A DNA stretch of 64,000 nucleotides from Eledone cirrhosa (lineage: Eukaryota), in contig OZ024741.1 of NCBI GenBank assembly GCA_964016885.1, forward strand, positions 379,564,001 to 379,628,000, in the 5' to 3' direction. Under the pieces are notes generated by a model. It ran no database searches and had not been told where the DNA came from. It saw only the letters and a program-made list of their open reading frames with translations. Shown in pieces: positions 1-64,000 of this stretch. A program made the translations under genes and the position numbers. How positions within the stretch are numbered: the stretch's first letter is position 1; every line of letters begins with the position of its first letter.

Positions 1-230
1 TATTTGGACTTACGCTAAGCGAGTCTAGCAACCCGATTCGAATATTCCCAATGTTAAGCCACTCCATATTGCCGTTAAAACGAATGGCGAATTCAAATAG
101 GCTGCGTTTTCATTCTTTATCGTCGAAGAGTCACCAATAAAGGAAAAGGATGTTTCTCTTTGTTGAATATAAGTCACTATTTGGTTGAAGATGTAAATTC
201 CAATTTAGCGGAGAAGTATATTTCAGAAGT

Positions 231-645
231 TGTAATGTTGCCACGAGGAACCAGGTTTGGTAGAAAGATATAATAGGAATATCGACAACGAATTTAAGCT
301 TGGTTTTACATTATTTATTAACAGAGTTTGAGCTGGCATGCCAAGAGAAATTAAACAAACGAATTAAGATTCCAGAAAGACACGGGCTACAGGCTGAGAG
401 AAGCGTTGCCAGGCCGTGGTTAAATTGTTGTGTTACATATTGGCTAGTGATTTCACGGCGCAAGAAAAATGGTTGTTTACCTTAGCACGGTCGAAGCTGC
501 GAGTCCTAGCGTCCTCAATCTTTGCGGGCTATTTCTCCCTCAGAACGCCTAGGGATACATCCTCTTCTACTGGCACTGATTGGCTGAGCTGAGCAAAATC
601 ACGCACAGAGAATGTATGTGAGCCCGCGGAATGTAGGTCACTACA
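231..645 (-). mobile_element. Possible solo LTR
   Basis: TGTAAT...ACTACA termini, about 415 bp, AATAAA on the minus strand near 315; no target-site duplication seen. Confidence 0.25.
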
Positions 646-650
646 TCACC

Positions 651-895
651 TCCAAAATGAAGATAAATCAAAATGAATTTAATCTAAATCAAAATGATGA
701 GTGTCATGCCAGAAAGGCATGCGCCATATCACCCGTAAAGTAAGCTCCAAGTTTCTAATGAATAGGTCCGAGCATTTTATAACAACTAGAAATTGATTAA
801 CATATAAACAAACATATGAAACAATCACAAGGGATACTTTTTACAATTTAGATTAAATTTAGATTAAATTCATTTTGATTTATCTTAATTTTGGA
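651..895. repeat. Fold-back/MITE-like element with ~39-bp inverted arms
   Basis: tccaaaatgaagataaatcaaaatgaatttaatctaaat (651-689) is the near reverse complement of 857-895. Confidence 0.6.
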
Positions 896-1328
896 TATTT
901 ATATAAATACGACTCCTTAATTGTAGAGCTAACTCTGTTGAAAGGACTTGACTGCTGTTTCTAGTTGTCGATAACCCTATTCACGCCACTGGTGCGAAGC
1001 TGGTATGATGTGTGTATTTTTAGTAGATACAGCACGTGTTACTGGCCAGTCGGTGATTTGAACTTAATGCGTAAACACAGATCGCTAGACTTCTTCCTTG
1101 TTTAAAATCCAAGTATCGGCCTGTGTGGTTTACCATTCGATTAATTGGTGAAATATATTTCTTTAATGGAATATATACAGGGAAGATTAATCATATTATA
1201 AGGTATCTATTTTTGAAGTTCTAGTTAACTTTATTTAGTTACCTACCTAACTATGTGTACTTACACACTTGTAAAGATTATCCCGTGATTGTTTCATATG
1301 TTTATTTATATGTTAATCAATTTCTAGT

Positions 1329-1387
<59 letters not shown>

Positions 1388-1541
1388 AGCAAGAAAGTAA
1401 GTGTGGGTAAGATCTAGTACTTCAGTATGCGTATAGGGAGCACTCAACGAAGATATAAGTTCTGGAATTATAATATATGTCCCAAGGCTCTGATACCATC
1501 AACACTATACACACAGAGCTGGCATATCTAAGAACTGACTA

Positions 1542-1597
1542 ACTGCCTGATGAGGTCATAGCCATTCAATGGCTATCATCGAAATATATATACCAGT
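1542..1597 (+). ncRNA. Hammerhead-like motif in a PLE-type terminal fragment
   Basis: CTGATGA-ggtcATAGCCATtcaATGGCTATcatc-GAAA-tatata-TA, flanked by actg/cagt; the downstream tail recurs at 10936-10983. Confidence 0.55.
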
Positions 1598-1641
1598 AAA
1601 TAAAGGATTATGTGTTCATCCAATTGACTTATGTTTCGTCA

Positions 1642-1674
<33 letters not shown>

Positions 1675-2019
1675 TGTGCTTGTGTGTGTATTTGTGCGTG
1701 TGTACTCTCCTTTCTCCCAGAACCACTGGCCTTATGCCTAAATCATAAAATAGTATTTGTTCTGGCACCATACGTTTTACGTCCAAATCACTTCAAAATC
1801 AATTTTGCCTTTCCTCCTTCCGACGTTGATAAAATAAAATACTGTTTAATTAATCTTGTCGGAATTGTCGACGTTACCTTACTCTCAAATCTGCCCTTAT
1901 GCCTATGTTAGAAATATATATTTGTAGATTCGAGTAATTATGTAAAATACACCACGTTAATAGCTCTCAACAAGAAAGAAATATAGATTGGGTAGAAGTT
2001 CATCTTAGATAATAATGAT

Positions 2020-2153
2020 TTCGAATTTAGGCACCAGCCCAACAGTTTTGGAGGACGGGAAAGTCTATAAATTCGGCTTTTCTGCGTTACTGGTACTTTA
2101 TTTCATCGACCCTGTAAGGATGTAAGGTAAAGCTAGCCTCAGCTGCAATTGAG
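2020..2153 (-). mobile_element. Diverged SINE fragment
   Basis: actggtactttatttcatcgaccctgtaaggatg matches the SINE body. Confidence 0.6.
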
Positions 2154-2182
2154 CGTGAGTTTGTTAATAATGTGTTATTATT

Positions 2183-2769
2183 TGGCAGTATCGGTAGAGG
2201 GTCGGACGTCATGCTTTCCAGCATAGTTACGTCCCTTTACGATCTGAGTTCAAATCCCGCCGAGGTTAACTTTGCCTTTCATCCTTACGGGGTCGATAAA
2301 ATAACGTACCAGTAATGCACTGGGTAATTGCTGGCCTTGTGCCTAATGTAGAAACAATTATTATAAATATATAAATAAATAGGGTGGTAGTTTGGTAGTA
2401 TCGGTATAACGTCAAACACCATGATTTGCAGCGTAGTTATAGCCCTTTACGATCTGAGTTCAAATCCGCCGAAGTTAATTTTGCCTTTCATCCTTACGGG
2501 GTCGATATATTAAAGCACTAGTAATGCACAGGCGAAATTGCTGGCCTTGTTCCAAAAGTAGAAACATTATTATAAATATGAAGGGCGTTGATTGGCAGTA
2601 TCGGTAGAGGGTCGGACGCCATGATTTGACGCATAGAGTTACAGCCCTTGCCATTCTGAGTTCAAACCCCGCCAAGGTTAACTTTGCCTTTCATCCTTAA
2701 GTGGTCGATAAAATAAAGTACCAGTAATGTACTGGGTAATTACTGGTCTTGTGCCAAAAGTAGAAACAA
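2183..2769 (+). mobile_element. Three tandem tRNA-derived SINE copies (2183-2358, 2382-2568, 2582-2769)
   Basis: A box TGGCAGTATCGG, B box GAGTTCAAATCCC, conserved body gcctttcatccttacggggtcgataaaataaagtaccagt (Nin-domain-like). Confidence 0.85.
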
Positions 2770-3226
2770 ATATGAATAGTTAATAATGAATTCAGCATTA
2801 ACATTGAGATGAGAGTGTTTCTTTTCTCATTTCACCCGCTCAAAGACAGAAGCAACGTGTAACTTCTCAGCAGAAATGGAAAAATATATATAATCAGCTT
2901 TCTGATATATATTAAAAAGATTAATAGGTCATATACAACATGGTTTGCTTTTCAAAGTTTACATTGCTGAATGAAGTCTGCTTCTTTAGAACAAACATTG
3001 ATGGGTTGGATTTCTATGTTTTAGTGGATGTGCTGACATTACTTAAACATATTCAATGTATATCAGTATGTCACCAATTTCAAATATTATTCCAATAAAA
3101 TGAGTTTCGAAGAAATTAAATAATTGTAAATATTAATATATGAAATACATCTGCTTTTTTAAGAAAATGATAACATAATGTGAATACGTATGTATCCATA
3201 AGCTGATGTCTGGCTATACACACATA

Positions 3227-3265
<39 letters not shown>

Positions 3266-3325
3266 TATCTTTCTTTCTTTCTCTCCTTCCTCTGTCTCGC
3301 TTACGCCCCCCCCCCCCCTATCTCC

Positions 3326-3365
<40 letters not shown>

Positions 3366-3367
<2 letters not shown>

Positions 3368-3611
3368 TTCGTTTCTGAATTTGTTTTGCAAGATTCTTTA
3401 TCTGAAAACGTGTATTGAAACCGATATTATTATATTTTGGGAGGGTCATGTTGCCAATAAGAAACACATGCACCAGTATGTTTCACTCCGATTTATCATA
3501 AATAAAAAAAAAAATGTTTAATTTATAATCAATTTTTTAAAATTTATAATAAATTGGAGTGAAACACTGGTGAGTGTGTTTCTTATTGGCAATATGACCC
3601 TCCCAAAGTAT

Positions 3612-3618
<7 letters not shown>
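3366..3618. repeat. Palindromic PLE-terminus remnant (same family as 39688-41092 and 48102-48705)
   Basis: Arms ~3425-3503 and 3543-3618 (gggagggtcatgttgccaataagaaacac / gtgtttcttattggcaatatgaccctccc), between (TA)n tracts. Confidence 0.8.
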
Positions 3619-3650
<32 letters not shown>

Positions 3651-3655
3651 TACAT

Positions 3656-4642
3656 ATCCCGCTGCCATACAAGTAGCTTTATCTCCCACACCACCACACT
3701 TTCACATCCCAATCACCGGTCAATATGCGTTAGGGACTCCTTTAGCTGCATCTCCACCAGCCTTGTCGATGGGCTCCGTTGTACACTTTGTGGAGCTATC
3801 TACCTTGGTCAGACTGGCCATCGTCCGGCTGACAGATTTGTTGAAAACATTCGGCACATCCGGGTCGGCAACGCGACTCTGATTTCACGAAATAATCCCT
3901 CCGCCATTCACTCCACACGACACCTCAGTTGCTTCGGGCTCGTGCATTGTCCGGACACTTGACCTGCGCTGGCAGAGAGAAAAGCAACTCATATTCTCAT
4001 TAGAAACACTTCTTCCCCCTCACCTTAATGCGCCTATCTTCTTTTAATCTGCTCTGTCATATACCGTCTATCTCACACTAATCATACTTCCTTTATTCTA
4101 TGACACATATTCAATACAATACAATAACGCTTACAGACATTAATACAATAACGCTTACATACATATTACAGATGTATACTTTTCAGGCAAACATTATAAA
4201 GTTCAAGATACATGCGCACTTTCAAATTTATCATACTCTGACACATACTGATCCTCTCTTCTCACAGAGATAAGCTATGCTACCTATATTTCATACACAC
4301 ACACAAAATTACTTTACACATTTTACCTTTAAAAGACACGAACGTTTAAACTTACATTTACACTCAGAAACGATACTAATACAGACAGACACGTTCCACT
4401 TTGTGTTCCTATTTATTTCAAAGACTATCTAAAATGTTCATGTTTTCCCTCTTCATTTTCATTTTTTCTGTTTTTTCTCTTCAGTCTTTCTTTACTGGAC
4501 CTTTTTCATTTCTCCATTTCTGTCTCTATTTTTATACTCCTAAAGAAGGGCTTAAGCACGAAACGTCAAAATGTGTCTCCTCTTTCCCATATAAAGCGTT
4601 AAACTAATAAGAATCTTTGTACCTCTGTGTGTTGTTTCCTTG

Positions 4643-4645
<3 letters not shown>
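3656..4645 (+). mobile_element. Penelope-like element 3' fragment (GIY-YIG endonuclease remnant + tail)
   Basis: ORF 3570-3962 contains RCTLCGAIYLGQTGHRPADRFVENIRHI; degenerate hammerhead-like ctaaagaagggcttaagcacgaaacgtc at ~4540-4567. Confidence 0.7.
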
Positions 4646-4672
<27 letters not shown>

Positions 4673-4676
<4 letters not shown>

Positions 4677-4862
4677 GTTTCTACTTTTGGCACAAGGCCA
4701 GCAACACTCCCAGTGCATTACTGGTACTTCATTGTATCGACCCCGTAAGGATGAAAGGCAAAGATAACCTCGGTAGGATTTGAACTCAGAATGGCAAGGG
4801 CCGTAACTCTATACGTCAAAGCATGGCGTCCGACCCTCTACCGGTACTGCGAATCCATCCCC
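4673..4862 (-). mobile_element. tRNA-derived SINE
   Basis: Reverse complement of the 2582-2769 family with A and B boxes. Confidence 0.85.
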
Positions 4863-4933
4863 CTTATATATATATATAATTATATGTATATATAATGATT
4901 TCTTATATATGCACACGGCCAGTAATTTGTGGG

Positions 4934-5001
<68 letters not shown>

Positions 5002-5064
5002 CCCACAAATTACTGGCCGTGTGCATATATAAGAAATCATTATATATACATATATATATACATA

Positions 5065-5183
<119 letters not shown>

Positions 5184-5204
5184 GGGGGAGAGAGAGGGAG
5201 AGAG

Positions 5205-7358
5205 AAAAGGCAAACAGACACAAAAATCTCATTCCCAGAGATAGGAAAATCCTTATGAGACGTTGAACCAAGCTCTCAAATCAGTTGAATAGTCAACAAG
5301 AAAACAAAAACAAGAAGGAATCCTATTTGAAATGTGCACTACTTGGCACCGAGATTGCACTCAAGCTTTCCCATGAGTATGAGAGGGCAAAGAAAGAGAA
5401 CAGGGCCATAGAAAACATTAAAACAAACCCTAAGGCCTTCTTTAAATTTGCAAAAGAAACTGCCTCGGTACACTGCAAGATTGGGCCACTCTTCCATACG
5501 GACGGTTCATTAACCGAAAACCCCCAAGAGATATGTGAAATACTGAACGAACAGTACAAAAGTGTATTCACATGTCCACTGAGGCACATGCAAATAACGA
5601 AGCCAGAGTAGTTCTCTGATGTCACAACACTACACGAAGAAATGGCAACCATCAGCCACATAAACATAACGGAGGAGGATGTGGTGTACGCCATAGATGA
5701 AATTAGAACAGACTCAGCTGCTGGAACTGATGGATTCCCAGCAGTTCTCTCTCTTAAAAACATGTAAGTTCGCCTTAGCAACTCCACTGTAGATGCTATT
5801 CAGAAGCTCCTTGGCTAGTAGTGTACTACCCAGGAAGCTGAAAGAATGCACAATATGGCCTATCCATAAAGGAGGTAGCAGAGCGGATGCCAAAACTTTA
5901 TAGGCCAGTCTCCCTGACGTCGCATATCAGTAAGGTCATGGAGCGAGTCGTCAGAAAGAAACTGATCACTTTCCTCGAGGAAAATGACCGCCTAACTAGC
6001 ACGTAACATGGCTTCCGCCCAGGAAGAAGCTGCCTTACACAGCTGCTACATCACTACGACTGGGTACTGAGACAACTACTAGACAGCTCACATATGGACG
6101 TGATATATCTTGACTTTGCGAAGGCTTTTGACAAGGTCGACCACGGAATGATATGTCACAAACTACACGGACTCGGCATAACTGGAAAAGTAGGTGAGTG
6201 GCTGCATGACTTCCTAAAGGACAGAAGCCAGACAGTCGCAGAAAATGGGCCCTGTCAAAGGAAACACCAATAACAAGTGGGTTGCCTCAGGGGACAGTCC
6301 TGGGACCACTACTGTTTGTGGTGGCTCTCTCAGACATTACCTCTGTAGTACATACAAGAACATCCCTCACTAGCTATGCTGATGACACTAAGGTAGCACA
6401 GGGAATCAAAAACCCGGCTGACGCTGCCCTTTTACAACAAGATCTGGATGCCATATACAAATGGGCGGAAGAAAACAACATGCAATTTGATGCTGGCAAA
6501 TTCCAAGCCCTGCAATACAAACCTACAAACAAACCTTCAAACACAAATATAGTACAACACAACTACACAGGACCAGGAGGGAACGATATCCCCGTGTCAA
6601 AATAGAGACCTGGGCATAGACATGAGCGATGATGCTTCTTTGTGCTCACATATCATGAAAGTGGCGACAATGTGCAGACGACTCGCTTGAGGACTTTCCG
6701 AAGAGGAGACCGAGATACCATGTTGAAACTATGGAGGACCTTTTTTCCTAAGCCGCCTCGACAACTGCTCCCAGTTGTGGTCACCGCATTGAGTCAAACT
6801 AACCACGGAACTTGAGGCAATCCAGCGAAGCCACACCAAGAGGATTGCCATGATGAAGGAAACAAGCTACTGGTAGAGGCTAAAGGAACTGAACCTCTAC
6901 TCCTTGGAACGAAGACGAGAGAGATACGCAGTGATCTACATGTGGAAAATCCTGGAGGGACTACCACCAAACTTTGGCATTGGGACCTGGGCCAACTGCC
7001 GAACAGGACGTCACTGTGCGGGGCCAAAGATCCCGTCTTCCACATCTAGAATAAGGAGCAGGTATTGCAATATCCTGGGATTCAAGGGCCTTCAATTCTT
7101 CAACAGGGTGCCGAGGGATCTGGGAGATTTGCATGACGTGGAGGTGGATGTCTTCAAGAAACATCTCGACACCTTGCTATCCAGGATCCCGGACGAGCCA
7201 ACAGCAAGGCACGAGGGAAACCTAAGGGCAGCAGCAACAAACTCCCTCTTACACCAGTGGCCAACCAATACATGGTGGAGATAAAATGTGTAGCAACTAG
7301 GGCGGTGCCCCAGCATGGCCTCAGCCGGATGGCTTAAACAGTTAAAGAGTAAAAGAGA
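5205..7358 (+). mobile_element. CR1/Jockey-group LINE, 5'-truncated, disrupted RT
   Basis: NPKAFFKF, YLDFAKAFDKVDH, PQGTVLGPLLF, YADDTK and LERRRERYAVIYMWKILEG in frameshifted frames; structured 3' tail. Confidence 0.9.
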
Positions 7359-7391
<33 letters not shown>

Positions 7392-9629
7392 TAACGTCAC
7401 AGATCTTATAGGATTATTCCTACTAGTGAATTTCTCCGATATGTTTCCTGCACTCGGAGGTGGATTGTACCGTGATGATGGGCTCCTTACCCCAGTAGTA
7501 CAGACCGGGTCCGTAAACAATTAATCAGCTTCTTCCGCGACTGCGGACTTAAAATAACCCTACAAACGTCCCTAACCCGAGTAATCTTCCTAGACGTTAC
7601 CCTTGACCTCGATAATGATCTGTACTACCCATACAGGAAACCCAATGACAACCTGCACTACATCCACCGCCGGTCAAACCACCCTAGAAACATCACCAAT
7701 AACCTGGTTAAATACATCTCCCTCCGCATATCTCGTTTGTGCGCTAATGAGCAGATATTCGAGGAACATGCGCCTTATTACAACCAGGCCCTCAAGCGGA
7801 GTGGCTTCCAGGAGTAAATATCATACTGTCCAGCTTCCATTAGCGGAACCAGCAGCCGTCACCGCCGCTCACGCAACGTAACATGGTTCAATCCTCCCCA
7901 CAACGCCGAGGTGACAGCCCCTATCGGGAAAATCTTCTTTAGGCTCATCGAAAAACACTTCCCACTTCAATACCGCTACCACAACATAATCAACAAACAT
8001 ACCATCAAACTCTCCTACAGAACCACGCCTAACTTTGCACAAAACATCGTTTCCTCTAACAACAAAAAACTCAACCCCTATGGAAGGAATAACCTAGATA
8101 GCAGTGGAGAGCCGACCAGGGGGTGTAACTGTCCTGATGTATCCATTTGCCCCCTCGACAACAGATGCAGAGATGGTAATGTGATCTACCAGTGCAACGT
8201 GAAGACGGACACCTCCAATAAAGCTTATATAGGATTAACCGGTTGTGACTTCACAACCCGGCTATACCAACTCATACCTACTTTCCGAAACCCGGCCCGG
8301 CGTCACGCCACTACACTTTCGGGCCACATCTGGGACCTCAAAGATAACAATATAACCTATAATCTCACTTGGAGCTTACTGTCCAGAGCCAACTCTTACA
8401 CGAGAGGACGCCGTACGTGTAACTTATGCTCGAAGGAAACATTACAAATATGTTTTCGACGGACCAACTCCTAAACAAGAAAGACGAACTGGTAACTGCA
8501 TGCAAACACAGATTGCGTAGGACTTATCTCGCCCTCAATCCCCATAATGACACGGGGGGGGTATAGACAAGGGCTGCAAAGGTAGACGTAATATTTTCTT
8601 ATATATTTTTTATCGTTTCCTCTATATTTCCTTCTGCCCCCCACCCCTTCCTAGTCCTTCCACCCCAGATCTCCTTCCTTGTCGTCGTTCTTTTCACCTT
8701 CTCGCCCACCTCGAGGCAGCCCTTCGGTCCTCTGTAGCCTAAACTCACACCCCCTATTCTATGATAGAATTGGCCGACTCCGTTTTTTATAGCAGATGTG
8801 CTAGACCCCAGATACTTGCTTTCTTATCTGATTGCTGCCCCATTTACGTGATTTCTAGATTTCTTAGTCGTATCCCCGTTTTAGTGTCTCGTATATCAGT
8901 ATTTTTCTTTTCGGGCATTCTGAATTAATTTTTCGTATTAAATTTTTCGTATTAGTTTTTCATATATATTTTACGAGCATTTATGTAGTTTGTATTAGAA
9001 TTTCTGTATTGTAGTGGTACTCTTATATATCGTATTAGTTTCGGGGCTCTGAATTATTATTTCGTATTAGTTTTTTTGTTTTTATTATTTGGGGCCCCTA
9101 CTTGTTGACCTGAAATTGTTAGATAGATTTGGCCGATGACTACTAACTCATAAAATTATTTCACTACTATCTCGTATTTAGTATTCCGTCCCACCTATTA
9201 AACTGTTTTATAGTTTAGCAGTACCAGTGAGAGATTTGAGGATTGTAGTAGGGGAACAGTAACCAAAAATTGTGTTTTTTTATATTTTTAATATTCTTAT
9301 ATTTTTCTATATATATACTCCATATAGATTTACTTCTCTCGACCTCTTATCCTTAGCATTCTGCTGTAGTTGTAACATTCAACGCAAGATGGGTTTCCTC
9401 CACTCCCTCTCCGTCTTTCTTCTACTGGCAAGTTCAGTTATCCCTTCCTTCCACAAAAGGGCATGATAGAATTATGTGTCTAAACAACAAACTTTTGACC
9501 AATTCTTGTGACAATCACTTTTACCATATATGGAATTACCCCCTGAGAAGCTCGGCTATTCCTTTACCAGGATAAGAATTATCATTTAGTCCAGAATTAG
9601 CCGTCGAAACAGCTTGAGCTCAGCCGTCG

Positions 9630-9630
<1 letters not shown>
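7392..9630 (+). mobile_element. Penelope-like element, 5'-truncated (RT C-terminus + GIY-YIG)
   Basis: GGLYRDDGL, FLDVTL, WFNPP, GCNC..CPL..C, VIYQC..AYIGLTG; degenerate hammerhead-like end at ~9543-9620; ends in (TA)n. Confidence 0.85.
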
Positions 9631-9686
<56 letters not shown>

Positions 9687-9881
9687 TGTAATAAACAACA
9701 TAAGGTAATTATTCCATTTACCTGAGGTTTCTTAAAAGCAAAAATGTTGCTTTCAATCATCAGAATGAAAAAATCCTGGTGTATTTATTGACAATTGGAT
9801 TCTAAAAACAAAAATGCAATCTATATGAAAGTGAGGCTGGAGAAGGAAGAAGGAAAGGAAAAATAAAATAAAAACACACAT

Positions 9882-9926
<45 letters not shown>

Positions 9927-9935
9927 TCCATACAT

Positions 9936-9990
<55 letters not shown>

Positions 9991-10070
9991 CATACACACA
10001 CATATACACACACACGCGCACATATATATGTGTATATATATACATACACATGCATATACACATACATACA

Positions 10071-10572
10071 TGTCCAACTCTTCGGTGATAATCTTCCATA
10101 CGCTGTCCTGATTCATGCCCAGCTCATTTGCCATCAGTCGAACAGTCAGCCGACGGTCACTACGCACCATCTGCCTGACGCGCTCAACGTTGACCTCAGT
10201 CCTGGTTGGTGGGGGCCTTCCGCTCCTGGGGTCATTTTCCACGTCTTCGCGTCGTTCTTTAAACCTCTGGCACCACTCAAAACACCTGAGCCTGACATCG
10301 TCTCATCTCCATAAACTTGCTGCAGCAATCCCAATGTTTCTGACGGAGTTATCAAGTGTGTTCGTTGCCCTGTGCTCATCGCTTGACGACCTGAAACAGA
10401 GGCCTTGTATATAAAATTAGAAAGAAAAAAGTTTGAACGCTGCACAGAGCTACGATTACAGTTACATACTCCAGGCTGATTACGTTGAAGGAGAAAACTC
10501 TTAGTGTGAAGTTTGGGTTTGAAATAAATCTTTTGTGACATCAGTCCTGGAACTTTTCTGACCCAACTCGTA
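10071..10572 (-). mobile_element. Mariner (Mos1-like) transposon 5' fragment
   Basis: ETLGLLQQVYGDETMS..ENDPRSGRP..NVERVRQMVRSDRRLTVRLMANELGM HTH region; TA-CGAG..AAAAGTTCC TIR-like end at ~10543-10572. Confidence 0.8.
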
Positions 10573-10603
10573 TGCCTAATTATATATATACCCCTTTGAA
10601 TTC

Positions 10604-10685
<82 letters not shown>

Positions 10686-10979
10686 GAAGTAAATGGGTGG
10701 TGGTTGAAATTCAGTTGTACACGGTTAAATGGTAGTAGACGTGGTCGGACGGACATGAAAGTTTACACACCTATGTACAACGTGCCAAGGAAACAAACAG
10801 ATGAGGTTTCAAATCTCTAACTTGAAAAATGTGGTCCCTGGGGCCCCAAAACAGTCTATTTACTATCGCGTTCGGTGAGTTATTTCCCCCTGTTGTAATA
10901 CTTGTGTCTTATTTACAATTTCATACAAATAAAGCAGTAAATAAAGGATTATGAGCTCATGGAATTGACTTATGTTTCG

Positions 10980-11029
<50 letters not shown>

Positions 11030-11040
11030 CGAAACATAAG

Positions 11041-11092
<52 letters not shown>

Positions 11093-11522
11093 TATGAAAA
11101 TGCTTTAATAAAAGAAAATATCAACTGTAATGTATGTATGCATGTATTTATGTGTCTATATGAGCGGGGATATGCAAGTAAATCTTACTTTGTGGACAGC
11201 TGCCCGTTAGCATAATATTCATGCTAGAACAGTATATATTTGAAAGTTTTCAGGGAGTTGAATTATTGATTTTGGATCGGCAGCTTTAGCTTTGAAAAAA
11301 TTAAATGTGCAGTGTAAACATTTTTTTATTATTCCTCCGGAGATGAATCTTCCCTGCCTTTTTTCATCTCTTTCTTTCTCTCTGAAAGAAATCAGCCGTA
11401 GTAAGAGCTACAGAAATGGTTAGATACACCAAGACGCACCGTGCATCACGGTGGAGTTGAAATCAGACTCAGAACATGGTGTTGTGTGGGGGTGGCTCTC
11501 AGCGCAATGTTCCAGGGGGAGG

Positions 11523-11628
11523 AGAAGAAGAAGAAGAAGAAGAAGAAGAAGAAGAAGAAGAAGAAGAAGAAGAAGAAGAAGAAGAAGAAGAAGAAGAAGA
11601 AGAAGAAGAAGAAAAAGAAGAAGAAGAA
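11523..11628 (+). repeat. (GAA)n microsatellite
   Basis: Near-perfect GAA run. Confidence 0.95.
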
Positions 11629-11742
11629 GGTGTGAGCTGGAGTCCTATCAAATATGTAGGTTTTGTCTTAAATTGAAGGTTTAGTAGAAACAATTCATGT
11701 ATAGTTTTGTACTTTTCTTTTTGTCATTCATATATAAACAAA

Positions 11743-12821
11743 TCTACTATATAATCTGGAAGTGGTCGGACGTTTTATATGTAGGTGTAGTCGGATAAAC
11801 ATCGAAACGGCTTGGTGGAATGCAGCGATAATTTACAGTTATGCAGAATGACCCGAGGAGGCGTTTCGTCGACCTTCAAGCTACAAGCTTCCACGGTTAC
11901 GGAGAAAATCGATGAAACAGGAATTTCCCATTCAAATTAAACTGAGAGTAATCTGTGAACGCAGAAGTAACTATTTCGTGAAACATTGCAACCGAACAAA
12001 AACAGGAAGACGATATTTTGGTTTGTGAAGACGTTCCCTGGCGATGAACGGGAAAAAAGCGAGGATTATACGTCGTTATGTGGATCGTAACGAACAATTT
12101 CATGCAAAGACAAGACCAAGTTTATGGTATAAATGGATTCGTTAGACTAATATTCTATTTAAAATAAAAGAATGATTTCCAGCCCCGGAGTTTAAGAATG
12201 ATGTAAGTAAAATTGAAAACGAAAATGACAGAGGTTATTAAACTAGTAAAAGTAAATAGTGAAGATTTAGGCCAGTACATACGTATGCCCCGCCGGACAT
12301 ACACATACATATGCACCCACAAATACATACACCCCCCCCCACACACACACACACCCACACACGAGCGCACGCGCGTATGTATAAACCTTATGCATTTCTA
12401 CAGTATTTTCACCAAAATTAAGACAGAGGTTACTTATGTACTCCGGATGGTCATGGGCACTGTCATTTTTCCAGATATTGATTATAGAGCCCCCCGGCAG
12501 AACACCCCTTTAACCACTTTAACCACTTTCTTGGAGTCGACTGAAGCACTGCACTGCAATGCAACACAACGTCATAACTTCTGGAGTTCGCAACCGATTT
12601 TCAAAAAACTTGACACATGGGCTACGTTTGTCCTACAGATAAATGTTAACTCTTAGAATTGGCACATCTTTGGTAGGGGACCCCTGGGGGCAGAAACCCC
12701 CTTTTGGAAAAAGCCGATGATTTTGTAAAAGTATAGTTTTCGAAGCAACACTGAAGTATTTACATAAATGATATACACAACTGCTATTTAATATCTGAGC
12801 AACGCCAGGTACCTCTGCTAA
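11743..12821 (+). mobile_element. Non-autonomous Helitron-like element
   Basis: 5' TCTACTATATAA; 3' ctgagcaacgccagg hairpin then ctgCTAA; internal similarity to 61022-61260 and 62965-63540. Confidence 0.6.
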
Positions 12822-12832
12822 TATATATATAT

Positions 12833-14668
12833 GACTTTGACTTTGAAAACTTTGATAGGTTTCGGCCAGTATTGGCCCAGGCAATGTCTAACTTAATAGC
12901 ACCACCTGGCGAAGTCATACAAATCAGTGTTTGGGCACCATGGCCCACTCGAGCAGAGAGTTATTGTTTACGGAGGCATATCCGGGTGTAGGAGGTTTAT
13001 CCGCGATTTCTTGAAGGAATTTATCGAAAGACTTCTTCAACTTGATGTGGTCTGTCTCTGCTTTGATGTGTTTTGGTGTAATGTGCAGGGCCAATTGAAG
13101 TGAAATAAGTGTGCCGTATTGTTGTTATATGATGCGAGTGGGATTCGTGTCGTGGGCAGATAGCACAGGGCCCAAGCCTTGGGTGTACACTAAAGCTGAT
13201 GCCAACATCATTAGGGCTAAGCTGATGGAATATTTTCCACATCATATAGACGTTGAAGAGAATAAAGTTTGAGCTTTTCTAATCTACCCCAATAGTCAAG
13301 GCCTGTCATGCCAACTATCTTTTTTGTAATTGACCTTTGGGGTGCTTCAACTTTCATGATACTTTGTTTCGTGTGGGGTGACCACAGTTGAAAACAGTAT
13401 TCAAGGTGGGGTCGTGCAAAAGTGGAGAAGAGAAGGACAACAGTGTGGATATCTCTCGACTGGAAATTTATGAGAATCCAGGAACACACTCTGCGGGTCA
13501 TATCAACTTTGCTGTTTATATGAGTGGCCCAGCTTATATTGTTGTCCACAATTTCTTCCAGGTCTCTGATGTTATTGGAAGCCACCAGAATTTCACCCGA
13601 AGGAAGAGAGTATGGTAGTTTCAGGGCATCCTATTTTCCAAAGTGGATTAGTTCAAATTTATCCCCATTCTACAGCATATTATTCATCTCTGCCCATTGG
13701 ATAACAGCCATAGGTCTCACTGAAGGCAAGTCCTGTCACCCACCTCATTGATGACCCTTTGGAGCTTGGAATCACCTGCGAAGATTCTGATGTTGCTATG
13801 TTTGATGATGTCAGTAATGTCATTAATGTAGATGATGAAAAAAGTGGGCCCAACACAGTGCCTTGTGGGACGCCACTGCTGACTTTGGCAGGGCTTGATT
13901 TTACTCCTTCGACTACAACATGCTGGGTTCTGCCTGTCAGAAAACATTTGATCCTCTGGAGTAACCTTCCAGAGACACCAACACTGGATAGTTTTTTCAG
14001 TAGAATCTTATGATCAACCCTGTCGAAGGCCTTGCTGAAATCAAGGTAGATGACATCAGTGTTGGAGCCCTCTCCCAAGGCTCTCAAAACATCGTGAAAG
14101 TGATGCAGGAGCTGCGTTACGCAGTCCATTCCATTACGGAATCCATGTTGGTTGGAGTTCAGCAGGCCGTTGCTTTCAAGTAAGGGGGTTATTCGTGATC
14201 TCACCACCCTCTCAAATACATTGATAATATTTTGAGAGGTGAGTGAGATCGGAAGGTAGTTCACTGCAAGGGACTTATTTCCCTTTTTGAAGACTTGGAC
14301 AACGGACTGGGACAGAAATTTTCAGGAATATAGCCAGTGTTCAGTGAGTTCCTCCACAGACTACAAGAGGAGTTGCAAGTTGGTGTTGACACACCTTCAG
14401 GACACAAGCAGGGAACCTGTCGGGGCCTACTGCTGAATTGTGTTTAATTTCGTTTATTGCTGCTAAGACATCACGTGCGCCAAACGTTATATCTGATATA
14501 GTGTGTTGGGGGGTTAACATCACTGATACGGCCAAGATCGGTTATATCAGGGTTGCTGAAAACAGAGTAGTATTGTTTCTGCAGTATCTCGCCCATGGTT
14601 CTGGCATTGTCCTGGAGTGTGCCACTTTCATCAACTAGGTGGCCAACAGTGGAGACTTTAGCACTATT
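12833..14668 (-). mobile_element. CR1/Jockey-group LINE, 5'-truncated, disrupted RT
   Basis: NYLPISLTS, QHGFR, YLDFSKAFDRVDH, SGVPQGTVLGP, FAGDSKL, RPHLEYCFQLWSPH; (TCAAAG)-like tail. Confidence 0.9.
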
Positions 14669-15093
14669 AGGTAGCACTATATGGTAGCACTATTAGATGC
14701 TCCGTAATGTGGTAGAGTTAGTGCAAAATAAAAAGTATTGCCACCAATCTGTAATGGGTTAGGTCTTGTGCAACGATACATATCAATCTGCGCATCTTCT
14801 GAAGTTGTTTTGCTTGCACCTCGATTAGATTGTCTATGTACACATTGTAGAGAGCCTGGCATTAAACCGAAGAAACCCTGCAAAAATTGAAACGGATGAG
14901 CAACACGTAATCACCAGTGAGGTGTAGTTTGATTTACCTGATATCCTTCGAACTCGTGCAAGTATTGTAAATATAATTTAAACGTTGATGATCATAATTT
15001 ATAAACGGCGAACACTCCTCCACTTCCTCTTCGGCGTCATCCTAGTAAGTATTTGTACTTTTGCATACAGGTGTTTCTTTTGATTTATATTTT

Positions 15094-15150
<57 letters not shown>

Positions 15151-15283
15151 ATATATATGTGAATATAGACATAGAATATTCGAAAATATTCTGTATGTTT
15201 ATAATAAACATTTTGAAGACCTAATCGCTATAGAATAGAATACGTCACGTATTACAATTAGATTCTCGATAAAAGCAAGGGAA

Positions 15284-15326
15284 GTAATCTACGCGTTTCA
15301 TTCTTGTTAGAATTCATCAGGACTAC
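15284..15326 (-). ncRNA. Type I hammerhead ribozyme (first of 10 minus-strand copies, every 310 bp)
   Basis: Reverse complement of the motif at 18565-18607 (gtaatctacgcgtttcattcttgttagaattcatcaggactac). Confidence 0.9.
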
Positions 15327-18295
15327 ATATCCAGTGCTTTTATCGAGAATGACACAGCTAGAGACTTATAGAATACTTAGCTGTGTACAGGAACTGGTTT
15401 GAAAGAGCGGTTGCCGGTCCGGCAGAAATTAGAAATTGGAATAAATGCTCTGAAATAGCGATATATATGTGAATATAGACATAGAATATTCGAAAATATT
15501 CTGTATGTTTATAATAAACATTTTGAAGACCTAATCGCTATAGAATAGAATACGTCACGTATTACAATTAGATTCTCGATAAAAGCAAGGGAAGTAATCT
15601 ACGCGTTTCATTCTTGTTAGAATTCATCAGGACTACATATCCAGTGCTTTTATCGAGAATGACACAGCTAGAGACTTATAGAATACTTAGCTGTGTACAG
15701 GAACTGGTTTGAAAGAGCGGTTGCCGGTCCGGCAGAAATTAGAAATTGGAATAAATGCTCTGAAATAGCGATATATATGTGAATATAGACATAGAATATT
15801 CGAAAATATTCTGTATGTTTATAATAAACATTTTGAAGACCTAATCGCTATAGAATAGAATACGTCACGTATTACAATTAGATTCTCGATAAAAGCAAGG
15901 GAAGTAATCTACGCGTTTCATTCTTGTTAGAATTCATCAGGACTACATATCCAGTGCTTTTATCGAGAATGACACAGCTAGAGACTTATAGAATACTTAG
16001 CTGTGTACAGGAACTGGTTTGAAAGAGCGGTTGCCGGTCCGGCAGAAATTAGAAATTGGAATAAATGCTCTGAAATAGCGATATATATGTGAATATAGAC
16101 ATAGAATATTCGAAAATATTCTGTATGTTTATAATAAACATTTTGAAGACCTAATCGCTATAGAATAGAATACGTCACGTATTACAATTAGATTCTCGAT
16201 AAAAGCAAGGGAAGTAATCTACGCGTTTCATTCTTGTTAGAATTCATCAGGACTACATATCCAGTGCTTTTATCGAGAATGACACAGCTAGAGACTTATA
16301 GAATACTTAGCTGTGTACAGGAACTGGTTTGAAAGAGCGGTTGCCGGTCCGGCAGAAATTAGAAATTGGAATAAATGCTCTGAAATAGCGATATATATGT
16401 GAATATAGACATAGAATATTCGAAAATATTCTGTATGTTTATAATAAACATTTTGAAGACCTAATCGCTATAGAATAGAATACGTCACGTATTACAATTA
16501 GATTCTCGATAAAAGCAAGGGAAGTAATCTACGCGTTTCATTCTTGTTAGAATTCATCAGGACTACATATCCAGTGCTTTTATCGAGAATGACACAGCTA
16601 GAGACTTATAGAATACTTAGCTGTGTACAGGAACTGGTTTGAAAGAGCGGTTGCCGGTCCGGCAGAAATTAGAAATTGGAATAAATGCTCTGAAATAGCG
16701 ATATATATGTGAATATAGACATAGAATATTCGAAAATATTCTGTATGTTTATAATAAACATTTTGAAGACCTAATCGCTATAGAATAGAATACGTCACGT
16801 ATTACAATTAGATTCTCGATAAAAGCAAGGGAAGTAATCTACGCGTTTCATTCTTGTTAGAATTCATCAGGACTACATATCCAGTGCTTTTATCGAGAAT
16901 GACACAGCTAGAGACTTATAGAATACTTAGCTGTGTACAGGAACTGGTTTGAAAGAGCGGTTGCCGGTCCGGCAGAAATTAGAAATTGGAATAAATGCTC
17001 TGAAATAGCGATATATATGTGAATATAGACATAGAATATTCGAAAATATTCTGTATGTTTATAATAAACATTTTGAAGACCTAATCGCTATAGAATAGAA
17101 TACGTCACGTATTACAATTAGATTCTCGATAAAAGCAAGGGAAGTAATCTACGCGTTTCATTCTTGTTAGAATTCATCAGGACTACATATCCAGTGCTTT
17201 TATCGAGAATGACACAGCTAGAGACTTATAGAATACTTAGCTGTGTACAGGAACTGGTTTGAAAGAGCGGTTGCCGGTCCGGCAGAAATTAGAAATTGGA
17301 ATAAATGCTCTGAAATAGCGATATATATGTGAATATAGACATAGAATATTCGAAAATATTCTGTATGTTTATAATAAACATTTTGAAGACCTAATCGCTA
17401 TAGAATAGAATACGTCACGTATTACAATTAGATTCTCGATAAAAGCAAGGGAAGTAATCTACGCGTTTCATTCTTGTTAGAATTCATCAGGACTACATAT
17501 CCAGTGCTTTTATCGAGAATGACACAGCTAGAGACTTATAGAATACTTAGCTGTGTACAGGAACTGGTTTGAAAGAGCGGTTGCCGGTCCGGCAGAAATT
17601 AGAAATTGGAATAAATGCTCTGAAATAGCGATATATATGTGAATATAGACATAGAATATTCGAAAATATTCTGTATGTTTATAATAAACATTTTGAAGAC
17701 CTAATCGCTATAGAATAGAATACGTCACGTATTACAATTAGATTCTCGATAAAAGCAAGGGAAGTAATCTACGCGTTTCATTCTTGTTAGAATTCATCAG
17801 GACTACATATCCAGTGCTTTTATCGAGAATGACACAGCTAGAGACTTATAGAATACTTAGCTGTGTACAGGAACTGGTTTGAAAGAGCGGTTGCCGGTCC
17901 GGCAGAAATTAGAAATTGGAATAAATGCTCTGAAATAGCGATATATATGTGAATATAGACATAGAATATTCGAAAATATTCTGTATGTTTATAATAAACA
18001 TTTTGAAGACCTAATCGCTATAGAATAGAATACGTCACGTATTACAATTAGATTCTCGATAAAAGCAAGGGAAGTAATCTACGCGTTTCATTCTTGTTAG
18101 AATTCATCAGGACTACATATCCAGTGCTTTTATCGAGAATGACACAGCTAGAGACTTATAGAATACTTAGCTGTGTACAGGAACTGGTTTGAAAGAGCGG
18201 TTGCCGGTCCGGCAGAAATTAGAAATTGGAATAAATGCTCTGAAATAGCGATATATATGTGAATATAGACATAGAATATTCGAAAATATTCTGTA

Positions 18296-18385
18296 TGTTT
18301 ATAATAAACATGTTTATAATAAACATGTTTATAATAAACATGTTTATAATAAACATGTTTATAATAAACATGTTTATAATAAACA
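18296..18385. repeat. 6 x 15-bp near-palindromic repeat at the symmetry axis of the array
   Basis: (TGTTTATAATAAACA)6; the unit is a hairpin present once in every 310-bp monomer. Confidence 0.95.
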
Positions 18386-18564
18386 TACAGAATATTTTCG
18401 AATATTCTATGTCTATATTCACATATATATCGCTATTTCAGAGCATTTATTCCAATTTCTAATTTCTGCCGGACCGGCAACCGCTCTTTCAAACCAGTTC
18501 CTGTACACAGCTAAGTATTCTATAAGTCTCTAGCTGTGTCATTCTCGATAAAAGCACTGGATAT

Positions 18565-18607
18565 GTAGTCCTGATGAATTCTAACAAGAATGAAACGCGT
18601 AGATTAC
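18565..18607 (+). ncRNA. Type I hammerhead ribozyme (first of 7 plus-strand copies, every 310 bp)
   Basis: GTAGTC-CTGATGA-ATTCT(AACA)AGAAT-GAAA-CGCG-TA-GATTAC. Stem I GTAGTC/GATTAC (one G-U), intact CUGAUGA and GAAA, 5-bp stem II, palindromic minimal stem III, GUA cleavage triplet (cut after 18601). Confidence 0.9.
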
Positions 18608-20642
18608 TTCCCTTGCTTTTATCGAGAATCTAATTGTAATACGTGACGTATTCTATTCTATAGCGATTAGGTCTTCAAAATGTTTATTATAAACATACAG
18701 AATATTTTCGAATATTCTATGTCTATATTCACATATATATCGCTATTTCAGAGCATTTATTCCAATTTCTAATTTCTGCCGGACCGGCAACCGCTCTTTC
18801 AAACCAGTTCCTGTACACAGCTAAGTATTCTATAAGTCTCTAGCTGTGTCATTCTCGATAAAAGCACTGGATATGTAGTCCTGATGAATTCTAACAAGAA
18901 TGAAACGCGTAGATTACTTCCCTTGCTTTTATCGAGAATCTAATTGTAATACGTGACGTATTCTATTCTATAGCGATTAGGTCTTCAAAATGTTTATTAT
19001 AAACATACAGAATATTTTCGAATATTCTATGTCTATATTCACATATATATCGCTATTTCAGAGCATTTATTCCAATTTCTAATTTCTGCCGGACCGGCAA
19101 CCGCTCTTTCAAACCAGTTCCTGTACACAGCTAAGTATTCTATAAGTCTCTAGCTGTGTCATTCTCGATAAAAGCACTGGATATGTAGTCCTGATGAATT
19201 CTAACAAGAATGAAACGCGTAGATTACTTCCCTTGCTTTTATCGAGAATCTAATTGTAATACGTGACGTATTCTATTCTATAGCGATTAGGTCTTCAAAA
19301 TGTTTATTATAAACATACAGAATATTTTCGAATATTCTATGTCTATATTCACATATATATCGCTATTTCAGAGCATTTATTCCAATTTCTAATTTCTGCC
19401 GGACCGGCAACCGCTCTTTCAAACCAGTTCCTGTACACAGCTAAGTATTCTATAAGTCTCTAGCTGTGTCATTCTCGATAAAAGCACTGGATATGTAGTC
19501 CTGATGAATTCTAACAAGAATGAAACGCGTAGATTACTTCCCTTGCTTTTATCGAGAATCTAATTGTAATACGTGACGTATTCTATTCTATAGCGATTAG
19601 GTCTTCAAAATGTTTATTATAAACATACAGAATATTTTCGAATATTCTATGTCTATATTCACATATATATCGCTATTTCAGAGCATTTATTCCAATTTCT
19701 AATTTCTGCCGGACCGGCAACCGCTCTTTCAAACCAGTTCCTGTACACAGCTAAGTATTCTATAAGTCTCTAGCTGTGTCATTCTCGATAAAAGCACTGG
19801 ATATGTAGTCCTGATGAATTCTAACAAGAATGAAACGCGTAGATTACTTCCCTTGCTTTTATCGAGAATCTAATTGTAATACGTGACGTATTCTATTCTA
19901 TAGCGATTAGGTCTTCAAAATGTTTATTATAAACATACAGAATATTTTCGAATATTCTATGTCTATATTCACATATATATCGCTATTTCAGAGCATTTAT
20001 TCCAATTTCTAATTTCTGCCGGACCGGCAACCGCTCTTTCAAACCAGTTCCTGTACACAGCTAAGTATTCTATAAGTCTCTAGCTGTGTCATTCTCGATA
20101 AAAGCACTGGATATGTAGTCCTGATGAATTCTAACAAGAATGAAACGCGTAGATTACTTCCCTTGCTTTTATCGAGAATCTAATTGTAATACGTGACGTA
20201 TTCTATTCTATAGCGATTAGGTCTTCAAAATGTTTATTATAAACATACAGAATATTTTCGAATATTCTATGTCTATATTCACATATATATCGCTATTTCA
20301 GAGCATTTATTCCAATTTCTAATTTCTGCCGGACCGGCAACCGCTCTTTCAAACCAGTTCCTGTACACAGCTAAGTATTCTATAAGTCTCTAGCTGTGTC
20401 ATTCTCGATAAAAGCACTGGATATGTAGTCCTGATGAATTCTAACAAGAATGAAACGCGTAGATTACTTCCCTTGCTTTTATCGAGAATCTAATTGTAAT
20501 ACGTGACGTATTCTATTCTATAGCGATTAGGTCTTCAAAATGTTTATTATAAACATACAGAATATTTTCGAATATTCTATGTCTATATTCACATATATAT
20601 CGCTATTTCAGAGCATTTATTCCAATATATATATATATATAT

Positions 20643-21406
20643 ATATAAATATAAATTATCGAGAATCGCATTTCGGCCCACGAAATAACGAAAACAACCT
20701 CCGAGATATGTGGCAAATGCACAATGAATCGGATGAACCAGAGCTATAACAAACTTTAAAGGCCGAACACACTGAGACGATGGTTAAATAATCATTCGCA
20801 TAGCCAAAACAACGATCAAGTAATTCGGGTCAAACAAATAAAAATATCTGTGATTGAAAATATACCCGGACCCCTGGAAGGTTGGTAAAATCCACCATTT
20901 GGGTTCCTGCGGCTCCTAAATCAATTACTGTCCGCTAACATAAATAATGTTAGGCTTCTGGTAAGATGATTGAACAAGGAAGCCACTTTCTCAACAGGTT
21001 TTAGTTCAATGTTAATACAAGGACTGACTATTGCTGATCGCACGTGGGGATCGGCAAGGGGGGCAACCCCTATATCAGGCGAATGAATTCAGTTGTGTAT
21101 GTTATTGCAAAAATGCAAAAACATCACAAATAAAATAGAGTTCTCATCAGAAGGGTTAACATTAATATAAGCTATTGATCAGTCAATAGAATCAACTAAA
21201 AAATCAAAAAAATTAACTGGTCAATAGCTAGAGTCTGGAGATTAATATAAATATAAATTATCGAGAATCGCATTTCGGCCCACGGAATAACGAAAAACAA
21301 CCTCCGAGATGTGTGGCAAGTGCTCAATGATTCGGATGAACCAGAGCTATAACAAACGTTAAAGGCCGACCACACTGAGACGATGTTTAAACAATCATTC
21401 GCATAG

Positions 21407-21410
<4 letters not shown>
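20643..21410. repeat. Partial tandem repeat (~600-bp period) of an unclassified interspersed family
   Basis: 20643-20810 recurs at 21245-21410; a diverged inverted copy lies at ~55070-55300. Confidence 0.7.
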
Positions 21411-21483
<73 letters not shown>

Positions 21484-21538
21484 CTATATATATATATATA
21501 CAGAGATTCTTTGCTTAAACTTTAATCTGTTATTTTAG

Positions 21539-21585
<47 letters not shown>

Positions 21586-21708
21586 GTGTGTGTGTGTGTG
21601 TGTGTGTGAGTGTAGGTCCAAGATTATTGCGTCCGTAGATGGTATGCCTGCTGAGCACTCACTGTTCGCTCAGAGCAGTGTATAATAGTGTAATAATAAA
21701 AGAAAAAT

Positions 21709-21875
21709 GAATCTGTGTTGCATCATAACATATTTAATGACATATTACATATGTTTCACTGTCGATCAGATCGAGGAACGATCTATTATCGATCAATAAT
21801 GGATCGTTCCCCCAGGTTTTCGTCAGTGAAACGTATGTAATATGTATTTAAATATGTCATGATGTAACACAGATT
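21709..21875. repeat. Hairpin/MITE-like palindromic element
   Basis: aatctgtgttgcatcat...tttcactg / cagtgaaa...atgatgtaacacagatt arms with an inner ggaacgatc..gatcgttcc hairpin. Confidence 0.7.
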
Positions 21876-21926
21876 CTTTGTTAATTTATTTTTAAATAAT
21901 GGGTGTGTACATATATATATATAGTT

Positions 21927-22045
21927 TTAATATAGATGAGATTCTACAGGACTAGAACTGTTTCATTCTTGAGAAATCACCAGGATTCCTGGTGATTGCT
22001 CAAGAATGAAACAGTTCTAGTCCTCTAGAATCTCATCTATATTAA
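21927..22045. repeat. 119-bp palindrome made of two head-to-head hammerhead-derived arms
   Basis: Symmetric about 21986; each arm reads ctggtgatt(g/t)ctcaagaatGAAAcagttctagtcc; single arm with intact CTGATGA at 60918. Confidence 0.8.
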
Positions 22046-22120
22046 GACTTTTATACTCTGCTATGTATTGAGTACCTTACTTACTGTGGTCACCTCCGAT
22101 TCAACCTGGAATAATTTACC

Positions 22121-22189
<69 letters not shown>

Positions 22190-22415
22190 GGTGTAACAGA
22201 TTATTGTTATAGGTAGTCCACTTAAGTGTAGTCCAGTTATGGTACTCCAAGTAGTGGATGATATCAACACTTGGCTAAGTTTGACTCAACAAGGCGTTTT
22301 CATAGTGATGCTGAGAGTACGCGGTAATGTCCATGTTGTAAACACTTGGCGTATTGATAAATCAGAAAAGAAGAGTGACACTGTTTGCTATACAAAAAAG
22401 GTTTTTAATCTCATT

Positions 22416-22521
22416 GCTGACAATTGTTTCTCTGATCTGGTAGGTCTAGAGATCGCTACCCGCTTGTTTTCACATCATTCGATCACCAATACATAGTTGT
22501 CACCAGTCAATTCATCGGAGC
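22416..22521 (-). ncRNA. Degenerate hammerhead motif with long stem II (PLE terminus)
   Basis: Minus strand: gct-CCGATGA-...-GAAA-CAATTG-TC-agc; one core substitution. Confidence 0.45.
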
Positions 22522-23006
22522 TTGTGAGAATGAATGAAATATACAGGCATGGCTACTATATATAGTAGTAATTGCATTCAATCAGAACAATAACAACAAT
22601 ACTAACAATGCTAGCAATAAATTATTTGAAATAATCACAACATCAATCTAGGTGAGAAATATAGTATATCTACGATTTTAGCGTGTAAAACTAGCTAGCA
22701 TGAGGCAGATGTATAAAATTGCCATGTAAAAGCTGTCATGGGGTGTATTATATATAGTGTAAAGATAAGCCGGTGGCTTTAAACAATGTAGGTCTGGTGG
22801 CCGTAAGAATCATTTATTATCTGACAGAGGAAAAATCTATCACTCTAGTGAGGATAGTAATATATGTGGTGTTAGGTTCAATATTTATGTGGTCTATATT
22901 AGATGAAAGGGTTGTCTAGCGTTCTCATCATCAATAACATACATGTATAAGACAACATTAACAGAGTAGCAATATAATAGGCTAGTTAATACAGAGGTTA
23001 AGGTGG

Positions 23007-25324
<2,318 letters not shown>

Positions 25325-25380
25325 GAAAGAAGGTTTACATGGTTTGCTATACAAAAAAAGTTTTTAATCACATAGAATCC

Positions 25381-25565
<185 letters not shown>

Positions 25566-26607
25566 TATATATATATATTGCCTCCTTAACCTCTGTATTA
25601 ATTTGCCTATTATATTGCTACTCTGTTAATGTAGTCTTATACATGTATGTTAGTGATGATGAGAAAGCTAGACAACCCTTTCATCTAATATAGACCACAT
25701 AAATATTGGACCTCTTCTGGAGCGTTGTTTAGATACACCTATTGTACGCAGATAGTTGCTTAGACTAGATGCCATTACCGCAAATAATAGCTTTCTTTTA
25801 AGATTCTGAAGGGTGTAATTGGTCGAAGCTATCTGATATATGCTCCTTGCGGATATTCACCCCTCTCACTTTCGTCCACTTGCTAATCATATAAAATATC
25901 TTCCATGCCAGCTTGTAATCACTGTAATTTCTGGATTGTTCAAATCCTTTCGGATATTCGCAGCAGAAAACAAATAACTACATGCAAGCATGCTACAACT
26001 TGTTAATACCACCAGCCAACAACAGAGCTTCTATGCGATGTTTGACCTCCGAGAAACCTAATATTAATCCAGTCACATTTTTACAAAATGATTCATTGAA
26101 TAATGTATGTTGATTTATTCTGTCATTGACAAACATATGGATGGTTCATCTGAAAAGACAGATATACTTGCTGTTTTGAACGGGAGCTGACCCATTGCTG
26201 CAATATATTTATCAGAGTTATACTAAACAAGGACAGACCCATGGTTTATTTGTATCAAGAAAAAAATAACATCAACATCAACTGAAATAGTATAAAAAAG
26301 AAATTAATGTCATTTGGTAAAAGCAACATCTGATACCTCCGAGAAGGATGCAAGAATCTAAATTTGGCTCTGATTCTGAAAGTCATGGATATTGTATCAC
26401 AATGTATTTCTTAAAACGAGACGGCTGCCAAGCATTGGATGTGAAATCCTTGGAAAAAACGGAATAATATTGATTTATCGAAAACTAGGTTGGTAGGGTT
26501 GATATCTTACTGCAAAATAGGCTAAAACCTGAGATTAGATTGTTTCCTTCATGTTGAAATGAGTTTTACTTCTTCTGTGAGTATATCTGTCTCTCTATCT
26601 ATCTATC

Positions 26608-26657
<50 letters not shown>

Positions 26658-26681
26658 GATATAGATATATATATATATATG

Positions 26682-26871
<190 letters not shown>

Positions 26872-26921
26872 ATACATATACATATATATATATATATCTG
26901 TGTGTGTGTGTATCTGTCTAT

Positions 26922-26988
<67 letters not shown>

Positions 26989-27319
26989 GGGGGGGGTGTC
27001 TGTGTGTGTGTGTGTACGTGCGAACGCTTGTGTGTGCATGTGTCTGTCTGTTCACTTCCTTAATATTTATTCTCTGATTTTTTTTCTTCTCATTCAAGCA
27101 GAAGTTAATCTATAATGATTAATATGGTTGTTGCTGGCAAATCTCTGCAATAAGTGGTGTCTCCTTCAGTGGACACTGAATTCGTTTGAATGTTGCCAGC
27201 TGGCGTTGCCATGGACGGAAAGTATTAGTCGTTGAATATCAATCATGAGAGGAAGGGGGTCTATCTAATCATCACCATCATCATCATGAGCATTATCTTT
27301 ATTATTATTATTATTTGAA

Positions 27320-27950
27320 AAAGTTAATCAAGGCATCACCGAAGAGGTATGTGCTCGTCTTCAGCCCTTTAGAACACTGGACGAGTGCATGCAGGACGGT
27401 TTTGTCGCCCTGCGCCCATCTCGGATATGCCCGGGCGATCGCACTTCCATGCCTGTACAGTTTATCCCGAACTGGCAAAGCTCCTCAGTAGCACTGCCAG
27501 GCCAGTGATTTCTGGAAATTGTCCATAGGCCCCGGCCCGAAAGTTCTTCCGAAGAGATTGGCTAGTTAATTTTCGTCGACGCCTAGACTTTCATGTGAAA
27601 AGGAAAATCAGGGTAGAGAGGGAAGTGCTCTCATCCCAGCATGTTGCTGAAAGATGGGGAGAGAGGCAAGAATGGCCCGAGTGAGTATATGTATGTAAAC
27701 TGAAGGTGGAAAACTGTGAGAGGGCACTTGCGCTGGTGGTCAGGGTCACCGTGGCTTTTTTTAATGGGCTTTCTCAACGATGGCCCTCGGATATCTCCCC
27801 CGAATTGGGGAATTTTTCATTGTTCTTTTTTGTTACATCCTCTCTTTTTTTTGTTTTTTACACGCAGAAATGCCCATTTGTACTGTCCTGCATTGTCCTG
27901 TACTGTACTTAATGTCTACATTGTGTAAACCCTTCTGGTTAATAAAGAAA
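27320..27950 (+). mobile_element. Probable L1/Tx1-type LINE 3' remnant
   Basis: FHVKRKIRVEREVLS..ERW-like coding remnant, AATAAA at 27941; related remnant at ~54070-54470. Confidence 0.4.
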
Positions 27951-27977
27951 TCCTTATTATTATTATTATTATTATTA

Positions 27978-28036
<59 letters not shown>

Positions 28037-28046
28037 GTTGTTGTTG

Positions 28047-28473
28047 TTCTTTGAGTCTCAGTCATAGATGTTTAATACCTGGAAAGTTTGTTGAAATGAA
28101 TATCAAGCCACTACCTGCAGCCTCAGATATTCAGGACGTATCGGAGGATTATTGCTGTTCCCAGGAAGCATCCCTTTTGAAGTGTTCCAAAAAGCGGGGC
28201 GGGACCAAATTTTCTTTATCCATCCTTGGAAACTCTTTGAGATAGTACCTAGTGCGCCTATGACAATCGGGAGCACTTTGACCTCATGGCAGTTCAAATC
28301 CTTTTTACCTCCCACTTTAAGTGCTGGTATCGGTTAATTTTCTCCCTCTCCTTCTCTTGCACTCTCGTGTCGAATGGGCAGGCTACCTCCACAATCAGGC
28401 ACGATCTTTCTCCCTTGTCCAAAACTACCAGGTCAGGACTATTGTGTTCCAGTTTCTTGTCCGTCTGTATCCT
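28047..28473 (-). mobile_element. Dong/R4 element, short 3' fragment
   Basis: RIQTDKKLEHNSPDLVVLD..ACPFD RLE region; near copy of the 3' end of the adjacent element; bounded by (TAA)n. Confidence 0.9.
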
Positions 28474-28502
28474 TATTATTATTATTATTATTATTGTTGT
28501 TA

Positions 28503-31159
28503 TTCCTTGAATCTCAGTCATTGATGTTGGTTAACTGGAAAGTCCGTTGGATTGAATATCAAGCCACTACCTGCAGCCTCAGATATTCAGGACGTATCGG
28601 AGGGTTCTTGCTGTTCCAAGCAAGCATGCCTTTTGAAGCGTTCCAAAAAGCGTGAAGGGGCCGATTTTCTTTAACCATCCCTGGAAACTTTTGGAGATAG
28701 TCCCCAGTGCGCCTACGACAATCGGGATCACTTTGACTTCATGGCAGTTCCAAATCCTTTTCACCTCCCACTTTAGGTCCTGGTATCGGTTAATTTTCTC
28801 CCTCTCCTTCTCTTGCACTCTCGTGTCGAACGGGCAGGCCACATCCACAATCAGACACGATCTTTTTTCTTTGTCCACAACCACCAGGTCAGGTCTATTG
28901 TGTTCCAGTTTTTTGTCCGTCTGTATCCTAAAATCCCACAGCACCTTCACCTGATTGTTCTCCATCACCGCCTCTGGCCTATGCTCATACCATTTCTCAG
29001 AATGTGGTAAATTGTTTACTTTGCACAGGTGCCAGTGGATCACCCTGCCCATCACATCGTGTTTCCAGCCCTTATAGTGGGTCTGGGCTAGGTGTTTACA
29101 CTCGGACACAACGTGAGCCACAGTCTCCACTCTCTCTCCACAGATCCTGCACAGTGGGCTAGCCTCCTCCTTGTAAATATGGTGCTTCAACCACTTCGTT
29201 TTGAGGACCTGCTCCTGCGCAGCCATTAGCATTCCTTCTGTAGCCTTTTTGAGGTCTCCTCTTCTCAACCAGTTCCATGTCTGTGGATCTCTAAATTCAG
29301 TTTTCTCAAAGAAGGTACTATGAAGGGATTTTCCCTTAAGGCTGCTCTTCCTCCTTGATGTTATTTCCTCCTTGGACATCCCCTGGCCTATTGTCCCCTC
29401 CTTCAGTACAGCTCTGAGCATTGGCTCCTTACTATAGGTCACGTATTTGTATAGGTTGTTTTTCTCCATCTGAACACAGTCCTCTATGCTGATAAGACCT
29501 CTTCCACCCTCAGATCTCCTTAGGTAGAGTCTATCGACATCACTCCTCTTGTGGAACATGTTGTAGATAGTCAATAGCTTCCTAGTCTTCCTATCCATTT
29601 CTTTTTGTTCAGCAACATTCCATCTCAGAATTCCCGCACTGTACCTAATAACAGACACAGCTCGGGAATTTACTGCGCTTATGGCATTTCTGCTGTTCAG
29701 ATGTGACTTCAATACGCTCCTTACTCTCCGAATGTATTCAGTTCTTAACAATTCCTTCATTTTTTTGTTCTTTATGCCATCAGCCTCCAGAACGCCCAAA
29801 TACTTGTATCCTTCCTCCGAGTCAATTTCCTTTATCATCTCACCTGTTGGTATCTGGATCCCGTTACTTCTGCTCAACCTACCCCTCCTCATCACAATGA
29901 GTCCACATTTACCAATACCAAACTGCATACATATATCACTGCTGAAAATACGGACAGTGTCAACAAGCACATCCAACTCCTTCTCACTTTTCCCGAAGAG
30001 CTTAAGATCGTCCATGAAGAGGAGGTGATTGATGGTAAGCTCTCCCCTTCCCAACTTGTATCCTGCTCTCACTTTTCGCAGCATGATGGTCAAGGGCATC
30101 AGGGCAAGGACAAACAACAGAGGGGACAGGCTATCTCTCTGGAAGATACATCTCTTGATCTTCACGCTTCCCAAGGATACTCCAGTTGATGTCAACTCTG
30201 TCTCCCAGGACCCCATACTCCTGCCCAGCAACTGGCTGATGTTATCTGCCACCCTGAAGATCTCCAGGCTTTTGGTGATCCAAGAATGAGGCACCATGTC
30301 AAATGCCTTTCTGTAGTCTATCCATCCCATGGCAAGATCAGTGTGTCTCCTCCTGCAATTCCCCATTACCATCTTATCAATAAGTAACTGGTCCTTTGTA
30401 CCACGTGACTTCTTTCGGCATCCTTTCTGTTCGTCCGGTAACAAGTTGTTTGTGTGGAGGTGATGGTAGATTTCCTCAGACACAATGCTCGTCAACAGTT
30501 TCCACATTACGGATAGACATGTGATAGGTCTATAGTTGGTAACATCATTACCCTTGATTCGGTCTTTCATTATCAGAACTGTGGTACCTTTTGTCAACCA
30601 CTCTGGCACCTCACCCGACACCAAGCAGTCATTGAACATGGCTGTCAGCTTCGAGTGGGGGGATGTTAAATGTTTAATCCAATACCCCTGCACACCATCT
30701 GGGCCTGGTGATTTCCAGTTGGTTAGTTTTTTGGCCTGCCCCTTAAGAGTTTCAACTGTGATACTCAAATCAGTCTGTTGTTGTGCCTGCTCACCGATCT
30801 CCCTCTGTACTGTCTCAATCCACCCTGCCTGGACATTATGTCTAACATCCTGCTCCCATATTCCTCTCCAGAATGTTTTAGTTTGCTCCGTCCCAGGGAT
30901 CAAGTCGTTGCCTCTTTCTTTCCCCTCAAGCTGTCCAAACAGCATCTTCTGGTTGTTGTCGAACATGCGGTTCTGTTTATACTGACTGACTCTGTTCTCA
31001 TATCGCCTGATTTTTGCACTCTTTGCTACAATGCGTTGCTTCAGTTCCTCTATGATAATATTTAGCTTTTTCCTCCTCGTTTTGTACTTTATTTCCAGTC
31101 TCTTTTTAGTGTCTGTGTTTTTTAGTGACCCATTCAGTAGGGACTCAAGCTTTCCAATG
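28503..31159 (-). mobile_element. Dong/R4 non-LTR retrotransposon, 5'-truncated, in (TAA)n
   Basis: Long open RT-RLE frame flanked by (TAA)n tracts. Confidence 0.92.
28579..31158 (-). CDS. Reverse transcriptase + CCHC zinc knuckle + restriction-like endonuclease (5'-truncated; Met-initiated part 28579-30966, 795 aa)
   Basis: NYRPITCL, WIDYRKAFDMVPH, IFQRDSLSP, HLLFMDDLKLF, YKYLG, CRICG..ETVAHVVSEC, RPDLVVVD..IVDVACP; the frame stays open upstream of the Met to ~31158. Confidence 0.88.
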   Translation of the reverse strand: MGKLESLLNGSLKNTDTKKRLEIKYKTRRKKLNIIIEELKQRIVAKSAKIRRYENRVSQYKQNRMFDNNQKMLFGQLEGKERGNDLIPGTEQTKTFWRGIWEQDVRHNVQAGWIETVQREIGEQAQQQTDLSITVETLKGQAKKLTNWKSPGPDGVQGYWIKHLTSPHSKLTAMFNDCLVSGEVPEWLTKGTTVLIMKDRIKGNDVTNYRPITCLSVMWKLLTSIVSEEIYHHLHTNNLLPDEQKGCRKKSRGTKDQLLIDKMVMGNCRRRHTDLAMGWIDYRKAFDMVPHSWITKSLEIFRVADNISQLLGRSMGSWETELTSTGVSLGSVKIKRCIFQRDSLSPLLFVLALMPLTIMLRKVRAGYKLGRGELTINHLLFMDDLKLFGKSEKELDVLVDTVRIFSSDICMQFGIGKCGLIVMRRGRLSRSNGIQIPTGEMIKEIDSEEGYKYLGVLEADGIKNKKMKELLRTEYIRRVRSVLKSHLNSRNAISAVNSRAVSVIRYSAGILRWNVAEQKEMDRKTRKLLTIYNMFHKRSDVDRLYLRRSEGGRGLISIEDCVQMEKNNLYKYVTYSKEPMLRAVLKEGTIGQGMSKEEITSRRKSSLKGKSLHSTFFEKTEFRDPQTWNWLRRGDLKKATEGMLMAAQEQVLKTKWLKHHIYKEEASPLCRICGERVETVAHVVSECKHLAQTHYKGWKHDVMGRVIHWHLCKVNNLPHSEKWYEHRPEAVMENNQVKVLWDFRIQTDKKLEHNRPDLVVVDKEKRSCLIVDVACPFDTRVQEKEREKINRYQDLKWEVKRIWNCHEVKVIPIVVGALGTISKSFQGWLKKIGPFTLFGTLQKACLLGTARTLRYVLNI

Positions 31160-31180
31160 TATTATTATTATTATTATTAC

Positions 31181-34100
31181 AGTCAGTTGCATTTATCTTG
31201 CTTTATGTTCATACGAGTTATCACCAAGTCACAACCAGTGACCTCAAGAGACAACAAGGTTCGCCATGTTCAAGAAAGAACATACATACTCACACATGCA
31301 TCTTTAGGTGTTTAGACTTGTGATGTAATTATATTGACAGAATCTTCCTTAGTATATGGGCTCTAATTGCATCTATTTTTCGGTCTGTTTGGATGCTAAA
31401 ATTCGACAAGATTGAGATGTGATCTTTTTCAAGTATGGGAGGTGGTTGATGCTCCCACCAATTCTTTTGATGGGGCAGGTCAAAATGCTTGTACATTATC
31501 CAATGTATGTATTGTGCAGCTCTGTCATGCCTGTTTACGTATTCAGTTGGAGCTATAGGACTGCACATTGAAATTATATGGTCAATGGTCTCTGGTTGTT
31601 TTTTACATACACGTCATAATGGGCTGTATCCATTTTTTATTATGTTGGCTTGGTCATTTTTTGTTGGCAGACATTGATCTTGTGCTGATATAATCAGTCC
31701 TTCAATCTCCGATTTCAGTCCAGAGGATGCCAACCACTGATGGGTTAAAGTTTTGTCAACATCAGAATTGTTAGCTCGTTCTGGGTAGTTTCCATACAGA
31801 GGCTGTTCTTGCCATATCTTAGCCAGTTTCTGTAGCAGTTCTTTCTTTGCAGTTACTTTTACCTGCTTTGCTTTTTCTGTTTCCATTTCAGCAGTAAATG
31901 GGACTTCTGAAATTTGTAGTCCATTACTGTATCTTTGTGCATCTTTTGTAATGGAATATGATCTTTTGATGCTTTCGTGTTTCAAAACGAGTTTGATCAT
32001 CCAATCATGTGATTCCCTTAGATATATAGATAATACAATTGTTGAAGTTTTCAACGCAATGTCTAACTGGATTAACCCACGTCCTTCTTCTTTCCTAGGG
32101 AGATATAATCCCTCTGTATCTGCCTTAGGGTGATGAATTCTGTGCATGGTTAAGAATTTTCGAATTTTTGTATCGAGCCTACGGATCTCAGTGCTTGACC
32201 AGTTGATGACATTGTAACTGTAGGTATGGCAAGCGTGTTTATGGCATCGATCCTATTATGGCATCGATCCTATTCCTTGCATTCAATTCCGTTCTTACTC
32301 TGCAGTAACATTCCTTCCTTATCCTTTCCCTCATTGTCGAGTGCTTGATTCTCTCTCCTTCACAATCACCTAGATATTTGTAAGTTACCTCTTGATCAAG
32401 TTCTCTTATCACATTCCCCCGATCAAGATTAATGTCTGAATTTTTCAGCAGGTTTCCTCTGGTGAACGTTGCTTTGGCGCATTTATCTAGTCTAAACTCC
32501 ATTTTAATGTCATCACTGAACTGCTCCACAGTGGACAATAGCCCTTGCAATTGTTCATCACTTTTTGCAAATAGTTTCAGGTCATCCATGTAGAACAAGT
32601 GATTAATGGTTTTGTCATAGACTTTATATCCATGTTTTGTTTCATTGAGCATTTAACTTAATGGTATAAGTGCGATGCAGAATAAAAGCGGTGATAAAGA
32701 GTCACCCTGAAAAATTCCACAATTAATATTAACTTCTCCAGCTTCCAGTGATTTTGTTTCACTATTCAAAAGGAGTGTCGTTTTCCATGTCTTCATACTG
32801 AATGACAAAAACCTCCTGACAACGGGGGATATTTTGAAAATCTCTAAACATTTTTCAATCCAACTGTGTGGCAAACTATCTAATGCTTTTTTATAATCTA
32901 TGCAAGCAATTGATAGATTTTGTGTCTATTATGACCATCTTCCAGTATCATTTTGTTAACCAAAAGCTGATCCTTACAGCCACATGAGCCTCGTTTACAC
33001 CCTTTCTGCTCAATGGGAAATAGGTCATTTGTTATCAGGTGGTCATATGTGTATTCAGTTAGGACTGATGTTAAAATTTTATACATTGTGGTCAAGCAAG
33101 TTATCGGTCTGTAATTTTTGGGATTGTTTGTCTCATCATTCTTCGGAAGCAGGAATGTAATGCCGTTAACTAGCCATGATGGTATATTTTCTGGCTCCTT
33201 AACTATTTCATTGTAAAGGTGGGCTAACAGCTCATGAGACTGTGAAGGCATTTATCCAAACATTTTATATTTTGTCTTTTCCTGGGGATTTCCATTAGCT
33301 GGTTTTTCTTAGAGCCAAACGCAACTCTTCAACTGTTATATTTTCCCATATTTGTTCCTCAAGTTGAGCTGTATCTTTCATTTGACTGTCTATCCATGGT
33401 GCATGTATATTATGAACTTTTTCTTCGGCCCAGATCTTTTCCCAGAATTCTTGCACTTCCTCCTTGGGTGGTACTGATTTAGTAGTTATTGTTGACTTAC
33501 CAATTTTTCTGCAGAAGTTTCTTTTGTTGGTTTTGAACATATTATTGACCTTATAGAATCTAGATCGTTTTTCAAAGCGCCTTATACGAGCAGCTTTGGC
33601 CGACACTTTTTGCTTGATTATTTCTATCAGCATGTCTATGTTACTTGTTGATTTTATACTGTACTTTCTTTTCAATTTTCTAAGTTTAGTTTGTTTAACA
33701 TGTTCACCTACTTTATAGTTTGTTAACATTTCTATGTCAGATCGGAGAAGTTTTACTTGGCGCTTGATGTTCTCTTGCCAAGTAGATTTCTTGTGGGAAT
33801 TCCTTTGTTTTTTCATCTTCACTCCACATAAGTGAGTGGTGGCTTTAGCCGATGCATAATAGAGATGATTTAAATCAGTAATGTTTAGTTTGTTTGTGAT
33901 GAAAATGTTTTTGAGAATTATGTTAGTCTTGTGTATTATCTTTTGGATCTGTTTTGAGTTCTGGATCTTAGGGAGGGTGTCTCGTTCCCCCATGTCAGAT
34001 TCTTTCATTTTCATTCATTCGATCATAATTTCATCCTTCAAGTTGGCAAGTTCATTCTCATTCATTTCTTTATCATTTACGACCTCATTGTTTTCATTTG

Positions 34101-34855
34101 GAGTTTCATCTTGAGCATGCACTCCCTCCACTTCTTCGATCCTTTCTTATATTTCTTCTGTTGTCAGTGATTCCGCCCCAACCCTGGGATTCGAAGTGTT
34201 ACAATTTACCTCGTTTTCACTGACACATGTTTCATTTTCCCTTCGCTAACTTTGTACTAATAGCTTGATCTGATCAATTTCTATATCAGTTACTAACTTT
34301 TTTCTTACAATATTTCTTCGTATATTGGCTAGTTTGTTACTGTCAATATAGCCGCTGTTTTCGGGATGTTTCTTTTTCCAGTTGATATATGTCTGTTCTG
34401 TATTCGATGTATTTGATGGGTAGTACATGGCAGCGTAGAAAGCCTCAAGGACTTCTTTATTATCTTCCCTTGACCATTTTTCTCTCTTTTTCTTTCGATT
34501 TCTTGGTGGTGAGCATGGAGGGCCAACAGTAGGAGTATTCCGGTTATGGGAGGTCTCCAGCTCCGAAGTGATGGGAAGGTTTGAACCATTAGCTGATTTT
34601 TCGACCCCAGTCTTGTTCCTCTCTGAGGGACGCGGCCCTTTTTGACCCGGGTGACGGCCGATCCGGTATGAGATTTTATCATTAGACATTTACTTTATTT
34701 TGTCGCGTTTTATCCTTATCCGCCAAAGGGTAATCATCTCGTGTTACCGCTTCTAGGACGAGTGTCAACCAAGACTAGAAGGGTCGTCCTCCCCTAGAGC
34801 CACGGCTATTCCCCGCCGGCCGCCATCCCGGTATTTCTTGGTCACGGGGTTTTCT
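31181..34855 (-). mobile_element. Second Dong/R4 family element, near full length, with stops/frameshifts
   Basis: ATG at 34689; fragments NYRPITCL, GIFQGDSLSP, HLFYMDDLKLF, YVNRHD, IQTDRKIDA; GC-rich 5' UTR 34690-34850. Confidence 0.88.
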
Positions 34856-35699
34856 TTTTTGTTGTTTTTTAAATTGTTATTATCATGAGTGGTTCCTTAA
34901 TGTGAGCATTGCGTGGCTTAAGAATGAAATTATTAATAATACAATATACTTTTTGCTGAAGTTGCCTGTCATTGTTGTTGGCTGTGTCGGTGGTGGTGCT
35001 GGGACTTGTTTCTATTGTTGGTGGGGAAGGGGGGCGCCAGCAGTGCCATAGTCGTAGACATTTGGTCGCTGCCCGGTTCACTAAGTCAATCTATTTATAT
35101 ATTTTGCTAGCCTCTCCCTTGTCTAGTGATACCGCCACATTCCCCTTTCTTAAGTTAACAGAAGGTAATGGGGGAATAGTGGTGGTAGCAATGAAGAAAT
35201 GGTGGCGGCGGTGATGGGATAGTGGTAGCAATGATGGATGAAGTGGTGGCGGCGGTGACTATAGTGATGGCGTTGTCGTTACTGAGTTTTGTTTCATCTG
35301 TGTATCTATGCGTTTGTCGCGTATGTTTAATATATGTGTTGACATATTTCTTAATATTGGTTTTAAACTTTTTGTGAAAACTTGAGACAATAAAAATAGT
35401 AATTATTATTATTATGCTGGGATTGGTGGGGGTGGTGCTGAAATTGCCGTTATCTGGCTGTTGTATCTAGTGTACACAGAGGGCTGATGGGATAGGTGGT
35501 GTATCTTGTTTGTGGTTTTCTTCCATGTATAACCATTTTCTTTTTTGAATATAAAATGTATAATACAAAATTAAATATTTTAGCGATATAACATGATATT
35601 ATGGATCCGAATTTTCTGAGACTTGAGTCTGGTGCTTTATGTATCATTTGTCCTAAGAATTGTTATTTCACAATTGATTTAAATATGTTAAAAATCAAA

Positions 35700-35829
<130 letters not shown>

Positions 35830-36914
35830 TATGTGGTGTTGTATTCACCATCGTCGCCGTTGATCCTTTTCCTAACGTTTAAAGAGACAATATATATATG
35901 CAATTTATTTCAATCTTCCTTTAGGTATTCCAATATAATCCATGTCCTTCTCACTCTTGTTGGAGGAACCTCCACTGCGTACTATTTGATTTGTGTTATG
36001 TCAGGTGTACCGCTGTAGTCACCCCGCTTAACCAATTGCGTGTTGTCGAGTCTATTTAACCCATAGTTGGGGGTAGATGTCCGTTGCTTCTGAGGTATTC
36101 ATCCGCCCTTTCAACAGCCCTTATTTTGTTTCTGCTGCGTGGTTTTTACTTAGAAACTGGTGGTGGAATGGTTTTGTCACCGATCGCTCGAACAGGATTA
36201 AGTGTGTGCTGTTTGGTGATACATATACGACATAAACGCGTAGACATATTCATCTCTACATAGTAATATATCTGAAACTCCACATGTATTGATGATCATT
36301 TTTATAAACAAGTTTAGCTTATCATTTACTAAGATGTAGATAACGTATGTGACAACAAATGAGGGATAATTTCAAACTACCTATAAAAATGTACCACAAT
36401 ATCACAAATGACTGAGTAAAGAGAATCCATATTTTTTAAATGTATGTATCTTTCTTACAAAACTACTTGCAACAGTTAATATTACTTTCTAACGTAAGAA
36501 TACACAAAATTTGTATTTGTATTTGTATTTACTCATATTTCCCATCATTTTGAAACTGTATTGGCAATGCATAACGATATTCGTAAACGAATTGGTTCGG
36601 TCAAATACATATCCGATGCTTTCAACAATGCGTATTCTAGTGTTTGAAAAATGGAACAAACCTTTCATGAAATTGATGTGAATTCTACAGATATGTCTTT
36701 AGAATTGTGTACTAATCGTCGAACACTGCATTTTAATTTTGAAGTAACATGATTTCGACAGACAACAAACAGTTTCGTTTCTTCAATTTCATTTAATATT
36801 CCACGGGTTAAACAGAGGCTACGGTAATTGGCACCTCCCCAAAATGCAGTGTAGTGTATTCGAATCAGAGAAATTGTGATTGCGAAGTAAGCTTCTTAAT
36901 TATTGGTTCCAATT

Positions 36915-37330
36915 CCATCAATTGTCATGCACATCGGTTAAAGAATCAATGAGGAAGCTTCCCATCCAGCTCCCTCTGTCCAGCATTAGCATGTGAATTT
37001 CCCTAGCCTCCAACCCTTCAAGACCATCCTTCAGTATGATGTTTGGTTTCCTAATTCGTCTGCATGCATCTGGTTTCCGGAGAAGACCTCTGCCAGTAGG
37101 TTCATTGTGAGGTTTCACGTGTCAAGCTAATGCGAGCCTCGGTCGTCAAATGTTATCAAAGCGAAGGTGTACATGGTAGAGTGCTTTACAGGCTACGTGT
37201 GTTTTCCAGGAGATGCTTTAGCCTAATTTTGTTGTTTTCGTGGTCAGAGATACCCACACCTTCAATAGCCTTATTGGAAAATATCACCAAAGAAGCAGAA
37301 GATATGTTACACATGGTGTAGTTCTGCAGC
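36915..37330 (-). mobile_element. Degenerate RTE-like LINE 3' fragment
   Basis: Remnant C-terminal coding (LLRKPD..RRIRKPNI..KDGLEGL..MLDRGSW) resembling 47401-47694. Confidence 0.45.
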
Positions 37331-38014
37331 GCCAGCCATTGGACTCTAATTCAGTTCAGCCAAAATAACATTCATGCATCTCAAGGCAAAATCAAATGAC
37401 CAACTCCATGCACTAGAAAAAAAATATGAGATAGACAACAGGGTAGGCAATACATGCAAAGCCTTATTGAAGATGTGCGTCTCTCTGGGCAAGTATACTG
37501 TGAACCTTAGGCTATTCCATCATTACGTAAACAAACAACCGGTCTGCTGTATGTCTTTTATAACCTAAACTGAATGTCCTCTACCCGTTAGTTATAACAA
37601 TGGACAGTTATTAATATATATCATAGAATAGAATAGAATCCAGTAGAAGAGAATATAGCACCATAACTCATTTATATGTTGATATGTAAACAAATGATTA
37701 AGTAATATTTTTGATTCAGATTTTACTACTGACATTGTGTAATATATGTATGTACGATCTCGTGCTAAGTTGTGTGTGAAACATGGCATTAATATATCAT
37801 CAGATCTACACATTTACCATCATTTTATTAAACCAGTCACAAGTATTTTCGAATTGAATTCAAATATATAGGATACTTATTGTAATTGAAAATACGATAA
37901 AGTCTTGAAGTGTTTAAGAGATATACAGTTATATCTTTCAGCTTCTTTAGGTTCTTGAAAGGAAACATTGAAAACATTATTTTCAAAATGCAATAGTGTT
38001 GCGTCTTATAAGCA

Positions 38015-38340
38015 GGCAGATATGGTTGTTGATCTGAAGGATTAGTTTCTACTTGTACTTAAAACTCTTGTGAGGGTGTAATTTCGATTATCAGATCGGG
38101 TGATGCGTTGTGCTCTTGAGCAAGACACTTTATTTAACGTTGCTCTAGGTTACTCAGCTGTTGAGATGAATCGCCACGTCAATGGTACCAAGCTGCATCA
38201 ACTTCAACCCTTCCCTCGAATAACAACGGTGGCGTGAGGAGGGGAGACTGGGCGAGTGCTAATCTTCCTCAAATTAATTTTCCTGGGCTTGCACCTCAGA
38301 GTAGAGCATTCTAGATAAGAATCCCATAGTCATTCGAGAC
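38015..38340 (+). mobile_element. Second SINE family, diverged
   Basis: gtgctcttgagcaagacactt central-domain-like motif after a decayed tRNA-like head. Confidence 0.45.
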
Positions 38341-38384
38341 CTAGGGTGTACTCATATATATATGTATCGCATAAGAAACGGAGA

Positions 38385-38545
38385 ATCAGTGTTGCGACGA
38401 ATAAAATTTATTAGACATATTACAATCGTTACATATTACAGATACCTCTCATTTCTGCTTCGAGCTGGTCGCCAGAAAAACGATTGTAATTTGTCTAATA
38501 AATGTTATTCGTCGCAACACTCATTCTCCGTTTCTTATGTGATAT
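38385..38545. repeat. Palindromic MITE-like element
   Basis: cataagaaacggagaatcagtgttgcgacgaataa..acaatcgtt / aacgattgt..ttattcgtcgcaacactcattctccgtttcttatg (~65-bp arms). Confidence 0.75.
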
Positions 38546-38623
38546 CATAATCTGCTCTGTAAGAGCGTCGAGTGTTGAAAGGGCCTAACGCATACGGACG
38601 CTTTAAGCATCCAACACCAGTTA

Positions 38624-38701
<78 letters not shown>

Positions 38702-39347
38702 TAAACGGAAAAGAAAATGCTGACCAATTGTTCACAGTGAAAAATAGTTTAATTAGGAATAAGTGAGAATTAGTAATAATATTGGTTAGTATTCAGTTTT
38801 GGTTTTAAGTTTTACCGGTTGCGCATTTCTAATGCTTTTCAAAAATAATTTTGAGATAGAGCGTCCGTGATGTTTGCTCTAATCTGATTAGTTTTGGAAA
38901 TTCTACCTGTTTTTATGTTAAAGAAGTCGCTCCAGCGGTATTAAAATAAGTTTTGCGCCAATTCGTGTTGCAGAAATTCTTGTGGTCAAAACAATTTTGA
39001 TTGTTCGGTAGAGGTCATGTGAATGTTAAAAATTGATTTTGTGCCAAATGTAGGTTTGTGTCGGCTGATTGAGAAGTCACTGAAAAATAAGTCTTTCAAA
39101 AGAAATATGTGTGTGTGTGTAGTAATAGTAAAGAGGTTCGTTGTTGTGATAAAGGTCAGCAGCGATGTGTATGCGAACTGCAGCCTGTTGACAGTTCAAT
39201 GCCTATTAAGACAAGTGTGTGTCTGTGTGTGTGTGTAGCAGAGTAATTCGTGGTAGAGGGATGGTCAGTAGGGATGTGTCTGTAAGTGTGTGGGGGATAT
39301 TTTAACATGTTAAAATATATTTTTCAGCTGTTGTCTTATACGGAGGA

Positions 39348-39378
<31 letters not shown>

Positions 39379-39649
39379 TGTGGGGGGGGACCAGCAATTA
39401 TTTTTGTGGTACTGGTGAAATGGTGTACATTATTCGATATTTTCAGTAAAATCGACTCTCTTAATAGAACAACAATAATAAAAGGTGTGAAATGAATATT
39501 AACTTCACGATGGAATACAGCCATCAACAACTCCCCTTCCTCGATATCCTCATTTAGATCCATAACAAGAAAATAGAAACAGACATCAAACTTCTGTTCA
39601 AATCATCTATTAGCTTACAAATGGTTTGAAGAGAACTTTCATTCATGTA

Positions 39650-39695
<46 letters not shown>

Positions 39696-39775
39696 ATACT
39701 TTGGGAGGGTCATGTTGCCAATAAGAAACACACGCACCAGTTTTTTCACTTCAATTTATTATATACCATATCAAA

Positions 39776-40612
39776 ATGAACATACTGATTGCGGATTTGG
39801 TACGGGTGATGATAAATGTGTCCCGCATGTGCAACCCCGAAGAACTAGAGAGACACATACAACACTTCATCCACCGTATGCAGTTCTCTGGCTACAATCA
39901 GAGAGATAGAATCAGAGTGTATAAAGGAGCCAGAACCAAATGGGAAAAAATGGTAAATAATGACATAAATGGGACCTGCCCCTTGTATAGGAGCAAATTT
40001 TGGAATAGAATAGAAAGAACTAGGAACAAGGCCAATAGAATAAACTCATGGTATGATAGCAATAAATACCAGAGTGTAATGTTCATCAATACAACCCCTA
40101 GAGGCGAACTAGCCTACAAATTTAGAAGGGCCCCAAATAAACATAATCTCAATATTAAGATAGTAGAAAGACCTGGTACCTCCGTAAAAACACTTATTAG
40201 CAAGACATACCCGTTCCAAAGACCCTCATGTATAGATAAGAAATGTATAACCTGTAAAATAAGCCCCCATATTAACTGTAAAACTAGAAATGTAGTGTAT
40301 AGCATAAGATGTACTGAAGGACAATGTAGAAACAAAAATATAGTGTACATAGGTGAGAGAGCTCGTAGAATAGGGGAACGAATAAATGAACACTGGCGAG
40401 ATCTCCAAGATAATAAAGAATCATCTGTGCTCTACCAACATGCTAAGATAGAACACAGGGGTAGATTAGAGAGCATAGAAATAAAAATAGAATCCACACA
40501 CAGAAAAGACGCAATGTTTAGGCAAATTACAGAGGCAGTAAGCATAAAAGAATTAAAACCAAAATTAAATAGAAAATATGAGTGGAACAGCAACATCACA
40601 ACTTACAATTAA
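39776..40612 (+). CDS. PLE polyprotein C-terminal fragment: RT thumb, Cys-rich linker, GIY-YIG endonuclease (278 aa)
   Basis: CITCK..CKTRNVVYSIRC...IVYIGERARRIGERINEH...RQITEAVSI..KPKLN. Confidence 0.8.
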   Translation: MNILIADLVRVMINVSRMCNPEELERHIQHFIHRMQFSGYNQRDRIRVYKGARTKWEKMVNNDINGTCPLYRSKFWNRIERTRNKANRINSWYDSNKYQSVMFINTTPRGELAYKFRRAPNKHNLNIKIVERPGTSVKTLISKTYPFQRPSCIDKKCITCKISPHINCKTRNVVYSIRCTEGQCRNKNIVYIGERARRIGERINEHWRDLQDNKESSVLYQHAKIEHRGRLESIEIKIESTHRKDAMFRQITEAVSIKELKPKLNRKYEWNSNITTYN

Positions 40613-40823
40613 GGACAAAATGAAAACACACACACACATAGAACAAACAACCAACCAACAATAAATAAATAAATAAATAAATAAACAAATAGAAAAATGA
40701 ACACAAACACACACAGACACCCGGATGTGGCGCATGCGCAAACTGAGCACACAACACACGCACAGAAACAAAATGGCGTAGGATAGAAGAAAGGAAAGGC
40801 ACAGAAACGAAGAAGGAATCTCC

Positions 40824-40868
40824 AGTCACTGAAGAGGTCACATAGTGTGTGACGAAAGGACTATGACT
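40824..40868 (+). ncRNA. Minimal hammerhead-like motif in PLE terminus
   Basis: agtca-CTGAAGA-g-gtcaca(tagtg)tgtgac-GAAA-ggac-TA-tgact; second copy on the minus strand at 48338-48381. Confidence 0.65.
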
Positions 40869-41088
40869 ATATATAAACAACTATCTCGTTGTGGAACCAA
40901 CCAACCAACCAAAAATTTATAAGTTTGTAAATTTGTAAATTTATAAATTTATAAATATATAATAAATTGAAGTGAAAGCAACTGGTGCGTGTGTTTCTTA
41001 TTGGCAACATGACCCTCCCAAAGTATAACAATATCGGTTTCAACACACGATTTCAGATAAAGAATCTTGCTAAACAAATTCAGAAACG

Positions 41089-41194
<106 letters not shown>

Positions 41195-41209
41195 TTATAT
41201 TATATATAA

Positions 41210-43430
41210 GTAGAAGGGGTATTTAATTTTTGGAAGTCCGACTAATATAAATATTTGTAACTGATTTAGAGCATTTTATACTAGAACCGAACACTTTATA
41301 CCTAGAAGACCGAAAATTAATCTGAAAGACCACAAAAGAAACTACCAGTCAGACTTATAGCACCATCTAAATCACACTTAGGCATAGTTAGTAAATATAG
41401 GCTCTACTATCCATTCCATAAAATTAATGAGAACCTAAACTATGTAAGTTTTTACTCTAATCATCATGGATCTATGAAGAGCACTATTGTTAATTCTATC
41501 CAACAACGTATTTCACGCATCTCCGCTAATAAAAACATTTTTGACGATACGGCAGAATATTATAATGAAGCTTTAAATAGAGCAGGTTATATAAATAAGT
41601 TTAAATACATCGACAACAGTAATATGGCAAATAACCCTACTATTAATTATAATTATAATACAAAATTTAACTTAGACTCTAAAACTAACAAGAAATAGAA
41701 CTAGAAATATTATTTGGTAGTCACCCCCATTCTCATTAAGCGTTAAAATACATTTAGCAAAGCTATTCTTTAAAGCACTAGATAAATATTTTCCTAAAGC
41801 ACACATATACCACTCAATGTTTAACAGACATACTATAAAACTATCCTACTCTACTACTATGAACATAGCACGAAACATAAATAGAATTAATAATAGAAAT
41901 TGAAACCCTAACCAAAATAACCAAAATAGCAGTAATATATCTAGCAATATCCAACATAATAGTATCGTTCTGAATAACAACAACTCCGCAAAATGTAACT
42001 GTAGAATTAAATCAAACTGTCCTTTACAAAATATGTGTTTAGATAAGGACGTGGTCTATAAATGTACATTCAAAACTAGTGATAATATATTTAACTATGT
42101 AGGTGCAACTTCTACAGAATTTAAAAGTCGCTGGAATAATCACAAATGCTCTTTCAAAAGATTTGATAAAAAATGTTCAACTTCTCTTTCTAACCTAATA
42201 TGGAACATAAAATGCAAGAATATGGACTATTCATTAACTGGAGAAATAATTTCGAAGCACCCGCGTACCGGAACACAGCTTTATCCAGATTCTGAAAATT
42301 GTGTGTTGAGGAAATTTTTTTCATACTTAAATGTAAGAACTTAATGTAAGAACGAATTTATTTAATTATTGTAGTCATTGCCTGAATTCAACATACAGAA
42401 CTATATATAAATTATAATTATACTTATAATATTTCTACTTATTTTCATAACAATCTTATCCACTGGGTTTTAATATATTGATATCACTAAATCATAATCT
42501 CTATAACATTTGCTATAATTCCACTTCATAAAGTTTCATAAAATATATACATATATCATTCTAATTTTTTTTTTATTTTAATCTTAATTTTAATTGTAAT
42601 TTTAATCTTAATAATTTTTTATACTTTATTTTTATTTCCTTAATTTGTTATTTCTTTTAAAAATTACTTATCTCTTATAAATTATTTAAAAAAAAATGTT
42701 CTCAAATGGCTAAATATATCTTTCAATATTTATACTTATTTTGACTAAATACTCTCATACTAACGAATAAATAAATTAAAGTGGAGTTTTTCCGTATCTT
42801 CCAATTTTAAAATATATAAATATAAATATTCTTATTAACTCAGATAATTTAATTTAATTTAACTTAATATTTACTTACATTAAATACAAAACCAATATCC
42901 CTCATAAGTCAGTAAAACAATTATCTATAACATAATATAGCCATATATTTATTTATATATATATTTATTTATTTACTTATAACAGAAAATGTTATATTAT
43001 AAACGAATTTTAAACAACTAATAATCGTAGATAGACGTACTATTAAGATAAAATACTTAGAATATATTTCCTCCAAATTAACGTTATATGAGTGTTATTC
43101 ATCCTCTCTTGTCTATTTCTTCTCTCTCTCTCGTACTATTTTTTTTTATCTTTCTCCCCTCATATCTTCTCCATCTTCTACTCCAGTGTCATTTAAATAA
43201 ACGGTTGTTTTTCAAATATTTACATATTTATTTGCATATTAATTCACACATTAATTCACACATTAATTTGAATAATCACTAGTATATTTCCACAATCCAG
43301 TGAATTTCCAACCGATAAGGTATGATTTTCATGGGTATGTCCCTATTTATAAAACAAACTTTGTATTTTATTTGATAAAAGCGTTACCAATGTTGTCTTG
43401 GTATCCTTGATATATATATAACAACATAAA
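41210..43430 (+). mobile_element. Degenerate Penelope-like element
   Basis: LKDHK, SIQQRISRISAN, CNC..CPL..CLDKDVVYKC..YVGATSTEFKSRWNNHKCSF. Confidence 0.75.
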
Positions 43431-43467
43431 TATGGTTTTATAAATATAGTTTCCATTTATATAATAT

Positions 43468-43543
<76 letters not shown>

Positions 43544-43568
43544 GTTATATATATATATATATAATATA

Positions 43569-43637
<69 letters not shown>

Positions 43638-43639
43638 AC

Positions 43640-43710
<71 letters not shown>

Positions 43711-43736
43711 AATATATATATATATATATATATAGT

Positions 43737-44400
43737 ATAAAGAAAACGAAAAATCAATGATGCATCTGGACTAAATTTATTGCGTGTTACAATTGTTTCG
43801 CCAGCAGGTAGCTCGCGACATGGTCCTTGTATGGATCTCGCTGATTCTACTGCTGCAGGTTCTTTCAGACACGGGTATTTCGTTCGGAGCAAATTTTATC
43901 ATTGGGGTGTTATCATCAAAAAACACCCTAAAAAAACCCTACTTCCACTCTTGTCATGCCATTGGATGTTTTTACTCAACGTCATCACAAGTTCTGGTCA
44001 GTATTTACTGCCACGGGTCACCAGCCATTTTCTGTCCGACACATTTCAATGGAGTCACGCTGGGTTCAGTATCTCACACGTCTGTTCACACTTCAGAGTA
44101 AGCACCCACACATAAGAATATACACACACATATACACACACATGCAGACACAGACACACACATGCATACACACACGTACGCCTACATGCGCAGACACCCC
44201 CACCCCACAAACATACATATATGTATATATACACACACACACAATCTCCCTCACTTCCGCGGACCCAGTCACACCCACTTGTAGATACATATCGCCACAA
44301 TCCTTATAACGGCTGCTTAATTCGCGCCATGTATCTGGTGGGATAAGCATGGCCTACTCAAACATACACATATATACATACATACGCCCGCACACATACA
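43737..44400 (-). repeat. Left arm of ~650-bp inverted repeat (hammerhead-bearing terminal repeat)
   Basis: Diverged reverse complement of 46620-47280; hammerhead-like motif at 43783-43873. Confidence 0.85.
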
Positions 44401-44500
44401 TACGCACATTACTGTATACATTTATATATATATATACACATTCATACACACACATATATACATACACACATACATACACATACATACATATACACATACA

Positions 44501-46285
44501 TGTCGAGTCACCTTAACGTATGTTGATAACTTTCCTCACAACTTGTTCTACCAAGCTTTGGAATATTACTAATTACTGAATATATATATATATATTCAGT
44601 AATTAGGAATATTCCAAAGCTTGGTAGAACAAGTTGTGAGGAAAGTTATCAACATACGTTAAGGTGACTCGACAGGTTGGTAGGGATTCTGTATTGGAAA
44701 CACTAACAAACGAGGAGTGTAATCAAAAAAGAGAAATAGGACGAAGGTAAACAGTTACACAAGAATTTAATCCACGTATTATCAATTGTTTCATCAGAAT
44801 TTCAGTCCATTATTGCTACACTATGTAACAATAGGCAATCAAAAAAGATACTGTTGCATCCGAATTTTCAAAATACAAAGTTGAAATGACCTTAGGAAAT
44901 GAAATATGGGGTAGTAGTGTAAGATAGAGGAACAGAGAGAGAGAGGGCAACAGAGAGGGAGAGCGAGAGAGAAAAGGGACGGAGGTAGGGAGATAAAGAG
45001 AAAGAGATAGTGTGGTGTGAGAGGATTTGTATAGAATATAGTTATGTTAGAGAAGGGAGGGGGAGGAGGGATGTGTGCTAAAAGTTGTGATGAGAGAAGG
45101 AAGATAGAATTTTAAGTGGCAGTTGGTAGTGGACAGGCGAAAGTTTTACCAGAGAATAGATAAAGGAAGAAAGTATTAAATTTCATATATAGTCTAATTT
45201 TAGGAGTGTAGAATTGTTATTTAGGGTAGAAAAGGAAGAGAGGTAGTGTTAAGATTTAGTTGAAGGTTTGAAGTGTGAGAACTTGGCTTTTAGTTTATGC
45301 TGGCAAAAGATTGACCTTTCAATTTTGTTGTTGAGTAGTTGGTGGCCTGAGCTTAGGATATGGAAGAGCTCATTATTACACAACGGGCACGTTTTCATCC
45401 CACTCCGGTATGGAGGAGCATGTGAGAGTTTGGTCCATTTAAGGGTGTATTGTGGTTACTCCCTTTTAAGTGCCAAATTTTGTCGGCGAGAGTGAGTTAT
45501 GTAACGGTGTTGGGGGTGCTTTATTGCGTAACGATGCGTGTACCAACGAGTTTTGAAGGTGTTTGCAGTGCTGCCTATGTAGTGCCAGGTTTGGTTGTCC
45601 GACTCAACCGAGCACCTGTACACTAGGTTTGAATGCAAACATACGTTATTCTATGGACAAGTCTCTGGAAGGTGGCAATTATAATTTCTGTTATGGGCAG
45701 TTGTGGAGTTATAGATGGGCTGGGATGTGTGTCTGAGTGTCTTTTGTGCATACTGTTTGTTAGTGGGTGGTTGTGTATTAGGTGTATTATGGTGTTGAGT
45801 GATTGGGGTGTTGTTGTTACGGAGTTTTTTTACGTTGAGCATCTTAATGTGTGCGTCTAGGTTTGGTGCAGTGGAATAAGATAGTCTAATTGTTTTGGTA
45901 TTAAGTATACTACTATATTTATGTGAATTTGGAAAGTGTTTTTTTATAATTTTGTAGAATGTGGAAGGTAAGTTAGAGCTAATAGAAGAGTTAAAAATAG
46001 GATTATACCAAATGTAAGATCTACTCCGTGTTCTGTTTTGCTTTGATGTTGCTGTTGTATTTGTGGTGTGGTTATTATAAGGGGGTCTAGGTACGTGTGT
46101 GCGGATGTTTGTGGGGCGTTTGGCGTGTCTATGGTTATGTGTTTTATGGTTCTGAATGTCTATGTATTCTAGTTTGTCGGTGTGGCAAGCCCGTTCTAAT
46201 GCAGTGAAATTCTGATGAAACAATTGTTAATACGTGGATTAAATCCTTTTGTAACTGTTTACCTTCGTCCTATTTCTCTTTTTTG
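44501..46285 (-). mobile_element. Penelope-like element 3' part with inverted segments at both ends
   Basis: WYNPIF, IRLSYST, NC..CP, VYRCSV..YIGSTANTFKTRWYTH; 44730-44810 inverted at 46205-46285; (TA)n-centred palindrome 44501-44674. Confidence 0.8.
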
Positions 46286-46373
46286 TGTATATATATATAT
46301 ATACATACATATATATAAATATATATATAGTCACATATACCCACGCATACATACAAAATACACATACGTACAC

Positions 46374-46419
<46 letters not shown>

Positions 46420-46426
46420 GTATATA

Positions 46427-46603
46427 ATTGTTTCTACTTTTTGGCACAAAGACAGCAATAATCCCATTACTGGTGCTTTATTTTATCGACCCGTAAGGAT
46501 GAAAGGCAAAGTTAACCTCGGCGGGAATTGAACTCAGACCGAAAAGGGACGTAACTATGCTGGAAAGCATAATCCAACCCTCAACCGATACTGCCAATTC
46601 ACC
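46427..46603 (-). mobile_element. tRNA-derived SINE
   Basis: Same family as 2183-2358. Confidence 0.8.
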
Positions 46604-46619
46604 GACTTTGTATATAATG

Positions 46620-47280
46620 TTGTGCGTATATATGTATATATGTGTATGTTTGAGTAGGCCATGCTTATCCCACCAGATACATGGTGCGAATTAAACAGCC
46701 GTTATGAGGTTTGTGGCGATATGTATCTACTAGTGGGTCCGTGGAAGTGAGGGAGAGAGTGTGTGTGTATATATACATATATGTATGTTTGTGGGGGTGG
46801 GGTGTCTGCGCATGTAGGTGTATGTGTGTATATGCATGAATGCGTCTGTGTCTGCATGTGTGTGTATATATTGTGTGTGTATATATGTGTGTATATATTC
46901 GTATGTGTGGGTGCTTACTCTGAAGTGTGAACAGACGTGTGAGATACTGAACCCAGCGTGACAGCATTGAAATGTGTCTGTCGGAAAATGGCTGGTGACC
47001 CGTGTGACAGTAAATACTGATCAGAACTTGTGATGACGTTGAGTAAAAACATCCAATGACATGGCAAGAGTGGAAGTAGGTTTTTTTATGTTGTTTTTTG
47101 ATGATAACACCCCAGTGATAAAATTTGCTCCAAACGAAATACTCGTGTCTGAAAGAACCTGCAGCAGTAGAATCAGCGAGATCCATACAAGGACCATGTC
47201 TCGATCAACCTGCCAGCGAAACAATTGTAACACGCAATAAATTAAGTCCAGATGCATCACTGATTTTTCGTTTTCTTTAT
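46620..47280 (+). repeat. Right arm of ~650-bp inverted repeat
   Basis: Partner of 43737-44400. Confidence 0.85.
47144..47234 (+). ncRNA. Variant type I hammerhead motif
   Basis: cgtgt-CTGAAAGA-[long stem II]-GAAA-CAATTG-TA-acacg; the same core is present in the inverted copy. Confidence 0.6.
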
Positions 47281-47390
47281 AATATCTACACTCTGCTCTG
47301 CTGAATATCGAGTGCTAATTTTGGCATACCGTCTATGGAAGCACCATAGCTACCATTATACATAACTATATATATTTATATATATATATT

Positions 47391-48049
47391 CTATTCTATT
47401 CTAAGGCGGGTAAAATTCCCGAGATCCATGGACGCGTTCTCTCCAGCGGTCTCTGTCCCTCATTATCGCTGCCATGTCCTGCGTCTCCAATAGACCAGTG
47501 TCTGTCCTTAGGGCATCAACATACGTTAACCTTGGTCTTCCTTTTCTAGTGTGTCCATGTAGGGGCTCCCAAAGGAGCACTGAGTACAATGTCAACTCTG
47601 GATGTCGGTGAGCATGTCCAGATAACCTCAGTATCCTCTGTGTCACTTTTGAGCTGACTTTTAGGATGCTCCCATACAACTCTGAGTTTTTCATCCTCAG
47701 TGTATACTGACTAAAACAAAATATCTGGTAGAGAATGGTGAGAAGCCAGAGGGGATCACTAATGTAGGCGGGAAGCCGCTAGAATTGGTTGAGGGCTTCC
47801 TGTATTTGGGAGCAAAGATTGGGAATACGGAAGATGATGTGGTTGAGAGGAAGAGCAAGGCCTGGGCGGCGTGCCACAGCTTGAGATCGGTGTGGAAGTC
47901 GGACCTTCGTAGAGACCTGAAAATCCGCCTCTTCATTGCTGTAGTGGAGTCTGTGCTGCTGTATGGGTCTGAGACTTGGACACTGACCAGGAAACTCACT
48001 CAGATGGTGGATGGGTGCTATACGAGAATGCTGAGGATGGCTCTGAACA

Positions 48050-48051
<2 letters not shown>
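47391..48051 (-). mobile_element. RTE-type LINE, 5'-truncated with 5' inversion
   Basis: Minus 47401-47694 LRLSGHAHRH..LLWEP..GRPRLTYVD plus (TAGAA)n tail; plus 47698-48051 FLYLG..VESVLLYGSETWTL..RMLRMALNI. Confidence 0.85.
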
Positions 48052-48101
<50 letters not shown>

Positions 48102-48102
<1 letters not shown>

Positions 48103-48705
48103 TTCGTTTCTGAATTTGTTTAGCAAGATTCTTTATCTGAAATCGTGTGTTGAAACCGATATTGTTATACTTTGGGAGGGTCATGTTGCCAATAAGAAAC
48201 ACACGCACCAGTTGCTTTCACTTCAATTTATTATAATAAATTTATAAATTTAGGAATTTATAAATTTCTGATAGATTGGTTGGTTGGTTCCACAACCCGG
48301 TAGTTGTTTATATATTGTCAAAGTTCTTTCGTATATTGTCAAAGTTCTTTCGTCACACATTATGTGACCTCTTCAGTGACTGGGATTCTTTTCTTTGTTT
48401 TTGTGCCTCTCCTTTGTTCTGTCCTACGCCATTTTGTTTCTGTGTGTGTGTTGCGTGCTCAGTCTGCGCATGCGCCACATCCGGGTGTCTGTGTGTGTTT
48501 ATATTCGTTTATTTATTTGTTTATTTACATGTTACCGGTTGGTTGTTTGTTCTATGTGTGTGTGTGTTTTCATTTTGTCCTTAATTGTAAGTTGTGATGT
48601 TGCTGTTCCACTCATATTTTCTATTTAATTTTGGTTGTAATTCTTTTATGTTTATTGCCTCTGTGATTTGTCTAAACATTGCGTCTTTTCTGTGTGTAGA
48701 TTCTA
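48102..48705 (-). mobile_element. PLE 3' terminal copy (family of 39688-41092)
   Basis: Reverse complement of ~40485-41092, including the ORF end and hammerhead-like motif. Confidence 0.85.
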
Positions 48706-48739
48706 TATATGTGTATATATGTGTATATATATATGTGTA

Positions 48740-48834
<95 letters not shown>

Positions 48835-48989
48835 ATATATATATATAAGTATATATATATAAATATATATAATAGATATTATCCGGTTACAAGTATGGAA
48901 ATAGCTCGATATAAAATAACAAGTATAATACAGAGCGAGAATACAATATAAATGATAGCTTAATTATTCAAACATAAATATATGAGGAA

Positions 48990-49730
48990 AACTTATCTTT
49001 CCACGCACAACTTTCAAGCCAATGTGATCAGAAATGTAATAAGCCAAAAGTTTCGATTTTGTGGTGATCATGTTAATGCAATGGATAACCTGGTGTTAGG
49101 CTGCAAGGTATTAGCTTCCCAGGAATATAAAACCAAGCATGATAGAGTGGGGAAACATGCAGAGTGCATGGTCTGAAACGGATGGGCAATTATACAACCA
49201 TCACCCAAATGCAGTAACAGGAGGCTAGAATGTAACACTTCTCTGTGATTTCCATGAATACTAACAACAATCAAGGCCAACATACCTGATATAATTGTGA
49301 TTGGCCATAAAATAAAATATGTTTCTTCATTTAAATTATCATTACATCAGAACGTAATATCTGCTCGAAAGGTTTCGGAATGCTCAGTAAGTGTAAAGAT
49401 ATATCATTTGAAACTGAGGCACCTTAAGGCCTTTATAATACCAGTGATAGTGGACGCACTTGGAATGATAAAAGCGGATATTGAAAAATATTTGGACCGG
49501 GCACCTGGAAAACCATCTCTGCATGTGATATAGAAATTAGAGGTGACTGACACTGCCCATGTCCTGAGAGAGCATTAACAATGTAAAACCCTCACAACGA
49601 CGTTTACTGTGGTTTGTCCACTTGTGGCATCATTTGAAGAGAATTGATTGTAAAATATGTGTATAATTGCCTAGGTGCCAGGGTGACACGTGGCATGATT
49701 TCGGAAAGAAGGAGAACTCAAAGTTTCAAA
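48990..49730 (+). mobile_element. Highly degenerate Dong/R4 3' fragment
   Basis: RFCG..NLVLGC..YKTKHDRVG, IKANIPDIIV, IPVIVDALG. Confidence 0.65.
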
Positions 49731-50399
49731 TGATATCAATAATGGTAACGATTATGCATGATTATGTACCTATTGCCCCATGAATTAATTCATGTGCAAG
49801 TCTATGTAGACATGTAGACGTGTAGTTAAGCAAATCCATTGGTGAAAGTCAATATAATAATATAGTTGTTTAACGTGAATATGTGTTTGCATGTTTGCAC
49901 GTATGAGTGTGTGAGGTAGGAAGAGTGTGCAAACTGAATTTGAAGTGAGAAAATTAGTCTTGGCTTTCGTTAATCAAATTTAAGGAATGAAAATAAAACA
50001 ATAAATTTAATATAATATCAAAGATATATGAATACTCTATTGTATCTCCTGTTTTTTTCTTTCTAATTTTATTGTACTGTTGGTTGATTCATTATAGTTG
50101 CTTCCTTTGTTTCTATACCATAGAGATGCTATTATATTGCAGAAACTAATAATAACAAAGAAAATATAAGAAAGAATAGATAGAAAATGAAGACTAACAA
50201 CTAAAATAAGTGGTAAGCAGATAACAAGAATCATAGTAACAGCAATAACAACGGCAACGAAGAGATTGATAATGGCAACAACAACTGCACAACAAACTAC
50301 GACACTACAATAGTACTATCATAACAAAAACAACACCTAAACGATAAATCAACGCATAACAATAACAATAACACTAACAATAATAATAACGTCATTGAC

Positions 50400-50496
50400 A
50401 CTAACTAACATTAATGCTGCTCTACTACTACTATTAATAATAATAATACTACTACTAATAATAATAGCAGCAATGATGATGATGGTGATGACGATG

Positions 50497-50562
<66 letters not shown>

Positions 50563-51260
50563 GTAATAATAAAAATAATAATAATAATGTTAATGATGTT
50601 AGAACAGTAATAACAGTAATAACACAATGGTATACACATATATAACGTATAAAACAAAATGATAACAATAGCAACAATAAAGAGATTGTATAAAAAATGC
50701 ACGGAAAAAGGAAATAGACGAACCGAGGAAAGAGGTGAAAAACAAATGTAAAATCATTAATAAAATATTACTAAAGTAAAATAAAATAGCGGGGATGAAA
50801 GAGGAGAATAAATGATAGAAATATGTAAGTCATAATACTCATTTCTCTCTCTTCCATCTCTATCTCTTTCTCTCTCTTTCTCTCTGTATTTCCCGCATTC
50901 TTCTCGCTCTTTCTTTCTCTCTCTCTTTCTATCTCTCTATCTCTATATATTTCCCCCTCTCTCTGTCTTTCCCGCTCTCTCCTTCTCCTTCTCTTTCTCT
51001 TTACCGTTCCCTCTCTCTCTCTTTCCCTCTTTATCTCTGCATTTTCCTCTTCCTTCTAGTTCCCTCTTTATCTCTCTCCTTCATTCTCTCTCTATATACA
51101 TCTGTCTTTCCCTCCGTCTCTTTCTTTCTCTCTGTCTTTCCCCCTCTCTTATTCTCCTTCTCTTTCTCTCTGTATTTCCCTCTCTCTCTTTCTCCTTCTC
51201 TTTCTCTCTGTCTTTCCCTCTCCCTCTTTCTCCCTCCCTTTATCTCTCTCTGTCTTTATA
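50400..51260. repeat. Low-complexity (AAT)n/(GAT)n and CT-rich tracts
   Basis: Direct reading. Confidence 0.85.
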
Positions 51261-51711
51261 TGTCATTTTTACAACCACATACATCCTCTTCTTCTATCTC
51301 GCATTTCCTCAATATCTCACGCCATCTTCCCACCACATCGATCTTTTTAAACTGAAAAAATAAGTGATATAGTTTGTTTTGGTGTAGTTTTATCTCGTCT
51401 ACATATGGATGGATTTATCCGGATTTGAATACTTTTTGGGGCATTTGTTTTTTTCTTTAATATTTACAGCTTATTGATTTATTAGTAATTACATATTCAC
51501 CAGTAGTTCAGTGTTAATTAAACTTTTAGCCATATTCTTTCTAGGAATTGTTGTTTCTTTGTTTATTTTTGAGATGTCAATTATGTTTATTTATATTTAT
51601 ATTTTTAGGCACTTTAATTGCGTCTATATAGTTACTCAGAAATTCACTGCCAAACATACATAAATTTAACAAAAACATAGATATATGAATATATATGAAT
51701 ATATATATACA

Positions 51712-51756
<45 letters not shown>

Positions 51757-51944
51757 CTACACACATAGAGAGGTTTTAAAACACACGTTAGAGCATGCAG
51801 CCATTTTTCTCATATCGATAAATCTCGTTAGACGCATAATATGTTAATGCTGTATTTCCGAAACAAAATTCTAACACACTTGTATGCGGTAATCTATAAA
51901 AATAACACACATACAGATATACCAACACACACACACACACACAC

Positions 51945-52001
<57 letters not shown>

Positions 52002-52018
52002 TACGTACACATATATAT

Positions 52019-52095
<77 letters not shown>

Positions 52096-52892
52096 CATAT
52101 ATATATGCATACATACACATATATGTGCATATATATAATATATATATATATATATACATTAAACAGACTAACTTTTCTTATATATATAATTGTATGTGTA
52201 TATGTGCACATTGTATGGTAGCGTTTCCATTTATATCTGTGACTGTCAGTGGAGGTAGGTGTTAGTAGGTGTCTGTGTGTGTTTTCACACCCATGTATGC
52301 ATTTCTGGATGCGTATATCACTATGTACTTGATATGCAGAACCAGATGCGATTTCGAAATGAAAATATAGATTGCAAAAATATATATAAAGAAATGATTA
52401 AACAAATAAAATATTGTGAAAATAATAACTATAATAAATACATAAAACAGATGTTATGAGATTATATTACTTCAGAGAATGTTTTCAGTTATTAGTAGAA
52501 ACCCAGTTTATATTTATATATCTTTCTTATGTTATCTTGTCTTTTTGTTCACTCAATCTTCTTCATTAATATCAACTTCTTCATCAACAATAGCATTATC
52601 ATTGTTAACATCTTCATTTGGAGCCAACAACATCATGATCATCATCGTCATTATCATCTTCATCATCATCGTCATCATCATCATCAGCATCATCATCTTC
52701 AGTATCTACTTCATCTTAGTCGTCGTCCTCCTCTCCTCATCATCATTATCATCATTATTATTATCAGCATCATCTTCATCTTCGTCGCCGTTCGCCTCCT
52801 CCTCATCATCATCATCGTTCACATAATCCTCAACGCCGTTGTCATCTTCAAAATTATCACAAACACAATCATCACAATTCTAATATCATAAT

Positions 52893-53077
52893 AATTTGTT
52901 CTACATTTGGCACAAGGCCAGCAATTATCTAGTGCATTACTGGTACTTTATTTTATCGACCCCGTGAGGATGAAAGGCAACGTTAACCTCGGCGGGATTT
53001 GAACTCAGAGGGGCAAGGGCCGTAACTCTATGCGTCAAAGCATGGCGTCCGGCCCTCTACCGATATTGCCAACCCAC
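52893..53077 (-). mobile_element. tRNA-derived SINE
   Basis: Same family; A and B boxes on the minus strand. Confidence 0.85.
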
Positions 53078-53738
53078 TTATCATAATAATGAATAACTCT
53101 TATAAATACTATTGATATTAGTGGGAGTATTATTGTTTTCTTCATCATTATAACAATATCATCACGACTATCATAATCATTATCAACATCAGCTTTCATT
53201 TATCTCCTCCCAATTATTTGAAATTTTAATTCCAATGCTACAAATAACAAATAACAAAAGAATATATATTTCCCATATCACATGTGTATTTCTAATTAGC
53301 TGGGATGATCGTTTGGGGGTGTGCTCTCATATATGTATTCATTGTTTGTGTGGGTGTACAACTCTAAATGTTTTATACTTCACTCCAAGAATTTGAAAAT
53401 GATTTTGGTGGTAAAGCATACGAAGCATTTCAAAGTGCTTATATATCCACATTCAAATTTAAAAATAACATCAAATAAAATACATAAATAAAATACTTAA
53501 ATAAAAGAAAAAAAAGAAACGAAAGACTGTGAGGGGTGTGTATAGAGATGTTGTCAAATATACATATACTTACCTATATCTTTCAGATATTGTCGGACAG
53601 ACGAAGGCACATCCATCTATATATTTGCAATAATATATTCAAGTAACCACAATATCTATATAATTATATACTAACATACGTTAGTACATACATGCATATA
53701 TATGTATATACTATTTTCCTGATATCTATACACATATA

Positions 53739-53840
<102 letters not shown>

Positions 53841-53843
53841 ATA

Positions 53844-53992
53844 CGCCATGCTTTCCAGCATAGTTACGTCCCTTTATGGTCTGAGTTCAAATCCCGCCGA
53901 GGTTCACTTTCACTTTCATCCTTACGTGGTCGATAAAATAAAGTACCAGTAATGTACTGGATAATTGCTGGTCTTGTGCCAAAAGTAGAAAC

Positions 53993-53996
<4 letters not shown>
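53844..53996 (+). mobile_element. tRNA-derived SINE, 5'-truncated
   Basis: B box and body retained. Confidence 0.8.
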
Positions 53997-54055
<59 letters not shown>

Positions 54056-55002
54056 CATGCACACACCGAGTTCATTGGGAAGATTTACCACACCTTCCTT
54101 TTGTCAGTGAGGGCAGGCTGTTTATATATTCTTGTGACCTGATGTATGGTTGACGAGCTTGATATGTTTGACGACGAGCACATTCTTCTTCGTCGAAGCC
54201 CTGATTATCTTCTCGTTTCACTTTATGTAGAAAATCAAGATGGGGAAGGAAGTTGGCCTTCAAAATAATTTGTTGAAAGGTAGGTGAGAAGTGAGCATGG
54301 CACGGGTCATTAGACCCGCTCTGATTTTAAGTCTGGCTATTGGAGAACAACAGCGACAGGGAACGTACCCTATTGATCAGGGCACCCGTGGTTCTACATG
54401 GAGTTTTCTACTTGTGAATTTCGAACGTCTCATCCCTATCAAGGTGTCCTCTTTGTTTTAATTTTACTTTTTATCTTCTTTTATTTAACGTTGTTGAAAT
54501 TTATTTACACACAAAACTCACAAGTAGACACACACACAATGTTTATCGTCATAACGTTTATCTTGAGGTAAACCCTTTGTGGTTAATAAAGTAATCATTA
54601 TTAATTTTACTACTATGCATGTATATATATATTTAGAGAGAGAGAGAGAGTGAGAGAGGGAGAGAGACAGATGTGTGTGTCTATGAGTGCATGTGCGGAC
54701 GTATAAACGTATGTATATATTTAAACTCTTCCATAAATTTATAGAGGCATCAGCATATAATATTTTTGAAGTAGTTCGCATCGTAAAGCAATTAGTTGTG
54801 GGTTTTCTCCCAATTCAGCCGGAGTGGATTCGGTAGGCGGAGACACCATATTCACATCTTTACGGGTGTTATATGCTGGCTAATATAATGTAGTTATATC
54901 GGCATATATGTCTATACGTTAGCGTAAAATGGCCAAGTTAACACACACATATGTTTTCTTCATCAGCATTTCTTTCTGTTACTTTATCTCATTCTATCTT
55001 CT

Positions 55003-55043
<41 letters not shown>

Positions 55044-55295
55044 AACTCAAATGCTGGATTTTATCAACCATCCAGGGGTCCCGGTAAATTTTTTCAATAA
55101 CATATTTTTTTATTTGTTTGACCCGAATTACTTGGTCGTTTCTATGGCTGCGCGGATGACGGTTTAACCATCGTCTCAGTGTGTTTGGCCTTTAACGTAT
55201 GTTGTAGCTCTGGTTCGTCAGAATTATTGAGCGCTTGCCACATATCTCAGAAGTTTTTTTTAGCTAATTCCAAAGCCGAAATACGATTCTCGCTA

Positions 55296-55334
<39 letters not shown>

Positions 55335-55678
55335 TGAGGTGGTTTTGAAGCAGCGAGCGAATATGAGAAATTTAGTAGGAATAGAAACTTTCGCCGTACT
55401 TTTGACTAAAGAGATTTAAGCTTGATTGTGCGGTTTAAAACTCTCTAACAGATGGAAAAGGATATATATATATATATATATTAGCATAAATCATTATACT
55501 AGGAAACACAGGCAAGGTGTGAAGAGAAATAATTTGAAGAGAGAATTAATTGATTATATAAACTAACATGCATTTCGTCGGCGGTTACATAATTCTCTAC
55601 GAGAGTTGAATAGGTATAATTTTCTATTCACTCACTTGCATTACGTTTACTATCTGTGAAACTTCAGAGAATAATAAT

Positions 55679-55866
55679 AATTGTTTAACCTTTTTGGCAC
55701 AAGGCCAACAACTACCCAGTGCATTACTGGTACTTTATTTTATCGACCCCGTAAGGATGAAAGGCAAAGTTAACCTCGGCGGGAACTGAACTCAGAATAG
55801 CAAGTGTCCTAACTCTATGCGTCAAAGCATGGCGTCCGACCATCTACCGATACTGCCAATCCACCA
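55679..55866 (-). mobile_element. tRNA-derived SINE
   Basis: Same family. Confidence 0.85.
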
Positions 55867-56339
55867 TAATAATAATGAATACATAAAATAAAAAGTATTG
55901 TAAGTGTATTTGCGTAGAAGAGAAGGAGGAGAAAGTGAAATGGATAGTAGCCAATGTTATGTATGGTATTACAAGAGTATGGAATGCCATTGGTTGAGAG
56001 GAAATTATTTTACAGTTCAAAAGAATAGCATTTTAGGAAATGTGTATGTCATTTGTGGTTAAAAAAAACGTACATCCATCTGGAGTTTGTTTAATCTATA
56101 GTTTACGATAGTTAAGGGGTGAGCATTATAGATCAAGAAATTATTGAAATAGTAGATTTGGCACAAACCTTTTTTTAACAAAAGCGTCGACCTGTCAAGG
56201 AAGATTAATTCATAGTAAAATAGAAAAGGATCAGATCATAGAATAGATTGGCGTATATCTAGAGAAATTTTAAGTATTTATGTTTACAATTCAATATTAT
56301 ATCATGTCTAGAATTTAGTAATTTTTCCCGGTCATGATT

Positions 56340-57915
56340 TCCAACACTTTCGTCACACGAAGATATCACTCCTTCTTTGACGTTAATAGGAATTGATGAA
56401 ACGTAGAACCAACTACGACAGATCGTTCTCCAAGATTTCCTGCTTTACGTACCATATTTCTTTAGCCAACGCAGCGGGATCTGAAAAGAAGGAATGTGCA
56501 TATACCATCTGTTCTTACAAGAATTAGATGTGGCCTCCACAAATTTTAATATCTTTGAAGCTATGTAATTTGAACTAGTAGGGGATGATGTTACCCATGT
56601 ATTACCCAATAGGCGGCAATACTGGGTTGTCTGCAGTTCGATTGTATAAGAGCAGTTTGGATAAGAACCTTTTTCATTTTCGACATTTAGAGTAATGGTA
56701 GTGCTTTCCAGTGTGTTGCTGTTCAGGTTATTGGTTTGGGAGAGTATTAAACATTGAGATGAAGATGAATATGAACACAGAATATTGCCTCGAGTTGACA
56801 TTTGTGTCTTAATATTGTTTGTGGAGGCGTTAATTATTTAATTCTTCTATGAAGCTTTGCAAATTGTCTGTTTTCCTATTCGAAGTATGTGATAGCGGAA
56901 TGTTTTTTCTCGCAATGTTTAAAGAAGGTACACGGTAATTTAGTCTGAACTAAGCTATTATACGGACTGTAATAGCATAGATATGATCTATTTCGGAATC
57001 TTCCAGGTTTTATTCCAGCAAGTGAGATTGTTCGAGAGTAATCAATTGCTTCAATCAGTATAACCGTCTCTGCGGTTAATATTTCTACCCAATTACGATG
57101 ATGTGTAGGTTATATTTTCATCATAGTTATTGAAAGTGTCGGGGCTTGGTGATGATATCATCGATCAACTGTTGCATTAGGAATGTATTCTCATAACCAG
57201 CTTTTCTTGGTGCCGCATTTTAGATAGTCCGCAGGATTTTAGAATATATAATAACTTTCGATTTAAATCCTATAAAATCCACCACATAACCCCATCTAGA
57301 GGCCTTCGAAAGAGATCTAATAGATATGGCCCGCAAGATTTAATTTAGTCGGCAACACCCTTGTTATTTTCTACCAACTTCTCCAATTGATTATGAACCA
57401 ATTTAAACAAAAAAATAAAAACAGAGGGAATAATTGTCCGAGCCGAGAAAACTAGCAATATCACTCCCTCGATATTTATACTTATGAAAGCGTTATACTC
57501 AAGCAACTACAAAAGAAGTACAGAGAAACAAAAAAATCTAATATTAGTGTTATCAATAACGAAGAATAGGCGTGGTTAAACGAAATGAAGCATTTCAACC
57601 TAGATATCCAACATATAATGTAAAGGATCATACGAATAACTTTGGATTCAAGTCCCTTATTAGACTCATATGTCTCTCTATATTAGTAGCAATAGTAAAC
57701 ATACAAGGTATATATTAATTGAAATAGGGAATATATTCTCAATTTAATATTGGAGCAATACTGAAAACGATATCCACTATTTTACTAACATAGAGGATAA
57801 ACGAACATCCAAGTTCATATAGTTTGAAACTGACATACGTAAGGATGAAGTTGACATATTAGTAACTGTTAGATGTTCAGTCATAATGGTTGATAACGAA
57901 TACTGGATACGTAAG
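56340..57915. mobile_element. Very degenerate PLE, GIY-YIG half on minus strand and RT half on plus strand
   Basis: Minus: FVEATSNSCKNRWYMHIPSF; plus: GIIVRAEKTSN, NVKDH..NF, YWIRKD. Confidence 0.5.
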
Positions 57916-57919
57916 GATC

Positions 57920-58170
57920 TTCTTCTCCTTGCTCTTGCTCGATGAGACTGGGATCATCTTAGGTCACTGCTCCAGAGGTATCATGATGGGTAAAGCCGAC
58001 CCAGACCACCAGTACTCTCATTGATGGCGGTCCCTTGCCGGCCCTTCTGCATACTCCAAGGTAGCATCGAGCCATCGGAAGTCTATCATGATAACTTCCA
58101 GCCATCTGATGAGAGGCCTGCCACAGGACATCTTCGAACCGAGTATTTTCTCTCGGCTACCGCTGGAACG
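57920..58170 (-). mobile_element. Degenerate RTE-like LINE 3' fragment
   Basis: Remnant coding ending in (agaag)-like tail; weak resemblance to the other RTE 3' ends. Confidence 0.35.
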
Positions 58171-58612
58171 CAAGGGTGACGTTAGTCACCTAGCACGTAG
58201 TGTTTTTGTGGCTGTTTGGTTGCAAACAAACCGAATATTAATAATATTATGATATATTTATAATATTATTTTTATTCACACACGAATACATTTAGGTATC
58301 CAACACGTTAAGAGTGAATACACTTGTTTGTATTTTAATGTTCGACAAAAACGGTTATTAAATCGGTTGGTAAGCAAATAAGGCTAATAAGCCGATGTAT
58401 ACATTTGAGAATGCTATGTAATCTTAGCAGTTCCAGTGGGTAACAGCAACGAGGATACGTTGTTTTTTTTTGCATCTACCGCAGGAACAAGTGGGTAACT
58501 TTAGTCAGCAACACGTCGTGTTTAAGAAGCTGTTTGCTTGTAAACAACCCGAATATTAATAATATCATATGATTACAATATTAACGTTATTCACTCACGA
58601 ATATACACACAG

Positions 58613-58686
<74 letters not shown>

Positions 58687-58698
58687 GCATGCACACAT

Positions 58699-58753
<55 letters not shown>

Positions 58754-59278
58754 CATATATATACAAATATATATATGAGAAAGGCAGATCATATGCATTT
58801 AAAGGTTATTTCTACACTCCTTGAATTTGGCGCAATGACGCTGCAAAATTCAGACTTACAGAGAAGTCTAGATTTCCTAATCTCGTATGTAAACTGATTT
58901 ATTTATATGGCTTAACATTGTCACAAGCAGATTTGTGAGTTTGACAAAATCACAGTATTTGTAGATTGAGTTGTCTGTATCATGTTTATGTTGTACATTA
59001 CGTTAAAATACAGATGTAGGATTGTTGATTTTATAACTGTTCAGCTTCTTATCAAACATCTCTCTTATAATCCGAGCTGATCTTCAACAGAATATTCGGA
59101 GAGTTTTGCGTACAGTTACACCTTTTCACCTAATATGGATGTAAATCTTTATTATTATTATGCAATCCGTATTTTGTTTTCTTTATAACCCCATGACTAT
59201 TTCATCTCCCTCTCCTGTTTACCCCCTCCCACTCTCTTTCTCTCTCTCTGCCATTCTGGTAGTATATATATATATATA

Positions 59279-59319
<41 letters not shown>

Positions 59320-59494
59320 CAGGGCACTTTATTTCACGTTGCTCCTGCTATCTGGTGCTGCGAGCGATAGATAGTATTACCAATTGGAAAGACCAATAGT
59401 AACATTGCTTCCTTGGTCCGATTTGATGAGCCCCAACCTACTCGTTAAGTGAATGAGTTCTGGGACCCTATTGATCGAATCCTATATATATATA

Positions 59495-59957
59495 TAGTTT
59501 AGCGAGGTTTTTTATATGAAATCGTGTGTCGAAACAGATATTGTTATATTTGGGGAGGGTCATATTTGCGTAATATTGCCAGAATTAATAACAGAACACA
59601 CTCACTGTTTGGTTGGTTTTCGCTTCTCGCTGTCTTTTATATCTGCGATCTAACTTACTCGGTCGTCAATGTTGCCATTGACTGACCGGCGGTCAAAAAT
59701 AATACAGATACAATATAGACACAAACACATATATATAGTTTACATAATTTACATAAATCTTTCGTTGCACATCTGCAACATCGTCAGTGGTGTTATATTC
59801 ATTGTTCCTCCTGTTGTGTTGTATGTCTACGCCATTTTTTATTCAGTCTGTCTATATATTTATTTAAAGACAGCGAGAAGCGAAAACCAACCAAACAGTG
59901 AGTGTGTTATGTTATTAATTCTGGCAATATTACGCAAATATGACCCTCCCCAAATAT

Positions 59958-59964
<7 letters not shown>
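59495..59964. repeat. Fold-back element with ~100-bp inverted arms, related to the PLE terminal family
   Basis: 59539-59637 is inverted at 59866-59964; shares tattgttata..gggagggtcat with 3425 and 39688. Confidence 0.8.
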
Positions 59965-59996
<32 letters not shown>

Positions 59997-59997
<1 letters not shown>

Positions 59998-60895
59998 TAG
60001 CAGAATGTCACGGCGTTGCTTGGGCTTCTAGACATAGATTGGCATGTTTATCCCTCTTTTCTGAAACAGTACGGAGAAGTACGGAATACCTCGGCCTGGG
60101 GATGGTGTCTCCGTTTGTGCTTACGGAAATCATTTTCCATTAAGATTTTTCAAAAACATGTAATTGCGTTCCCTCTCTTTTTTGTTGTTGTTTTTGCTGA
60201 TGTTGGTGTGCGAGCAGCCAATGGTCGTACTACTAACACAGTCTCGTCTTTCTTCAGCCAATCGTGTATATCCCCTTCTGCCTCATCTACCTAAATAATG
60301 ATTGCAGCACCTCCTTGTACACAATGGTCCTCGTTCTTCCGTGTCGGGCATATGTAAATAGATTTGTCTTGCTTCCTATTCTGGAGCAGCCAACGTATAG
60401 CTGCCTGTGTGAAAAACACGACTCTTCCAAAAGAAGACAAGCAACAGCTGGGATTTGTTGATAGACATTGCAAACTTGACACGGTTCAGCGAATGGTTCG
60501 TTGGTTGTCTGTTTCAAGTGCTCTTCTGGTGGCAATATCTTGCGACCGTCGAATAGCGGATTCCGTTGACGATTCGTTTACCTGCCTTGTCTTTCTTTCC
60601 CCTTTCGCAGTTTTCGGCCAATGGAGTAGCTCTTCCTTCGAGGCATGACCTACAAGAAGGACGAAGTACACTAAGTCTAACTGGTAGAGTAAGGAGTAAA
60701 CTCGTCAGTGATGCATGTGATTTCCGAACCGTTGACTAAGTAATTGCTTGCCTTGTGCCAAAAGTAGTGGGACTTCTTGGGTGGCATATCGGCAGTAACA
60801 ATGGCAATAAGCGGTATGTGCTTTCGTGAAATAAATTCGTTTGTTTATATTTTGTTTTTTGTGTATGCAAAATCATCTTTACACGAATAATATAT
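59997..60895 (-). mobile_element. Internally deleted Helitron with Pif1-helicase C-terminal remnant
   Basis: CFSHRQLYVGCSRIG..TRTIVYKEVL motif; minus-strand 3' end cccaagcaacgccgtg..CTAG|t. Confidence 0.8.
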
Positions 60896-60917
60896 AATTA
60901 TATATATATATATATAT

Positions 60918-60974
60918 CTGATGATTTCTAATGAATGAAACAGTTCTAGTCCTGTAGAATCTCATCTATATTAA

Positions 60975-60977
<3 letters not shown>
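60918..60977 (+). ncRNA. Hammerhead core fragment lacking the 5' stem I strand
   Basis: CTGATGA-tttc(taat)gaat-GAAA-cagt-TC; tail matches the arms of the 21927-22045 palindrome; between (TA)n tracts. Confidence 0.5.
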
Positions 60978-61027
<50 letters not shown>

Positions 61028-61539
61028 ATATTAAAGTTTAAGTAACGAGTCGCTGCGTTCACCCTTAACGGGATCTTCTGAAACTAAAAAAAATCAATTT
61101 GTGAACGCAGAATAAATATTTCGTAAAACGTTGCAGCTGAAGGAAAACATGAAGACAATACTTTAGTTCGTGAAGACGTTCCCTGGCAATGAACGCAAAA
61201 TAGCGAAGATAATACGTCAGCAATGAGAAAAAATGTTTTCATAATGTCGTAATGTAGACATCCAGACATACAGACAGATATTATAAGGGCGAGACGTTAT
61301 AGCTAGGTATCTATCTAAAAAGAAAGAGAGAGAGATCGATGGCTAACCGGCGCCTAATACCCCTTTAACAACAGAAAATTGAGAAATAAAGCTGCAGTTA
61401 ATATCTTTAGACCGCAAGGAATATATAAATGTAAGTGTGAAGTCAAGCGGAGTAGAAATGTGGATTTGTATAGACTTTGCAGAAGTCAGGACACGCACAC
61501 ACTCACACACAGTCAATTTCAGTTTTATATATATGTATA

Positions 61540-61618
<79 letters not shown>

Positions 61619-61800
61619 ATGTTTTGATATTATACTGAAAAAATCCCTCCAGCATTTACTACAGCTCTTTTTTCAACTTTACTATTTGTTTATATATATA
61701 TATATATATATATATAAGTAATACATTTTGAAGACTAACATCCGAATATGGATCGATAAGGATAAATATATATCAAATATAAAAGAACCGTAGAGCAAAT

Positions 61801-61929
61801 ATTTATTAATATAACAGATTAAAGTTTAAGCAAAGAATCGCTGCTTGCACCCTTAAGATGTTTCAGAAGATCCCGTTAAATGTGAAAGCCGCGATTCTTT
61901 GTTTAAACATTAATCTGTTATTTTAATAA

Positions 61930-61931
<2 letters not shown>
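61801..61931. repeat. Palindromic short element
   Basis: ataacagattaaagtttaagcaaagaatcgc / gcgattctttgtttaaacattaatctgttat; arm fragments also at 21503, 61022 and 62970. Confidence 0.65.
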
Positions 61932-61968
<37 letters not shown>

Positions 61969-62031
61969 ACAATTTCGCCCTACATGGCTGAATACAATAA
62001 ATGCAATCTGAGTTTTTCGAATATTAATAAT

Positions 62032-62217
62032 TGTTTCTTCCTTAGGCACAAGGCCAGCAATTACCCAGTGCATTACTGGTACTTTATTTTATCGACCCCG
62101 TAAGGATGAAAGGCAAAGTCAACCCCGGCGGGATTTGAACTCAGATCGTAATGGGACGTAACTATGCTAGAAAGCATGGCGTCCGACACTCCACCGATAC
62201 TGCCAATCCACCGCCCT
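62032..62217 (-). mobile_element. tRNA-derived SINE with 18-bp target-site duplication
   Basis: TTTTCGAATATTAATAAT at 62014-62031 and 62222-62239. Confidence 0.9.
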
Positions 62218-62803
62218 GATATTTTCGAATATTAATAATAACATTCAATTCGTTTGCAAGAATGAAGTGTTCATTTTACTGACATGGCTATAAAATTGAG
62301 GCTTGTTTGCAAAATTGCAAATGAATCGAATGTTATCTCTCTATATACAACGCGGTAGATGTCTGTCTGTGTGTGTGTATGATTTTTATGTATTTCCACA
62401 TTTCTCTAACGATATTGATGATTTGTTTTCCAATGTGCTTCAAATTTACCAAGTCAGGTCAACGCGTAATGAATTTGCCAAAAATGTCCAGCTTCTATGA
62501 AAAAAATTCGATAAATCTAAATACATGCTGTTACCCTCTCTCTTACACGCTTCAATCCTCTCACTACTACCATCAAAAATCTAAGAAACTACATACATGT
62601 TGCAACTCTCTCTATATATATATATATCACACACACACACACACACACATATATACATCTAAAGAGAGAAAGGGAAATGTAGAGAGAGAGAGTAAGATAG
62701 GTCGTTATACAGAGAGAGATAGAGAGAGAAAGAATGGCGACGATTGCTGGTTCACACACATACACACACACAAACAAACACACATATATATAAAGACAGA
62801 GAG

Positions 62804-62868
<65 letters not shown>

Positions 62869-62964
62869 TCTGCGTGTTCTTTAGAAGAAGAGAGTGAGAA
62901 GGTATGAGTGAGAGAGAGAGAGAGGGAGAGAGGGTATGAGAAAAAAGGGAGAGGGGGTTGAAAA

Positions 62965-63980
62965 AGAAAGAAAGTTTAAGCAAAGAATCGCTGCTTTCAA
63001 CATTAACGGGATCTTCTGAAACTAATAAATTCACTCTGTGAACTCAGAATTGAATATTTTGAGAAACATTGCAACCGAAAGAAAACAGGAAGATGATATT
63101 TTGGTTCGATGATATTTTGCGCCGACGGACATACACATACATATACATACACAAACACAAATACATACACACACACAAATACACACACACACACGCGCGC
63201 ACGCGTGTGTGTGTAAACCCTATACATTTCTAGAGTATTTTCACCAAACTTAAGACATAGGTTACTTATGTACTCCCGATGGCCATGGGCACTTTCATGT
63301 TTCAAGATATTGATTATAGCGTCTCCTGGCAGATAACCCCCTTCAACCACTTCCTTCGAGTCGACTGAAGCACTGCAGTGCAATGCAACAACACGTCATA
63401 ACTTCTGGAGTTCGCAACCGATTTTCACAAAACTTGATACATGGATTCGGTTTGTTCTACAGATGAATGTGAAAGGAACTTAACATTGTAACTTTAACAC
63501 AGCTACTGAGCAGCCCGGAGCAACCCCGGGCTTTACTGCTATATGCGATAAAGTTTTGCAGACAGACAGTCGGGCTGATAGACGATTGATGCTTGTAGAC
63601 AGATAGTCGTGTAGAGAGGTGATAGGCGATAAAATTGCTTCTTTTTTTTCTACATGTCCATCCAATTTCTTTGTTTCAAAATAATTGATATTTTGGTTAC
63701 GCTGATGTTTTTCTCTGAGACAAGTGTTGCAGTGTTTACATTTTCGATTTTTGTTAATAGATTACCAGTGCAGTTTTTATCCCCAGCATCCTCTTTTATT
63801 TTAACATTCAGGATATGGTTATGTGTTCTTAACTTCATAAGGCATACTGTTGGTTGAGGGAATATTAATCAAACGTACCACATGAAAGTCTATACAGTAG
63901 ACTCTACAGTTTTTAAGCCAAGAAAGGAACTTAACATTGTTACTTTAACACAGCTACTGAGCAGCCCTGAGCAACGCTAG
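62965..63980 (+). mobile_element. Non-autonomous Helitron-like element with duplicated 3' end
   Basis: Similar to 11900-12820; 3' hairpin cccggagcaaccccggg at ~63513-63530; the 3' segment repeats at 63923-63980 ending in CTAG. Confidence 0.6.
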
Positions 63981-64000
63981 TTATTAATATTCGAAAAACT

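Follow-up and report, generated by a model that had tools for sequence, protein, structure and literature searches.

The array at positions 15097–20647 of the window (the whole 64,000-nucleotide stretch of Eledone cirrhosa contig OZ024741.1 that was analyzed) is a young member of a non-coding repeat family whose 310-base unit carries a hammerhead motif. It is lodged in a TA microsatellite, and its two ends are fixed sites of its family, not chance microhomologies. Across the family we found two end sites that pair A with B, a (TA)n target, a haplotype common to both arms, and inner ends placed independently of the ribozyme cut. The common arm haplotype, the differences between arrays, and inner ends that ignore the cut favor twin priming on one RNA. 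With a Penelope-like element (PLE) reverse transcriptase/GIY-YIG enzyme as the likely agent and that RNA probably a monomer circle, this was on the whole the best explanation, and we rate it as somewhat better than an even bet.

Array Layout at the Locus

Positions within the unit are numbered from the first base 3' of the hammerhead cut (window 18602). The left (TA)n target tract, interrupted once by TT, spans 15097–15150 and is followed by the A arm (15151–18311, minus strand), which comprises 10.2 units of 310 nt with its outer (RNA 3') end at unit 139 and its inner end at unit 79. Beyond a locus-specific central junction insert (18312–18369), which lies within a 15-nt repeat, the B arm (18370–20626, plus strand) runs for 7.3 units from an inner end at unit 79 to an outer end at unit 165, where the right (AT)n target tract begins (20627–20647). 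Unit 131–165 at the B end (20592–20626, plus strand) constitutes the "tail", which is mostly missing at the A end. An unrelated element with a 603-bp unit adjoins the right (AT)n tract.

Ten cut sites on the minus strand, which is the ribozyme sense of the A arm, and seven on the plus strand, always spaced by 310 nt, confirmed the original prediction that both arms point outward in ribozyme sense. The units had also been described as free of differences. This holds for the left arm (15151–18311), with 0 mismatches to the unit, and for the right arm (18370–20626) save one mismatch in the center, at 18378 (unit 87); there was no graded divergence among units of this array. The left arm passes at unit 139 from CACATATATAT into (TA)n, and the right arm at unit 165 from TTCCAAT into (AT)n. 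As had been noted, neither end is the cleavage site: they lie 139 and 165 nt from the cut (family-wide zones 125–139 and 163–172), 26 nt apart.

Both arms begin at unit 79, with 6.1 copies of the 15-nt repeat between them (18295–18386). This repeat derives from a near-palindrome at unit 79–95, is specific to this locus, and was absent from the other sampled arrays. We do not claim telomerase-like repeat addition for it, as a 2-nt join at the near-palindrome plus slippage explains it equally well.

The Repeat Unit

The hammerhead core was intact in 17 copies (7 plus, 10 minus), one every 310 nt. In an example copy (18556–18621, plus strand), the type I motif comprises CUGAUGA, stem II, and GAAAC, with a predicted cut after 18601, and the palindromic ACGCGU stands in place of stem III. 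Rfam Hammerhead_HH9 matched at 23 bits (E 0.0016), below its gathering score of 52, and no Rfam match was obtained within the window at gathering score. Stems I and II fold, and the fold z of the hammerhead was −6.96.

At 310 bp and 33–35% GC, the unit falls within the retrozyme ranges of 150–450 bp and GC <50%. No stop-to-stop frame of at least 120 aa overlapped the array, which is therefore non-coding, and no RT/GIY-YIG ORF was found. Because an ORF with telomerase-like RT plus GIY-YIG was lacking, the element was not filed as an autonomous PLE; no LTR arrangement was visible in the window sequence. The class is one already known, the animal non-LTR retrozyme, with the insertion anatomy of a PLE; self-cleavage and circles are putative here. 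The family is dispersed and multicopy, with 2,528 exact genome matches for one hammerhead haplotype and about 1,100 insertions genome-wide as estimated from end counts.

An 8-bp hairpin at unit 98–117 (example copy 18699–18718, plus strand) lies just upstream of the A zone. Compensatory changes preserve it in three sister families, where 97.9% of cells are paired and both partners have changed in 2 of 8 pairs. These sequences are related, so the pattern is a hint that the hairpin may be a candidate protein-binding mark.

Two Fixed End Sites in a TA Target

Pattern matching across the genome gave about 1,100 A ends (zone 125–139) and about 1,050 B ends (zone 163–172), with exact junction matches of 464 + 647 for A and 983 + 64 for B and 0 for reversed control patterns. 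This recurrence of the same two ends some 1,000 times each, against empty controls, takes the pattern beyond chance, and the tabulation of ends relative to the cut was accordingly far from random. That AT microhomology chooses the ends was not borne out: just two zones serve as ends, although AT occurs 39 times as a dinucleotide in the unit, alongside several longer ATAT/TATA words. Homology to the target is only 2 nt long at the B end, and both sites are also in use in an older sister family, although its RNA has no (AU)4 run. Given these unused words, the short B homology, and the sister family, AT microhomology sets the register within each zone only and does not choose the end.

The predicted spacing of about 26 nt stood for 139 versus 165 and needs widening elsewhere. 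TA was joined already at unit 130 in 647 of the 1,111 counted A ends, so the A–B offset is up to 35 nt, and 26 nt counts the whole AT run as element. B ends stop at one of two AAT words, that of 165 or that of 172. This offset of 26–35 nt (about 36 nt in the sister family) matches the Penelope "tail".

TA lay on both sides in 74 of the 75 arrays listed, and the B-side TA run was at least 13 nt in all 75 B ends. The one non-TA target (L094), the sole locus where a duplication could be read, carried one of 9–12 bp. An empty (TA)n allele of the present locus was not found, the left flank being present once in the assembly.

Strict Pairing of the Ends

By sequence, 74 of 76 inverted arrays, most of them selected by a B end, joined an A arm to a B arm, and none was A/A or B/B; the other two were an atypical array and a partly covered one that was later read as A/B. 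By coordinates (C1, 0–289 Mb), all 71 convergent pairs were A/B, and 48 A and 38 B ends had no partner. In a sample independent of end type, eight of the first nine arrays were inverted, seven of these A/B. About a dozen inserts were single-armed, which indicates that twin priming is not obligatory; one seeming single arm lies beside a stretch of N and could have a second arm. The A arm was longer than the B arm in 34 of 76 arrays.

Haplotypes and Inner Ends

Among 71 arrays (the remaining 5 of 76 having no full unit), 33 haplotypes were distinguished. The core haplotype was common to both arms in 51 of 57 arrays versus 6% for two random arrays, in support of the earlier suggestion that one RNA, circular or multimeric, served as template. 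Differences per unit averaged 0.33 within arrays and 3.69 between arrays. A variant present in every unit of both arms and seen in no other sampled array occurred in 9 of 48 arrays; when such private variants were checked genome-wide, for one of three no second array in the assembly was fixed for it. Scattered 216G units elsewhere were considered as the source of the L146 haplotype and rejected, as they sit in other backgrounds.

Inner ends were spread evenly along the unit (KS p 0.28 and 0.47); of 152, 4 fell no more than 5 nt from the cut. The cut junction, covered in 572 units, showed 0 indels and 3 substitutions. Microhomology of at least 2 nt was present at the center in 25 of 44 simple joints versus 18% expected, a comparison that leaves out 32 of 76 centers, of which 27 carry inserts and 5 have long stem overlaps. 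One arm of L114 was mosaic, an observation that counts against the mechanism proposed below.

Proposed Mechanism and Alternatives

In the mechanism we propose, a PLE protein acting in trans, perhaps as a dimer, would bind the conserved hairpin region, and both (TA)n strands would be nicked some 9–12 nt apart. One 3' end would start at zone A (about unit 130–139) and the other at zone B (165, sometimes 167–172), with AT pairing fixing the register alone. Both enzymes would run in the same direction along the RNA for several turns, for which strand displacement would be needed. After random stops, the two cDNA ends would be joined by microhomology-type repair to give the head-to-head center, and unequal exchange would afterwards alter the length of some long arms. 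The original prediction that both strands of a (TA)n target served as primers is supported. We regard two-site twin priming by a PLE as very probable and, granted this, a monomer circle as the likely template, on which the enzymes would roll. A comparison of the model with in vitro work counts against it, in that neither strand preferred a start site in the available part of PMC11167929.

In its most specific form, twin rolling-circle reverse transcription, a PLE pair would work on a single ribozyme-made circle with obligately one enzyme per site; we consider the chances of this form evenly balanced. If true, the enzymes chase each other, displacing cDNA, for up to 10–20 turns; tail, head-to-head inversion, and tandem copies are explained in one step; and the circles of retrozymes are genuine intermediates of transposition, each jump passing through a bottleneck of a single molecule.

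The same two-site twin priming could instead have taken place on a long transcript, linear and uncleaved or multimeric, from a homogeneous source array, with sources renewed by unequal exchange, a possibility that we judge unlikely yet the most serious of the alternatives. In L130, the haplotype switches in register in both arms after two turns, which is not obtainable from a single monomer circle and points to a multimer template. The lengths of A and B arms are correlated (rho 0.37), and four arrays (L106, L107, L119, L161) have long arms with variants common to scattered units, which indicates growth or conversion after insertion; both observations suit this template. So do the ACGCGU in place of stem III, which on the basis of PMC4209133, as far as available, suggests weak monomer cleavage, and the report in PMC11167929, likewise seen in part, that uncleaved RNA was the dominant PLE substrate in vitro. 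Against it, L130 aside, 0 of 32 deviating unit pairs were mirrored. Daughters could never be longer than their source, yet 33 haplotypes include long homogeneous arms, and for one 18-unit haplotype the assembly contains nothing that could be its source, although another allele could hold one.

Short PLE-type inserts of one or two units might also have been expanded later into satellites by unequal crossing-over, a route discussed in the available part of 10.64898/2026.07.22.740005. The scattered common variants in the four long-armed arrays and the mostly short arms of the older sister family agree with such expansion. We nonetheless find it improbable as the general origin: 82 of 92 within-array variants were singletons versus about 53% expected under gradual exchange, an excess indicating that units were born together; eight arrays of at least 10 units carry no variant at all; and the correlation of A and B arm lengths also speaks against it.

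Single priming followed by fold-back self-priming of the second arm, as proposed for head-to-head PLEs in PMC3846280 (available in part), would suit the few near-palindromic centers whose arms meet at the same position (79/79 here; 192/192, 288/288, 80/77), but it is very improbable, as most centers join unrelated positions, a spread that largely refutes it, and it gives no reason for the second arm's different fixed site or for a second arm exceeding the first. An assembly artifact, by consensus collapse or a fold-back read, is hardly credible: perfect identity and a 5-kb palindrome have the look of one in an analysis based on assembly sequence, but the ends show a constant difference, left and right flanks are distinct in sequence, haplotypes are array-specific, and singleton variants are retained in other arrays.

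Candidate Partner Enzyme and Read Evidence

This genome contains an intact PLE of 808 aa that carries Hydra-clade motifs. Its clade assignment is putative, resting on motifs given in the available part of PMC8557442, and it had no significant match in Pfam or PDB sequence searches. In its own family, about 173 nt separate the two ends, and nothing similar to the unit core is present. No PLE or pLTR with the unit core was found among about 250 loci and three PLE queries, which covered a minority of the genome's PLE families.

Sequencing runs with the unit (20 of 24 listed) fell under 18 organism labels, and no RNA run was among the listed runs holding the unit. Assembly of unit reads gave one cyclic 340-nt contig in three of four runs; we rejected this as evidence of an RNA circle, since tandem DNA collapses to the same cycle. 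Pieces of the genome's PLE, each as long as a single read and at depth 2–3, were also present in two of the cyclic-contig runs, a finding that fits trace host DNA. One Hi-C run yielded 0 reads with about 1 in 100 of the run sampled, too little for a test.

Comparison with Known Systems

Like the mechanism proposed here, L1 twin priming uses two primers on a single RNA and yields arms that point outward and meet at a microhomology joint. The position of the second L1 site varies, and each arm copies a different part of the RNA, whereas here the sites are fixed and the same unit is copied many times.

The family resembles animal non-LTR retrozymes, as described in the available parts of PMC7229834 and 10.64898/2026.07.22.740005, in its tandem units of ~300 bp, low GC, one type I hammerhead per unit, and lack of an ORF. 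For those elements, expression, circles, and self-cleavage were demonstrated, whereas our description draws on DNA sequence; conversely, inverted two-armed arrays, fixed ends, a tail, and (TA)n targeting are undescribed in these parts of the two sources. Both propose PLEs as the mobilizing partner and circles as the template, and 10.64898/2026.07.22.740005 ties retrozymes to pLTRs by sequence.

A tail, an inverted copy, and a (TA)n bias are PLE hallmarks (PMC8557442, PMC3846280, each in part). Insertions of endonuclease-bearing PLEs in these sources share with our family head-to-head inversion, 5' truncation, and the (TA)n target, as well as a 30–40 bp tail at one end only. Where visible, their target duplication is 8–10 bp, to be compared with the 9–12 bp read at L094. 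Our family differs in having no RT/EN ORF and up to 45 units per arm rather than a partial tandem.

For Poseidon PAc in vitro (PMC11167929, available in part), both strands were nicked and extended at AT-rich DNA, as inferred here, and the ribozyme cut was likewise not an end. There, as in our family, two adjacent internal sites lie about 110–150 nt downstream of the hammerhead region; in vitro they are the start sites that define the PLE tail. The strands were alike in site use, and same-molecule use of both sites was not addressed in that part of the work. The template there was linear and initiation proceeded without homology, whereas here AT pairing appears to set the register.

How PLE tandem and inverted structures build up is stated as an open question in the available part of PMC8557442, and mobilization of retrozymes via circles by PLEs is, in the portions of PMC4209133, PMC7229834, and 10.64898/2026.07.22.740005 at hand, a proposal that lacks evidence at the level of insertions. 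Both questions can be tested on the roughly 1,100 very young insertions, whose 310-nt template carries variant barcodes. The minimal unit, a hairpin and two start zones, is a small, defined substrate for a telomerase-related reverse transcriptase. In the available retrozyme and PLE literature, supplements aside (figure S9 of PMC7229834; PMC11167929; the 2026 preprint), strict one-site-per-arm pairing was not found; the PLE tail is optional or often at one end (PMC8557442, PMC3846280, as available), whereas pairing is strict in this family. The one-site-per-arm rule and the common haplotype argue that both target ends were primed on one molecule. The parts are individually known.

Structure of the Window Array

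The array comprised a minus-strand arm (15151–18311, 10.2 repeats of the 310-bp unit) and a plus-strand arm (18370–20626, 7.3 repeats), both enclosed by two (TA)n tracts. Numbered from the predicted cut, the outer arm ends lay at unit positions 139 and 165. Both arms started internally at position 79, a 15-nt repeat separated them, and a single base, located in the centre, differed from the unit. The original prediction of outward arms ending at (TA)n, away from the cut site, therefore described the array correctly. Every unit carried a type I hammerhead motif whose stem III is palindromic, and the hammerhead region folded much better than shuffled sequences (z −6.96). An Rfam search of the window gave no match at the gathering score; below that score, Hammerhead_HH9 aligned full length to the motif (E 0.0016). 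By sequence criteria the element appears to be an animal non-LTR retrozyme, and it is not an autonomous Penelope-like element (PLE).

The TA tract of the array also held a separate partial tandem (20643–21410; period 603 bp, 1.3 units, 93–98% identical), which terminated GCCAAT into (AT)n and in which a hammerhead scan detected no motif. Two short palindromic elements were located at 21691–21894 and 21916–22050, one with 102-nt arms without a spacer and the second of ~130 nt, parts of which recurred next to other arrays. An open 860-aa frame on the minus strand (28579–31161) contained an RVT_1 domain (E 1.7e-19), identifying a non-LTR retrotransposon.

Family Size and Pairing of Ends

A single hammerhead haplotype had 2,528 exact matches across the 3.0-Gb assembly. 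Outer ends fell into two zones of the unit, A (125–139) and B (163–172). Junction patterns recovered 464 A ends with C131 and 647 without, and 983 B ends at 165 and 64 at 172, all being lower bounds because variant haplotypes escape the patterns; control patterns for both junctions gave 0 matches. The numbers of A and B ends were nearly equal and indicate ~1,100 insertions. Among the first nine arrays on assembly contig C1, eight were inverted with outward arms, seven had ends at ~139 and 165–167, and one lay in a non-TA target.

We resolved 76 inverted arrays: that of the window, eight picked regardless of end type, and the rest mostly picked by their B end. Seventy-four were A/B and none A/A or B/B; one was atypical, and one crossed the fetch edge and was later read as A/B. 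At 15 loci picked by their A end, a second arm was present in eight, always ending in the B zone, and seven were single-armed. By coordinates alone (C1, 0–289 Mb), all 71 convergent end pairs were of the A/B type; 48 A and 38 B ends had no partner. The literature searched, a set with most subscription papers and supplements outside its reach, held no account of retrozyme arrays with two arms, of strictly A/B pairing or of haplotypes shared by the arms.

Selection of the Ends

Although AT dinucleotides occur 39 times in the unit, along with several ATAT/TATA words, only two zones serve as ends. Zone A is AU-rich, with joins scattered over 125–139 and commonest directly after TTC. Zone B offers 2 nt of homology; its joins fall on the AAT of 165 or of 172, seldom on 167 or 170. 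One of two older sister families gave 2,173 motif matches and has AUGUAUACAU in place of (AU)4 in its A region. Among 30 of these matches, TA was joined directly after TTC in four clearly and two probably, and ~14 ended in the B zone; all five loci with both ends readable were A/B. That the same zones are used without (AU)4 argues that unit position picks the zone and microhomology would only fix the register.

The two older sisters, also retrozyme families (321- and ~316-bp units; L138:5900–6770, L163 and L142:8900–9350) had different hammerheads and shared the 8-bp hairpin, a short core and the two ends with the 310-bp unit. One had a UUGAUAA hammerhead core. Two of the eight hairpin pairs were changed on both sides across families, which is a hint of conserved structure and no stronger because the sequences compared are related. 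Other, unrelated hammerhead repeat families (467- and ~490-bp units; L165:400–3600, L103, L127, L159) were likewise inverted and in TA tracts.

Of the 75 arrays listed, 74 had TA on both flanks, and the B-side TA run was at least 13 nt in every case; the sole non-TA target showed a 9–12 bp duplication. At three loci (L146, L151 and L132) the DNA on the two sides of the TA target formed an inverted repeat (~45, 10 and 5 bp, respectively), so some targets were centres of pre-existing palindromes. TA cruciforms could be the insertion substrate.

A Probable Single Template for Both Arms

Haplotypes were compared across the 572 units (77 deviating) of the 71 arrays that had full units. These comprised 33 major haplotypes, and the arms were concordant in 51/57 arrays vs. 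6% for random array pairs; four of the six discordant arrays depend on a one-unit arm. Mean differences per unit were 0.33 inside arrays and 3.69 across them. In 9/48 arrays a variant occurred in every unit of both arms and was absent from the other sampled arrays. Of three array-wide variants checked genome-wide, the first was fixed in two arrays and the second in five loci; the third was fixed in just one array, of 18 units, its scattered copies being on other backgrounds or in single units only. Singletons made up 82 of 92 within-array variants, against ~53% expected under gradual exchange, so most units of an array were born together.

Inner ends were spread uniformly across the unit, with 4/152 within 5 nt of the cut, indicating that the enzyme had not stopped by running off cleaved ends; no indels occurred at the cut junction in 572 units. 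Microhomology of at least 2 nt was present at 25/44 simple centre joints (18% expected), and 27/76 centres contained inserts, several copied from nearby. These joints resemble polymerase theta-type joining.

The two arms very probably arose by twin priming at two positions of one RNA molecule. This part of the original prediction is supported, and fixed start sites replace its proposal that AT microhomology selects the ends.

Nature of the Template

A monomer circle is somewhat favoured as the usual template of this element. The many long homogeneous haplotypes would need a monomer bottleneck and then multimerisation, and a circle would be the simplest template giving both. Circles have been put forward as templates for PLEs and retrozymes (PMC4209133, PMC7229834). 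A linear RNA would agree with the in vitro work of PMC11167929, where uncleaved RNA was the main PLE substrate, and its source arrays could reside on alleles absent from the assembly. A daughter copied from a linear template cannot be longer than its source, nor can a new variant become fixed across all units by that route. At L130 both arms carried one haplotype for two turns and then another, which requires a multimer template or a joint template switch; one arm of L114 was mosaic.

The long arms (18–45 units) of L106, L107, L119/L168 (45 units in L119) and L161 contained block-duplicated variants common to scattered units and were thus altered after insertion; they appear to be insertions becoming satellites via unequal exchange. 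An empty allele of the window insertion was not found in the assembly, and no transcript of the element was seen.

The unit was present at 77–100% of its words in 20 sequencing runs (18 organism labels, 17 studies). Two of the runs checked are consistent with traces of host DNA; horizontal spread or close relatives may also be involved.

Comparison with Penelope-like Elements

PLE fragments were located in the window at 7818–8474, 39725–40612 (with a hammerhead-like motif downstream), 41321–42344 and 45651–46226. A broken Hydra-motif PLE occupied 22188–25700, and several near-identical intact copies (808 aa; L211–L224) had the Hydra-clade motifs RWK, DKT, CxCX5C, CxxC and CxH. Hydra elements insert into (TA)n. 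This PLE shared no sequence with the unit core, and its two recurring ends lay ~173 nt apart, far wider than a 30–40 bp tail; no partner PLE was found among the PLE loci compared with the unit core.

PLE insertions are described with a 30–40 bp tail at one end (PMC8557442; 31 bp in PMC3846280). For a PLE able to nick and extend both strands, Frangieh et al. located the tail between two sites at which reverse transcription begins (PMC11167929). The 35-nt segment from TTC (A) to CCAAT (B) corresponds to this tail, and insertions of PLEs and of the 310-bp element are alike in inversion, tail and target.

Follow-up and report, generated by a model that had tools for sequence, protein, structure and literature searches.

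The array at positions 15151-20626 of the window (the whole 64,000-nucleotide stretch of Eledone cirrhosa DNA analyzed here) is best explained as a single, very young insertion of a non-LTR retrozyme, here a 310-nt non-coding repeat that carries a hammerhead. Its most informative feature is that the repeat is laid out in two inverted arms. On balance, we favor an explanation in which this two-armed non-LTR retrozyme was written by the enzyme of a Penelope-like element (PLE), from both ends of a cut and from one RNA. That the element is a retrozyme is nearly certain, and a PLE enzyme priming from both ends is very likely; the template was probably a circular monomer. The anatomy, copy number, fixed ends, shared haplotype and junction microhomology described here are observed.

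Two inverted arms built from a single unit

TRF reported two 310-bp arrays, 15151-18311 and 18370-20626, and by unit matching a single unit (310 bp, GC about 0.33) accounts for every base of 15151-18311 and 18379-20626. The two arms lie head-to-head, minus then plus, embedded in (TA)n, and the left and right flanks of the locus are unrelated to each other. The features are as follows.

15097..15150, no strand: left flank, (TA)n target (TRF and printed flank)
15151..18311, ribozyme on -: left arm, 10.2 identical 310-nt units (unit matching); its outer (3') end is the 'short' end, unit base 139 (131-139, as TA blurs the position)
15284, 15594, last at 18074, -: the 10 left-arm cores (first two and last; motif scan)
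18295..18386, no strand: arm joint, 6.1 copies of a 15-bp unit (TRF and unit matching)
18379..20626, ribozyme on +: right arm, 7.25 identical units (unit matching); its outer (3') end is the 'long' end, unit base 165
18565, 18875, last at 20425, +: the 7 right-arm cores (first two and last; motif scan)
18541..18629, +: hammerhead domain, closed by a 16-bp stem pairing unit 250-265 with 13-28 (fold)
18565..18607, +: one type I hammerhead, predicted cut after 18601
18680..18740, +: hairpin-rich stretch, unit 79-139, directly 5' of the two end sites
20601..20626, +: 'tail' of 26 nt (up to about 35 given TA ambiguity), at the long end only
20627..20653, no strand: right flank, (TA)n target (TRF)

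A preliminary description had treated the locus as a 310-bp tandem satellite with 17 ribozyme copies. The 310-bp unit stands, but the single array does not, as TRF separates two arrays and the motif strands show them to be inverted; the 43-nt motif was indeed found 17 times, 7 on + and 10 on -. Also as described earlier, the unit has no credible ORF: across three joined units, the longest stop-free frame is 59 aa, or 30 aa from an ATG, and no protein-coding ORF, including one for RT/GIY-YIG, was found. No LTR structure is evident from the insertion ends, which fall inside the unit, on (TA)n.

A type I hammerhead with a vestigial helix III

Each hammerhead consists of a 6-bp helix I, CUGAUGA, a 5-bp helix II with an AACA loop, and GAAA, with a vestigial helix III of just 1-2 bp and a palindromic loop (ACGCGU). 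The core and helices I and II are present in 17/17 core-spanning units, bearing out the earlier claim of a complete type I core in every unit, and the predicted cut falls at the site named then, after the A of GTA at 18601. The Rfam comparison proposed at the same time agreed only in part: no model matched at its gathering score over the window, and the best by E-value, Hammerhead_HH9, scored 23 bits (E 0.0035), below its gathering threshold of 52. The closing 16-bp stem is kept in a sister family, with letters changed on both sides. Conservation in that family peaks around unit 59-154 (80%), a part that includes the hairpin-rich unit 79-139, which may be a signal for RT binding or initiation.

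A lone core with a short palindromic helix III is unlikely to cut well (PMC4209133). Because helix III here is vestigial and palindromic, cleavage probably requires a dimer, and a monomer-only cleavage test could thus read falsely negative. A linear two-core RNA is predicted to fold as a double hammerhead, with a cross-copy helix I probability of 0.97-1.0 and a 6-bp helix III; for a circular dimer, the cross helix III is not predicted to form. According to the available text of 10.64898/2026.07.22.740005, 8/9 Xenopus retrozyme dimers failed to cut in vitro. In the commonest haplotype of the present family (36/51 arrays), a U-U replaces the first helix II pair. In 4/51 arrays an extra nucleotide is fixed 2 nt away from the cut site; we considered it as a ligation scar and found it too ambiguous to call.

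We infer that the locus encodes a self-cleaving, circularizing RNA. The term 'viroid-like', in the sense of RNA-to-RNA replication, found no support, as the predicted fold of the unit is branched, not rod-like, and motif scanning detected the hammerhead in a single polarity of the unit.

Insertions across the genome share two fixed ends

Pattern scans of the genome for the core, on which our family counts rest, returned 2,528 exact and 15,230 relaxed matches, and 0 for a reversed-pattern control. We mapped 71 separate insertions: 56 were -/+, one was -+-+, 14 were single-armed and none was tail-to-tail, so that 57/71 were two-armed, invariably 5'-to-5'. Although 48 of the 71, including that in the window, were not picked by the core alone (most were found through one outer end), 18/23 of those picked by the core alone were two-armed. 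In this count, L083 was dropped as a duplicate of the insertion in L084, L040 was merged with L039, arms shorter than 30 nt were disregarded (L045 has one), and L085, which runs off its stretch, and L070, which abuts a gap, were scored as single-armed. Because loci were chosen by core patterns, the sparing of core positions by mutation was not used as evidence.

In every two-armed insertion a short end (bin 124-139) is paired with a long end (bin 154-172), and the tail of 26 nt, or up to about 35 with TA ambiguity, is at one end in 57/57. The outer ends are mostly at exactly unit bases 139 and 165, almost all on (TA)n, and across the genome a TA run directly borders 410 short and 806 long ends. 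Target duplications of 12-15 bp can be seen at L034, L065 and L072, whose flanking sequence is not TA throughout. The sister family, which is 68-70% identical and has a different hammerhead, ends at the equivalents of these two sites. Inner ends, by contrast, do not gather at the cut site (4/114 within 10 nt, vs 7.7 expected), so templates do not appear to end there. The earlier proposal, a non-LTR retrozyme whose mobility probably depends on a Penelope-like RT, is supported by this genome-wide insertion footprint, and more strongly than the array by itself could show.

An independent sequencing run contains variants of the unit, and in it TA joins the unit at the two sites already named (loose ends 18740 and 18755). 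None of the listed runs that contain the unit is recorded as RNA, which speaks neither for nor against expression. Of four runs of unspecified kind, one had 596 variant contigs of the unit and the other three each gave one closed 310-nt contig; since tandem DNA gives the same contig, we did not count these toward a circular RNA.

One haplotype per insertion

The majority haplotype was common to both arms in 35/38 insertions, with 19 haplotypes in play, compared to a permuted mean of 4.1 and a maximum of 14 in 10,000 permutations. In 46/51 arrays no variant was confined to only some units; 24 different haplotypes are each fixed across whole arrays, and 8/38 insertions have a fixed variant that is private within the sample. 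The remaining 5/51 arrays are mosaic (L044, L074, L079, L085 and L095). One circle is not always the whole story, because L095 switches haplotype within one arm and the two arms of L079 differ from each other. We read the insertions as each copied from one RNA template, probably a circle, although copying from linear RNA transcribed through several units of an already uniform donor array would equally give one haplotype per insertion.

Joints between the arms

No insert was present at 43/58 joints, and the mean overlap was 3.0 nt vs 0.76 by chance, by a measure that allows mismatches and runs somewhat high against the exact null. The 15-bp unit at the window joint derives from a near-palindrome at unit bases 79-95, and in all of its copies the loop letter is the one seen on the top strand of the left arm. 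This six-fold 15-base repeat is found at the window locus only and is unique in the genome. PLE RTs are sisters of the telomerase RT, and we considered jointly that a PLE dimer carries out rolling-circle TPRT on circular RNA, that autonomous PLEs of this genome are likewise copied from unit-length circles of 3.5 kb, and that the six-fold 15-nt repeat arose by telomerase-like reiteration on a short template. As a joint reading this is doubtful; if true, each insertion would be a fossil of rolling-circle priming from both ends of one break.

Penelope-like elements in the same genome

As a control we used an intact element of the same genome that encodes a 717-aa protein, which we take to be a PLE from RT and C-terminal GIY-YIG motifs recognized by eye; Pfam and PDB sequence searches gave no name for this protein or for the window's seven PLE-like fragments. 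At 10/10 two-armed loci of this element a short end is combined with a long one, the two sites being separated by 80 nt; the rule holds in just 4/6 for a second PLE family. Arrays of the control are uniform (1.9 within-locus vs 20.6 between-locus substitutions per 1,300 nt), including five 3.5-kb copies with 0 differences, and motif scans found no canonical hammerhead in it. A hammerhead-made circle may therefore be unnecessary for uniform multimers.

For three PLE families, all drawn from the window in a genome that contains further ones, a sample of 30 loci per family and 14 further stretches showed no sequence in common with the unit. The best local alignment scored 39, which was equalled in 17/200 shuffles, and blastn likewise gave no similarity. 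A hairpin just past the start sites did not match between the unit and the control PLE. The tails of two tested families measure about 59 and 80 nt. One match to the unit, at L120, was followed up as a PLE partner; there, a sister retrozyme had inserted into a PLE.

Published work on PLEs, as far as the available portions of these papers go, lists an inverted 5'-truncated copy, a 30-40 bp tail and a (TA)n bias as hallmarks (PMC8557442). A purified PLE cuts and extends both strands, the tail being delimited by the two internal positions of the RNA at which it starts, and its insertion in vitro is not blocked by hammerhead mutants (PMC11167929).

How the insertions may arise

On the explanation we favor, the array would be transcribed and neighboring cores, joined by pairing of their ACGCGU palindromes, would form a double hammerhead that cuts after GUA. 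A host ligase would close the 310-nt monomer, which would be protected from recutting because it has one core only. A PLE protein (RT/GIY-YIG) would bind the unit 59-165 region and cut (TA)n on both strands, and each DNA end would prime cDNA at its own internal site, the two sites being separated by 26-35 nt. Each RT would circle the template a variable number of times, and the two cDNAs would be joined through 1-5 nt of microhomology or a short templated insert; at the window locus, joining would have occurred at the palindrome within the unit itself, where a 15-nt stutter is repeated six-fold.

The same enzyme and two-end priming could instead have acted on a long linear RNA, left uncut and transcribed through a donor array of uniform units, with the hammerhead as a passenger or as acting later. 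Donor arrays are themselves uniform, mosaics such as L085, L074 and L095 are easy to produce on a multimer template, the control PLE likewise makes uniform tandems with no detected hammerhead, and uncut RNA was the main substrate in vitro in the available text of PMC11167929. However, the fixation of 24 haplotypes across whole arrays is then unexplained without a one-unit bottleneck, homogenization looks weak, as older arrays like L044 retain scattered private changes, and arms are as long as 27-30 units. We thus consider a linear template rather unlikely. It is also improbable that, in general, one cDNA folded back on an internal palindrome and self-primed its second arm, as proposed for PLE inversions in what is available of PMC3846280. 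The window locus does turn exactly at palindrome 79-95, with the right arm resuming where fold-back predicts, and at L031 and L072 the turn coincides with the 16-bp inverted repeat of the unit. Most joints, though, sit at unrelated positions of the two arms, both outer ends are fixed and yet different, and the longer arm can be either one (the short-end arm in 22 cases, the long-end arm in 33, with 1 tie; n=56, r=0.14), which fold-back of one arm cannot produce. As a general rule we disfavor it; it may be the last joining step at single loci.

Ordinary satellite growth, with single units landing and expanding in place by unequal crossover or slippage, is the model favored in the available discussion of 10.64898/2026.07.22.740005, and the two variants of L074 that recur at a six-unit spacing do resemble a local duplication. 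It gives no reason for strict 5'-to-5' arms or two fixed ends and leaves the identical haplotype in both inverted arms, without divergence, unexplained, making it very improbable here. An assembly or long-read artefact, such as fold-back chimeras or polished repeats, might be suspected from units that are 100% identical around a palindromic center, and the 15-bp stutter, which occurs once and is seen in the assembly alone, may be a local error. For the layout as a whole an artefact is hardly credible: the flanks of the window array are unrelated, 57 loci show this layout with differing joints, haplotypes and target duplications, and the independent run has the same variants and TA-joined ends.

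Relation to known elements

The element class is already known. The closest class, as described in the available text, is the metazoan non-LTR retrozymes (Cervera and de la Pena 2020, PMC7229834; Li, Clavereau and Pollet 2026), which share a tandem unit of 150-450 bp with one type I hammerhead each, a GC content below 45%, the lack of both ORF and LTR, a copy number in the thousands and PLEs in the same genome; the amphibian dimer-type retrozymes also have a short palindromic helix III. Those of PMC7229834 and 10.64898/2026.07.22.740005 are described as direct tandem repeats, whereas here there are mostly two opposed arms with two fixed ends. In the available text, the terms 'inverted' and 'orientation' are absent from PMC7229834, and 'palindrom', 'head-to-head' and 'target site' from the preprint. 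Expression and cleavage have been demonstrated for published retrozymes and are proposed for the present family, and Xenopus retrozymes have a pLTR homologue, unlike the unit among the three PLE families sampled here. The retrozyme and PLE literature, covered mainly as titles and abstracts and including few subscription papers, contained no two-armed retrozyme insertions; supplements (PMC7229834 Fig. S9, and that of the preprint) may bear on this.

EN-bearing PLE insertions, as portrayed in the available parts of PMC8557442, PMC3846280 and PMC11167929, likewise show an inverted 5'-truncated copy, a tail at one end, a (TA)n target, 8-15 bp duplications and two internal start sites. In contrast to these, our unit has no RT/EN ORF and both arms are multimers of one small unit; the family behaves as a PLE passenger, not as a PLE. 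Non-autonomous PLEs of the Chlamys MRC1 type are similarly non-coding, multicopy head-to-tail and PLE-moved (PMC8557442, available text), but they resemble their autonomous partner at the 3' end, a match our unit lacks in three families, and most Chlamys elements have no canonical hammerhead, which is present here.

In the accessible text of PMC7229834 and 10.64898/2026.07.22.740005, PLE copying of retrozyme circles into tandem DNA is proposed, not shown, and PMC8557442, in its available part, calls the origin of PLE tandem and inverted structures undefined. In the present family the substrate is 310 nt long, the target is known, two start sites are predicted and the one-short-one-long rule is strict, so that both PLE copying of circles and the formation of PLE structures become directly testable.

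Inverted hammerhead arrays at the locus

The preliminary description placed a single 310-bp tandem here. The 310-bp repeat stands, but it forms two inverted arrays with a 15-bp repeat between them, and (TA)n borders both outer sides of the pair.

Arrays of the locus (window positions; arms from tandem repeat finding and motif scan)
15151-18311: 310-bp array, left arm, ribozyme on minus strand
18370-20626: 310-bp array, right arm, ribozyme on plus strand
18295-18386: 15-bp repeat between arrays, 6.1 copies

A motif scan of the window found the previously quoted hammerhead motif in the repeat units, with 10 copies on the minus strand and 7 on the plus; because the arrays carry it on opposite strands, they form an inverted pair whose RNA 5' ends lie in the middle. 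With unit base 1 set just past the predicted cut (window 18602), the outer end of the left arm is at base 139 and that of the right arm at 165. The units do not differ from one another, and none has a frame longer than 59 aa, in keeping with the lack of a credible ORF claimed earlier.

The core comprises CUGAUGA, GAAA and a GUA triplet, and its helices I and II are 6 and 5 bp long. In an Rfam check the best match was Hammerhead_HH9 (E 0.0035), under its gathering score. The monomer folds more stably than shuffles (z -4.4), and cleavage is its predicted activity. Helix III is the palindrome ACGCGU; PMC4209133 describes such hammerheads as poor cutters singly that act as dimers in tandem repeats, so that monomer circles would be spared from cutting. 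Folding predicts the double hammerhead form for linear RNA with two cores and does not predict it for a circular dimer. Judged by every feature testable in sequence, the locus is a real non-LTR retrozyme, as first proposed, and its family is new as far as the retrozyme/hammerhead and Penelope-like element (PLE) literature searched shows.

Insertions carry a Penelope footprint

Genome-wide, we counted 2,528 exact and 15,230 relaxed cores (reversed controls, 0). We mapped 71 insertions: the window's own, 23 chosen by core and the remainder by one outer end. Two arms were visible in 57, every one 5'-to-5', and a single arm in 14; none of the 71 was tail-to-tail. All 57 two-armed insertions had one short outer end (near 139) and one long (near 165), and either arm may be the longer. 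Exact ends adjoining TA numbered 410 short and 806 long across the genome. Inner ends were scattered across the unit, with 4/114 close to the cut site versus 7.7 expected. Where the arms meet, 43/58 joints lacked an insert and overlapped by a mean of 3.0 nt, versus 0.76 by chance; the other 15 held 1-58 nt, several copied from sequence close by. Target duplications of 12-15 bp were seen at three loci with non-TA flanks. One four-segment insertion (L073) has the inversion joint unit 65/29 twice.

PMC8557442 describes PLE insertions as targeting (TA)n, carrying an inverted copy truncated at its 5' end, and having a tail of 30-40 bp on one side only; it calls the origin of these features undefined. 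PMC11167929 reports that a purified PLE cuts and extends both strands, with synthesis initiated from two sites inside the RNA that delimit the tail. The insertion pattern of the 310-nt family is a Penelope footprint: its fixed short and long ends, 5'-to-5' arms and (TA)n targets back the mobilisation by Penelope-like RTs suggested in the preliminary description. Unlike published non-LTR retrozymes, this family enters the genome as a pair of opposed multimers bearing PLE ends.

A sister family (unit 305-320 nt, 68-70% identity; L120:2072-2216, L166-L195) has a hammerhead of different sequence and the same layout, with helix III mostly palindromic; its closing stem and upstream hairpins are retained, with letters altered on both sides. 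Its insertions stop at the two equivalent sites; thus, the end sites belong to the RNA and not merely to the TA run. This family is older.

PLE-like and hammerhead-like features (window positions unless stated)
7818-8474; also G000:C1:437198614-437213097, C1:91474479-91489007 (L226-L230): 717-aa PLE-like family, 3.53-kb period
39725-41090: copy of a second, young PLE family, ends about 59 nt apart
23523-24559, 41321-42344, 45651-46226: more broken PLE-like RT/GIY-YIG fragments, by eye
about 21850-22100 minus, about 60915-60990 plus; also L041, L045, L058, L060: second hammerhead-like family

The first, very young family has an intact 717-aa frame with RT and GIY-YIG motifs (read by eye), and at 10/10 two-armed loci it pairs a short end with a long one, the two lying 80 nt apart. 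The second keeps the short/long rule in 4/6 loci; relatives of its window copy are 96-97% identical, the open frames reach 1,280 aa, and that copy's pLTR has a hammerhead-like motif with triplet CUA. The three broken fragments had no Pfam match, and no autonomous partner for the 310-nt unit was found among the PLE families compared.

Helix II is similar in the second hammerhead-like family, which lies inside a long hairpin adjoining (TA)n. Another such motif, with a 10-bp helix II, lies at about 9700-9775 minus (relative in L164). An 860-aa stop-free frame at 28579-31161 minus, with an RVT_1 domain (E 1.7e-19), is by appearance a non-LTR retrotransposon.

A probable one-unit template

The two arms had a common majority haplotype in 35/38 insertions, versus 4.1 by permutation; 46/51 arrays lacked variants present in only some of their units, and 8/38 insertions had a fixed variant private within the sample. 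Together, these patterns point to a one-unit bottleneck, whose simplest source is a monomer circle copied many times, a route proposed in the Discussion of PMC7229834. Copying a uniform donor array's linear transcript would give an identical one-generation picture. Also against the circle are five mosaic arrays, one with a haplotype switch inside an arm, and the autonomous 717-aa PLE, which likewise builds uniform tandems (five copies; per 1,300 nt, 0-5 substitutions separate copies at one locus and ~21 those at different loci) and in which motif scans found no canonical hammerhead; that family may itself be a case of an autonomous PLE using circular templates of unit length. Closed 310-nt contigs occur in sequencing runs, where circle and tandem DNA would look alike; among the runs listed for the unit, none is recorded as RNA.

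Two insertions carry two haplotypes each, which may reflect template switching or two RNA molecules: in L095 the change falls inside one arm after two units, and in L079 just the innermost unit of one arm agrees with the other arm.

At the window's joint, the change of orientation falls on the near-palindrome of the unit itself (bases 79-95). The 15-mer stands there six times over, and in every copy the loop letter is the one found on the top strand of the left arm; a genome-wide search found no doubled 15-mer elsewhere. Had either cDNA end served as template for the other, the loop letter would be the opposite one, so we considered three sources for the stutter, among which this one case does not decide: later slippage at the apex of the long palindrome, local assembly error, or repeated realignment on a sense template (RNA or DNA) via a 2-nt AT match, which, if true, would be telomerase-like. 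The class is already known; what this family offers is a clean genomic handle on two proposed steps.
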